Shown: one piece after another, positions 1 to 50,156 of the stretch
Numbering within the stretch: the stretch's first letter is position 1
Layout of the letters: the number at the start of each line of letters is the position of its first letter
Source of the DNA: Myxococcales bacterium
Lineage (GTDB): Bacteria; Myxococcota_A; UBA9042; JABWCM01; BTVJ01
DNA length: 50,156 bases
Assembly (NCBI GenBank): GCA_045863395.1
Contig: BTVJ01000053.1
Coordinates: forward strand, 1 to 50,156
Direction of reading: 5' to 3'
Position numbers and translations under genes: made by a program
Notes under the pieces: model-generated
Databases searched by the model: none
What the model saw: only the letters and a program-made list of their open reading frames with translations
What the model was told of the DNA's origin: nothing

Positions 1-40
1 GCTGCCGCGCTACCCCACGTAGCGCTGCGAGCGGAACGAA

Positions 41-67
41 GCCGCGGCAGGATGGTCCTGCCGCGGC
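41..67. terminator. Perfect 12-bp GC-rich hairpin, probable intrinsic terminator
   Basis: gccgcggcagga-tgg-tcctgccgcggc. On the minus strand it is followed by ttcgtt and lies downstream of the minus-strand genes at 380-695. Confidence 0.5.
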
Positions 68-379
68 CCTTCACACCGACCAGAGGTGGGGCCAGAGTTC
101 GTGATCACAGTGGGGCCAGTGCGAGTTGTCATTCCTAACCGGCGCAGTCCGCTCCGTCCAACCAAGGGCCCGCGTCAGAGTAACTTCGGCAATTCGGTCG
201 CCGCACCATTCTCGCTGCCAGCCTGGCGAGACCTTGAACGGGCACCACCCTGCATGCGGTTCCGCCAGACTGGAAGCGGGGCACATCGACGCCCTCGGTT
301 TCAGAAGTTGGCCTTGGTCATCGCTTCGGCCACCACGTTCCAGGAACACGGCGGCCGAAACAATGACCAATGCCTCAAG

Positions 380-523
380 ATCGTTGCGGATCCAGAGGTC
401 CAGGTCCTTCGTGTAGCGGGGCCGGGCGTGGTAGGCCACCGCGTAGGCGCCGACGACGAGGTACTCAGCCCTCTCGTCGTTCAAGGCGGACAACAGATCG
501 ACGTAGTCTGAGCTGATCTGCAT
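380..523 (-). pseudogene. Truncated nucleotidyltransferase (MNT/DUF6036-like) toxin gene fragment
   Basis: ATG at 523 with a GGAGG RBS. MQISSDYVDLLSALNDERAEYLVVGAYAVAYHARPRYTKDLDLWIR carries the NTase-like VVG(A/G)-R-T-D-x-D pattern. Similarity is lost after about 48 aa, although the frame stays open to 71. Confidence 0.6.
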
Positions 524-695
524 CGATCCTCCCCATACGCGCCAAGTCCTCGACCGCGTCCCAGGTGGCGGCGAAGCGCTCGTCCGCAGGCAGGCTCTGC
601 CAGAAGTCGAGGTCGAAGCGATCCGGGTCGTCCTCGATGGCGATCTTCCGAACCGTGGCGACACGTCGTCGGGAATCCGTCGTCATGGGCATCAC
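465..695 (-). CDS. Small protein, probable antitoxin partner of the downstream nucleotidyltransferase
   Basis: 76 aa with D-x-x-F-W-x-S-L-x-x-x-E-R and a C-terminal RLxRSVVRL. It overlaps the NTase start, an arrangement typical of these two-gene modules. Confidence 0.55.
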   Translation of the reverse strand: MMPMTTDSRRRVATVRKIAIEDDPDRFDLDFWQSLPADERFAATWDAVEDLARMGRIDADQLRLRRSVVRLERREG

Positions 696-701
696 CCTAC
701 C

Positions 702-806
702 AAGGATTGGGGGTCAAACCTAACTCAAAAGGATTGGGGGTCAAACCTACTCAATTCTCACATCCGCTCAGCAGGGATTGGGGTCAAACCTACTCAATTC
801 TCACAT
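702..806. repeat. Three near-identical AT-rich ~27-35 nt direct repeats (REP-like GGGGTCA core)
   Basis: ggattggg(g)gtcaaaccta(a)ctcaa at 702-728, 729-763 and 775-806. Copies 2 and 3 extend with ttctcacat. Confidence 0.85.
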
Positions 807-869
807 TCGCACAGCGGGGACGTCGAAGACCCTCGACGTCACCCCTGCGATTTGCTATGACGCGCACCC

Positions 870-3068
870 ATGGCCAAGAAGAACAAGCAGCGAGCGACCA
901 ACGCGGCCCCTGCCGGCGACCAGACGCGCTACTGGTTTGAGAAGCTGCCCCGGCTCGTCTCCCAGGGGCGCTTTGACGACGTTCTGTCGGCTCTGGAGCG
1001 ATTCTGGCCTGCATCCCGTCCGAAGGAGCGCCTCTCCGTCCTGATCCGCGTCTGGCCCGCTCGCGTCGCCGTCGAGCTTCCAGAGACCGTCTCGGATGCA
1101 TTGGTCGAGTCGCTCGTCCCGGCGCCGCTCACCTTCGACGACGCAGCCTTCGAGGCGCTGGCGACCGCACGCCCCATGGCCCCCTGGGTCGCGGAGCTCC
1201 GTGCGTTGCGCGTGGCTCAAGAGCACCTATGCGCCGGCCAGGTCCCGATGGCTCGCGAGGTCCTCCAGGCCGTCGGCGCACGCTCGCCCTTGCGGTCCGG
1301 GCGGCTCTGGCTGCGCGCCCTGTGTTCCCTCCAGGAGGGCGTGGACGACGACGCCCGGCGGGCCCTCGATGCCCTCGCGGACTCCCCCCTCTCCGGTGTC
1401 GCCGCCCGCGTCCGTGCCGCCCTGGATGGAGGCGCACCGGATGTGGCTCGCACCCTGGGCCTCGGCTCCGCCGCCCCTGGGCTGGACGAGGCCGTCCGCC
1501 TGCTGGCCGACCGGCGACCCAACGAGGGGCTCGCCGCCCTGGCGAGGTCGGCCGCGCTCCTCGACCGCACCGTCCTGCGGGCTCTGCGGCGGACGCTGCC
1601 ATGGACGCTCCAGAGCAGCGGTGTGGACATCAAGGCGATTCCGCAGCGCCTGGAGAAGGCGCTGCGCGCCGATCCGGAGGACCCGGCCGACGCCCGGCTC
1701 CGCGCGCTCCTCCACGGTCGCGCCGGCTGCCCTTGCTGCGCGGCGGACCGCTGGCTCGATGCCCGGGACGCGCTGGCGCGGGCGGCGCTTCCCGCCGGGC
1801 TCGACCGCCGGAAGGTGGAGGCAGCCTTGCTGACGCGGGCTGCCGAGGGGCTGATCGGTCCCGGTGACCCATCGGACCAGGACTTCTTCCCGCCACGACA
1901 CTACGGGCTGCTCGATGATCTCCACGAGGCGCGCGAGCTTCTGGAGAAGGCCATCACGCTTGACCCCGGACGGCGCCAGGCATGGGACCTCCAGTTCAAG
2001 GCCCTCAAGGTCTTGCGGGACCGTTCCGCCCTGACGGAGTTCACCGAGGACTACGCCGCAGCCTTCCCCGAGGACATCGACGTGCAGCTCGCCGCCGCCG
2101 CCTCCTGCAGTGCGCGCCGCTCCTTCCTGAAGGCGGCGGCCCACGCGCGCCGCGCCGCGCAGCTCGCTCCTCACGACCCGCGGGTCCGCGATCTGGAGGC
2201 GCAGATCCTCATCGGGCGCGCCCACAAGCAGGCGGACAGCGACCGCGTGACCCAAGGGCGCGAGACTGTGATGGTGGCGTGCGCGATTCAGAGCCTCAGC
2301 GATCCGGTTCGCTGTCACGCCCGTGCCACGGCGGCCGCCTTCGAGGTCGCGGCTGGAACGACGTCGAACAGGAATGCCTTGCGGCGCCATGAGCTGGAGA
2401 CGGGCACCACCCCGTGGGAGTGGGAGACCCGCGAGCTGATCGCGCTCAACATGCTCGGCGTGCGGCGGCCCGGACTGGGACGACCTGCCAGCGAGAGGGA
2501 CTCGTGGGCACCACCGCCCGAAGGCGTCATCAGCCGTATGCTCGACCTGATCAACGAGGAGGCGGGCGAGGGGAGGCTACTCATCGATCTCATCGACGTG
2601 GCCCGCCGCCTGGCGGCATTCGGCGACCGGCTCACCAAGGAGCGTGACCTGCGTATGGCGATCCACTGGGCGGGCGACGACGAGACGCGGCTCGGCATCC
2701 TCGAGCACGCATGCGCCACCCACCCGGACGCCCCTGAGTTCCACTTGCAGCGCTGCGATCTGGCCATGAAGCTCGGCCGGCCGGCCGCCTACCTCGCGGA
2801 TGCGGAGGGAGAGCTCCAGCGCCTGCTCGACGAGTACACGCACATCCACGATCTTGAAGACGACGAGCACGAAGGCTGGGAGGACGAGGGCTGGGAGGAC
2901 GAGGACTGGGACGACGAAGAAGGGGACGACGAAGACGAGCCCTGGGAGCTCTCCGGGTCGTCCAACGGAAGGTCCCGCCCTCGTGGCCTCGCCGAAGATC
3001 TGGCAGACGCAATCTCACGCATCACCGCCTACCGCACCGGCAAGCCCAAGCAGGCGCCCGCCCGCTGA
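870..3068 (+). CDS. Large alpha-helical TPR-like protein with acidic C-terminal tract
   Basis: 732 aa, Ala/Leu/Arg-rich helical repeats (ARELLEKAITLDPGRRQAW; AAAHARRAAQLAPHDPRV), a GCPCC motif and EGWED acidic repeats. First gene of a coupled operon. Confidence 0.7.
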   Translation: MAKKNKQRATNAAPAGDQTRYWFEKLPRLVSQGRFDDVLSALERFWPASRPKERLSVLIRVWPARVAVELPETVSDALVESLVPAPLTFDDAAFEALATARPMAPWVAELRALRVAQEHLCAGQVPMAREVLQAVGARSPLRSGRLWLRALCSLQEGVDDDARRALDALADSPLSGVAARVRAALDGGAPDVARTLGLGSAAPGLDEAVRLLADRRPNEGLAALARSAALLDRTVLRALRRTLPWTLQSSGVDIKAIPQRLEKALRADPEDPADARLRALLHGRAGCPCCAADRWLDARDALARAALPAGLDRRKVEAALLTRAAEGLIGPGDPSDQDFFPPRHYGLLDDLHEARELLEKAITLDPGRRQAWDLQFKALKVLRDRSALTEFTEDYAAAFPEDIDVQLAAAASCSARRSFLKAAAHARRAAQLAPHDPRVRDLEAQILIGRAHKQADSDRVTQGRETVMVACAIQSLSDPVRCHARATAAAFEVAAGTTSNRNALRRHELETGTTPWEWETRELIALNMLGVRRPGLGRPASERDSWAPPPEGVISRMLDLINEEAGEGRLLIDLIDVARRLAAFGDRLTKERDLRMAIHWAGDDETRLGILEHACATHPDAPEFHLQRCDLAMKLGRPAAYLADAEGELQRLLDEYTHIHDLEDDEHEGWEDEGWEDEDWDDEEGDDEDEPWELSGSSNGRSRPRGLAEDLADAISRITAYRTGKPKQAPAR

Positions 3069-3071
3069 GGA

Positions 3072-3371
3072 GTGACCATTTTGGACCCGTTCTTTGTCCT
3101 GGGCGTGACCCCTGGCGCCACCGATGCCGAGGTGGAGGCTCGCTACCGCACCCTGCTCGCGCACAACCCGCCGGACCGCGATCCGGCCCGCTTCGCCACG
3201 CTCCGGGCGGCCTACGATGCGCTCCGCACCGAGCACGGCCGCGTCGACGCCTATCTCTTCCACGAGGACCCGACCGGCTCCCTCCAGGAGCTGTCCGACT
3301 GGCTCCGCTCCGCGCCCCGCAAGCCGCCTGCCCTCGAAGACCTGCGGGCCCTCATCCGAGGCGCCCTGTGA
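3072..3371 (+). CDS. Small J-domain (DnaJ-like) co-chaperone, HPD motif replaced by PPD
   Basis: DPFFVLGVTPGATDAEVEARYRTLLAHNPPDRDPARFATLRAAYDAL matches J-domain helices I-III. GTG start 3 nt after the upstream stop. Confidence 0.85.
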   Translation: MTILDPFFVLGVTPGATDAEVEARYRTLLAHNPPDRDPARFATLRAAYDALRTEHGRVDAYLFHEDPTGSLQELSDWLRSAPRKPPALEDLRALIRGAL

Positions 3372-3976
3372 CGGTCGAGCTCCCTCCGCCTCCCGTCGAT
3401 CTGGCGACCCTGCTTGGCGAGATGGCCGCGCTGAAGGCCGAGGTGCGCGCCGAGACCCGCGCCTCGCGGGACATCCGCGACCGGCTGGTGGTGGCCCAGG
3501 CGGCCTTGGAGACCGAGGTGGAGCGGGCGGGGGCCCGGGAGGAACGCCTGCGCGCCGATGCCCAGGCCGACCGGGACGAGGCGCGGCGCCGTGCCGCCCG
3601 CGCGCTCATCGCTGTGCTCGACCGCACGGAGGCGCTCCGCGCCGCCGCTGCATCGGCTCGCCCGCGGGGCCTGTGGCCGTTTCGGCGGCTGGATCCGGCG
3701 ATCACCGCCCTCGCCGAGGGTCTGGCCCTCAATGAGGCGCGCCTCGCGGAGACTCTCGCCGGCCTGGGCGCCTCGCGCATCAAGACCGCCGGCCAGACCC
3801 TCGACCCCCACCGCATGGAGGCGGTCGGCACGGCGGAGGTGCCAACGCTCCCGGACCTGGCCGTCGTTGAGGAGCTGGTGTCCGGCTGGATGGACGGAGA
3901 CACGGTGCTGCGGACGGCACAGGTCGTGGTCAACCGGGCGCGCCCCGTCGCGCCCTCAGGAGAGGCAGCCCCATGA
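3368..3976 (+). CDS. grpE: GrpE-family nucleotide exchange factor
   Basis: Coiled-coil N-terminus and GrpE C-terminal signature GQTLDPHRMEAVG...VVEELVSGW...VLRTAQVVV. GTGA overlap with the J-domain gene. Confidence 0.8.
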   Translation: MTVELPPPPVDLATLLGEMAALKAEVRAETRASRDIRDRLVVAQAALETEVERAGAREERLRADAQADRDEARRRAARALIAVLDRTEALRAAAASARPRGLWPFRRLDPAITALAEGLALNEARLAETLAGLGASRIKTAGQTLDPHRMEAVGTAEVPTLPDLAVVEELVSGWMDGDTVLRTAQVVVNRARPVAPSGEAAP

Positions 3977-5697
3977 GCGCGGTGGTCGGAATCGATCTCG
4001 GCACGACGAACTCGCTGGTGTGCATCCACAAGGACGGTCCGGTCCTGGTCCCGGTGGACGGCGACACCCTCGTCCCGTCCGTCGTCGCCCTCGGGCTGGA
4101 CGGGGAGGTGGTCGTCGGGCGCGCCGCCCGCAACCTGTGGGCCGCGGCGCCGGAGCGCGTGATCCGCTCGGCCAAGCGCCGCATGGGCGAGGACGTGGCG
4201 CTGCCCCTCGGCGAGCGGACCATGAGCCCCGTCGAGGTCTCGGCCCTCGTCCTCCGGCGCTTGAAGCTGGCCGCCGAGGGTGCCCTCGGCGCCCCCGTCA
4301 CCCGCGCCGTGATCACCGTGCCCGCGTGGTTCACCGACGCCCAGCGCACGGCCACCCGCGAGGCGGGCGAGGTGGCAGGCTTCACGGTCGAGCGCATCCT
4401 CAACGAGCCGACGGCCGCCTCCCTCTGCTACGGCGACGAGACCGACGACCGCACCTGGCTGGTCTATGACCTGGGCGGTGGAACCTTCGACGTGTCCGTC
4501 GTGCGTGCCTCCCGCGGCGTCACCGAGGTGCTCGCCTCCCACGGAGACACGAAGCTCGGCGGCGACGACTTCGACGAGGCGCTGACCGCGCACCTGGAGA
4601 AGGCGTTCACAGAGGCGACGGGCGCCAGAGTCGAGGGGCTACGCGCCCGGACCCGCCTGCTGCGCGCCGCCGAGGAGGCCAAGATCCGCCTGTCCACGGA
4701 GCCCTTCGTGCGCGTGATGGAGGAGGCCCTCGGCGACCACGACGGGGTCCCTCGCCACCTGGACGTGGAGGTCTCTCGCCACGACTACGAGCGCCTGATC
4801 CAGCCCTTTCTCGAGCGCACGCGGCGATCCGTCCAGACCGCGCTCCGGGACGCTGGCGTCCTCGCGAAGGACCTGGACGACGTGCTCCTCGTCGGCGGCA
4901 GCTCGCGCACGCCTCGGGTCCGGCAGATGCTCCACGACATGCTGGGGCGGGAGCCGCGCATGGACGTGGACCCGGACCGGGCCGTCGCCCTGGGCGCGGG
5001 CCTCCAGGCTGCGCGGGTCGCGGGTGATCGGAGCGCCCGCGTGCTCGTGGACGTCACCCCGTACACCTTCGGGACCCGGGTCTTCGGCGTGCTCCACGGC
5101 GTTCCCGGCCCCCGCGTGTTCCACCCGATCATTCGCCGCAACTCGGCCCTTCCCGCGCGCCAGACGGACGTCCTCTACACGATCCACCCGGGGCAGACTC
5201 GGGTGGAGGTGGACGTGCTCCAGGGCGAGGACGACGACGCGGACCAGAATCTCCAGGTGGGCAACTTCCGCGTCGAGGGCCTGGACCCGAATGCGCCGGA
5301 GGGCTCACCCGTGCTCTTCGACTTCCGCCTCGACCTGGACGGGATCCTGACGGTCACGGTCACGGAGCGGGCCACGGGGCTGAGCAAGGGGGTCACCATC
5401 AAGGACGCGTTCCGCACGCTCACGAGCGAGGAGCAGGCCGCGGCCAGGGAGCGCGTGGCGTCAGATCTCGCCCACATGGAAGAGGCGGCTCCCCCCATGG
5501 GCCACTGGACCGAGGACGTGCAGCCCCGGGAAGAAGCGCCGGAGGCCGTCGCTCGCGCTCGCCAGATGCTGCCCCGGCTGTCCGCGGCCGACCGCGCCGA
5601 GGTGGAGGGGCTCCTCGCCGAGGTGGCCGCCGCGGAGGGCCCCATGCGCGACGCGGCGCTGGCGGCCCTCTCCGACGTGCTGTTCTATCTGGAGTAG
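3973..5697 (+). CDS. Hsp70 family chaperone (non-housekeeping DnaK/HscC-like paralog)
   Basis: GIDLGTTNS, TVPAWF, ILNEPTAA, YDLGGGTFDVS, LGGDDFD, LLVGGSSRTP and linker VLVDVTP. 574 aa with a short lid; ATGA overlap with grpE. Confidence 0.95.
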   Translation: MSAVVGIDLGTTNSLVCIHKDGPVLVPVDGDTLVPSVVALGLDGEVVVGRAARNLWAAAPERVIRSAKRRMGEDVALPLGERTMSPVEVSALVLRRLKLAAEGALGAPVTRAVITVPAWFTDAQRTATREAGEVAGFTVERILNEPTAASLCYGDETDDRTWLVYDLGGGTFDVSVVRASRGVTEVLASHGDTKLGGDDFDEALTAHLEKAFTEATGARVEGLRARTRLLRAAEEAKIRLSTEPFVRVMEEALGDHDGVPRHLDVEVSRHDYERLIQPFLERTRRSVQTALRDAGVLAKDLDDVLLVGGSSRTPRVRQMLHDMLGREPRMDVDPDRAVALGAGLQAARVAGDRSARVLVDVTPYTFGTRVFGVLHGVPGPRVFHPIIRRNSALPARQTDVLYTIHPGQTRVEVDVLQGEDDDADQNLQVGNFRVEGLDPNAPEGSPVLFDFRLDLDGILTVTVTERATGLSKGVTIKDAFRTLTSEEQAAARERVASDLAHMEEAAPPMGHWTEDVQPREEAPEAVARARQMLPRLSAADRAEVEGLLAEVAAAEGPMRDAALAALSDVLFYLE

Positions 5698-5701
5698 CGC
5701 C

Positions 5702-6004
5702 GTGGACGCCCCGCCGGATCTGCGCCTCGCGCGGTGCCCCGTCTGCCGCCTCGCCCTGGACGGCGCTCCCGCGGTCTGCCCCCGGTGCGAGGGCGAGCTG
5801 GCCCTCGTCCATGCGGCCTACGCCGGCGCCTGGTCCGACGTCCTCCTGGCCCGCCGCTTGTTCGGGCGCGGGGAGGACGCCGCCGCCCGCGCGGCCGCTT
5901 GGCGCGCGGTCTCTCTGGCGCGCACGCCCACGACCCTGGCCACCTTCGCGGAGCTGTCCAGCGATGCGGCCCCTCAGGGGGCGATCTTCCAGGTGTCCGA
6001 GTAG
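5702..6004 (+). CDS. Small zinc-ribbon (2x CxxC) plus helical protein, last gene of the Hsp70 operon
   Basis: RCPVCR...VCPRCEG followed by a TPR-like helix pair. Starts 4 nt after the Hsp70 stop and overlaps the 3' end of the convergent gene by 31 nt. Confidence 0.65.
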   Translation: MDAPPDLRLARCPVCRLALDGAPAVCPRCEGELALVHAAYAGAWSDVLLARRLFGRGEDAAARAAAWRAVSLARTPTTLATFAELSSDAAPQGAIFQVSE

Positions 6005-6741
6005 GGCCCGAAGCCGAGGGGGGTGCGGCCGATGATCGGCACGTCGAAGAAGAGGGAGCCCCGCGCCGCGTAGGGGATGTCGAACTCCACGGACTTGCCC
6101 TGGAGCAGCGAGCTGCCGGCCTGCTCCGCCAGGTGGATGAGCAGGTCGAGGACCGTGTCGACGTCCAGGCCGAAGACCACGGACACCTCGATGTTCTTGC
6201 CGGGCGGGATCACGCGGACCTTCAGGTTGTCCGCCACGTTGGTCTGCCCCGTGGCGGCCGCGAAGACGAAGCCCGCGAGCGCGCCCGCGAAGTCCTCGAT
6301 GCTGTCCACGTCGTTGTCTGCCTTGCACGAGTTGGGCGCCGGCTGGCCGTTGCAGGTCGGGTCGTCCTCGGCGCAGAAGCGGACGCAGGTGCTGCCGAGG
6401 CTCTCCTCCTGGATGCCGGGGAACACGGTCAGCCCGAGGAGCATCTCGAGGAGCGGCACCGGCAGGTTGCCCGAGTTGCCCGCGTCGAAGCGCATGTCGA
6501 AGAAGAAGCTCAGGTCGGCCTTTGCGGGCGCCTTGCCGAGGGCAGGCGTGCACAGCGTCGCGCCCAGCAGCTCGGGGCAGTAGTACTGGACGAGCTGGTT
6601 GGCCGTGGGGTTCTGGACCAGGGTCGCGCTCTTCATGCCCAGCGTCGGGGTGGGGAAGGTGCCGCCGGCGCCGCCGAGCAGCTCACAGCCCTGTGTCAGG
6701 ACCAGCGCGGCCAGGGCGGCTGTCATCCAGGTGCGGTTCAT
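5974..6741 (-). CDS. Lipoprotein with LEA_2/WHy-like domain
   Basis: Signal peptide with lipobox LTQG-C. The FDMRFDAGNSGNLPVPL and IPYAARGSLFFDVPIIG...FGP segments resemble LEA type 2 beta-sandwich proteins. Confidence 0.6.
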   Translation of the reverse strand: MNRTWMTAALAALVLTQGCELLGGAGGTFPTPTLGMKSATLVQNPTANQLVQYYCPELLGATLCTPALGKAPAKADLSFFFDMRFDAGNSGNLPVPLLEMLLGLTVFPGIQEESLGSTCVRFCAEDDPTCNGQPAPNSCKADNDVDSIEDFAGALAGFVFAAATGQTNVADNLKVRVIPPGKNIEVSVVFGLDVDTVLDLLIHLAEQAGSSLLQGKSVEFDIPYAARGSLFFDVPIIGRTPLGFGPYSDTWKIAP

Positions 6742-6768
6742 ATGGTGATCTCCTTGGCGTGTGTGTCT

Positions 6769-8253
6769 TCAGGTGTCGGAGCGGCGGCCCGACGTGTCCG
6801 ACCAGGCGAGGATTCTACGCGAAGTGTGGACGCGGCGCAGGTGCTCGTTGGGGGCGTCGTCTGCAACCAGCGTCTGACCGGAGTACCGCTCCAGCCAGGC
6901 GACCCCGGCGTCGAAGAGCTCCTCCGACCGCGCGCGCCCCGGCGTCACCGGCAGGGGCAGGAGCAGCGCCGCCACCAGCGCCGGGAGCCCCGAGGCGCGG
7001 TGCGGGCGCAGGCACCGCGGGTCGTCGAGCTGTGCCAGCGCGATGGCCGCGCGGGCTTGGACCCCGTGCCCGTCGAAGGCTGCGGTGCGCAGCACGTTGG
7101 CGAGGACGTCCGCCGTCCCCTTGGCCGGGACCCGCACCAGCAGGTCGAGCGCCGTGTGGATGGCCTCCGCGCCGTCGATGTCGAGCGCCGGGCGAATGGC
7201 GCGCACCATGCGGGTCACGCCACGCAGGGCCGCCTCGGAGGCGGCCGGGGTCCCCAGGCGCCGCAGCGCGCGCATCGCCTCGCTTCGCACCGAGCGCTCC
7301 TCCGAGCACGCCAGCGTCGCGAGCCGTCGCACGGACCCGGGGGTGTCGATCCAACCCGACGCCTCGGCGAGGGAGCGGCGCCACCCGGTCCGCTCCCCGC
7401 GGGTCAGGGGCCGCAGTCGGATGCCCAGCGAGGCCATGGTGACGCGGCGGCCAGCGCCAGAACCGAGGAGCATTGCATCGATCACGAGTGAACGCGCTCG
7501 ATCCATGGATCCAGATGGAACCAGGCAGCGATGAACGGCGGTAATAAGAGATGACCGCTCCGAATCACCGAGGCGCGGAGGGTCGGTGGCGAACGCCTTG
7601 ACCACCTCGTACAGGTCGTGGGTGTCCATGGGGCGCCCGTCGCCCAGAAGCGCCACCAGGGGCTCCATCGCCTCCTGGAGGCCGGACGCCGCGCAGGCGA
7701 GGGCCGCGATCGCCCGCTGCTCCTCGGTGAGGGCAGACCGCTCTACACCGGCGACCAGCGCCCGCATCAGCGACGCTCCGGCGGGGTGGCGCTCGCCGAG
7801 CAGCTCGCAGGCGATGGCCACGTCGCGTGCGTCTCGCGCCCGGCGCGCCAGCTCGTCGGCGATGCGCTCACGATGGGCGGCCTCCCGCGTGTGGTGGAGC
7901 CGCTCGACGAGGGCCGCGGCGTCGGCGCCATCGAGGGGACCGACCGCGGCCGTGATGCCACCTGGGGGGCGAAGCCGCTCCCGAAGAGACGCTGCCCTTC
8001 CCGCCAGCTTGGGCGCCAGGTCCCCGCTCGCCACCAGCCGCTGCACCACCGGCAGCGCCGCCTCGGTGGCCGCCCACTCCGCCAGGTCCAGCAGGAACTC
8101 GGTCTCGACGGGGTCCACCCGGAAGATGGCGCCGAGCGCGCTGAGCATGCGCGCCTCCGCCTCGGGGCGAAAGTAGCGCCACTGCTCGGGGTGCGTGCAG
8201 CACCACCCGTGGTCGGTCACGGGGTCCACCCCCGGGGGAGGCAGGGCGCTCAC
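6769..8253 (-). CDS. HEAT/ARM-like repeat protein
   Basis: 494 aa helical protein with VRSEAMRALRRLG and VQARAAIALAQL. GTGA overlap with the upstream M16 gene. Confidence 0.6.
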   Translation of the reverse strand: MSALPPPGVDPVTDHGWCCTHPEQWRYFRPEAEARMLSALGAIFRVDPVETEFLLDLAEWAATEAALPVVQRLVASGDLAPKLAGRAASLRERLRPPGGITAAVGPLDGADAAALVERLHHTREAAHRERIADELARRARDARDVAIACELLGERHPAGASLMRALVAGVERSALTEEQRAIAALACAASGLQEAMEPLVALLGDGRPMDTHDLYEVVKAFATDPPRLGDSERSSLITAVHRCLVPSGSMDRARSLVIDAMLLGSGAGRRVTMASLGIRLRPLTRGERTGWRRSLAEASGWIDTPGSVRRLATLACSEERSVRSEAMRALRRLGTPAASEAALRGVTRMVRAIRPALDIDGAEAIHTALDLLVRVPAKGTADVLANVLRTAAFDGHGVQARAAIALAQLDDPRCLRPHRASGLPALVAALLLPLPVTPGRARSEELFDAGVAWLERYSGQTLVADDAPNEHLRRVHTSRRILAWSDTSGRRSDT

Positions 8254-9815
8254 GGCCTCACCCCCACCGCACGCGGCCGCTCGCCCCGGGGCAGCCCAGG
8301 CGCCTCGAAGAGGTCCTCGGCGGCCATGATGCGGGTGGTCTCCACAGAGAGCCCCAGGTCCAGGGCGCCTACCTCCGCGTCCTCCCGCAGCAGCTCCTCG
8401 GACTTCGGAGCCTCGTAGGTGACCCGCGTGGGCGCCGGGTCCAGCAGCTCCCGGGCGAGACTCTGCGCGTCGCGCGTGACGGCCACGATCACCACGCGGT
8501 CACCCCGCAGGTGGCGCCGCACCGCGTCGTCCACCTGCTCCTTGGTCACCTTCGGCAGCGCCTCTCGCAGCCGCGGCAGGTGCTCGACGCCGTAGAACCG
8601 ATCATCGAGGGCGTGGCCGAGGCGCCGCATGACCGTCTCCTCCAGGATGTGGCTGTAGCCGAGCAGGAAGTCCCGCGCCGCGTCCAGCTCCGCGGGGTCG
8701 ATGCCGCGCTCCACCAACTGTCGCAGCTCCCACACGGCGAGCTTCAGCGCAAACGCGCGCTGCGAGTGCGCAACGGGCCGGATCCACACGGAGAACGCCT
8801 GGCGTGAGCGCGCCACGTTCGGGCGGGGGCGGATGCTGTGGCCGTCCTGCTCGAAGTGCTCCAGGTACGCGTAGTCACCGTAGTTGAGGCCCCGCGCGCC
8901 GCGCATGCGCCGGAAGAGCCGTCCATGGAGCTGGCGGTGCTCCCCGAGCCAGCTCGTCGCGAGGAGCAGCGGCAGGTAGTCGGGGTGGCTCCGCCCGACG
9001 TCGAGCGGGAAGCCCAGCGCCATGGTGGTCGCCGGAGCATCCCGCTCGATCAGTACGGCGCGGGTGGCGGAGACCGCGGCGAGGGGCGGGATCGTGACCG
9101 CCGGCGGCCCGCCCTGGGGGAGGCCCTCCAGGGCCGCGCGCAGCATCGCCACGGCTTCGTCCACGCGCTCGCCGCCGATGGCCACCTCCGCCGCCTCGCG
9201 GACGAAGGCCCGTGATCGCCACGCGCGCACGTCGGTCGCGGTCACCTCGTCGAGGAACCTCACGTGCCCAGAGGGGAGGTGCCCATAGGGGTGCCCCTCG
9301 TGGAGCGCCAGGTCGAGCACGGCGCGGCTCAGGGCCTCGTCGTCCGAGGCGCGCAGGCCGTCGATGAGCTCCGTCCGCGTCTCCGCGCGGACGCGCCGCA
9401 GATCGGCGGCGGAGAGGGCCGGCACGGTGAGCAGCTCGGCGAGCGCGGCGATGAACGTCTCGGCATGAGCGGGACGGCAGCGCCCCGAGAACACCACCTG
9501 CTCGGCTCCGACGTCCACCTGCACCGCGGCGCCAAGCGGGTAGAGGGCCGCGAGGAGCTCGGGCCACGTCCGCCGCGCCGTGGCCCCCGCCGCCATCAGC
9601 CGCGCGGTGAGCGCCGTGATGCCCTCCTTGCCGCGCGGGTCGTGGGCCGAGCCCACACGGAACGCGACGCGGACGTCCAGCGCGCCGGACCCGGGCGCCT
9701 CCATGCGGACGACGGGGAGCGGCGTCTCGGCCGCGCCGGCGGCGTCCCCAGGTGTGGGCGCGTCGGCCCGGGCCACCGTCGCCAACGTACACAGCGCGAC
9801 GACCACCACGCGCAT
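8250..9815 (-). CDS. M16 family peptidase, non-catalytic subunit
   Basis: Start MRVVVVALC (ATG 9815, signal peptide). GSAHDPRGKEG, no HxxEH, C-terminal RLFRRMRGARGLNYG R/Y motif. Confidence 0.85.
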   Translation of the reverse strand: MRVVVVALCTLATVARADAPTPGDAAGAAETPLPVVRMEAPGSGALDVRVAFRVGSAHDPRGKEGITALTARLMAAGATARRTWPELLAALYPLGAAVQVDVGAEQVVFSGRCRPAHAETFIAALAELLTVPALSAADLRRVRAETRTELIDGLRASDDEALSRAVLDLALHEGHPYGHLPSGHVRFLDEVTATDVRAWRSRAFVREAAEVAIGGERVDEAVAMLRAALEGLPQGGPPAVTIPPLAAVSATRAVLIERDAPATTMALGFPLDVGRSHPDYLPLLLATSWLGEHRQLHGRLFRRMRGARGLNYGDYAYLEHFEQDGHSIRPRPNVARSRQAFSVWIRPVAHSQRAFALKLAVWELRQLVERGIDPAELDAARDFLLGYSHILEETVMRRLGHALDDRFYGVEHLPRLREALPKVTKEQVDDAVRRHLRGDRVVIVAVTRDAQSLARELLDPAPTRVTYEAPKSEELLREDAEVGALDLGLSVETTRIMAAEDLFEAPGLPRGERPRAVGVRP

Positions 9816-11146
9816 CACGGTCCCCCACCGGTGAGCACGACCGTGGTCCGCACCGACGCCGACAGGCGGGCCGCCGCGCGCGCCACCTCGCCGGGCTCCA
9901 CCGCTGCGAGCCGCTCCAGGTGATCGAGCCACGAGCGGGGCTCGCCCGTCACGGTCGCGAGCATGATCAGTCGGTTTCCAAGGTCCCGCGCGGCCTGGAC
10001 GTCCAGGAGCGCGGCGCTCACCAGATGATCACGCGCTCGCGGGACCTCCTGCGCGAGCCAGGGTCCCCCCTCCGCCGCCCCGATGTCGTCGAGCGCCCCC
10101 TGCAGCGCCTGCCGCACCCGGTCCATGGCCGCTGGGGCCCGGAGACGCACCGCGAGGATCGCCAGGTGAGCGTCGCGGTGGGGCCAGCTCCAGAGGTCCA
10201 GGTCCTCCACCACCTGCTCGTCCACCACCAGGCGGCGCCAGGTGGGGCTGGCGCGCCCGAACGCGAGCTCCGTGGCGACCTCGATGGCCGCGGAGGTCGA
10301 GTCGCCGGTCGAGAACGGCGGGACGCGCCACCCCATGAGCAGCCGCGGCGCCACGGGCGTCGCCCACGGCACGCGCACCTCCCGCGGTGCCGTCTGCGGC
10401 GGCTCCACGGGCGGCGCACCATCGAAGCCCTCACCGCGCCAGCTCCCCAGGTGCTCCTCGGCCAAGGCCAGCGCAACCGTCAGATCCACGTCGCCCGTGA
10501 GCACGAGGGTGGTCTTCTGCGGCACGTAGTGGCGTCGCCGGAACTCGCGGCTGTAGTCGAAGCGCGAGGGCATCCGCCGGATGTCCTCGGCGACGCCCAT
10601 GGTTGGGTGGCCATAGCTGTGCACCGTGAACGCCGTGGCGAGCAGCGCCTCCATCATGGCGGTCCACGGGTCCGCGAGACCCCGGCTGTGCTCGCCCATG
10701 ACGGCGCGCGCCTCGGTCTGGAACACGTCCTCCGTGTAGGACAGGTTGCGCAGGCGGTCCGCCTCCAGGGCGACGATGTCGCCGAGGGCGCTCGCCGGCC
10801 CCACCGTGTAGTAGACAGTCTGGTCGTCCCAGGTGTAGGCGCTCGTGTCCAGGCCGAGGCGCTGGATCCGGAGCCGGTGCTCCCCCTCGCTCATGCTCGC
10901 GGTCCCACGGAACATCATGTGCTCGAACAGGTGCGCGAAGCCCGTGTGGCCCGGGTCCAGCTCGTCCCGTGAGCCGACCCGCACGCCGACGAACACCGCG
11001 ACCACTCCCGGGGTCGGCAGCCGCGCCGCCGCGACGGTGAGCCCGTTGTCCAGACGCCGCGACTCGACGGTCCACGGGGCCTGGAAGGCGTCCGCGACCG
11101 GTACGGCCAGCGCGAGGGTGAGGATGGTCAGGGCGAGGGCGCGCAT
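9815..11146 (-). CDS. M16 family zinc peptidase (pitrilysin-like), catalytic subunit
   Basis: Start MRALALTIL (ATG 11146, signal peptide). LDNGL, VGSRDE, GFAHLFEHMMFRG (HxxEH), HSYGHP. Confidence 0.92.
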   Translation of the reverse strand: MRALALTILTLALAVPVADAFQAPWTVESRRLDNGLTVAAARLPTPGVVAVFVGVRVGSRDELDPGHTGFAHLFEHMMFRGTASMSEGEHRLRIQRLGLDTSAYTWDDQTVYYTVGPASALGDIVALEADRLRNLSYTEDVFQTEARAVMGEHSRGLADPWTAMMEALLATAFTVHSYGHPTMGVAEDIRRMPSRFDYSREFRRRHYVPQKTTLVLTGDVDLTVALALAEEHLGSWRGEGFDGAPPVEPPQTAPREVRVPWATPVAPRLLMGWRVPPFSTGDSTSAAIEVATELAFGRASPTWRRLVVDEQVVEDLDLWSWPHRDAHLAILAVRLRAPAAMDRVRQALQGALDDIGAAEGGPWLAQEVPRARDHLVSAALLDVQAARDLGNRLIMLATVTGEPRSWLDHLERLAAVEPGEVARAAARLSASVRTTVVLTGGGP

Positions 11147-11279
11147 CGTGGCTCCGTGGTCGGCCATCGGTACCCGATGCACGCCGGCCCCGTCAACCAG
11201 GTTGCCCGGGGCGCCCGTTCCGACTATGCTGCGCTCCCCCATGGAACGGGATCGGCCCCGAACCGCAGGAGTGGGACTC

Positions 11280-11726
11280 ATGGCCGGCAACGAGGTGACT
11301 GCCTTGCTCGGGAAGGGAAGCGAGTTCGAAGGGAAGCTGACGTTCGACGGGACCGTGCGCATCGACGGCAAGTTCCGCGGCGAGATCTTCAGCGAGGACA
11401 CCTTGATCATCGGTGAGAGCGCCCAGGTCGAGGCGACCATCGACGTGAGCTCGGTGATCGTCTACGGCCAGGTGGTCGGCAACATCCACGCGCGCAACTC
11501 CGTGGAGCTGCACGCCCCCGCGCGCCTCAAGGGGAACATCGCGACGGCGGACCTCCAGGTGGACAAGGGCGTGTTCTGGAACGGCCAGGTCCAGATGGCG
11601 CCGCCCCAGCAGGTGACGGCCTCCCGGGCGCTGGACGACGTCCCCGTTGCGCGGCCCGTCGAGGCCCGCCCGGTGCCGCAGGTCAAGCCCCTGTCGGTGC
11701 TGGCCGGGGGCGAAGAGATCCTCTAG
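11280..11726 (+). CDS. Bactofilin (polymer-forming cytoskeletal protein)
   Basis: LLGKGSEFEGKLTFDGTVRIDGKFRGEI...IVYGQVVGNI...LKGNI beta-helix repeats. ATG 11280 with an AGGAG RBS. Confidence 0.92.
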   Translation: MAGNEVTALLGKGSEFEGKLTFDGTVRIDGKFRGEIFSEDTLIIGESAQVEATIDVSSVIVYGQVVGNIHARNSVELHAPARLKGNIATADLQVDKGVFWNGQVQMAPPQQVTASRALDDVPVARPVEARPVPQVKPLSVLAGGEEIL

Positions 11727-12616
11727 GCGCGCAGCAGGGCCGCCACCTTCCTCGCGGTGTGTCGCGCGTCCTCCAGGGTCATGGGCACTCCCCGTGGGCT
11801 CCCGCCGACGGCCTCCCGCCCGCCCCAGCCCGCTCCCAACGACGGGTACACCGCCAGCAGGCCGCCGGGCCCGAAGAGGCGCTCTGCCGTCTCGCGGTCG
11901 GGGCACCCCAGCGTGACCTTCTCGAGCCGGGTGGAGAGGCTGACCACCACCGGCGCCCACAGATACCACCGGTCGAAGCCCCAGACCGTGCTCTGGACGA
12001 GAGCGACGCGAGGAGGCGCAGCGGGAGGCGTGGGCTCCGGCGAGTGCTCCGTGCCATCCGGCTCGATGATGCCGAGCACGGCCTTGTCCGCGCGCAAGAG
12101 GCGGGACCGCTCCTTGCCGAGCACGTGGCGCAGGTCCTCGTCGGGCACGCCGACGCGCAGGATGGAGAGCATGGTCGCCAGCGCCCCGGCGAACCCCCGC
12201 TCGCCCCGAGGCAGGTCCGCCTGGTTGAACTTGAGCAGCCACGGCCCGTAGGGCACCGCCGTCAAGTCGAGCCCGATGGGCGCCGTGTCCTGGCGGTCCA
12301 CCAGCGCCACGAAGTCCGTCGGCACGGAGTCCCGCTCCACCAGCGCCGCCATGCCCACGATGGCCAGGGTGGCGTCCGCGTCCGGCGAGCCGGTCACCAC
12401 GAAGCGCGGGTCCCCGGCCCGCGCACCGTAGGCGTCTCCAAAGGCGCGGATGGCGACGCCGGGCCGATGCGACTCCGTCCCGTGGTGGTCCATGGCGAGC
12501 GGTCCCAGGACCGACCCATGCCCCCCGAAGGCACACTCCACGGGCTCCCAGCCAGCGTCCCGCAGGGCGCAGGCCTCCTCGAAGGAATCGGTGTAGCGGA
12601 GCTGGACCGGATGCAC
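11723..12616 (-). CDS. Hypothetical protein with possible DHH-like metal-binding motifs
   Basis: GTG 12616 with a GGAGG RBS. Motifs MDHHG, PDADA and GWGGRE...GGSPR; codon usage typical of the region. Confidence 0.55.
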   Translation of the reverse strand: MHPVQLRYTDSFEEACALRDAGWEPVECAFGGHGSVLGPLAMDHHGTESHRPGVAIRAFGDAYGARAGDPRFVVTGSPDADATLAIVGMAALVERDSVPTDFVALVDRQDTAPIGLDLTAVPYGPWLLKFNQADLPRGERGFAGALATMLSILRVGVPDEDLRHVLGKERSRLLRADKAVLGIIEPDGTEHSPEPTPPAAPPRVALVQSTVWGFDRWYLWAPVVVSLSTRLEKVTLGCPDRETAERLFGPGGLLAVYPSLGAGWGGREAVGGSPRGVPMTLEDARHTARKVAALLRA

Positions 12617-12762
12617 CTGGCCTCCTGCACGTGAGGCGCCATGCTCGGCCACCGTCACCCCAGTGTCAAACCTCCGGGCAGCCCTCACCCTCAGCGCGCC
12701 ACCAAACACCCGCTGGACCGCGCGCCCGATGGCGGTTAGAGTCCCGGCGCGAGGTGGTGTTC

Positions 12763-13788
12763 ATGCTGGCGAAGCTGCGACAGGTCGTGAAGCGGGAGGC
12801 CGCCGAGCCCGGGCCGCCGGGCGCAGGGCGGAGCTACGTAGCGCGCACCTCCGATGGCTGGGAGCTCCCGCTGAGCCGCCCGTACCCGCCCGCCGGTCCG
12901 TCGCGTCCCGTGCTGTTGCTCTCGGGCTACGGCACGTCCTCCGAGAGCTGGTGCCCCCGCGACCCGAACGGGCTCCCAGCGCACCTCGCGACTGCCGGCT
13001 TCGACCCGTGGCTGCTCGACTTCCGCGGCTCCGGCGCGAGCCGCCACACCCACGCGGTGCGCCCCGTGGTGTGCATCGACCGCAAGGTCCAGCTCGATCT
13101 GCCGGCCGCCGTCGCCGTCATCCAGCAGGAGACCGGCGCCGCCACGCTGGACCTCGTCGGGCACAGCATGGGTGGCGTCATCATCTACGTCTACCTGACC
13201 GTGTACGGGGACGCGCCGGTCCGCCGCGTGGTGACCCTCAGCTCCCCGGGCTGGTTCCGGCGCACCCGCGGCTCCGGCGCCCCTGCGTTTCGCACCCGGG
13301 CCCGGGTCCTGCGCCACTCCCTGCGTCTGGTCGAGCGCGTGCCGACCCGCAGCCTCATGCAGTGGGTCACCCGTATCCCGCTGCCTGGGGCCTACGGCGC
13401 CCACTTCACGCCAGAGAACGTCGACGACGCCACCGCGCGCACCTGGCTCCGCGCCTCCTCCACGGACATCTACCGCGCGGAGCTCCAGCAGATCATGCGC
13501 TGGTTCGAGACGGGAGAGATCACGAACCGCACGGGCGACTTCAGCTACAGCGCCCACTTCGGGCGCATCACCCGCCCTATCCTGTTCCTCGCCGCGCAGG
13601 CGGACCGCGTCGTCGACCGCCAGGCCGTGCGCTGGGTCCACGACCAGGTGAGCAGCGCGCGCAAGGAGTATCGGGAGGTGGGGCTCGCCACCGGCGCCAC
13701 CGTGGACTTCGGACACACGGACCTGGTCGCCGGGCGCCACGCCCCCAAGGACGTCTACCCCCACGTGCTCGGGTGGTTGAAGGGATGA
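12763..13788 (+). CDS. Alpha/beta-fold hydrolase (lipase/PHA synthase-like)
   Basis: Nucleophile elbow GHSMGG, acidic residue in AAQADRV, catalytic His in DFGHTDL. Confidence 0.88.
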   Translation: MLAKLRQVVKREAAEPGPPGAGRSYVARTSDGWELPLSRPYPPAGPSRPVLLLSGYGTSSESWCPRDPNGLPAHLATAGFDPWLLDFRGSGASRHTHAVRPVVCIDRKVQLDLPAAVAVIQQETGAATLDLVGHSMGGVIIYVYLTVYGDAPVRRVVTLSSPGWFRRTRGSGAPAFRTRARVLRHSLRLVERVPTRSLMQWVTRIPLPGAYGAHFTPENVDDATARTWLRASSTDIYRAELQQIMRWFETGEITNRTGDFSYSAHFGRITRPILFLAAQADRVVDRQAVRWVHDQVSSARKEYREVGLATGATVDFGHTDLVAGRHAPKDVYPHVLGWLKG

Positions 13789-14435
13789 TGATGGCGCCGC
13801 CAGAGGCCCCCGTCCGGTTCATCGCCGTGGCGGGCAACATGGGCGCAGGCAAGTCGACCTTGGTCGATTTCCTGGAGCGCCGCTTCCATGTACGCCCCTT
13901 CTACGAGCCCAACGAGTCCAATCCCTACCTGTCGGACTTCTACGGCGACATGCCGCGCTGGGCCTTCCAGAGCCAGGCGTGGTTCCTGACCGCCAAGTTT
14001 CGCATCCACCAGCAGATCCAGCGGTGCCTGAGCGGGGAGGGCGGGACCTTCGTCCAGGACCGCACCATCTACGAGGACGCGGAGATCTTCGCCGAGAACC
14101 TGTACCGCTCGAAGATCCTGCCCGAGCGGGACTACCTCTCCTATCGCGCCCTCTACGAGACGATCCTCGAGTCCCTCCCCCCGCCCGATCTCCTCATCTA
14201 CCTCAAGTGCAGCGTCCGGGCCGTCCGCCAGCGCATCCGGCTCCGGGGCCGCCCCGAGGAGCAGGCCGTGCCCCTCGCCTATGTGCGCCGGCTCCACGAC
14301 CTCTACGAGGAGTGGTTCGACCGCTACACGCTGAGCCCGACGCTGGTCATCGACTCGGAGCGCCTGGACTACGTGAGCGACCTGGTCCACCGCTTCGACC
14401 TGAGCCGCACCATCGAGCGCTACATCGTCACCTGA
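13785..14435 (+). CDS. Deoxynucleoside kinase (dNK family)
   Basis: IAVAGNMGAGKST P-loop, QDRTIYED, PDLLIYL, RIRLRGR lid. ATGA overlap with the hydrolase. Confidence 0.92.
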   Translation: MMMAPPEAPVRFIAVAGNMGAGKSTLVDFLERRFHVRPFYEPNESNPYLSDFYGDMPRWAFQSQAWFLTAKFRIHQQIQRCLSGEGGTFVQDRTIYEDAEIFAENLYRSKILPERDYLSYRALYETILESLPPPDLLIYLKCSVRAVRQRIRLRGRPEEQAVPLAYVRRLHDLYEEWFDRYTLSPTLVIDSERLDYVSDLVHRFDLSRTIERYIVT

Positions 14436-14533
14436 ACCCCTGCGCGGCGCCTGCCGAGGGTTGGAATGGCCGCTGCCCGGTGCTATGGTGCGCCCGACAG
14501 GATCGGCGGGCCCGAACACAGGGAGGTGCCACG

Positions 14534-16114
<1,581 letters not shown>

Positions 16115-16124
16115 GCCCAGGGTC

Positions 16125-16153
16125 GCCCGCGGACCCCGTCGGGGGCCGCGGGC
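16125..16153. terminator. GC-rich hairpin between convergent pckA and HD-GYP genes
   Basis: gcccgcggacccc-gtc-gggggccgcgggc (one mismatch). No clear U-tract. Confidence 0.4.
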
Positions 16154-16161
16154 CCCACACG

Positions 16162-17193
16162 TCAATCCGGGTTCGACAGCCGGATGTCCCGCATCACCCC
16201 CAGGTTCTCGAGGAACGTGTCCAGCAAGTCCGGGTCGAAGTGAGCCCCCGCCTGGGAGCGCAGGTGAGCTATCGCCTCTGGCTCGGGCCACGCCGGCTTG
16301 TAGACCCGCGCGTGGGTCAGCGCGTCGTACACGTCCACGATGGCCACGATGCGCGCCTCCACGGGGATGGTCTCTCCTTGGAGTTTCTGCGGGTAGCCGC
16401 CGCCGTCCCACTTCTCGTGGTGGCACAACGCGATCTTTCGCGCCATGTTCAGCAGGGGAATCTGTGTTCCGCCGAGGATCTCCGCGCCGATGCGCGTGTG
16501 GGTCATCATGATGTCCCACTCGTCCGGGGTGTGCTTGCCGGGCTTCTGGAGGATGGCGTCCGGGATGCCAATCTTCCCCACGTCGTGCATGGGCGCCGCC
16601 ACCCGGATCAGGTCCACGTCCGTCGGCGAGAAGCCCAGGAGCCCGCCCAGCTCCGCGGCGTAGAGGCCGATGCGGCGGATGTGCCCGCCGGTCTCGTTGT
16701 CCCGATACTCCGAGGCGGCGATCAGGCGTAGCGCGATCTCCTCGCGGGAGGCCCGGATCTCCTCCGTCTGCTCCCGCACGCGCTGCTCAAGGATCTCCTG
16801 CGTGCGGCGGCTGTCGATCTCAAGGGTCCGGCGGCGCAGGGCGTTCTCGACGTTGATCACGATCTCGTTGATCTCGAACGGCTTGATCACGTAGCCGTAG
16901 GCGCCTTGCACCAGCGCCTCGATGGCGACGGTGCTGTTGTCGAGAGCCGTGATCATGATGATCGCCGTGTCCGTCCCCCTGACGTGCCGGACGAGCTCCA
17001 GCCCGGTCTCACCGGGCATGCTCACGTCGCTCAGGACGAGGGCGATACTCGACTCTGCGAGGTGTCGCTTCGCCGTGGCGACGCAGTCGGCCTCCAGGCA
17101 CACGTAGCCGCGGGGCTCCAGGATGCGGCGCAGCACCTGCCGCACCTGGGGCTCGTCGTCCGTGATGAGGATCGTTGCCTTCTTCTCGGTCAT
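16162..17193 (-). CDS. Response regulator with HD-GYP c-di-GMP phosphodiesterase domain
   Basis: N-terminal REC (ITDDE, SDVSMPG, YVIKPF), then ETGGHIRR, MHDVGKIG, HHEKWDGGGYP, DVYDAL. Confidence 0.93.
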   Translation of the reverse strand: MTEKKATILITDDEPQVRQVLRRILEPRGYVCLEADCVATAKRHLAESSIALVLSDVSMPGETGLELVRHVRGTDTAIIMITALDNSTVAIEALVQGAYGYVIKPFEINEIVINVENALRRRTLEIDSRRTQEILEQRVREQTEEIRASREEIALRLIAASEYRDNETGGHIRRIGLYAAELGGLLGFSPTDVDLIRVAAPMHDVGKIGIPDAILQKPGKHTPDEWDIMMTHTRIGAEILGGTQIPLLNMARKIALCHHEKWDGGGYPQKLQGETIPVEARIVAIVDVYDALTHARVYKPAWPEPEAIAHLRSQAGAHFDPDLLDTFLENLGVMRDIRLSNPD

Positions 17194-17249
17194 CTCCACT
17201 CCATCGGGGCGCTCCCTGGCGCTCCCGTCGTCCGCTCACTGGCCCCGGG

Positions 17250-20048
17250 TCAGGCCCCGATGGCCGAATCGGCGCCGCTCCCCCGTCTGCTCTCGTCGAG
17301 CACGGCCCGCGCCCGCGCCAACAGCTCTGACGGGCTATACGGCTTGCTCAGCAGATGGATTCCTTCGTCGACGACGAAGTCTGTGTGGATCTCGCCCAGG
17401 CTGTACCCGCTGCAGAACAGGGCGGGGAGCTCGGGTCTCTGCTGCCGCATCAGCTCATAGGCGTGGCGCCCGCCCATCTCGGGCATCACTACGTCCATCA
17501 CCACGAGGTCGATGTCGCTTGCGTGCGCATGAAACAGCTCGACCGCCTCACGCCCATTGGCGGCGGTCAGCACCTGGTACCCCGCGTTGGTCATGACCCG
17601 GCGCGCCAGACGCAGCACCGGGGCCTCGTCCTCCGCGATCAGCACCGTCTCGGCGCCGCCGGTCGAACGTGCCACGGGACGAGGCTCCAGGACCGGGCGC
17701 TCCTCCACGGACGGGAAGATCAGCCGGAAGGTCGTCCCCTCGCCCACGGCGCTCACCAGCTCGATGGTCCCGCCGTTCTGGGTCACGATGCCGTACACGG
17801 TCGCAAGGCCGAGCCCCGTGCCGCGCCCCAGCTCCTTCGTGGTGAAGAACGGCTCGAAGACCCTCTCGCGCACCTCAGGGGGCATACCCGATCCGGTGTC
17901 CACGACGCTGACGACGACCCTCCTGCCGAGCCCCCCATTGTCGCCGTCCAAGGTCTCCGTCCGAAGGATCACCGTCCCGCTGCCGTCCATGGCGTCCCGC
18001 GCGTTGGCAACCAGGTTCATCAGCGCGAGCTCCACTTGGTTTGGGTCGATGCGCACGGTTGTGGATGGTCCCCCGAGCTGCAGGCTGAGCTGGACCTGCT
18101 CGCCGATCATCCGCTGCAGCATCGGCGCGAAGGCGATGAGCGCCTCGTTCAGGTCGACCGCGCGGGGGCGCGATGGCTCGCGCCGCCCGAAGGCGAGGAG
18201 CTGTCGGGTGAGCTCGGACGCCCGCCGAGCGGCGTCGTCGATCTGCTCCAGGTCCGCACGGATGGGGTCGTCCTCTGGGAGCGCGAGGCTCGCGAGCTGG
18301 GAGTAGCCCTTGATCGCCACCAGGATGTTGTTGAAGTCGTGGGCGATCCCGCCGGCGAGCTGTCCGATGGCCTCCATCTTCTGCGCCTGGCGGAGCTGGG
18401 CCTCCAGTGCGGTGTTGGCGGTCACGTCTCGCCCGACGCAGATGAAGGCAACGAGCTCGCCCAGCTCGTCCCGCATGGCGCTGACGCTTCCACTCACGAT
18501 GAGGCTCCCACGCCCGGTCTCCGTGGTGAGGGTCCCGGTCCAGCTCCCCCGAGTGGTGGCGTCGCGCACGATGTCCTCGGCATGCCCCTCGCGGAGGCGG
18601 ACCCGAGAGAGCGCCGCTGCCGCCTCCTGGCCGACCAGCTCGTTGCGCGTCACCCCGAATGAGCGCTCCAGGGAGGGGCTCACCCAGGTGATGCGGCCCT
18701 CCGGGTCCGTGACGACCACCCACTCCGTCAGGTGCTCCAGGATGTTGGCCTGGAAGCGCAGGCGCTCGTCCGCCAGGCGGCGCTGCGTGATGTTCGACAG
18801 CACGCCGACGATGGCCGTGCTGCCCTGCCAGGTGGCGATCTGGGGGCGGAGCTCTACCCAGATGCGCTGACCGGACTTGCGAATCATCTGGAACTCGTGG
18901 GCGCCAACCGAGGTCACCCCGGAGCGGAGGCCCTCCATCAGCGCGATGCGCACCCGCTCCCGGTGCTCGGGCACGATGGCGCCCAGCAGGCTCTTGTCCG
19001 TGACGTCCTCGGGCTCGTAGCCGAGCAGGCGGCGGCACCCCTCGGAGACGTAGGCGAAGCGCCCGCCCTGCACGACGACGACCATCTCTCTCAGGGTCTC
19101 CATGAGGAAGCGGAGGCGATCGCCGCTCTCCCGGAGCGCCAGCTCCGCGGCACGCTGCGTGACCAGGCACTGGCAGATCAGCGAGACGCCATAGAGCTCC
19201 CCGGACTTCCGGGCGATGGGGACCACGTCGACCTGGAACCACCCCACCCGTGGCCCCAGCAGCGGCACCGAGGGCACGCAGACCCGGCCGGGCCTGCCAG
19301 ACAGGGCGGTGGTCACTGCCTCGGACAGCTCGGGTACGGTCTGGTCGGTGCGCAGGTTGATCTCCGGCCGGGCGTCCTCCCCCCAGGCACCGCCGAAGAT
19401 CTCCCGGGCTCCCCGGTTCATGTCCTGGACGCGGCCGTCCCTGTCCAGTGTGACGAGGCCGAAGGGGCCGGTCTCGAAGGCCGTGGCGGCCTGGGCGCGC
19501 AGCGTGACCAGCTCCCGCTCACTGGCCAGGAGCTCGCTGCGATCCGTGCCGACCAGCAGGAAGGACGCCTTCTCTCCGTCCACCGGGATGACCCGCCAGT
19601 CGATGAGCCGGCGCTCTCCCGTCGCGGTCTGCCAGGGGATGCGGGCCGTGGTCTCCTCGGTGCGCGCCGCAACGAGGACCCGCGCCAGAGTCTCCGCGTG
19701 CGATTCGGGCACCAGATGGTCGCTGAGGTGCGTACCGATCACCTCCGGAGCGGTTCGCCCGCTGAGGCGCTCGCAACTGGCATTGAACTCCGATATTCGG
19801 CCCTGATTCAGGTGTACGACGAGGAGACCTGCACCGTCGAGCGCGCTGCGCTGGGCTCGCTCCAGTGTGGCGGTCCCCGTCGCGAGCCGCGACCCGCGTC
19901 CCCTCAGCGCCAGCCAGCACGCTGCCCCTCCGAGGACCACGCCGCCTGCTGCCCCGAGGGCACCCTCGCAGGCTTCGAGGCTGAGGAGGGCCGCCGCGGC
20001 AATTGCCGGGCCGAGGCTTGCGAGCGTCTCGCGCAGACTGGTTGCCAT
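17250..20048 (-). CDS. Multi-PAS hybrid sensor histidine kinase with C-terminal receiver
   Basis: ATG 20048 with an AGGAG RBS. Four PAS-like repeats, H-box AGGIAHDFNNIL, NLVANARDAM, DTGSGM, PFFTTK...GTGLGL and a C-terminal REC. Confidence 0.93.
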   Translation of the reverse strand: MATSLRETLASLGPAIAAAALLSLEACEGALGAAGGVVLGGAACWLALRGRGSRLATGTATLERAQRSALDGAGLLVVHLNQGRISEFNASCERLSGRTAPEVIGTHLSDHLVPESHAETLARVLVAARTEETTARIPWQTATGERRLIDWRVIPVDGEKASFLLVGTDRSELLASERELVTLRAQAATAFETGPFGLVTLDRDGRVQDMNRGAREIFGGAWGEDARPEINLRTDQTVPELSEAVTTALSGRPGRVCVPSVPLLGPRVGWFQVDVVPIARKSGELYGVSLICQCLVTQRAAELALRESGDRLRFLMETLREMVVVVQGGRFAYVSEGCRRLLGYEPEDVTDKSLLGAIVPEHRERVRIALMEGLRSGVTSVGAHEFQMIRKSGQRIWVELRPQIATWQGSTAIVGVLSNITQRRLADERLRFQANILEHLTEWVVVTDPEGRITWVSPSLERSFGVTRNELVGQEAAAALSRVRLREGHAEDIVRDATTRGSWTGTLTTETGRGSLIVSGSVSAMRDELGELVAFICVGRDVTANTALEAQLRQAQKMEAIGQLAGGIAHDFNNILVAIKGYSQLASLALPEDDPIRADLEQIDDAARRASELTRQLLAFGRREPSRPRAVDLNEALIAFAPMLQRMIGEQVQLSLQLGGPSTTVRIDPNQVELALMNLVANARDAMDGSGTVILRTETLDGDNGGLGRRVVVSVVDTGSGMPPEVRERVFEPFFTTKELGRGTGLGLATVYGIVTQNGGTIELVSAVGEGTTFRLIFPSVEERPVLEPRPVARSTGGAETVLIAEDEAPVLRLARRVMTNAGYQVLTAANGREAVELFHAHASDIDLVVMDVVMPEMGGRHAYELMRQQRPELPALFCSGYSLGEIHTDFVVDEGIHLLSKPYSPSELLARARAVLDESRRGSGADSAIGA

Positions 20049-20230
20049 CTGCTCCTGGCTGTTGCACTCGGGGTGGGCGGCGTCGTACCGTCTGCCTGCC
20101 GGGCCGGTGCGGACGCCCATTATGGGGAACGCTCCCCGGGGGAGCAAGCAATTGACCCCGCGGGGCCGCATGCTGTGCGGCCCACGGCGCCTCCTGCGCC
20201 GCGCAGGCGCTCTGACTCAGGGGCAACCAA

Positions 20231-23200
20231 GTGCGACTCGTTAACAGCGATGGGGTGAATCGGGGGCGGGTAGAAGGCCATCGGGCTCTGATTGCCGTGG
20301 TCGTGGTCCTGGCCATGGTGACCCTCGCGCCGCCAGCGCGAGCGCAGAGCGAGGCGTGGAGCGCGCTCGACCGGGGCGACGCCGCCGCCGCGGCCCAGGC
20401 AGCGAGGGCCGCGCTGGCGGCAGGGAGCGACGACGCGACCAGCCACACGGTGCTGGCTCTCGTCGCCGAGCTGATGGGGGATGACGTCGCCGCCTGGGAC
20501 GGGTGGGTCGCCGCGGCCAGGAGCTCCCCAGCCCTGCTGCGGCTGGCGCTCCACCGCCTGGACCCGGGCCGCGTCGGCGCCCGCTCCTGGAGGGAGCGCG
20601 CCGAAGCCCTGCTGGCGCTGGCGGAGGGCGCGACCCCCGCCGACGCCGCCCTCGCGTGCTCTGTAGCGGCGGAGCTCCTCTACCGCACAGGCGAGACGGA
20701 GCGGGCCGCGACCCTGGTGGCGAAGCTCGGCTTCATCGGTGACTGGCTCGTGGTGGCGGGCTTCGAGAACGATCAGATGAAGGGCTACGACGTCGCCTAC
20801 GGCCCGGAGCGGGACGGCGTCGACCCCGCCGCGACCTACCAGGGCCAGAAGCGGTCCATCACGTGGCGGCGGATCCAGACCCTCGACGAGCGGGGCCGCG
20901 TGCCCCACATCCAGCTCCAGTCCCCCAACGACTGGTCCGTGGCCTATATGGCCACGTGGGTCCACAGCCCGGACGCCCGCGACGTGGAGCTGCGCCTCAC
21001 GTCCGCCGAGCCGGTCAAGGCGTGGGTCAATGGCGCGCAGGTCGTGGCCGCGCGGCAGGTGGAGTGGGCGCGCCTCGACCACATCGTCGCGCCCGCGCGC
21101 CTGGAGGCCGGGTGGAACCTCCTGCTCGTGAAGAGCTGCCAGGACACCAGCGACTGGGAGACCGCGGTCCGGCTGACCGGCCCCGACGGCGCGCCCTCCG
21201 CCGGACTCCGGGTGGAGGCGGCGCCGCAGCAGACCCCGGTGGCTACGGGCGCCCGGGAGTGGAGCGTCGAGCGCATCGCCGCGCGCTACGAGGGGGTTGC
21301 CGAGCCGCTCCGCCCCCTGCTCGCCGCCTGGGCGCTCTCCCTGGAGGGCCTGCCGAAGCTGGCGGCCGAGCGCCTCGACACGCTGCTCCATGCCTCGCGC
21401 ACCTCGCCTGCCGCCCTGCTCATCGGAGCGTACGCCGCCTGGGACGTCAACGAGGACGAGAAGATGCTGGACCGCCTCGCGCAGGGGGTGAAGCGCTTCC
21501 CGGACCTGCCCGCCTTCCTGCACGCACGTGCCCGCTACTTTCGCCAGAAGGAGCGCCTCGATCGCGCCATCGAGGACGTGGCCGCCGCGCTGCGCATCGC
21601 CCCTGGGTTCGCGCGGGCCCAGGCGCTGGAGGCCGAGCTGCTCCGAAAGAAGGGGTGGCGGGAGGAGGGGTGCCGCCGCTGGCGCGACCTGTCCGACGGT
21701 GCGCCCGATCTCGTGTCGCACCTCAAGGAGCTGGCCTCCTGCGCCAAGGACGCCTCCCGCATGGACGAGGCGCGCCGCGCCCACGAGGCCGTCCTGGCGC
21801 TGTGGCCGACGGACCGCTCGACGCTGACCGAGCTGGCCCGCCTTGCGGAGCGCCGGGGCGACCACGACGGCGCAGTCACGCTGTACGAGCGGCAGCTCGC
21901 GCTCACCCCCTACCGCACCGACCCGTACATCGCGCTGGGCAACGTCTACCGGGTGCGCCGGCAGTGGGACCGGGCGGCCTCGGCGTACCTGGAGGCGGCG
22001 GCGCGGGATCCGGAGTATGCCTGGCCCCACCAGCTCCTGGGCGAGATCGCCATGGAGCAGGGCCTCCCCGACGAGGCGGCGGCGGCCTGGCGCCGAGCCC
22101 TCGAGCTCAACCCGGACGAGCACGTGCTCTGGGAGCGGGTCGAGCGCCTGGAGCCCGACGGCTCGGACATGCTCTCGCCCTTCGTCCCGACGGACGAGCG
22201 CATCGACGCGGTGCTCGCCGGGTCGGACGGGGTGAAGGCCCACCCGAACTCCTCGTACCTGGCGCTGCTCGACCACGAGGCCATGCAGCTCAACGCCGAC
22301 GGCTCCATCCGCCGGGTGGTCACGACCGTCACCCGCATCCGCGACGAGGGGGGGCGCGACCGCTTCAGCACCCTCAACCTGCCCCGCGACGGGCACGTGC
22401 GGGTGCTGCGCGCCTACGTGGTGGACCCGAAGGGGGCGCGCCAGGAGGTGACCAGCCTGCGGAACCGCCAGATCCGCTTCCAGGATCTGCGCCCCGGCTC
22501 CACCATCGTCATGCAGTACCGGCACGACGCCCTCCAGCAGACCTTCCTCAACAACCACTGGCACGGCGTGTGGTTCTTCCAGCAGGACACAGGCCAGACG
22601 GTGGACGCCGAGTGGGTCGTGGTCATGCCCGCCGAGCGGACCCTGCGGGTCCACGTGCAGGGGCCCGTGACCCACCGCGAGACGCTGGAGGGGGACCGGC
22701 GCGTCTATCGCTGGTCCGCAAAGGGAGTGCCGCCACTCCAGCTCGAGCAGCAGACGGTGCCGCTCGTCGATCTGGCGGCTCTCGTCGCGGTCTCCACGCT
22801 CCCCGACTGGGAGTTCTTCGTCCGCTGGGAGTGGTCCATGGTGGAGGACTCCCTGCGCATGACCCCCGATCTCCAGGTGAAGGCCAAGGAGGTGGTCAGC
22901 GAGGACGCCAGCCCGCAGCAGAAGGTGGACGCCGTCTACCGGTTCGTCGCCAACGGCGTGCGCTACGTGCAGGACTACGAGGAGCGCATCGCCGGCGTGC
23001 GGCCCCACCCGGCGTCGCTGACCTACGAGCGGCGCTACGGGGACTGCAAGGACAAGGTCGTCCTCATGATGATGCTGCTCCGGTCCTTGGGGGTCGAGGC
23101 CCGCTTCGCCATGCTGTCCACGTTCACGAGCGGCCGCCTCGTCGCCGACGTGCCGAGCCAGCAGTTCAACCACGCCATCGTGTACGTGCCCGAGCAGCCC

Positions 23201-23977
23201 GGTATCCCCGCGGGGCGCTTCTACGACCCGACCGCCGAGCACCTGGACACGGGCAACCTGCGCTGGGACGACCAGGGTCAGACGGCGCTGGTCATCTGGG
23301 AGGGCAACCACGCCTTCATCCCCATCCCCTTCGACCCGCCGGAGCTTGAGCTCCAGCAGCTCGTGGCGGACATCCAGCTCGCAGGCCCCGATGACCCGAG
23401 CCGCGTGGAGGTGGTGATCACGGCCCGCGGCCGCACGGCGGCCGGCATGCGCAAGGCCCTGACCAACGACGAGACGGCCCGGCGCATGATCGAGGGCTTC
23501 ACCTGCGGCTACCTGTTCCCCGGAGGGCGTCTGCTGGATACCAAGGTGGCGGGGGCAGACACCATCGACGAGCCGGTCCGGGTGACGGCCGTCCTGGCGG
23601 CGCCGAACCTGCTGAAGGTCGAGGACCGCACGCTGCGCATGGACGTCCTCGACTATGCCCGGGTCGCCAGCAAGTTCGGAAAGTGGAAGGAGCGGCGCCA
23701 GCCCCTCTGGTTCGGGCCCCCGGAGACCACACGGGTGACCCTGCGGGTGAAGGCGCCCCCTGGCACGAAGATCGCGCGCTTGCCCGCTGCGGCGAAGCTG
23801 AGCGGGCCCTGCCTGGACTTCTCACTGGCCGCCTCGAAGGCCGGCGCAGAGGCGACCATCGACTACACGCTGCTCCGCACCTGCCCGCAGCTCGCGCCCG
23901 GGGACTACGAGCCCTTCCGCGACACGGCGCTCCGCATCTCCCGGGCGCTGGCCGAGCCAGTGGTGTTCCGAAAGTGA
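20231..23977 (+). CDS. Secreted TPR + DUF3857 + transglutaminase-like domain protein
   Basis: Signal peptide, beta-sandwich region, TPR array and transglutaminase-like triad YGDCKDK / FNHAI / FYDPT. Exact start uncertain. Confidence 0.85.
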   Translation: MRLVNSDGVNRGRVEGHRALIAVVVVLAMVTLAPPARAQSEAWSALDRGDAAAAAQAARAALAAGSDDATSHTVLALVAELMGDDVAAWDGWVAAARSSPALLRLALHRLDPGRVGARSWRERAEALLALAEGATPADAALACSVAAELLYRTGETERAATLVAKLGFIGDWLVVAGFENDQMKGYDVAYGPERDGVDPAATYQGQKRSITWRRIQTLDERGRVPHIQLQSPNDWSVAYMATWVHSPDARDVELRLTSAEPVKAWVNGAQVVAARQVEWARLDHIVAPARLEAGWNLLLVKSCQDTSDWETAVRLTGPDGAPSAGLRVEAAPQQTPVATGAREWSVERIAARYEGVAEPLRPLLAAWALSLEGLPKLAAERLDTLLHASRTSPAALLIGAYAAWDVNEDEKMLDRLAQGVKRFPDLPAFLHARARYFRQKERLDRAIEDVAAALRIAPGFARAQALEAELLRKKGWREEGCRRWRDLSDGAPDLVSHLKELASCAKDASRMDEARRAHEAVLALWPTDRSTLTELARLAERRGDHDGAVTLYERQLALTPYRTDPYIALGNVYRVRRQWDRAASAYLEAAARDPEYAWPHQLLGEIAMEQGLPDEAAAAWRRALELNPDEHVLWERVERLEPDGSDMLSPFVPTDERIDAVLAGSDGVKAHPNSSYLALLDHEAMQLNADGSIRRVVTTVTRIRDEGGRDRFSTLNLPRDGHVRVLRAYVVDPKGARQEVTSLRNRQIRFQDLRPGSTIVMQYRHDALQQTFLNNHWHGVWFFQQDTGQTVDAEWVVVMPAERTLRVHVQGPVTHRETLEGDRRVYRWSAKGVPPLQLEQQTVPLVDLAALVAVSTLPDWEFFVRWEWSMVEDSLRMTPDLQVKAKEVVSEDASPQQKVDAVYRFVANGVRYVQDYEERIAGVRPHPASLTYERRYGDCKDKVVLMMMLLRSLGVEARFAMLSTFTSGRLVADVPSQQFNHAIVYVPEQPGIPAGRFYDPTAEHLDTGNLRWDDQGQTALVIWEGNHAFIPIPFDPPELELQQLVADIQLAGPDDPSRVEVVITARGRTAAGMRKALTNDETARRMIEGFTCGYLFPGGRLLDTKVAGADTIDEPVRVTAVLAAPNLLKVEDRTLRMDVLDYARVASKFGKWKERRQPLWFGPPETTRVTLRVKAPPGTKIARLPAAAKLSGPCLDFSLAASKAGAEATIDYTLLRTCPQLAPGDYEPFRDTALRISRALAEPVVFRK

Positions 23978-24036
23978 CGGTTGATTCCATCCGCGAACGG
24001 GGGCAGGCTTCTGCCCCGTGACGTCGGAGGTGCCTC

Positions 24037-25701
24037 GTGCGTGAGCGACTGTTCCTGCTGGCCGTGGCTGCTTTCCTCGCGTCCTGCGCCGACGACCAGG
24101 TCATCGGCCAAGGGGGGGGCGCCGCCTGCTCCACCTCGAAGGAGTGCGACGGCCGCGTCTGCGACCCGACCACGGCCCAGTGCGTCGACTGTCTGAGCGA
24201 CGCCGACTGCCTGGAGAGCGGGACCTACTGCGCCGGCAAGGTGTGCGAGGCGAAGATCCCGTGCATGTCCGACAAGCAGTGCGCCGGGCAGCTCTGCGAC
24301 GGGGCGCTCCAGTACTGCGTGGACTGCAGCGACGGGTCCCACTGCCCAGCCACCGCCCCGTACTGTGTGCTCCACGTGTGCAGCACGGTCGATGGCGGCT
24401 CGTCGTCGGGTGGAGGTGGCATCGACGTGGACGCGGGCCCGAGCGACGGCAAGCCGGAGAACCCGCGCGGCGGCAAGCCGGACGCCGGCTCCACGGACAC
24501 GAGCGCTCCCTGGACCCCCCCGGAGACCTGCGAGGACAAGGCGGAGTGCGACGACGGCAACCCGTGTACGAAGGAAGCCTGCACCCAGAACAAGTGCTCC
24601 TACGGCTTCGCGGTGGGCGCGGCCTGCGACGACGGCGACGCCTGCACCGACCAGGACGCCTGCGTCCAGGGCGGGGTCTGTGAGGGCGTGGCGAAGGGCT
24701 GCAACGACGGCAACCCCTGCACCAAGGACGTCTGCGACTCCACGACGGGCGACTGTGGGTACCTGCCGGGAAATGAGGGCGCCGACTGCGACGACGGCAA
24801 CGACTGCACGGACAGCGATCGGTGTCAGGGCGGCAAGTGCAAGGGCGACGGCCTGGACTGCGACGACGAGAACCCCTGCACCCAGGACGGCTGTGACCCG
24901 GCTGGGGAGTGCCTCTGGGTGAAGCTGGAGAATGGGGCCCCGTGCGACGACGGCAGCGTGTGCACGGACACGGACTTCTGCAAGGAGGGGGTCTGCATCG
25001 GCAAGTCCGAGAAGTGTGACGACGGCAACGCCTGCACCATCGACTCCTGCGACGTCATCGGCAAGTGCACCCACAGCCCTGTCTCGGGCCCCTGCGACGA
25101 CGGGGACCTGTGCACGGTGGACGACGTGTGCGAGTTCAACAAGTGCAAGGGCTTCAAGGCGGACTGCTCCGATGGCAACCCCTGCACCCAGGACTCCTGC
25201 GACCCCGTCCAGGGCTGTGTCTACAAGCCCCTGGACGGGATCTTCTGCTCGGACGGGGATCTGTGCACCGACAACGACCTCTGCAAGCAGGGGGTCTGCG
25301 TGGGCACCCCGGCCGACTGCGACGACGGCAAGCCGTGCACCGAGGACAAGTGCACGGTCGCCGGGTATTGCAGCCACACGGCCATCACGTCGCCTCCGGG
25401 CGAGCCTGTCTGCAGCGATGGCGACATCTGCACCACCGGTGACCACTGCGAGAGCGGCACCTGCAAGGGCACCGCGCTCCAGTGTCCCCCGGACGGCAAC
25501 CCCTGCACCAGCGACTCGTGCAGCAAGCAGACGGGCCAGTGCTACGCCTTCGTGTCGGCTCCTTGCGACGACGGCAACGAGTGCACCCAGTTCACACAGT
25601 GCAGCACGGTCACCGGGCAGTGCGGGGGCGGCTCGGCGAAGCCCAACGGCACCGCCTGCACCGGCGGGAGCTGCAACGGCGGACAGTGCGTGCTCAAGTA
25701 G
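24037..25701 (+). CDS. Cys-rich lipoprotein with CDDGNPCTxDxC repeats
   Basis: Lipobox FLAS-C and more than 12 tandem CDDG(N/D)xCTxDxC units, resembling Dictyostelium-type CTDC repeats seen in myxobacterial surface proteins. Confidence 0.88.
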   Translation: MRERLFLLAVAAFLASCADDQVIGQGGGAACSTSKECDGRVCDPTTAQCVDCLSDADCLESGTYCAGKVCEAKIPCMSDKQCAGQLCDGALQYCVDCSDGSHCPATAPYCVLHVCSTVDGGSSSGGGGIDVDAGPSDGKPENPRGGKPDAGSTDTSAPWTPPETCEDKAECDDGNPCTKEACTQNKCSYGFAVGAACDDGDACTDQDACVQGGVCEGVAKGCNDGNPCTKDVCDSTTGDCGYLPGNEGADCDDGNDCTDSDRCQGGKCKGDGLDCDDENPCTQDGCDPAGECLWVKLENGAPCDDGSVCTDTDFCKEGVCIGKSEKCDDGNACTIDSCDVIGKCTHSPVSGPCDDGDLCTVDDVCEFNKCKGFKADCSDGNPCTQDSCDPVQGCVYKPLDGIFCSDGDLCTDNDLCKQGVCVGTPADCDDGKPCTEDKCTVAGYCSHTAITSPPGEPVCSDGDICTTGDHCESGTCKGTALQCPPDGNPCTSDSCSKQTGQCYAFVSAPCDDGNECTQFTQCSTVTGQCGGGSAKPNGTACTGGSCNGGQCVLK

Positions 25702-25795
25702 GAAGGTCGCGGGGGCAGGAGCCCTGTACTCCCCAGGGGACTCGACGCTGTGCCGGCTCGTGGGGTGAGCCCGACGCGGCTCACCCCACCGCCGG

Positions 25796-27622
25796 CTACA
25801 GCACGATGTCCAGCGCGCTCGTGTCCTTGGACTGGATTCGAGCTGCGTTGCCCAGCGCGCGCGGGAGGATCTGGCGCGCGAAGAACTGCGCCGTCTTGAC
25901 CTTACCCTCGTAGAACTTCACGTCCGGGTGGGTCGTGGCGGTGCGGGAGGGGTCCGCTGCCACGAGCGCGGCGACCCGCTCGTGGCCGATGACCCCCTGC
26001 TCCAGCAGCAGCCACCCGGTGACCACGTCGCCGACCATCTCCAGGTACTGCTTGCACACCTGGATGGGGTACGCCAGGTCGCCCTTCATCTGGTAGCCGC
26101 CGAGGAACATGGTCGCCCCGCCGAGGGCGTCCTTGGCCTTGGCCAGGGCGGCCAGGTCCGACGCCAGCGCCGGGTGCTCCTTGTGGGCCTTCACGAAGGC
26201 GTCGATGCGCGAGAGCAGACCCATGAAGTCGCGGCCCCCCTTGCGCGGCACCTTGCGCCCGATGAGATCGATGGCCTGGATGCTGTTCGTGCCCTCGTAG
26301 ATGCTGGCGATCTTCACGTCCCGCATCAACTGCTCGACGCCGTACTCCTTGATGTAGCCGTACCCGCCGAGCACCTGGATGGCGATGTCCGTCGCCCGCA
26401 GCGCGGACTCGGCGCCGTAGGCCTTCACGACCGGGGTCAGGATCTCCACGAAGGCCTGGGCGTGGTCGCGCTCCTCCTGGGTGGCGGCGGTCTCGGCGCG
26501 GTCCGCCTCGAAGGCCGTGCGATAGATCAGGGCGCGGATGCCCTCGGACAGCGCCTTGATCTCCATGAGCATGCGCCGCACGTTCGGGTGCTCGATGATC
26601 GGCACGCGGGGAGCCGCCGGGTCCTTGAAGTTCTTGACGTCCGTGCCCTGGACGCGCTCCTTGGCGTACTCCAGCGCGAGCTGGTAGGCCGCGTTGCCCA
26701 TGCCGACGCCCTGGATGCCTACCGCGATGCGCGCCTCGTTCATCATGTGAAACATGTGGCGCATGCCCTCGCCCTCGGCGCCGATGATCCAGCCCTGGCA
26801 GGCGCCCTCGTCGCCGAAGGACAGCGAGCAGGTCGCCGAGGCGTGGATGCCCATCTTCTCTTCGATTCCGGTGCAGCGCACGTCGTTCCCGCCGCCGAGT
26901 GACCCATTGGGATTGATGCGCCGCTTCGGCACGATGAAGAGCGACAGGCCCTTGGTGCCGGGAGGGGCCCCCGGGGTGCGGGCCAGGACCAGGTGGATGA
27001 TCTGCTCCGTCAGATCGTGCTCCCCCTGGCTGATGAAGATCTTGTTGCCCGTGACCAGGTAGCTGCCGTCGTCCTGCTTCGTGGCGCTGGAGCGGCAGTC
27101 ACCGACCGCCGAGCCGGCCTGAGGCTCGGTCAGGCACATGGTGCCCGCCCACTCCCCGGAGTTCATGCGCGGCACGAAGAGCTGGCGCTGCTCCTCGCTC
27201 CCCAGGTGCTCGATGAGGCTCGCCGCCGCCGCCGTCAGGCCCGGAGTGAAGTAGAAGCTCGCGCAGGCGCCGACGAACATCTCCGTCGCCGCCGCGGTGA
27301 TCGAGGACGGGAGGCCCATGCCGCCCAGCTCCTGCGAGCCCATGAGCGAGATCCACCCGCCCTCCCGGAAGGCTGCGTAGGCCTCCTTGAAGCCGGGCGC
27401 CAGCCGAACGGCGCCCCCCTCGAACTTGCAGCCGTAGTGGTCGGCCGGGCCGTTGATGGGGGAGAGCACGTTGGTCGCGAGCTTGGCAGCCTCGTCGAGG
27501 ACCGCGTCCCACACCTCCTGTCCCTGGTCGCCGAAGCGCTCACTCTCCGCCAGCGCGCCGACGCCGAGCTGCTCGAACAGCACGAACCGGACGTCCCGCA
27601 GATCCACCTTGTACTGGGCCAT
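25796..27622 (-). CDS. Acyl-CoA dehydrogenase
   Basis: Start MAQYKVDLRD (ATG 27622). GTMCLTEPQAGS, GNKIFISQGEHD, EEKMGIHAS, QVLGGYGY, IYEGTNSIQAIDL. Confidence 0.95.
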   Translation of the reverse strand: MAQYKVDLRDVRFVLFEQLGVGALAESERFGDQGQEVWDAVLDEAAKLATNVLSPINGPADHYGCKFEGGAVRLAPGFKEAYAAFREGGWISLMGSQELGGMGLPSSITAAATEMFVGACASFYFTPGLTAAAASLIEHLGSEEQRQLFVPRMNSGEWAGTMCLTEPQAGSAVGDCRSSATKQDDGSYLVTGNKIFISQGEHDLTEQIIHLVLARTPGAPPGTKGLSLFIVPKRRINPNGSLGGGNDVRCTGIEEKMGIHASATCSLSFGDEGACQGWIIGAEGEGMRHMFHMMNEARIAVGIQGVGMGNAAYQLALEYAKERVQGTDVKNFKDPAAPRVPIIEHPNVRRMLMEIKALSEGIRALIYRTAFEADRAETAATQEERDHAQAFVEILTPVVKAYGAESALRATDIAIQVLGGYGYIKEYGVEQLMRDVKIASIYEGTNSIQAIDLIGRKVPRKGGRDFMGLLSRIDAFVKAHKEHPALASDLAALAKAKDALGGATMFLGGYQMKGDLAYPIQVCKQYLEMVGDVVTGWLLLEQGVIGHERVAALVAADPSRTATTHPDVKFYEGKVKTAQFFARQILPRALGNAARIQSKDTSALDIVL

Positions 27623-27672
27623 GACTCCTCCTCCGCTCCTGCGGGCGCCCTGTGCGTCCCGCGGTCTCTCGC

Positions 27673-28536
27673 CTACAAATCGATGACCTCGGCGCTCTCC
27701 TCGTCGAACTCCGTCAGGCTCCGCGCCAGCTTCTTCTTCAGGCTGTTCTCGAGCTGCCGCACCCGCTCGCGGGTCACCCCGTAGCGCTCGCCGATCTCTT
27801 GGAGCGTCAGGGGCTCGTCCGCGAGGATGCGCTTCTCCAGGATGAACCGCTCCCGGTCGTTCAGGTGGCCGACGACCTCCTTCAGGCGGTCGGACACGAT
27901 GGCGCGCGCCTCGGCGCGGCCGATGCTCTCGTCGGCCCCCATCTCGCCCGAGCGCAGCATGTCGCCGTAGCTGGTGCGGCCGTCTTCGTCCATGGCAGAG
28001 TCCAGCGAGAAGTCGCGGCGCGCCACCTTGGCGTCGAGCAGCATGAGCTGTCCCGCGTCGTGGGTGGCCATGGCCGGCAGGATGTAGGTCTCCTCGTGCT
28101 CGTCCTCGGGGCCCCGCGGCCCCTGGCGGGTGCCGAAGAGCATGCGCCGGTGGTCCGCGTTGCTGCCGATCTTCACCATCGACCAGTTCTTGATGATGTA
28201 GTTCTGCATGTACGCCTTGATCCACCACACGGCGTAGGAGATCAGGCGGTAGCCCCGGTCGGGGTTGAACTTGCTGACGGCCTTCATCAGGCCGATGTTG
28301 CCTTCCTGGATGAGGTCGATGAGCTTGACCTCATAGTTGCGGTATTCGAAGGCCACCTTCACGACGAAGCGCAGGTTCGACGTCACCAGCTTGCGGGCGG
28401 CGTCCATGTCGCCCTCCTCGACGAGGCGCCGGGCGTACTCCTGCTCCTCCTCGCGGGAGAGCAGGGGGAAGCGGTTGATCTCGATGAGGTACTGATCGAG
28501 AGATGACCTGAGTACGGGCAGTGATGAGTCGGCCAC
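27673..28536 (-). CDS. rpoH: RNA polymerase sigma factor, RpoH (sigma-32)-like
   Basis: LVTSNLRFVVKVA, DLIQEGNIGLMKAV, YAVWWIKAY...NWSMVKIG and region 4 TLQEIGERYGVTRERVRQLE. RpoH box is divergent. Confidence 0.8.
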   Translation of the reverse strand: MADSSLPVLRSSLDQYLIEINRFPLLSREEEQEYARRLVEEGDMDAARKLVTSNLRFVVKVAFEYRNYEVKLIDLIQEGNIGLMKAVSKFNPDRGYRLISYAVWWIKAYMQNYIIKNWSMVKIGSNADHRRMLFGTRQGPRGPEDEHEETYILPAMATHDAGQLMLLDAKVARRDFSLDSAMDEDGRTSYGDMLRSGEMGADESIGRAEARAIVSDRLKEVVGHLNDRERFILEKRILADEPLTLQEIGERYGVTRERVRQLENSLKKKLARSLTEFDEESAEVIDL

Positions 28537-28580
28537 TCGGTCCTCCAGCCTACGGCGCGTGCATCTTAGACGAAGCGCCC

Positions 28581-28623
28581 CCGGGCGTCACCACACCGCG
28601 TGCGCGATCCTGGTGACGCCCGG
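28581..28623. promoter_or_regulatory. Perfect 13-bp inverted repeat upstream of the rpoH-like gene
   Basis: ccgggcgtcacca (28581-28593), 17-nt spacer, tggtgacgcccgg (28611-28623). Confidence 0.45.
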
Positions 28624-28717
28624 AGGCGCGCCCCACCAAACGCAGCGGTGGCGCCGATCCTTCCCCCCGGAGGGAGGAATCACGGACCCGGGTGGTCCTC
28701 TACTCCACGTGCCGTAC

Positions 28718-29044
28718 TCAGAGGATGTCCGCCAGGTGAGCGAGGGCGATGCGCCGGAGCTTGAGATAGCGGTTGGGGTCGTCGTCTGGCCGGACCAGGC
28801 TCGCCACGACCTCGCCGAGGGGGCGGCCGAAGTGCTTCGCAAACGAGTCGGGCCAGTGGCTGGCCCATGCCGAGAGCCAGGCGACGAGGGCCTCACGCTC
28901 CCTCTCCTGCAGCAGGCTCGGCTGGTCCAGCACAGACGACGCCGCGCGGGCGAGGCTGGATGCATCGGGTGTGGTATCGTCGCGAGGGCGGGCTACCACC
29001 ACGGGCAGCCCTCCACGACGCAGGATGTCCAACGAGGCGCTCAC
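28718..29044 (-). CDS. Hypothetical protein, divergent from the nucleotidyltransferase remnant
   Basis: 108 aa helical ORF ending RYLKLRRIALAHLADIL. Its start is only 14 nt from the divergent ATG at 29059. Confidence 0.5.
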   Translation of the reverse strand: MSASLDILRRGGLPVVVARPRDDTTPDASSLARAASSVLDQPSLLQEREREALVAWLSAWASHWPDSFAKHFGRPLGEVVASLVRPDDDPNRYLKLRRIALAHLADIL

Positions 29045-29058
29045 GTGGGCATCGTACC

Positions 29059-29370
29059 ATGGACGAGGCGCTGTTCGACAGGTCGAGGCTGGAAGCGTTG
29101 ATGCGCGCTGCGGCGGATCAACTGGAAGGGCGGTGGTTGCTGGTGGGCGGGGCTGCGGCCGCCATGTGGCTGAGCCCGCGGAGGACGACCGAGGACGTCG
29201 ACCTGTTTGGCCTCGACGACCCCAACCAGCGGATGCAGCTCCTCGAGTTCGCTGACGCCGTCGGGGTCCCCGTGGAAGCGGTCAACTCGGCCGCAGACTT
29301 CTTCGTTCGGGCGGTGCCCGGCACGCAGCAGCCCGAAGTTGTGGCTCTTCCTGACTTGTCGCCTCCTCCC
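29059..29370 (+). pseudogene. Nucleotidyltransferase-like (DUF6036/AbiEii-like) gene remnant
   Basis: MDEALFDR...WLLVGGAAAAMWLSPRRTTEDVDL has the GG-R-T-x-D-x-D NTase pattern. After NSAADFFVRAVP the frame becomes uninformative. Confidence 0.55.
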
Positions 29371-29410
29371 GCCCCGCGCTACGGTGCGCCCTCGCAGACG
29401 GAGCGGAACC

Positions 29411-29926
29411 ATGACGGTCGATCACAGCTTGCCGATGTTCGATCCGTCCGCTCGGCCCTTGGCGGGCTCGACCTTGGAGCCGCTCGCTGCCTTCGCTCGG
29501 CAGTGGTCCGGCATGGAGGGGAGCGAGCAGCAGCTCAGTCAGTTCTTCCTGAACGGGCTGTGCGATGCCCTCGGGACTCCGCGGCCCTACAGCGGCGGGG
29601 TCAGCGTCGACGACTACTGCTTCGAGAAGCACGTGGACGTGCCCGACCGCAAGGAGCGTGGGCGCATCGACCTCTACAAGCGTGGCTGCTTCGTGCTCGA
29701 GGCCAAGTGCGGGCGCAACGGCGCCGGTGAGTCCACGGACCCCCTCGGTCAGCTCGCGGACGTCCTGACACTGGTCCAGGCCTCCACCGCGGCGCTGGAC
29801 GCCGAGTCGGTGGCCGCCCACTTCCGCCGCGCCCCGCGAAGGCGAGCGGCGGACCTCCTCGAGCGCCTGGCGACGAGGCGCCTCGTCGTCCTCGACGACA
29901 CGGGCCGCTACCGCGCGCTGGTCTGA
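29411..29926 (+). pseudogene. MmeI-family (type IIL) restriction-modification gene with large internal deletion
   Basis: N-terminal nuclease segment (QFFLNGLCDALG, YCFEK, GRIDLYKRGCFVLEAK) is joined in frame to a C-terminal-like tail (LDAESVAAHFRR...DLLERLA...GRY). Only 171 aa and no methyltransferase motifs. Confidence 0.7.
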
Positions 29927-30355
29927 CGCCCGGGCCCTTGGCGCGGCCGACCGTGACTGCGGCTCGCCACGGCTCCTCGCTCCAGTGGTCACTTCTGCGT
30001 CCCCCCATCCGCCCCGAGTTCGGTCACCTCTCGTCACCAGCCCTCCCCGGGCGCCGCGGCTCCGGGTCTATTGGTCCTCGGCGCCAGGTCAAGGCCCCCC
30101 GGCACTCGACGCCGCTGCCAGACGCTCTGGTGTTCCCCGTTGGTCATGGTAGGATCCCACGGGGTCTCCCAAGTGCGGGCCGGAGTTCCCGTAGACGACC
30201 CCTGGCGCGCCCGCCATACGCAAGGCTGACCCGCGGATGATGACGATGCACCTCAGCCACCGACGCAAAGGACGGATGAGTTGGAAGAAGGACACCGCCG
30301 ACGTTCCTGGCAAGGTGCGCACCTACATCGTCGTGCACTACCGAGGTCGCTCCAG

Positions 30356-31420
30356 ATGAGCACAGGTCCGGCAACAGCGAGGGGCGAGCTTCGCGCCGTG
30401 GATCTCTTTTCGGGGTGTGGTGGGCTGACACTAGGTCTGAAGCGCGCCGGATTCAAGGTCATCGCGGCCGTCGAGTGCGAGGACGGTGCTGTGGAAGCCT
30501 ACATCCTCAACCATCCTGATGTCGCCAAGGTCTATGCTCAGGACATCCGCGAGGTCTCGGGGAAGCAGATCCTGGATGATGCCGGTCTCGCGGTGGGAGA
30601 GCTCGATCTCCTGGCAGGCTGTCCTCCGTGTCAGGGATTTTCGCGCGTAAACACGCTCAATGGCAAGCGCGGAGAGGATGACTCGAGGAACGACCTGGTC
30701 TACCAGTATCTCCGCCTCGTCGAGGAGTTGAACCCGCTCGCGCTTCTGATGGAGAACGTGCCGGCGCTCATGCAGGATGCCCGCTACGCGACGTTGCGGG
30801 CGCGGGTCTCGGAGCTTGGCTATCACGTCAGCGACGAGGTTCACGACGCCGCCGAGTACGGCGTGCCACAACGGAGGCGACGCCTGATCATGCTGGCAGC
30901 CAAAAACGCGTCGCCGCTGATTCCCGACAAGGTGCCGCAGAACGCCCGCACGACGGTTCGTACGGCTATCGCGTCGCTATCCGAGTCGGCCGGGACCAGC
31001 GGAGATCCTGCGCACGATGTCGCTGCCAAGCGACAGCCTCACGTCGAGGACCTGATCAGGCGCATTCCCCATGACGGAGGCAGCCGGAAAGATCTCGGCG
31101 CCGAGGCACAACTCGAATGTCACAGGAGGTGCGACGGCTTCTTCGACGTGTATGGCCGCATGAAGTGGGACGACGTGTCGCCGACGATCACCAGCGGTTT
31201 CCCAAGCCCTTCGAAGGGCCGGTTCCTACATCCGACCGAAGACCGCACCATCACTCCGCGCGAAGCCGGCCTGTTGCAGACGTTCCCCGATGACTACAAG
31301 TTCCCCATGCGGTTGGGGAAGTATCCAGTCGCGCAGATGATCGGGAACGCGTTGCCGCCGCGACTTGCTGAGGTCCATGCCTCAGCGATTGCAGAGGTGC
31401 TGCGGGCGCCACGCCAGTAG
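30356..31420 (+). CDS. dcm: DNA (cytosine-5)-methyltransferase
   Basis: Motif I DLFSGCGG, IV GCPPCQGFS, VI MENVP, VIII GVPQRRRR, IX REAGLLQTFP, X IGNALPP. Confidence 0.95.
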   Translation: MSTGPATARGELRAVDLFSGCGGLTLGLKRAGFKVIAAVECEDGAVEAYILNHPDVAKVYAQDIREVSGKQILDDAGLAVGELDLLAGCPPCQGFSRVNTLNGKRGEDDSRNDLVYQYLRLVEELNPLALLMENVPALMQDARYATLRARVSELGYHVSDEVHDAAEYGVPQRRRRLIMLAAKNASPLIPDKVPQNARTTVRTAIASLSESAGTSGDPAHDVAAKRQPHVEDLIRRIPHDGGSRKDLGAEAQLECHRRCDGFFDVYGRMKWDDVSPTITSGFPSPSKGRFLHPTEDRTITPREAGLLQTFPDDYKFPMRLGKYPVAQMIGNALPPRLAEVHASAIAEVLRAPRQ

Positions 31421-31424
31421 GCGG

Positions 31425-33098
31425 CTACTCAGTTTCCCGCTTCTTGTCTCGCTTCCTCTTGGACAGGAAGTCCACGCCGATGCGCGAGACGTGCCCTCCG
31501 ACGATGTGCGTGAGGCGCTCCGCATACGGTGCGCGGAGCTGGCAGACCACGATGCACCGCTGCTCCTGCAACGATAGGTCTCCTTGTCCGTCGAGGATGA
31601 CACGCTGCATGGAGACCGTGCCGTCCTTGACGCGCGCGAGGTTGCGCGCGAACACCTGCTCGACTCGCGGGTTCGGGTCGTTCGTGGAGGTGTTGAATAC
31701 GGCTGCTGCCCGGGGCATGGGCTTGTCCGAACTGTAGTCGTCGAAGAAGATGTAGCGACCCTGCTCGGCGGACCCAATGGCAGTTTCATTCTTCACGCTC
31801 ATATCGAGCTGGATGACTGTCATGGCGCGCGTGTCGCCGAGCGACGCTCCCCAGGGATCCACACTCTCCTTTCGCGCCCGCGGCACCATATCGCAGGCAG
31901 GGGTCACGCACACCCAGAACTGCTCGCCGTCCTCTGAGCGGAACACTGTTCCTGTGCGGAGATGGTGGCGATCATGCCTTTGCGAGCAGAGGAACGCGTT
32001 GACGTGAAGAAGGGTGTTGGTGTCCAGCTCATGCGGGGCCTTGGCCGCGGCCGAACTGACGGCCTCGAGGAGACGGTCGCCCATGGACGAAATCGCCGCA
32101 TCGATTCGACGATGAAGAAGGTCAGAGGCCACGTGACGACTTCTTCGCAATCTCTCCTCTTGCTCGGTCGCAGACGTCACATAGCCAATCAAGCCCTTCT
32201 GCAGGGAGTCGTTCGGGAGGTGGAGATCGTCGCGAAAGGCTCCTTCGTTACTCTCGTGCCGCGACCGCGCGATAAGGCACGCGAGCCAGGAGGGGTTCCA
32301 ATCTCTGATGGCGTTCTCGAGACCTGTCAGAAGCATGGTGGCATCGTCGGCGCCTCCTGAGTCTTGCCTCGGCTTTCCAACGACCGCGACGAAGAGGTTC
32401 CCGCATTGGAACCAGCGCTTGTCGTCTTTCGCATGGATCGCCTGCACGGACCTGGTCTCGGCGATGAGGGGCGCGCCATACGTTTTCTTGAGTTCTCGCT
32501 CGACCAGCGCACGCCCTCCCTCAACGTCGGGGTCGCCGGCCACGCCAGCGTTCCTCCACTCAGTCACGAAATCCCGCCTCCACCCATCCTTGCCGGCGAT
32601 GTGAGCAATCAGGGCGTCTTGCGACCAGTCAATCTTCTCCTGCAAATTCGCGACGTCGTCCGAGAGATCTCCTGTGCACAGGTCCTTGCTGACGCCTCGG
32701 GCGTGCGCAGCAAGGTGAAGTAACACGGCGTCCAGGCCGGTATCAGCCGTGTACACCACGACGAGGTTCGGAGATGGGCTGGATGCGAGCTGCTCGATCA
32801 CCCTCAAGGCGGGTGTTGGGTCGCCGGCTGAGAGATGATAGTCGAGCACCAGCAGGTCGCAGGACGCGAGCCGTCGGCATTGTTCCCTGGTCGTCCAGTC
32901 ACTTGCGTTGTCTACGTCGCAGAGCCAGCCCCGGTCGCGGCAAGCGGTCCAGAGCGCTCGAGCGCGGTCCTTCTCATCTCCCGAGTCGGGCTCTGCATAG
33001 GTCGGAAATTGGTCGTCCACGAACAGGACTGACCGGATGGGATCCACGTAGGCCAGAATGGGCAATTCAACGGCGCTCTCGGCGGCTTCACCCAGCAT
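31425..33098 (-). CDS. Atypical response-regulator receiver protein with uncharacterised C-terminal domain
   Basis: VLFVDDQF acidic pocket, LLVLDYHL (putative phospho-Asp), VVVYT. C-terminal TGTVF...VCVTPACDM...QLRxxYA...SRIG domain. Overlaps the kinase stop. Confidence 0.8.
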   Translation of the reverse strand: MLGEAAESAVELPILAYVDPIRSVLFVDDQFPTYAEPDSGDEKDRARALWTACRDRGWLCDVDNASDWTTREQCRRLASCDLLVLDYHLSAGDPTPALRVIEQLASSPSPNLVVVYTADTGLDAVLLHLAAHARGVSKDLCTGDLSDDVANLQEKIDWSQDALIAHIAGKDGWRRDFVTEWRNAGVAGDPDVEGGRALVERELKKTYGAPLIAETRSVQAIHAKDDKRWFQCGNLFVAVVGKPRQDSGGADDATMLLTGLENAIRDWNPSWLACLIARSRHESNEGAFRDDLHLPNDSLQKGLIGYVTSATEQEERLRRSRHVASDLLHRRIDAAISSMGDRLLEAVSSAAAKAPHELDTNTLLHVNAFLCSQRHDRHHLRTGTVFRSEDGEQFWVCVTPACDMVPRARKESVDPWGASLGDTRAMTVIQLDMSVKNETAIGSAEQGRYIFFDDYSSDKPMPRAAAVFNTSTNDPNPRVEQVFARNLARVKDGTVSMQRVILDGQGDLSLQEQRCIVVCQLRAPYAERLTHIVGGHVSRIGVDFLSKRKRDKKRETE

Positions 33099-36000
33099 CT
33101 TGGAGCTCCCGGAAGGTGAGAATGAAGTTGGCCCCTGGGAGGATTCGCTCGTTGGCGCTCGCGAGGCGAATCGCGTGACGGCCTTGCTCTAGAGCGAGAC
33201 GTGACAGGAACAACCCGACGCCGCGCCCGCCGACGCGGCGGGTGAAGAAGAGGTTGAACAGGTCCTCTTCGTCGTCTGGATCGATCCCAGGGCCAGAGTC
33301 GGCGATGTAGATGTCCGGGCCTCGCCGATCCAGGAGTATACTGCGCTCCTGTCGGTGGGTGACCCAATACAGGGCGTTGTTTACCAGATTGACGAACACG
33401 GGGAACACACGGTGCGGGTACTCCGTGACTGCCGTGGAGAGGAACGGCTCCGTGGAGTGGAGCACCACCTTACGTTCGACGAGTTGTCTCTCGAAGAATG
33501 ATCGCAGGTATCTGTCCAGTTCCTCTCCTGTGATGACTCGGCGGGTCCTTGGGCCGGACAGGCGCAACGGGGCAAGGAATTCGAGGCGGTGTACGAGCCA
33601 GCGGAACCCGTCGTCGGCGAGCTTGAAGGCAGGTGTCGTTCGGGCGCTCTGTGGAAGTCGAGCCAGGCTTCTGGAGACCTGACTCGCCGCCTCGTTCAGC
33701 TCGTGTCCTACGATCTCGACCGTGATCCCGAGTTGGGCGAGCTCCTGCCACTGCTCCACCTTGTCGGCGAGCGCAACCTTCCCGTCTATCGCAGAGGCGA
33801 ACGCGGCGTCGAGGTCGATTCCCTCGTGGAGAGCGTCCAGAGTTCGGAGGTATCCCTCGTAGTCGGGCGCGATCTCTTGGTAGATGTGCTCGCGCAAGGC
33901 CTCCATCTCGGCGAGCACCGCGCCAAGCTCCATCCGAGCATCAGCGAGTTCCTTCAGGAGAGGAGCGGCCTTCGGGTAGTAGCGTTGGTTGTCCAAAGTG
34001 ACGCGCGCCATCCACCGCTCCCGCTCCTTGTCGAGGTGGCGCTGGATGGCCGTGCGCCATCGTCCGGTTGCGTCGGTAATTCTCTTCTGGTGTCTCGCCA
34101 ACGCGGACCGTGCGACTTCCTCGGCGGACGCGGTCGTCTGCGCTTCAGTGCGCTCCGACCAGAGGCGACTTGCACGTTCCAGGAGGGCGGTGAAGCGCGC
34201 GTACTGGTCTCGATAGTCGCGGTACCTCTCCTCATCGGTAGCGGTCAGCTTCTTTGGTTTTGGCGGAAGCGCGAGGGCAGCGCGACGCTCCTGGAGTCTG
34301 TGGAGGCGTTCGGCTGTTCGATCCACGTCCAAGGGAGCAGGCGTGTCCTCGAGGATCTTCAGGAACTCGTTCGCCTCGTCGCAGGCGTCGATCAGCATCG
34401 GGCCGTTGTCCCGCATCGCGCGACGAATCGTAGACGTACGCCTCTTCTTGGCGTCAGCCTCTGCCTTCCGCGCTCGCTCATACCGCTCCTGGGTGACCGA
34501 CGTCTCCTCCTTTCGGAGGTCCGCGTCCGATCCGAAGTACCTCCTGGCGAGGGTCCGTAGCAGCTCAACCACCAACAGCTTGAACTCGCGCGCGGCCTGG
34601 TTGTCGATGATACCTTCCCGTCCCGCCTTGTCACGGAGGTGCGGGTTGTCGCGCCGGGTAAGTGCGACGGCGCCGAATGTACGTCGGCTCGCCCAAAACT
34701 CTCGACCCGCATGCATCCCGCGACGTTCCTCCATCCCAAAGAAGTCGTTCTCGGGGCGCCCGTAGGGCTGCACGCGCAGGCCGTCTCTGTACACCGCCAG
34801 TCCACCGAATTGCACTGCTCGCTCCCTCAGTACCCCGAGGACATCGCCGGTGTGCGTGCTGTTCTTCGCGTCCTGTTCGAAGGTACCGAAGGCGATGTCG
34901 AACGGCCCGACGAACCCAACTCCCTTGCGGGGTGGGGGGCGCGTCGGGTTGACCTGCACCTGGCCAAGGTCCTTGCCCCAGGCCCTCACGAGTCCAGTGA
35001 AGACACCGGATTCGTCGAATCGGCCCTCGACCCCATGCTCAAGCTCGCGCAGATCGTCGAGGCTGAAGGTCTCCTCGGTTGCGACGATGGTGGTCAGTAC
35101 CTCGCCCCGGTGCGCAGTAGCCGCGTATCGAAAGTCGAGGCGTGACGGTGCGTAGGGATTGCTGAAGCCGGTCAGGGTCCACTTCAGCTTTCTGCGGTTC
35201 TCCTGAACCTCTGGATCGTCCGTGGTTGCGTCTTGTTCCACCCAGACTCGGAGTTCGCGCACGGCGTCGAAGATGAACATGGCCGTTCCGCGGTCGGTCT
35301 CGCCGGTCCACGCAGGCCACGTGCGCAGGTGCTCCGCCTCCAAGTGCCCCTGCAGCGCCAGATTTGCGATGCTGTCAGCGGTAGGCACGTCGTCTCGCGC
35401 TCGCTCATCTTCTGAGAAGCGGTTCCACGCCTGCTCCAGACGCTCCTGGCGTGCGCGGTCGTCGCTGTTGCCCCACACGTTATCGATGAGGCCGTCGAAC
35501 AGGCTATCGATGACCTTGTCGAGGTGGGCTCGGTTGTCGAGGGTCTCGACGGGTATGCGGACGTCGTCCAGCGCGAGGTAGGGGTTCTGGAACAGCCTCC
35601 AATCGATCAGAGCGGCGATGATCGGGCCTGACGCCCGCTTGGTCAGCACGAGGACCGTGTTGCCCAGGTAGGCCACGGAGAGACGCCCAATGCCCTTCTG
35701 GCCCTGACGTGGACGGGGCGCGAGGCCGTCCCGATCACCCTGTGGAACGACATCGTCGATGACCTTGGCCTCTGTCCCGAGCATGAGCCAACGCTCGATG
35801 AACTCTGCCTCGGACATGCCGTGGCCGTCGTCGACCACAGCGGCGACTGGCGGGTTGCCAATGAAGATGTGGAGCTCGGCCCGTCGTGCGTAGGCATCGT
35901 ACGCGTTCTTCCAGAGCTCGCTTACCGCGGTCGGGCAGTCCGCTATCTGTTCTCGGCCAAGATGGTCGACCGTGCGAGCGCGAGCTCTAAAGGGGATGCG

Positions 36001-36156
36001 AGCCAAGTCAGGTGTCCATGCGGCGAGAGGTTCGGGGCGCTGGGAACCGTGAGAGCCTACGGCCGCAGCGGGGTGATCGCAAGGGGCCAGGTCGACTGAG
36101 CGGCACGGCGCCGCGCTGGCCGATCCGGCAGGAGGTGCGCACGAGCCCACCGACAT
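33088..36156 (-). CDS. MORC/MutL-like GHKL ATPase fused to a C-terminal histidine kinase
   Basis: N-terminal HLGREQI, SELWKNAYDA, DDGHGM, GQKGIGRL; S5-like YRDGLRVQPYG; coiled coil; C-terminal IVGHEL, NLVNNALYW, DSGPGI, FFTRR...GRGVGL. The real start may be the TTG at 36006. Confidence 0.88.
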   Translation of the reverse strand: MSVGSCAPPAGSASAAPCRSVDLAPCDHPAAAVGSHGSQRPEPLAAWTPDLARIPFRARARTVDHLGREQIADCPTAVSELWKNAYDAYARRAELHIFIGNPPVAAVVDDGHGMSEAEFIERWLMLGTEAKVIDDVVPQGDRDGLAPRPRQGQKGIGRLSVAYLGNTVLVLTKRASGPIIAALIDWRLFQNPYLALDDVRIPVETLDNRAHLDKVIDSLFDGLIDNVWGNSDDRARQERLEQAWNRFSEDERARDDVPTADSIANLALQGHLEAEHLRTWPAWTGETDRGTAMFIFDAVRELRVWVEQDATTDDPEVQENRRKLKWTLTGFSNPYAPSRLDFRYAATAHRGEVLTTIVATEETFSLDDLRELEHGVEGRFDESGVFTGLVRAWGKDLGQVQVNPTRPPPRKGVGFVGPFDIAFGTFEQDAKNSTHTGDVLGVLRERAVQFGGLAVYRDGLRVQPYGRPENDFFGMEERRGMHAGREFWASRRTFGAVALTRRDNPHLRDKAGREGIIDNQAAREFKLLVVELLRTLARRYFGSDADLRKEETSVTQERYERARKAEADAKKRRTSTIRRAMRDNGPMLIDACDEANEFLKILEDTPAPLDVDRTAERLHRLQERRAALALPPKPKKLTATDEERYRDYRDQYARFTALLERASRLWSERTEAQTTASAEEVARSALARHQKRITDATGRWRTAIQRHLDKERERWMARVTLDNQRYYPKAAPLLKELADARMELGAVLAEMEALREHIYQEIAPDYEGYLRTLDALHEGIDLDAAFASAIDGKVALADKVEQWQELAQLGITVEIVGHELNEAASQVSRSLARLPQSARTTPAFKLADDGFRWLVHRLEFLAPLRLSGPRTRRVITGEELDRYLRSFFERQLVERKVVLHSTEPFLSTAVTEYPHRVFPVFVNLVNNALYWVTHRQERSILLDRRGPDIYIADSGPGIDPDDEEDLFNLFFTRRVGGRGVGLFLSRLALEQGRHAIRLASANERILPGANFILTFRELQDAG

Positions 36157-36215
36157 CAGGCCGTGGTTGTCGTCTTCTTGACCGGTGCGCTAGACAAGGC
36201 GGCCGTCGGGCGGGA

Positions 36216-36548
36216 TCAGGCCGTGGTCGCCGCCTTCTTCTTCGGTCGCTTGCGCTCCGAGGTCCGAACGCCGCCGACCAGCTCGTACTCCGTTGAGTCC
36301 GGTCCGTACTTGCCCTTTGTGGCGGCGCGGATGCGCGTGACGAGGTTCGTGAGGTCCTTGTTGGCCGCCTTGCGGTCGTTCGACGCCTTGGTCAGCGCGG
36401 CCCGCGCCGACGTGGAGGCGTCGACGGCCTGGGAGCGCCGGGCCGCCGCCTGCGCGAACGCGTCCTTCGTGAGGCCGTCTCCGAGGGCGAGGTTGCCGCT
36501 GTCGAAGGCTTCGAGGATCTTCTTTACGGTGTCGTCGATGACTGCCAT
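36216..36548 (-). CDS. Small helical basic protein with YGPDSTEYELVGG...SERKRP motif
   Basis: ATG 36548 with a strong AGGAGG RBS. 110 aa, amphipathic helices, Lys/Arg-rich tail, GC-rich codon usage. Confidence 0.8.
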   Translation of the reverse strand: MAVIDDTVKKILEAFDSGNLALGDGLTKDAFAQAAARRSQAVDASTSARAALTKASNDRKAANKDLTNLVTRIRAATKGKYGPDSTEYELVGGVRTSERKRPKKKAATTA

Positions 36549-36654
36549 GGGGTGGTTCCTCCTGATGTGCGCGCCGGCCTCCACGGCGGCGGTCGCGGCA
36601 GACCCGCCACGGACCGCCCGAGAACCATGGAGCCCGATGCCATGGTGCGAGCGA

Positions 36655-36867
36655 GTGTGGATCGGGGCGGTGGAATGTGCAACAACCCGGGATGAAGTCA
36701 GTCACGGTAGGTCTGATGTCGATCCGGTCGTGATCATGCTTCAATCGGTATGCATCATAACTTGAACGTGCAGATCTGGTTTTTTGCTGTGCCTGGATCA
36801 AGTTGCGTCGATGCGAGAAGAACTTTACAGGGCAAGAGGAGAACTTGTTCGTGGCCAGAGATGGTTT
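36655..36867. repeat. AT-rich degenerate 21-nt-periodic tract
   Basis: Minus-strand units at 21-nt spacing begin aaacca/aagttc/aagttc/aacttg/aaaacc/agttat/aagcat/gacatc/gacttc/acattc. GC counted at 28/60 (36721-36780) and 29/60 (36781-36840). Confidence 0.5.
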
Positions 36868-37014
36868 CTTGGGGGTGCCCATGCATCGATGACGAGGGGG
36901 GACATCCAGGACCTCGGGGGGCTTGCGGCTGCGACAACCGTGGGTCTCGCGGCCCGGCGGTCACTTCTCCGACTCTGTCGGGCATGCCGACCCGGTGACG
37001 GTCCGCACCGGCGC

Positions 37015-37043
37015 TTGACACGTCCCGGGTCGCCCCCTAGGAT
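37015..37043 (+). promoter_or_regulatory. Sigma-70-type promoter
   Basis: TTGACA (37015-37020), 17-nt spacer, TAGGAT (37038-37043), upstream of the 37101 gene. Confidence 0.65.
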
Positions 37044-37100
37044 CGGGCCCCTCACAGGACGGCCTCCGTCCGTCAAGACACTCATCACAGCAGGTGGTCC

Positions 37101-37310
37101 ATGCAGCTCGAGACCTTCGACAAGCGCGTCGTGGAGCGGTTGATCCGCCAGGGAAAGATCACTCCGGCCGAGGTCCAGGAGCAGCTCGCGAAGCTGCCCG
37201 ACCTGACAGACCGCGCCATGCTCGCCACGTCCGACGAGGACCTGCTCAAGGGCATGGGCGACCTGAAGCTGCGGTCTGCGACCACGACGGAAGACGACAA
37301 CGAGGACTGA
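37101..37310 (+). CDS. Small hypothetical protein
   Basis: 69 aa (FDKRVVERLIRQGKIT...LAKLPDL) with an AGGTGG RBS, downstream of the promoter and 5 nt before DUF1844. Confidence 0.7.
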   Translation: MQLETFDKRVVERLIRQGKITPAEVQEQLAKLPDLTDRAMLATSDEDLLKGMGDLKLRSATTTEDDNED

Positions 37311-37315
37311 GCGCC

Positions 37316-37579
37316 ATGGTTGGTGATCCGGGCATCGACTTCGAGACCTTCGTGCTCTCCTTGTCCACGTCGGCCATGCTCCACCTGGGACAGATCCCCA
37401 ACCCGGACACGAACCAGCCGGAGCCCAACCTCCCGCTGGCGCGCCAGACCATCGACATCCTCGCGCTGCTCCAGGCCAAGACCAAGGGCAACCTCACCGA
37501 GAGGGAGGCGCGGGTCCTCGACGACCTGCTCTACGACCTCCGCATGCGCTTCCTCGAGGCGAGCAAGGCCGGCAAGTAG
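37316..37579 (+). CDS. DUF1844 family protein
   Basis: FETFVLSLSTSAMLHLG.IPNP...LPLARQTIDILALLQAKTKGNL..E...L...LYDLRMRF. Confidence 0.88.
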   Translation: MVGDPGIDFETFVLSLSTSAMLHLGQIPNPDTNQPEPNLPLARQTIDILALLQAKTKGNLTEREARVLDDLLYDLRMRFLEASKAGK

Positions 37580-37614
37580 GGCTCTTCGGAGTTCCCGCTC
37601 ACCGGCACGCCGGC

Positions 37615-37642
37615 TTGACGCTGCGGCGGTCGGAGCTAACTT
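37615..37642 (+). promoter_or_regulatory. Possible promoter for clpB
   Basis: TTGACG, 16-nt spacer, TAACTT, about 55 nt upstream of the clpB ATG. Confidence 0.35.
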
Positions 37643-37696
37643 GCGCCCGTCTCCGCCGGGCCCGCCGGCGAGCCCCCGCTGCCAGGAGCCGAGCCG

Positions 37697-40306
37697 ATGC
37701 GCTTCGACAACTACACAGAGCTGACCCGCAAGACCATCGAGCGCGCCGTGAAGATGGCCGCCGAGCGAAACAACCCCGAGGTGACCATCGAGCACCTGGC
37801 GGTCGCCATGCTGGACCAAGAGGAGGGCTATGTCCGCGCCATCCTCCAGAAGCTCGAAGCGCGCCCGGCGGAGATCCGGGGCGTTCTCCTGAAGTCTCTC
37901 GACCGCCTGCCCCAGCAGTTCGGCGGCACCCAGGCCTACCTGGCGCCGCGCCTGCACACACTGCTCCAGGCCGCCGAGAAGGAGGCCGCGCGCTTCAAGG
38001 ACGAGTACGTCGCCTCCGAGCACATCCTGCTCGCGGTCCTCGACGACAAGGGCAGCCCCGCGGAGAAGACCTTCGCGGCTGCCGGGGTCACCCGCGAGCG
38101 GGTGCTGATCGCGCTCCAGGACATCCGGGGCAACGAGCGCATCACCGATCCCAACGCCGAGCAGAAGTTCCAGGCACTTGAGCGGTATGGGCGCGATCTG
38201 ACCGAGGCGGCGCGGCGCGGCAAGCTCGACCCCGTCATCGGCCGCGACGACGAGGTGCGGCGCGTCATCCAGGTGCTCTCGCGGCGCCAGAAGAACAACC
38301 CAGTGGTCATCGGGGAGCCCGGCGTGGGCAAGACCGCCATCGTGGAGGGCCTCGCCCAGCGCATCGTCGCCGGGGACGTGCCGGCGAGCCTCAAGGACAA
38401 GCGCCTGGTCGCCCTGGACCTCGGCTCCCTCATCGCCGGGGCCAAGTACCGCGGCGAGTTCGAGGAGCGCCTCAAGGCCGTGCTCAAGGAGGTGGTCGCC
38501 AGCGACGGCGAGGTGGTGCTGTTCATCGACGAGCTGCACACCGTCGTCGGCGCCGGGGCCTCCGAGGGGTCCATGGACGCCTCCAACATGCTGAAGCCGG
38601 CGCTGGCCAGAGGTGAGCTGCACTGCGTGGGCGCGACGACCCTCAAGGAGTACCGCCGCCACATCGAGAAGGACCCCGCCCTGGAGCGGCGCTTCCAGCC
38701 CGTGCTCGCGGCCGAGCCGTCGGTGGTCGAGACCGTCAGCATCCTGCGCGGCCTCAAGGAGAAGTACGAGATCCACCACCAGGTCCGCATCAAGGACTCG
38801 GCGCTGCTGGCGGCGGCGACCCTGTCCGAGCGGTACATCACGGACCGGTTCCTTCCCGACAAGGCCATCGACCTGATCGACGAGGCGGCGAGCCGGCTGC
38901 GCATCGAGATCGACAGCAAGCCGACGGAGCTCGACCAGGTGGACCGGCAGGTGGTGCAGCTCGAGATCGAGCGGCAGACCCTCATGAAGGAGCGGGACCC
39001 GGGGAGCCAGGACCGCCTGATGCGCCTGGAGCAGAAGCTCCGGAGCGTCCAGGAGGAGGCCGAGGCCATGCGCGCCCACTGGCGCAACGAGCAGGGCGTC
39101 ATCGGGCAGCTCTCGACCGTGAAGCAGACCATGGAGCGCCTGCGGCACGAGGCGGAAGGCGCGCAGCGGGCAGGCGACTTCGAGCGGGCGGCGCGGCTGC
39201 TGCACGGCGACCTCATCGAGCAGCAGAAGGAGCTCGCCCGGGTCGAGGCGCGGCTCGCCGAGCTCCAACGGGACAGGCAGATGCTCAAGGAGGAGGTCGA
39301 CGAGGAGGACATCGCCGATGTGGTGTCGAGCTGGACGGGCATCCCGGTCTCCAAGCTCGTGGAGAGCGAGAGCGACAAGCTCGTCAAGATGGAGGACCGG
39401 CTCGCCCGGCGTGTCATCCACCAGGAGGAGGCCATCCACGCGGTGGCCAACGCCGTTCGGCGCGCCCGCTCGGGGCTCCAGGACCCGAACCGCCCCATCG
39501 GCTCGTTCATCTTCATGGGGCCGACGGGCGTGGGCAAGACGGAGCTCGCGCGGGCGCTGGCCGAGTTCCTCTTCGACGACGAGCACGCCATGATCCGCCT
39601 CGACATGAGCGAGTACATGGAGAAGCACGCCGTCGCGCGCCTGATCGGCGCGCCCCCCGGCTACGTGGGACACGAGGAGGGCGGGCAGCTCACCGAGGCG
39701 GTGCGGCGACGCCCCTACTGCGTGGTGCTCTTCGACGAGGTGGAGAAGGCCCACCAGGACGTTTTCAACGTGCTGCTCCAGCTCCTCGACGACGGGCGGC
39801 TCACGGACGGCCTCGGTCGGACGGTCGACTTCCGCAACGCCATCGTCATCATGACCAGCAACATCGGGTCCACGCACATCCAGGAGCTGGGCGGCAAGGA
39901 CGACGACGAGATGCGCGCCCGCGTCATGAAGGCGCTGCACGCCCACTTCCGGCCCGAGGTGCTGAACCGCATCGACGACACGATCATCTTCCACTCCCTG
40001 CGGCTCCAGGACCTGGAGAAGATCGTCGACATCCAGCTCACGCGGTTCGCCAAGCGGCTGGAGGATCGGCGCCTGGCGATGGATCTCGGCACGGATGCCC
40101 GGAAGTGGCTGGCCGAGCGCGGCTACGACCCGGCCTTCGGGGCGCGCCCCCTCAAGCGGGCCATCCAGACCCACCTGACCAACCCCCTGTCGAAGGCCCT
40201 GCTGGCTGGTGAGTTCCGACCTGGTGACACGATCCGAGTCGAGGTGGCGGGCGATGAGCTGGTCTTCTCGAGGGCGGGAGGATCGGCTCTGGTTCCGGTA
40301 GAGTAG
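37697..40306 (+). CDS. clpB: ATP-dependent chaperone ClpB
   Basis: Clp N-domain, KLDPVIGRD, Walker [15 protein letters not shown], long coiled-coil middle domain, second Walker [23 protein letters not shown]. Confidence 0.97.
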
Positions 40307-40378
40307 GGCGCCCGAGCCGCGCTGCCTCGGGAGGGACACCGCGGCTGGTCGGGCGGTCGCGGTGGGAGGTGTGCCGCG

Positions 40379-42406
40379 CTACGGGTACACGGGCGGGATC
40401 CCCGGCACGCCCACGTCCACCTCGAAGACGCCCTTGTTCCAGCCATCCGGCAGGTACATCTTGTCGACCGCCCAGCCGCCGAGGCCCGAGCCCCACTGCA
40501 TGTTCGGCAGGTAGATGTTGCCGCCCCCCGAGCCGCTGATCACCGTCTTGTACGAGGAGCCGTCGGGGGTGAACCGGTAGACCTTGGTGGCATAGTAGTC
40601 GGCGATGTAGAGGTTGCCGCAGACGTCGATGCCGATGCCGTCGAGCCAGCCCGTGCCCACGTTCTTCGCCCAGGCGACCGGCGCGTCCACGGTGCCGTCG
40701 GGGTGGATCTGGAACATGTAGATGGTGCCGACCCCGCTGAAGCCCGCCACGAAGACCTGGGAGTAGTCTGCGTTGAAGCAGATGCCGTTCGGGTTCTTGA
40801 TGGTCCCCTGGCTGATCACCTTCGACGTCTTCGCGTAGGGGTCCACCTTGAGAACGCGGTTGGCGTCGTGCTCCGTGACCCACGCGAAGCCGTGCTTGTC
40901 GATGGCCATTCCGTTCGGGTAGGCGAGGTTGCTCAGGACCACGTACTGCGTGCCGTCAGGGGTGATGCGGATGAGCTGCCCCGTCGTGTCCTTGTTGACC
41001 ATGAGGTCGCCCGTCGGCAGGTAGCGCATGCCGGCGCGGAAATTGATGCTCGGCACGAACACCTGGGGGGTGCCTCCGTACTTGGTCTTGAAGATCGCCT
41101 TGTCGTTGGAGCCCACCACGTTGCCTGCGTCGTCGAAGGCCAGGTCCTCCGAGGCCATGGGGCCCGACAGCTTCTTGAGCTGGAATGGTCCCGGTGGAAC
41201 CGTGGCGCAGTCGAAGGTGCACTCGCCGCAGGAGCCGCCGCAGCCATCGTCGCCACAGGTCTTCCCGGCGCAGCTCGGCACGCAGGCCGCGCACAGGCCC
41301 GCGGCGTCGCACTTGGTGGTGCCCGGGCACGTGCCGCAGGAGCCGCCGCAGCCATCGCCGCCGCACTGCTTGCCGTCGCACTTTGGGGTGCACGCGGTGC
41401 ACTGCCCCGCCTCGCACTGGAAGCCCGGCCCGCAGGAGCCACAGGAGCCGCCGCAGCCGTCGTCGCCGCACTGCTTGCCGCTGCACTTGGGCGTGCAGCA
41501 CTTGTTGGGGTAGGAGCTCGCGCAGCTCGTGCAGATGTCGTCGCAGCAGTCTCCGTACTGGAAGCACGCGTTGTCGCAGTAGCACTTGCAGCCTGGGCCG
41601 CAGGACTGCTCGCTCTGCGAGCCGCACTTGCCTGCGCAGAGCGTCGACACGCACTGGCCAGCCGTACAGGTCTGGCCGCCTGCGCAAGAGCCGCAGGAGC
41701 CGCCGCAGCCATCGTCGCCACACGCCTTCCCGGCGCACTGCGGCTGGCACGCGCACGAGTTGTCGACGCACGGCCCCCCACCAGGGCACGCGCCGCACTC
41801 GAGGGTGCCGCCACAGCCATCGTCCAGCTCACCGCACGTCGCGCCCGCGGTGGGGCAGGTGAGCGGCGCACAGCCGCAGCGGTTCGGGAAGGTGATACCG
41901 CACGCCTGACCCGCCGGGCACGCCCCGCAGTCCAGGGTGCCGCCGCACCCGTCCTGCATTGTTCCACACTCGTCCTCGTCGCAGGGGATGGGTTCGCACG
42001 GCGCGGGCCCGCAGCGATTTGCCACCGAGGCCCCGCACACCAGGTCGTCGGGGCACGTGCCGCAGTCGACGGTGTCGCCGCAGCCGTTGGCGAGCAGTCC
42101 GCACTGCGCGCCCGCAACGGCGCAGGTCACCGAGACGCATCCGACGTCCGCGCCGGTGCCGCCCGTCCCGTCGTCCGGCGTGCCACCTGCCCCTGCGTCA
42201 GGCGTCAGCGCCCCTCCGTCGTCACTGGGCTTCACGGGTCCGGGGCCGTCGGCAGACTGCCCGCCCCCTGCGCCGGTGTCACCCGCGACGTTGACGAAGT
42301 GCCCTGGATCGACCGCCGTGACACCCGGCTCCGTGGTCCCTGAGCAGGCCGCGAGGGTAACTGTGGTCCAGAGGCAGAGTGCGCGAAGTGCGCGAAGATC
42401 GGTCAT
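40379..42406 (-). CDS. Cys-rich lipoprotein with somatomedin-B-like module and C-terminal SMP-30/gluconolactonase-like beta-propeller
   Basis: Lipobox LAA-C, CGxDGCGGSCGxC repeats, CYCDNACFQYGDCCDD, and propeller blades SEDLAFD, YPNGMAID, NPNGICFN, LDGIGIDVCGNLY. Confidence 0.82.
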   Translation of the reverse strand: MTDLRALRALCLWTTVTLAACSGTTEPGVTAVDPGHFVNVAGDTGAGGGQSADGPGPVKPSDDGGALTPDAGAGGTPDDGTGGTGADVGCVSVTCAVAGAQCGLLANGCGDTVDCGTCPDDLVCGASVANRCGPAPCEPIPCDEDECGTMQDGCGGTLDCGACPAGQACGITFPNRCGCAPLTCPTAGATCGELDDGCGGTLECGACPGGGPCVDNSCACQPQCAGKACGDDGCGGSCGSCAGGQTCTAGQCVSTLCAGKCGSQSEQSCGPGCKCYCDNACFQYGDCCDDICTSCASSYPNKCCTPKCSGKQCGDDGCGGSCGSCGPGFQCEAGQCTACTPKCDGKQCGGDGCGGSCGTCPGTTKCDAAGLCAACVPSCAGKTCGDDGCGGSCGECTFDCATVPPGPFQLKKLSGPMASEDLAFDDAGNVVGSNDKAIFKTKYGGTPQVFVPSINFRAGMRYLPTGDLMVNKDTTGQLIRITPDGTQYVVLSNLAYPNGMAIDKHGFAWVTEHDANRVLKVDPYAKTSKVISQGTIKNPNGICFNADYSQVFVAGFSGVGTIYMFQIHPDGTVDAPVAWAKNVGTGWLDGIGIDVCGNLYIADYYATKVYRFTPDGSSYKTVISGSGGGNIYLPNMQWGSGLGGWAVDKMYLPDGWNKGVFEVDVGVPGIPPVYP

Positions 42407-42558
42407 GGGAGGTGCCCCGCGGGTGAGTGGTTGGCAGCGCGACGATGATACCGACCGCTCGATGTGGCGGCGGTCCTTCAAACCTTGCGTCTATTCTACA
42501 TGGCGCTTGCCCCGGGCCCCAGAGCTGGAATACCATGGCTTGCCTCCAGGAGGGCGGG

Positions 42559-43668
42559 GTGGAACACGCGCTGAACGACCAACCACTCTACACACCTGCG
42601 GCGCACGTCGCCATCGTCTGGTCGCCAGATTGCGCACGGATCGGCGCAACCGTTCCGGTGGGGCCCGACGGCCTCCGGGTGGGGCGCGGGGCCCGCGACC
42701 CAAGTTGGCTCGGCCTGCCGTGCGAAGACCGGCGCGCCTCCCGTGACCACTTCACGGTGCAGTGGAGTGGGACCCGGCTCGCGGTGCGTGACTCCGGGAC
42801 CCGCAACGGGACGCTGGTCAACGGCGTCCTCGTGCCCGCGCATGGGGTGGTATCGCCCCAGGATGGCGCCGTGATCCGAGCGGGTGACACGCTCCTGGTG
42901 CTCCGCGCCGGCAGCCCTGGGCTGGGCACGGACCCCGACGCCTGGACCCCTGGGGCCAGCCCTCCGGCCAACTCGGTCCGAGGTGCCATCGGAGGCATCA
43001 GCGCCAAGGCGGGCGGCCCCGCGCTGTTTCTCGGTGAGCCCGGTACGGGAAAGCAGATGGCAGCCAGGTGGCTCCATGCCCGGCTGGCGGACCCGGAGCG
43101 TCCCTGGGTCCATGTGTGGTGCGGGGATGCCATGCGCTCGAGGGACGGTGCCTCCGTGCTGGCCAGGGCCGCCACCGCCCGGGGCGGCATCCTGTTCCTG
43201 GAGGACGTCGGGCAGCTCAATGAGGAGGTCCAGCGGATGCTCCTCGGAGCCATCCGCTGGTGGACCGCCGAGGGGACCCTCCAGGTCATCGGTGCAGCCT
43301 CCGCGCTGCCCGTGTCCTCGCCGGGGCCCCTCGTGAGCTGGCTGGCCTCGGGTGACATCGTGCGCTTTCCGCCACTGCGCGAGCGACGGGAGGACATCCC
43401 CGCGCTCGCCACCGCCGTTGGCGAGCGGCGGGTGGCTGGGGTGCCTCTCCCTCCGCTCCGTTGCTGGGATCCTGACCTGGTGGAGGCGCTGCTCTTGTTC
43501 CGCTATCCGCGGAACCTTCACGACCTGAGCGAGATCATGGTCACGGCCGCCATGAACGCGGCCGGGGCACAGTGCCTGGAGCTGAGACATCTGCCCGCGT
43601 CCCTGCTCACGGCGTGGGGGGCCATGCGTCCTGGGAGCGACCCCTACCTCCCCTGGCGGCTCCCGTGA
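42559..43668 (+). CDS. FHA domain plus degenerate sigma-54 activator-type AAA+ protein
   Basis: FHA (VGRG, ASRDH, DSGTRNGTLVNG), Walker A GEPGTGKQ, LFLEDV, PPLRERREDI, YPRNLHDL. No GAFTGA and no HTH. GTG start with AGGAGG RBS. Confidence 0.8.
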   Translation: MEHALNDQPLYTPAAHVAIVWSPDCARIGATVPVGPDGLRVGRGARDPSWLGLPCEDRRASRDHFTVQWSGTRLAVRDSGTRNGTLVNGVLVPAHGVVSPQDGAVIRAGDTLLVLRAGSPGLGTDPDAWTPGASPPANSVRGAIGGISAKAGGPALFLGEPGTGKQMAARWLHARLADPERPWVHVWCGDAMRSRDGASVLARAATARGGILFLEDVGQLNEEVQRMLLGAIRWWTAEGTLQVIGAASALPVSSPGPLVSWLASGDIVRFPPLRERREDIPALATAVGERRVAGVPLPPLRCWDPDLVEALLLFRYPRNLHDLSEIMVTAAMNAAGAQCLELRHLPASLLTAWGAMRPGSDPYLPWRLP

Positions 43669-43688
43669 CCGCACGTGGGGCGCTCGTG

Positions 43689-43716
43689 TTGACTCTCGCG
43701 CGCCAGGGTGTATAGA
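43689..43716 (+). promoter_or_regulatory. Possible sigma-70-type promoter
   Basis: TTGACT, 16-nt spacer, TATAGA, upstream of the 43751 ATG. Confidence 0.45.
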
Positions 43717-43750
43717 AGCGCCGACACTGGGGGGCTTGTGAGGGTCGGCG

Positions 43751-44080
43751 ATGGGTTCACACGTCAGTTCGCCCTGGGTGCGCTCGGAGCTGGTGAGCTA
43801 TGAGGGGGAGGCAGAGGTGTCCCTGGACGGGGACACCACCGAGACGGGGCGTGTCACCCTCACCCCCCAGAAGCTCGTCTTCCGCCCCACCGAGGAGTGT
43901 TCCTGCGCTCCCGACGTCGAGGTGCCGCTCGACGTGATCACGCAGGCACAGCTCGTCGGGCTGCGTCGCCGCCTCGAAGTGCACGTCGGCGGCTCACATT
44001 GCCTCGTCCTGAAGGGGGCAGAGGTCGGCCGCCTCCACGGGCGCCTCTCCGACCTGCTCGGTGCCGCCGCCCTGCAGTAG
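43751..44080 (+). CDS. Small PH/GRAM-like domain protein
   Basis: GRVTLTPQKLVFRP...VEVPLDVITQAQL...LEVHV followed by a C-terminal helix, a pattern typical of the PH/GRAM fold. Confidence 0.55.
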   Translation: MGSHVSSPWVRSELVSYEGEAEVSLDGDTTETGRVTLTPQKLVFRPTEECSCAPDVEVPLDVITQAQLVGLRRRLEVHVGGSHCLVLKGAEVGRLHGRLSDLLGAAALQ

Positions 44081-44095
44081 CCGACCCCTGCGGAG

Positions 44096-45076
44096 TCAGG
44101 CGGCCGGGTCCTCGTGGGGCTCCTTGCGAGCGGGGCCCTTGATCTCTCGGAAGCTCTGCGTCGGCGGGTCCAGCAGGACCTTCGTGTGGGGCGGGACGGA
44201 CCGGGTGATCCACACGTTGCCGCCGACGATGCTCCCCCGGCCGATGACCGTGTCCCCCCCCAGGATGGTCGCCCCCGCATAGACGGTCACATCGTCCTCC
44301 AGGGTCGGGTGCCGCTTGGCCGGCTCCCACTCTGCCTCGCCGTGGCGCGCGACGCTGAGCGCGCCCAGGGTCACGCCCTGGTAGAGCTTGCAGTTGCTCC
44401 CGATGTCGCTGGTCTCGCCCACCACGACCCCCGTGCCGTGGTCGATGAACAGCCCGGGCCCGATGCGCGCCCCCGGGTGGATGTCGATGCCCGTTCGGCT
44501 GTGCATGAACTCGGTCATCATGCGCGGGATGAGCGGGACGCGGCGCTTGTGGAGCCAGTGGGCGATGCGGTAGGTCCCGATAGCGCGCATGGACGGGTAG
44601 CTCAGCAGCACGTCCACCATGGAGCGAGCGGCCGGGTCGCCCGCCACGGCGGCTCTGGCGTCCTCGCGGAGCACCGTCCGGATTGCCGGGAGGTCCTCGA
44701 AGAGCTCCATCACGATCTCTGCGGCGCGCTCCGCGGCCGCCTCGGGCCCCATGGTGTCTCCCGCCGTCTCGCAGCGGGCCGTGTGCTCCAGGCTCTTCGC
44801 CACCTCGCCGGTGAGCTGCTCGTAGATGCGGGCACAGCGGGCGCCGATGACATAGGTCGCGTTGCGCCGCCCGATGGGCGCCTGCTCCCGGTAGCCCGGG
44901 AACAGCACCGTCTCCAGGTTGCGGATGATCTCGATGACCCGCTCGTTGGACGGGAGGTTGTGACCCTCGATGTGGTTGATGCCGCCGTGGATCTCGTAGC
45001 TCGCGAGGATCCGCTCCACCGCGTTCGTGAACCGCGGATCCGCCAAGCGGTCGCGCTCGTGCTTGCTGTCCGGCAT
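44096..45076 (-). CDS. cysE: Serine O-acetyltransferase
   Basis: GDPAARS, YRIAHWL, GIDIHPGARIG, FIDHGTGVVVGET, YQGVTLG, KRHPT hexapeptide repeats. Directly downstream of cysK. Confidence 0.93.
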   Translation of the reverse strand: MPDSKHERDRLADPRFTNAVERILASYEIHGGINHIEGHNLPSNERVIEIIRNLETVLFPGYREQAPIGRRNATYVIGARCARIYEQLTGEVAKSLEHTARCETAGDTMGPEAAAERAAEIVMELFEDLPAIRTVLREDARAAVAGDPAARSMVDVLLSYPSMRAIGTYRIAHWLHKRRVPLIPRMMTEFMHSRTGIDIHPGARIGPGLFIDHGTGVVVGETSDIGSNCKLYQGVTLGALSVARHGEAEWEPAKRHPTLEDDVTVYAGATILGGDTVIGRGSIVGGNVWITRSVPPHTKVLLDPPTQSFREIKGPARKEPHEDPAA

Positions 45077-45087
45077 TCGACTCTCCT

Positions 45088-46032
45088 TCAGCTCCGGTTG
45101 GCCGCGTAGGCCTCGAATGAGCTCCAGTAACGTTCCCCCGTATCGCAGATCACGGCAAGGACCGTGCGTCCTGCTCCCAGCTCCCGAGCGACCTCCCGTG
45201 CCGCCCACACGATGGCGCCCGACGAGATGCCGCAGAGGATGCCCTCCTTGCGCGCCAGGTGGTCGGCCATCTCGAAGGCGTCGGCGTCCGAGACCTGGAT
45301 CACCTGGTCGATGACCTCCGGGTTCAGGTTCTTGGGCACGAAGCCCGCGCCGATGCCCTGGATCCGGTGCGGCCCCGGGCGGCCGCCGCTGAGGACCGGT
45401 GAGCGCTCCGGCTCCACCGCGACGATGCGGAGCGACGGCTTCAGGGGCTTGAGCACCTCCCCGACCCCGGTGACCGTGCCGCCCGTGCCTACGCCCGAGA
45501 CGAACGCATCGAGCTGCTCGATGGGGACGTCTGCGAGCACCTCCTGGGCCGTCGTGCGCCGGTGGACGTCCGGGTTGGAGGGGTTGTCGAACTGCATGGG
45601 CATGTAGGCCTCGCCGTCCAGGTCGCGCACGATCTCCGCCGCCGCGTCGAGTGCCCCCCGCATGCCCTTCTCTGCCGGGGTGAGCACCAGCTCCGCCCCG
45701 TAGGCCTCCAGGATGCGCCGCCGCTCCAGGCTCATGCTCTCCGGCATGGTCAGGATCAGGCGGTAGCCCTTGACCGCCGCCACCATGGCCAGCGCGATGC
45801 CGGTGTTGCCGCTGGTCGGCTCCACGATGACCATGCCGGGCTCCAGCTCGCCCCGCCGCTCCGCGTCCTCGATCATGGCGAGCCCGATGCGGTCCTTGAC
45901 GCTCCCGCCAGGGTTCGCCAGCTCCAGCTTGACCAGGATGGTCGCCTCGTCGTCGGCGGCCGTGCGGTTCAGGCGCACGACGGGCGTGCGGCCGATGAGC
46001 GCTGTGATGTCGTCGTAGACCCGTCCGTGCAT
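45088..46032 (-). CDS. cysK: Cysteine synthase A
   Basis: IGRTPVVRL, NPGGSVKDR (PLP lysine), EPTSGNTG, GVGTGGT, HRIQGIG, CDTGERY. Confidence 0.95.
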   Translation of the reverse strand: MHGRVYDDITALIGRTPVVRLNRTAADDEATILVKLELANPGGSVKDRIGLAMIEDAERRGELEPGMVIVEPTSGNTGIALAMVAAVKGYRLILTMPESMSLERRRILEAYGAELVLTPAEKGMRGALDAAAEIVRDLDGEAYMPMQFDNPSNPDVHRRTTAQEVLADVPIEQLDAFVSGVGTGGTVTGVGEVLKPLKPSLRIVAVEPERSPVLSGGRPGPHRIQGIGAGFVPKNLNPEVIDQVIQVSDADAFEMADHLARKEGILCGISSGAIVWAAREVARELGAGRTVLAVICDTGERYWSSFEAYAANRS

Positions 46033-46043
46033 TCGCTGACTCC

Positions 46044-48425
46044 TCAGTTGTCGCTGCACCCCTGCGGGATGCACGCCTTGACGCCGTCTGCCACACCCGT
46101 CGAGCTGACGGAGGCCTTGCACTTGGGGCCGCCGTCGGTGCTCGCGCAGTCCTGGTCCTGGGTGCACTTGGGGGCGCAGCGCAGGTCCACGAAGGACTTG
46201 CCTCCGATGTTGACGCAGACGTGCCCCGACACGCAATCCGTGTCCCCCTTGCACGGCAGGCACGACCGCGCCTTTCGGCACTGCGGGGTGATCACGTCCA
46301 GCGCATCGTCCTTCCGGTCGATGACGACGTGGGGGTCGCAGACCATGAAGGGGCCGCCGCCCAGGCAGTCCACGTCGCTCATGCACGGCGAGGAGCAGTA
46401 GCCCGCGCCCCCCTTCTTTTCGGGCAGGCAGAGCAGCGACGCGCAGTCGAAGGGCGTGGTGCAGGGGTCCCCCACCTGGCCCGTGGCAGGCTCGCCGTCC
46501 GGGCCGCGGTTGCTCACACACAGGTACTCCAGCGTGGACGGCAGCGTCGGGTCCGTCGCGATGGGCCACGCGACGCACGCATGGTCAGGGGCGCCGCAGG
46601 ACAGGTCCTTGCCGCAGTCGAGGAGGTTGCTCCCCTTGCCGACGGGCCAGCACACCGGCACGTAGAGGTCGTCGTTGCGCTCCACCGTCCCGTTCCAGCC
46701 GTAGATGACGGCCCTGCACACGGACGGGTGCTCCTTGCCGTCGATGGTCACCTTCGCCGGGCAGTCGCCCGCCGTCGTGCAGGTGCGGCTGCACAGGTCC
46801 GGCACCGCGCCCAGGACGTCATCGGTGATGCAGAAGCCGATGCGGCACTCCCCCGCCCCCGGGCCCGGGCCGCATGGGGCGCCATAACCACCGAAGGACT
46901 CGGGCATGGAGCGGCACACCTGCCGGATCTGGAAGGGGTAGGGAGCGCCCTGGGGGGCTGCGGTCTCCAGGGGGCCGCAGGTCTCGCCGGAGGGGCAGTC
47001 CAGATCCGTGGCGCACTCCACCAGCGGCCCGGTGTGAGGGACCGGCTCGCAGACGGGCAGCGGCAGGACCACGTCGAGGATCTGATCGCCGTCCACGTCG
47101 AAGGGGATCTCCGCGGCGGCGCACACCTGCCCTGCGGCCACCGCGCAGTCCGCGTCCGTCGTGCAGTGGGCGCTGCACTGCCCCTTGTAGCAGAGGTCGG
47201 GGTTGGTGCAGACCAGCGCGTCCTCGGGGGCGTTCGTGCACTGCTCGCCCGCGGTCAGCGTCGCGCCTGGGGGGGCCGCCACACACTGGTGGGCCCAGCT
47301 CGGCGGGACCTGGTCGAAGGTGGCGTGAGTGCGGCAGTGGAAGCCCGGCGTCTCACAGTCACCGTCCACGGCGCAGGTCCGCGGGGCGCAGAGCCCCGCT
47401 CCTGGGACGCGCGCGTCGGGGCTCTTGTGGACACACCGCCACTCCGAGCAGTCCGCGTCCACTGCGCAGGGCTTGTCGGGCGCGGCCTTGCACGTGCTGG
47501 TCGCGGCGTCGCAGGACGCCCCCGGGGTGAGGCAGTCCGCGTTGTCGTCGCACCAGGCGGTGCACCCAGTGGGTGTGCACAGGAAGGGGGACACGCACAG
47601 GGGGCGGTCCTGCGTGTCTGCGAGGCTGCAGTGGCTGCCGAGCGCCGCCGTCGGGGTCACGACTCCGCCCTGGCAGCGCAGGGTGAGCTCCCCGTTGATC
47701 GTGATCGCGTCGCACACCTCGCCCGGCGGACAGTCGGCGGTGCGCTTGCACGCGGCGAACTTCGTGCCGGGCACGCAGTAGGTGATCGGGTCGAGGGCCG
47801 TGGAGGGGGCGATGTCCACGCAACGGAACGTGGAGCCCACCGGGCCGTCCGCCGCGTCGCTGCACGAGTTGGGGACGTCCTCGTCCTCGATCCCGTCGGG
47901 GTACGGCTCCCCGGTGACGTTGTCGACCGTGTCCTTCGAGAACTGGCACGGCCGGGAGCAGTAGGGCAGGTGGCAGGCGCCGCTGGCGCACTGGGCGTCG
48001 AGGCAGCCCGGCCAGGAGGCCGAGCCCGCGGGAGCGGTCGGGCCGCAGGTGTCAGTCACGCCACAGGCGGCGCCAAAGGGCTGCTTGCCCTCGGTGGCGA
48101 CGCACATCCCGCTGAGGTTGCACGTCTGGCCGGGCGCGCACAGCCCGCACAAGCCGCCGCACCCGTCCGGACCGCACTGGCGGCCGGAGCACACGGGGCT
48201 GCACGGGGCTGCGTCGGGAGCGTCAGCAGCGGAGTCCGTGGAGGCCTGGACGTCCGAGCTGCCGTCGGGCAATGGCGCGGCGTCGGAGGCGGCGTCGCTC
48301 GCGGAGCTCGAACCGTCTGCCTCGGGCTCTTCGTCCGCGCAGGCGGGCGCGACGGCGAGCGCAAGCGACAGCGCGAGCACGGACGCTGCGCGAGGTGGTT
48401 GACATCGGGGCGTGTGTCTTGCCAT
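46044..48425 (-). CDS. Large Cys-rich putative lipoprotein
   Basis: Signal peptide ending APA-C, a CGPDGCGG unit, and many CxxDxDC and YCSxxC modules. Confidence 0.8.
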   Translation of the reverse strand: MARHTPRCQPPRAASVLALSLALAVAPACADEEPEADGSSSASDAASDAAPLPDGSSDVQASTDSAADAPDAAPCSPVCSGRQCGPDGCGGLCGLCAPGQTCNLSGMCVATEGKQPFGAACGVTDTCGPTAPAGSASWPGCLDAQCASGACHLPYCSRPCQFSKDTVDNVTGEPYPDGIEDEDVPNSCSDAADGPVGSTFRCVDIAPSTALDPITYCVPGTKFAACKRTADCPPGEVCDAITINGELTLRCQGGVVTPTAALGSHCSLADTQDRPLCVSPFLCTPTGCTAWCDDNADCLTPGASCDAATSTCKAAPDKPCAVDADCSEWRCVHKSPDARVPGAGLCAPRTCAVDGDCETPGFHCRTHATFDQVPPSWAHQCVAAPPGATLTAGEQCTNAPEDALVCTNPDLCYKGQCSAHCTTDADCAVAAGQVCAAAEIPFDVDGDQILDVVLPLPVCEPVPHTGPLVECATDLDCPSGETCGPLETAAPQGAPYPFQIRQVCRSMPESFGGYGAPCGPGPGAGECRIGFCITDDVLGAVPDLCSRTCTTAGDCPAKVTIDGKEHPSVCRAVIYGWNGTVERNDDLYVPVCWPVGKGSNLLDCGKDLSCGAPDHACVAWPIATDPTLPSTLEYLCVSNRGPDGEPATGQVGDPCTTPFDCASLLCLPEKKGGAGYCSSPCMSDVDCLGGGPFMVCDPHVVIDRKDDALDVITPQCRKARSCLPCKGDTDCVSGHVCVNIGGKSFVDLRCAPKCTQDQDCASTDGGPKCKASVSSTGVADGVKACIPQGCSDN

Positions 48426-48757
48426 GGGCGTCGCCGCGGTCTCGCCTGGTCCAGCGGGCTCGTGCGTCGTGCGACGAGCGTCGCCCTCTCGGGGGGCGTC
48501 GCGAAGACCGTTGGTGCGCGCCGCCCCGACCCTACAGGCGGCAGAGGATACGGAACCCGGTCCCGGGCGGTCAACCGGGCGCTCCCCTGGTGCTTGTGCG
48601 GGGGACAGATCCGATGATACGGTACGTCGTTACTGCTCTGGGGCAGGCGTTCGCCCTTCCGTTCGCTGCGGTCGGGCAGCCTCTGCACCGCGGCCCCCGG
48701 GGACCGGGGCTCCAGGCCGGCGCCGAGTGCGCCACCGCTCACGACGACAGAGGAAGA

Positions 48758-50156
48758 ATGCGGTTTTCGTGTCCTCACTGCAGTACGCAGTATCGTGTCC
48801 CGCCGGAGAAGCTCGCCGATCGGATCCTGCGCATCCGCTGCAAGGTGTGCGGCAACGTGCTGGCCGTGCGTGACCCGAACCTGCGCGACCCGGCGGACCG
48901 ATCCGAGCCAGCGGACCGGTCCGAGCCAGCACCGCCGCCAGAGCTCACCACGAAGGCGCCACGTCCGGCCCCTCGGCGTGAGGCGCCCGAGTCCCGGGTT
49001 GCCCGCCCGGCAGCCGGGCGGCCGGCGCCAACCGTGCGCCAGAGCCGCGTGCACGAGAACTGGTTCATCGTTCGTGACGGCGAGAAGGTAGGCCCCATGC
49101 CCTTCGCCGAGATCCGGCGCATGGTGGCCGACGGGGAGCTCGTCGCCCGAAGCTACGTGTGGTGCCCCCGTTTCGAGAGCTGGAAGCACGTCGATGAGGT
49201 CGATGACCTCAAGGCTGCGATCCCTGGTCCGCTTCCTCGGCGCCCGCTGGTAGCGCCCCTCGCCGGTGCACGGGCGAGCCAGCGCCCGAACACGCTGGTG
49301 ATGCAGCGAGCGGGCAGCGCGCCCGGAGCCGAGGGGGCGCCGCGGCGACCCACGATTCCGCTCCCCGTCCCGGAGGACCTGGCCAAGCGGGCGAAGGAGG
49401 TCATGGACGAGTCCGAGGAGGCTGGCTTCGGGGAGGAGTCCGAGCCTACGCTCGTCTCCGAGCTCAAGCCGCTGCCCGAGTCGGGCCCCGTGCGCCTGGA
49501 GCGGCCGGCCGAGCGGCGCGCTCCCCTGGCCCGCGGTGGGCGCCCCATGTCCGGCATCACGGGGGCCGAGCCCCGGCCGGTCATGTTCCGCGTGGCCGAC
49601 ATGGGCGACGCCCCCCCCCACACAGCGGCGGAGACCCCCGTCGAGGAGAGCGACCTCGACCTCGGGGAGCTGGAGCTGGACCTGTCCGATGACGTCGCCG
49701 GTCCTGCAACGCGCGTCGACGTGGAGACCCTGCGCGCGCTCCGCGAGGAGCTGGCCCAGAAGGAGGCCGCCGCAGCCCATGACGAGGGTGCCGGGACCCT
49801 GGAGGACCTGGAGCGCCAGCTCGCGGCGCTCGCAAACGAAGAGGGCGTGGCCGTCGACCAGCAGGAGGCGCTTCCGGAGCTGAGCTCCGAGGACGACTTC
49901 CTCTCCAGGCTCGCGGCCGAGCACGCGCCTGGTGAGGCGATCGACTCTGGCGAGGCAGCGGACGCGGGCGCCAACGTCGAGGCTCCGCGCACGGACCACC
50001 TCGCACCGACGCTCGAGCTCGAAGAGGCTGCCCACGAGGCGCCCACGCTCGACCTGGAAGAGGCCGCGCACGAGGCGCCCACGCTCGAGCTCGAAGAGGC
50101 CGCCCACGAGGCGCCCACGCTCGACCTGGAAGAGGCCGCGCACGAGGCGCCCACGC
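48758..50156 (+). CDS. Zinc-ribbon + GYF_2 domain protein (AgmX/GltJ-like N-terminus), 3' end outside window
   Basis: Not in the ORF track because it has no stop in the window. Manual translation from ATG 48758 gives MRFSCPHCSTQY...IRCKVCG, then WFIVRDGEKVGPM...YVWCPRFESWK, then an acidic low-complexity region. Confidence 0.85.
   Translation, partial: MRFSCPHCSTQYRVPPEKLADRILRIRCKVCGNVLAVRDPNLRDPADRSEPADRSEPAPPPELTTKAPRPAPRREAPESRVARPAAGRPAPTVRQSRVHENWFIVRDGEKVGPMPFAEIRRMVADGELVARSYVWCPRFESWKHVDEVDDLKAAIPGPLPRRPLVAPLAGARASQRPNTLVMQRAGSAPGAEGAPRRPTIPLPVPEDLAKRAKEVMDESEEAGFGEESEPTLVSELKPLPESGPVRLERPAERRAPLARGGRPMSGITGAEPRPVMFRVADMGDAPPHTAAETPVEESDLDLGELELDLSDDVAGPATRVDVETLRALREELAQKEAAAAHDEGAGTLEDLERQLAALANEEGVAVDQQEALPELSSEDDFLSRLAAEHAPGEAIDSGEAADAGANVEAPRTDHLAPTLELEEAAHEAPTLDLEEAAHEAPTLELEEAAHEAPTLDLEEAAHEAPT
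50006..50156 (+). repeat. Coding 36-nt tandem repeat (PTL[E/D]LEEAAHEA), alternating A/B units
   Basis: Units at 50006, 50042, 50078 and 50114 plus a partial copy at the window end, in frame with the 48758 ORF. Confidence 0.92.

What the first reader, a model, noticed from the sequence alone, without database searches (positions are those of the whole stretch)
30356..36156. Nuclease-less methyltransferase + MORC-histidine kinase + receiver-effector module: candidate phosphorelay-controlled defence system
Seen: one polypeptide carries two ATP-binding GHKL folds, an N-terminal MORC/MutL-like ATPase with an S5-like region and coiled coil plus a C-terminal histidine kinase with an intact H-box (GHEL). 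It overlaps a receiver protein, and this pair converges on an intact C5 methyltransferase with only 4 nt between the stops. No restriction endonuclease or Vsr is recognisable. Established: prokaryotic MORC-type ATPases are associated with restriction-modification loci, and some are fused to histidine kinases, but to my knowledge the mechanism is uncharacterised. Inference: the MORC clamp senses DNA (for example unmethylated invader DNA), the kinase phosphorylates the receiver, and the receiver's C-terminal domain acts as effector, with the methyltransferase marking self.
Basis: partly seen in the sequence, partly recalled or inferred. Interest (0 to 1): 0.82.

Follow-up and report, generated by a model that had tools for sequence, protein, structure and literature searches.

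The report
MORC-kinase relay replacing a restriction nuclease
These three horizontally acquired genes (a cytosine methylase, a MORC-type ATPase fused to a histidine kinase, and a receiver protein) belong to a family described computationally in 2021 for which I found no bench test, and they likely form a defence cassette in which phosphorylation would switch on the receiver's own predicted toxin-like domain in place of a restriction nuclease.

Summary
In detail: all three genes, catalytic motifs, the 11-nt overlap and the 4-nt gap are as described. The design is known: HATPase_c_3 + HEF_HK + HATPase_c kinase, Response_reg_2 receiver and C5 methylase (PMC8011034; noted in PMC2441816). This scan has reported the family on other DNA several times. 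A validated cousin, Ambrosia (2025), uses an N6 methylase, a wHTH receiver and an HNH nuclease, so this is not Ambrosia.

New here: (1) Lacking a nuclease is the family norm: 12 of 58 long-flank relatives have a recognisable non-Vsr nuclease, so it is not a broken system. (2) The same methylase clade also partners GHKL proteins ending in a restriction-nuclease or Ymh/HEPN domain, so kinase plus receiver fill the effector slot. (3) The receiver's C-terminal barrel has a near-invariant Cys-Asp/Arg and resembles PemK/MazF in predicted structure (TM 0.70 by target). That is only a lead: profile comparison found nothing.

Best model (0.45): a DNA-sensing clamp triggers a one-way phosphorelay that activates a toxic effector. 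'Methylase marks self' is untested, and it failed for Ambrosia. New member of a known, mechanistically open kind; interest 0.5.

The parts
30356..31420 (+). C5 cytosine methyltransferase, 354 aa, PPCQ catalytic motif; target-recognition segment shared with methylases of GHKL-nuclease and GHKL-Ymh systems
   Evidence: PF00145 and TIGR00675; TRD alignment; partners and tree
31425..33098 (-). Response_reg_2 receiver protein, 557 aa: CheY-like receiver (D28, D29, D86, T117, K242) with a large helical insertion, a helical linker, and a C-terminal beta-rich domain
31464..31985 (-). Receiver C-terminal domain (residues 372-545), candidate effector with the C-x-T-P-x-C-D and S-R-I-G motifs; predicted PemK/MazF-like barrel (lead only)
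   Evidence: C402 264/266, D403 262/266, R539 263/266, G541 264/266; Atlas structure hit to PemK cluster, TM 0.70 by target and 0.42-0.47 by query, under the tool's naming bar; no profile signal
33088..36006 (-). paraMORC-like GHKL+S5 ATPase (E30, N34, K460), about 290-aa coiled coil, HEF_HK H-box (H768-E769) and kinase CA domain; 972 aa from TTG 36006
   Evidence: PF13589, PF19191, PF02518; Foldseek best hits MORC2, SMCHD1, MORC3 (E about 1e-9) and histidine kinases; named catalytic residues 67/67 except E769 64/67
29414..29926 (+). Flanking, not part of the system: remnant of an MmeI-like type IIG gene (nuclease N-terminus joined to a short tail)
   Evidence: PF20464 38.3 bits, PADLOC IIG E 2e-20; two paralogous N-termini elsewhere in the genome, no hit in the 80 related loci

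Best explanation
This is an intact, horizontally acquired three-gene cassette that likely defends against phage or plasmid DNA: the MORC-type clamp is predicted to sense incoming DNA, would drive autophosphorylation of H768 through the coiled coil and transfer to D86, and this would switch on the receiver's C-terminal Cys-Asp barrel as a toxic, possibly RNase-like effector, with the methylase likely masking the host's own sites. Shown: genes, folds of the ATPase, kinase and receiver, conserved catalytic residues, foreign codon usage, fixed linkage, usual absence of a nuclease, and the same methylase clade partnering nuclease- or HEPN-tipped GHKL proteins. Inferred: DNA sensing, phosphotransfer, effector activity, self-marking and defence itself. 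The H-box has no Thr/Asn at H+4 here (E772), which suggests kinase without phosphatase, that is a one-way trigger (inferred, from a passage in 10.64898/2026.02.27.708494).
For: Linkage: receiver gene in 79 of 80 relatives, C5 methylase within 1.5 kb in 75 of 80. No dedicated nuclease: Pfam-recognised non-Vsr R-M-type nuclease or helicase-nuclease within two ORFs in 17 of 80 loci and 12 of 58 with long flanks; the commonest type (HNH_2) is in 5 of 80. Several cassettes sit alone between housekeeping genes (L047 guaA/draT, L020, L011, L077). Effector slot: of 80 methylase-anchored loci, 42 have a GHKL neighbour: 8 kinase fusions, 11 HgiDII/BbrUII-like nuclease tails, 3 Ymh, 1 Mrr-like, 19 unassigned or cut off. 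These partners interleave on a 44-sequence methylase tree, and the window methylase is 47-54% identical to methylases with nuclease or Ymh partners. PMC3710099 (passages) proposes GHKL-Ymh fusions as PrrC/RloC-like RNase back-ups. VcSduA, a GHKL-nuclease, needs its ATPase Glu for defence (PMC12137116, passages). Ambrosia needs its receiver Asp. Purifying selection on both ATPase sites, the relay and the C-terminal Cys-Asp. GC3 0.75-0.77 against 0.95-0.96 in host genes; 4 of 401 phylum genomes carry the domain.
Against: No PADLOC model for the receiver and only a weak N-terminal REase_II hit for the kinase. The MazF likeness rests on one predicted-to-predicted match under the tool's bar; hhalign against 29 PemK sequences scored at or below the shuffled medians in the local comparisons and within the shuffled range in global mode, and by my manual register the MazF catalytic Arg and Thr (positions recalled) are not conserved. 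No palindrome is clearly avoided in the cassettes relative to flanks, as restriction would tend to cause. In Ambrosia the methylase did not protect phage and no host toxicity was seen. Pfam misses many type II nucleases, so some unassigned neighbours may be cognate enzymes. Six of 80 loci have a split kinase or receiver. The methylase-anchored set was drawn partly with a TRD peptide, so its TRD uniformity is biased.
Confidence: 0.45

Rival explanations
1. Ambrosia-like logic: the relay responds to infection and the methylase is not a self mark but works with a modification-dependent (type IV) nuclease encoded nearby or in trans, or is itself the regulated output.
For: Ambrosia behaves so. The nucleases that do occur next to relatives are often type IV-like: HNH_2 in 5 loci, AspBHI/Mrr in L058, Mrr in L068, and an HNH annotated as phosphorothioate-binding in E. 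coli SF-166. PMC8011034 proposed regulation of R-M systems.
Against: Most relatives have no such neighbour (46 of 58 long-flank loci). No HTH family was detected in the receiver and its C-terminal domain is a beta-rich barrel. No XRE gene lies beside the window cassette.
Confidence: 0.2
2. Direct restriction: the activated receiver domain (or an unassigned part of the kinase) attacks invader DNA at the clamp, and the cell survives.
For: Kinase plus receiver stand where a PD-(D/E)xK nuclease stands in sister systems. REBASE listed a GHKL-kinase protein (R.EcoUTORF4938P) as a putative restriction enzyme (PMC2441816, passage). VcSduA and Ambrosia protect without killing.
Against: No nuclease motif or fold was detected in either protein. 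A diffusible two-protein relay suits amplification to a cell-wide response better than local cutting (inference).
Confidence: 0.15
3. Selfish addiction module: loss of the cassette dilutes methylation, and the remaining kinase and receiver kill the cell; phage defence is incidental. Compatible with the best model.
For: Insertions among IS elements, integrases and relaxases; patchy distribution.
Against: Rare on plasmids: 3 of 72,556 records for the kinase and 0 plasmid places among 212 E. coli matches.
Confidence: 0.1
4. A broken R-M system that lost its nuclease, or a stress sensor unrelated to defence (for example an NTP sensor, as speculated in PMC8011034).
For: Decayed neighbours in the same island (MmeI remnant, AbiEii-like fragment). 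Genes were upregulated in planta in Pectobacterium.
Against: All three frames are intact, catalytic residues are conserved, and the nuclease-free state is the family norm. The fixed link to a methylase clade of R-M systems argues for conflict biology.
Confidence: 0.1

Closest known systems
HEF_HK (PF19191) / Response_reg_2 (PF19192) two-component-like pair linked to C5 methylases, Bellieny-Rabelo et al. 2021 (PMC8011034; read parts 1-5 of 7, abstract to methods; supplements not read)
   Same: Group 1 architecture HATPase_c_3 + HEF_HK + HATPase_c, adjacent Response_reg_2 gene, C5 methylase, frequent Vsr in relatives.
   Different: The paper is computational, proposes regulation of R-M systems and assigns no domain to the receiver's C-terminal half. 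Here the methylase is convergent, a minority layout (6 of 80) shared with the three closest relatives.
Ambrosia (AbrR-AbrA-AbrB-AbrC-AbrD), bioRxiv 10.1101/2025.09.30.679545 (passages read; supplements closed)
   Same: Methylase + kinase/HSP90-like ATPase + receiver in one validated anti-phage cluster; receiver Asp essential.
   Different: Ambrosia has an N6 methylase, an XRE regulator, a wHTH receiver and a type IV HNH nuclease, and methylation does not protect phage. Here: C5 methylase, no XRE, no HNH, and a beta-barrel output domain. Homology of AbrB to this kinase was not testable.
GHKL-tipped restriction enzymes and paraMORC systems: HgiDII/BbrUII family (NF050001), paraMORC-Ymh, VcSduA (PMC2441816, PMC2292703, PMC3710099, PMC12137116; passages read)
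   Same: N-terminal GHKL+S5 module (NF050001 hit E 1.8e-15 on the ATPase part); same methylase clade and Vsr (L125).
   Different: Their effector (PD-(D/E)xK nuclease or HEPN) is fused to the clamp. Here a coiled coil, a histidine kinase and a separate receiver protein take that place.
Type 1F Shedu (PMC10441436, passages)
   Same: Predicted receiver-gated immune effector beside a histidine kinase.
   Different: The effector is a DUF4263 nuclease; it is predicted only; no DUF4263 here.
PemK/MazF toxins (PF02452)
   Same: Predicted barrel with a similar order of strands and a final helix; 99 residues aligned to a 106-aa model, TM 0.70 by target.
   Different: No sequence signal, larger domain with insertions, a different conserved set (Cys-Asp, Arg-x-Gly), fused to a receiver, no antitoxin gene.

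Membership tests
HEF_HK / Response_reg_2 pair | HATPase_c_3 + HEF_HK + HATPase_c in one soluble protein, with H-box His and acidic neighbour | tested here: met
   All three domains above Pfam cut-off; H768 67/67, E769 64/67
HEF_HK / Response_reg_2 pair | Adjacent Response_reg_2 gene with DD, Asp, Thr and Lys | tested here: met
   [not shown]
HEF_HK / Response_reg_2 pair | Neighbouring C5 methylase | tested here: met
   4 nt from the receiver stop
HEF_HK / Response_reg_2 pair | Actual phosphotransfer | not testable with these tools
   Needs biochemistry; no test found in the ten paper searches
Ambrosia | N6-adenine methylase AbrA | tested here: not met
   C5 cytosine methylase
Ambrosia | XRE regulator and type IV HNH nuclease in the cluster | tested here: not met
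   No such Pfam hit among the flanking ORFs scanned
Ambrosia | Receiver with wHTH output domain | tested here: inconclusive
   No HTH family hit; C-terminal domain mostly beta; the helical middle region was not searched alone
Ambrosia | Kinase homologous to AbrB | not testable with these tools
   AbrB sequence and HMM are in supplements that I could not see
PemK/MazF | MazF barrel fold | tested here: inconclusive
   Atlas TM 0.70 by target, 0.42-0.47 by query, under the naming bar; whole-model PDB searches listed only receivers; the domain was not folded alone
PemK/MazF | Sequence similarity to PF02452 | tested here: not met
   No Pfam hit in 60 members; hhalign probability at most 0.15%
PemK/MazF | Homodimer with RNase activity | not tested
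HgiDII/BbrUII restriction enzymes | GHKL fused to a C-terminal nuclease | tested here: not met
   NF050001 56.6 bits against cut-off 550, ATPase part only; C-terminus is a kinase

The most novel reading that the evidence does not exclude
A methylation-blind-spot alarm: a MORC clamp reads the absence of 5mC at a fixed site, converts it through a histidine-kinase relay into activation of a new class of MazF-fold enzyme with a Cys-Asp active site, and arrests the cell. This would be restriction-modification turned into a signalling abortive-infection system with no DNase, and would give a function to a receiver output domain present in at least 744 clusters at 50% identity.
Probability: 0.25. Interest if true: 0.8.

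Novelty: new member of a known kind. Interest (0 to 1): 0.5.

Why it matters
The family is widespread (644 regions in PMC8011034; 212 of 5426 E. coli genomes match a relative's kinase gene, 7 of them over 80% of its length) and I found no experimental test of it. Showing that it normally lacks a nuclease, that kinase and receiver occupy the effector slot of GHKL restriction systems, and naming candidate active-site residues (C402, D403, R539) makes the question directly testable with three genes in laboratory E. coli. It would also address how bacterial MORC ATPases read DNA methylation.

Tried and rejected
1. Target site from motif avoidance: Markov and synonymous-shuffle tests over 235 genes found no palindrome depleted well beyond the flanks; GTCGAC (the recalled HgiDII/BbrUII site) was 0.76 in cassettes against 0.67 in flanks. 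Target unknown; the nuclease beside the 52%-identical methylase in L125 scores 219 bits, under the family cut-off.
2. Sequence bridge to MazF: hhalign with three query sets (60, 266 and 11 or 5 rows) against 29 PemK sequences gave no signal. Searches with the domain profile returned unnamed proteins that look like fragments or members of the same family; only the best 150 of 744 representatives were listed.
PDB sequence searches with receiver profiles found nothing significant.
4. A homodimer prediction of the C-terminal domain could not be run (tool not available); no verdict.
5. Druantia II / DISARM membership: the best PADLOC hit of the methylase is DruM2, but no other gene of those systems hit; rejected.
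6. RNA run X16 holds short exact pieces of all three genes, but these are contigs at depth about 3 and cannot show transcription. No credible empty-site joint was seen.
7. DefensePredictor and Mordret et al. preprints: no occurrence of the terms searched. PMC7159879 and PMC12839542 passages were not about this family. One DOI guess gave an unrelated paper.
8. L124, the only locus over the NF050001 cut-off, has no C5 methylase hit within 12 kb, so not every such nuclease has this partner.
Full report
1. Observation. The three ORFs are at the stated places, with a 4-nt gap between the convergent stops and an 11-nt kinase-receiver overlap. Pfam gives DNA_methylase; Response_reg_2; and HATPase_c_3 + HEF_HK + HATPase_c, all above cut-off. 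Close homologues match the kinase only from about residue 51, so the start is probably TTG 36006 (972 aa); kinase numbering below uses that start. The cassette is foreign: GC3 is 0.75-0.77 against 0.95-0.96 for the flanking sigma factor, clpB and acyl-CoA dehydrogenase genes. It is single-copy in the genome. Its receiver C-terminal domain occurs in 4 of 401 genomes searched in the phylum, this one included.

3. Is the missing nuclease an accident? I took the best 80 of 123 confirmed kinase loci from GTDB genomes. A receiver gene follows in 79; the other locus ends inside the kinase. A C5 methylase lies within 1.5 kb in 75: upstream in 65, convergent in 6 (including the three closest relatives), downstream in 4 (two of the last are distant methylases, one belonging to an HpaII-type pair). 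Vsr occurs in 35. I scanned 290 flanking ORFs (two each side, chosen by a longest-ORF rule; three over 1200 aa left out, a few swapped by hand for the overlapping Vsr or gyrB frame). By my tally 17 of 80 loci, and 12 of 58 with long flanks, have a recognisable R-M-type nuclease or helicase-nuclease other than Vsr; housekeeping nucleases, transposases and TA toxins were not counted, and L026 was assigned by BLAST similarity. No type exceeds 5 of 80. Pfam can miss type II enzymes, but several cassettes sit directly between housekeeping genes. E. coli shows both forms: with an HNH gene and alone among IS elements.

4. What does the relay replace? The methylase target-recognition segment is nearly uniform across the family. 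A 52%-identical methylase with the same segment lies upstream of a GHKL protein ending in a D...ExK nuclease motif, followed by Vsr (L125). Among 80 methylase-anchored metagenome loci (drawn partly with a TRD peptide, many short or near-identical), 42 have a GHKL neighbour: 8 kinase fusions, 11 HgiDII/BbrUII-like tails, 3 Ymh, 1 Mrr-like, and 19 unassigned or cut off; 38 have none in the DNA held. On a FastTree of 44 methylases (midpoint root, no formal test) the partner types interleave. The simplest reading is a methylase + GHKL-S5 platform with swappable outputs: DNase, HEPN RNase (proposed PrrC/RloC-like in PMC3710099), or kinase plus receiver. This is the main support for calling the receiver's C-terminal domain the effector. 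It remains inference.

5. What is the effector? In the Atlas structure search the only named family besides the protein's own was PemK/MazF: 99 residues aligned to a 106-aa model, TM 0.70 by target and 0.42-0.47 by query, below the tool's bar for naming. Stand-alone proteins of about 180 aa with the same predicted fold exist (TM about 0.6). The order of strands and the final helix in my model fit MazF by eye (MazF topology recalled). Against: no Pfam hit, no profile signal, and the recalled MazF catalytic Arg and Thr positions are variable. If the fold is right, the chemistry or target probably differs, for example a Cys-based enzyme or a protein-binding poison like CcdB (recalled).

6. Prior art. 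PMC2441816 (passage) noted a GHKL-kinase fusion listed as a putative restriction enzyme in 2008. PMC8011034 (parts 1-5 of 7) defined both Pfam domains, the linkage and the methylase association, without experiments and without assigning the output domain. Ambrosia (passages) is a validated methylase-kinase-receiver-HNH system; its methylase did not protect phage and it was not toxic, which lowers my confidence in self-marking and in abortive infection. Type 1F Shedu is a predicted receiver-gated nuclease. Ten searches found no bench study of the C5/HEF_HK/Response_reg_2 form and no mention of a MazF-like output. The library lacks most subscription journals, the Ambrosia paper itself was missed by these searches, and the supplements of PMC8011034 and of the Ambrosia preprint, which may bear on family overlap, were not seen. 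Earlier notes of this scan report the family repeatedly; one mentions a predicted RNase regulator, which I could not inspect.

7. Verdict. A real, intact member of a described but mechanistically open family, not Ambrosia itself. Most likely a defence cassette in which a MORC clamp triggers a phosphorelay that activates the receiver's own effector domain (0.45). Rivals are Ambrosia-like logic (0.2), direct restriction (0.15), addiction (0.1) and a broken or non-defence role (0.1). Novelty: new member of a known kind. Interest 0.5.

Noticed in passing
window 29414-29926 (+): MmeI-type nuclease N-terminus joined to a short C-terminal tail, apparently an internally deleted type IIG gene; 77-82% identical N-termini on contigs C31 and C155.
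   Followed up: partly
window 28718-29044 (-) and 29059-about 29340 (+): AbiEii-like nucleotidyltransferase fragment and an overlapping divergent ORF, both with a paralogous pair on contig C48 (76-78%); possibly a decayed type IV toxin-antitoxin pair.
   Followed up: partly
window 36216-36548 (-): 110-aa helical ORF upstream of the kinase, host-like GC3 (0.91), with a paralogue on C9 and no hit in the 80 related loci; no Pfam family.
   Followed up: partly
L010, L036, L043, L059, L074: Five unrelated genomes carry the cassette right after gyrB: an insertion hot spot or a functional link to gyrase.
   Followed up: no
L147, L149, L151: Second-clade kinases of about 1120-1130 aa with an extra N-terminal domain of about 130 aa before the GHKL fold, possibly a DNA-modification reader; also convergent on the methylase.
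   Followed up: no
[not shown]
   Followed up: no
L191, L193-L208: Gut-metagenome methylase clade beside Vsr and a 646-aa GHKL protein whose C-terminus has no Pfam family.
   Followed up: no
phage records AJ304858.2 and LN997803.1: Two E. coli phage records carry a truncated kinase homologue (62% coverage), one annotated as a remnant integrative element.
   Followed up: no
window 24037-25701 (+) and 40379-42481 (-): Cys-rich repeat lipoprotein-like ORFs of the kind typical of myxobacteria (family recalled).
   Followed up: no
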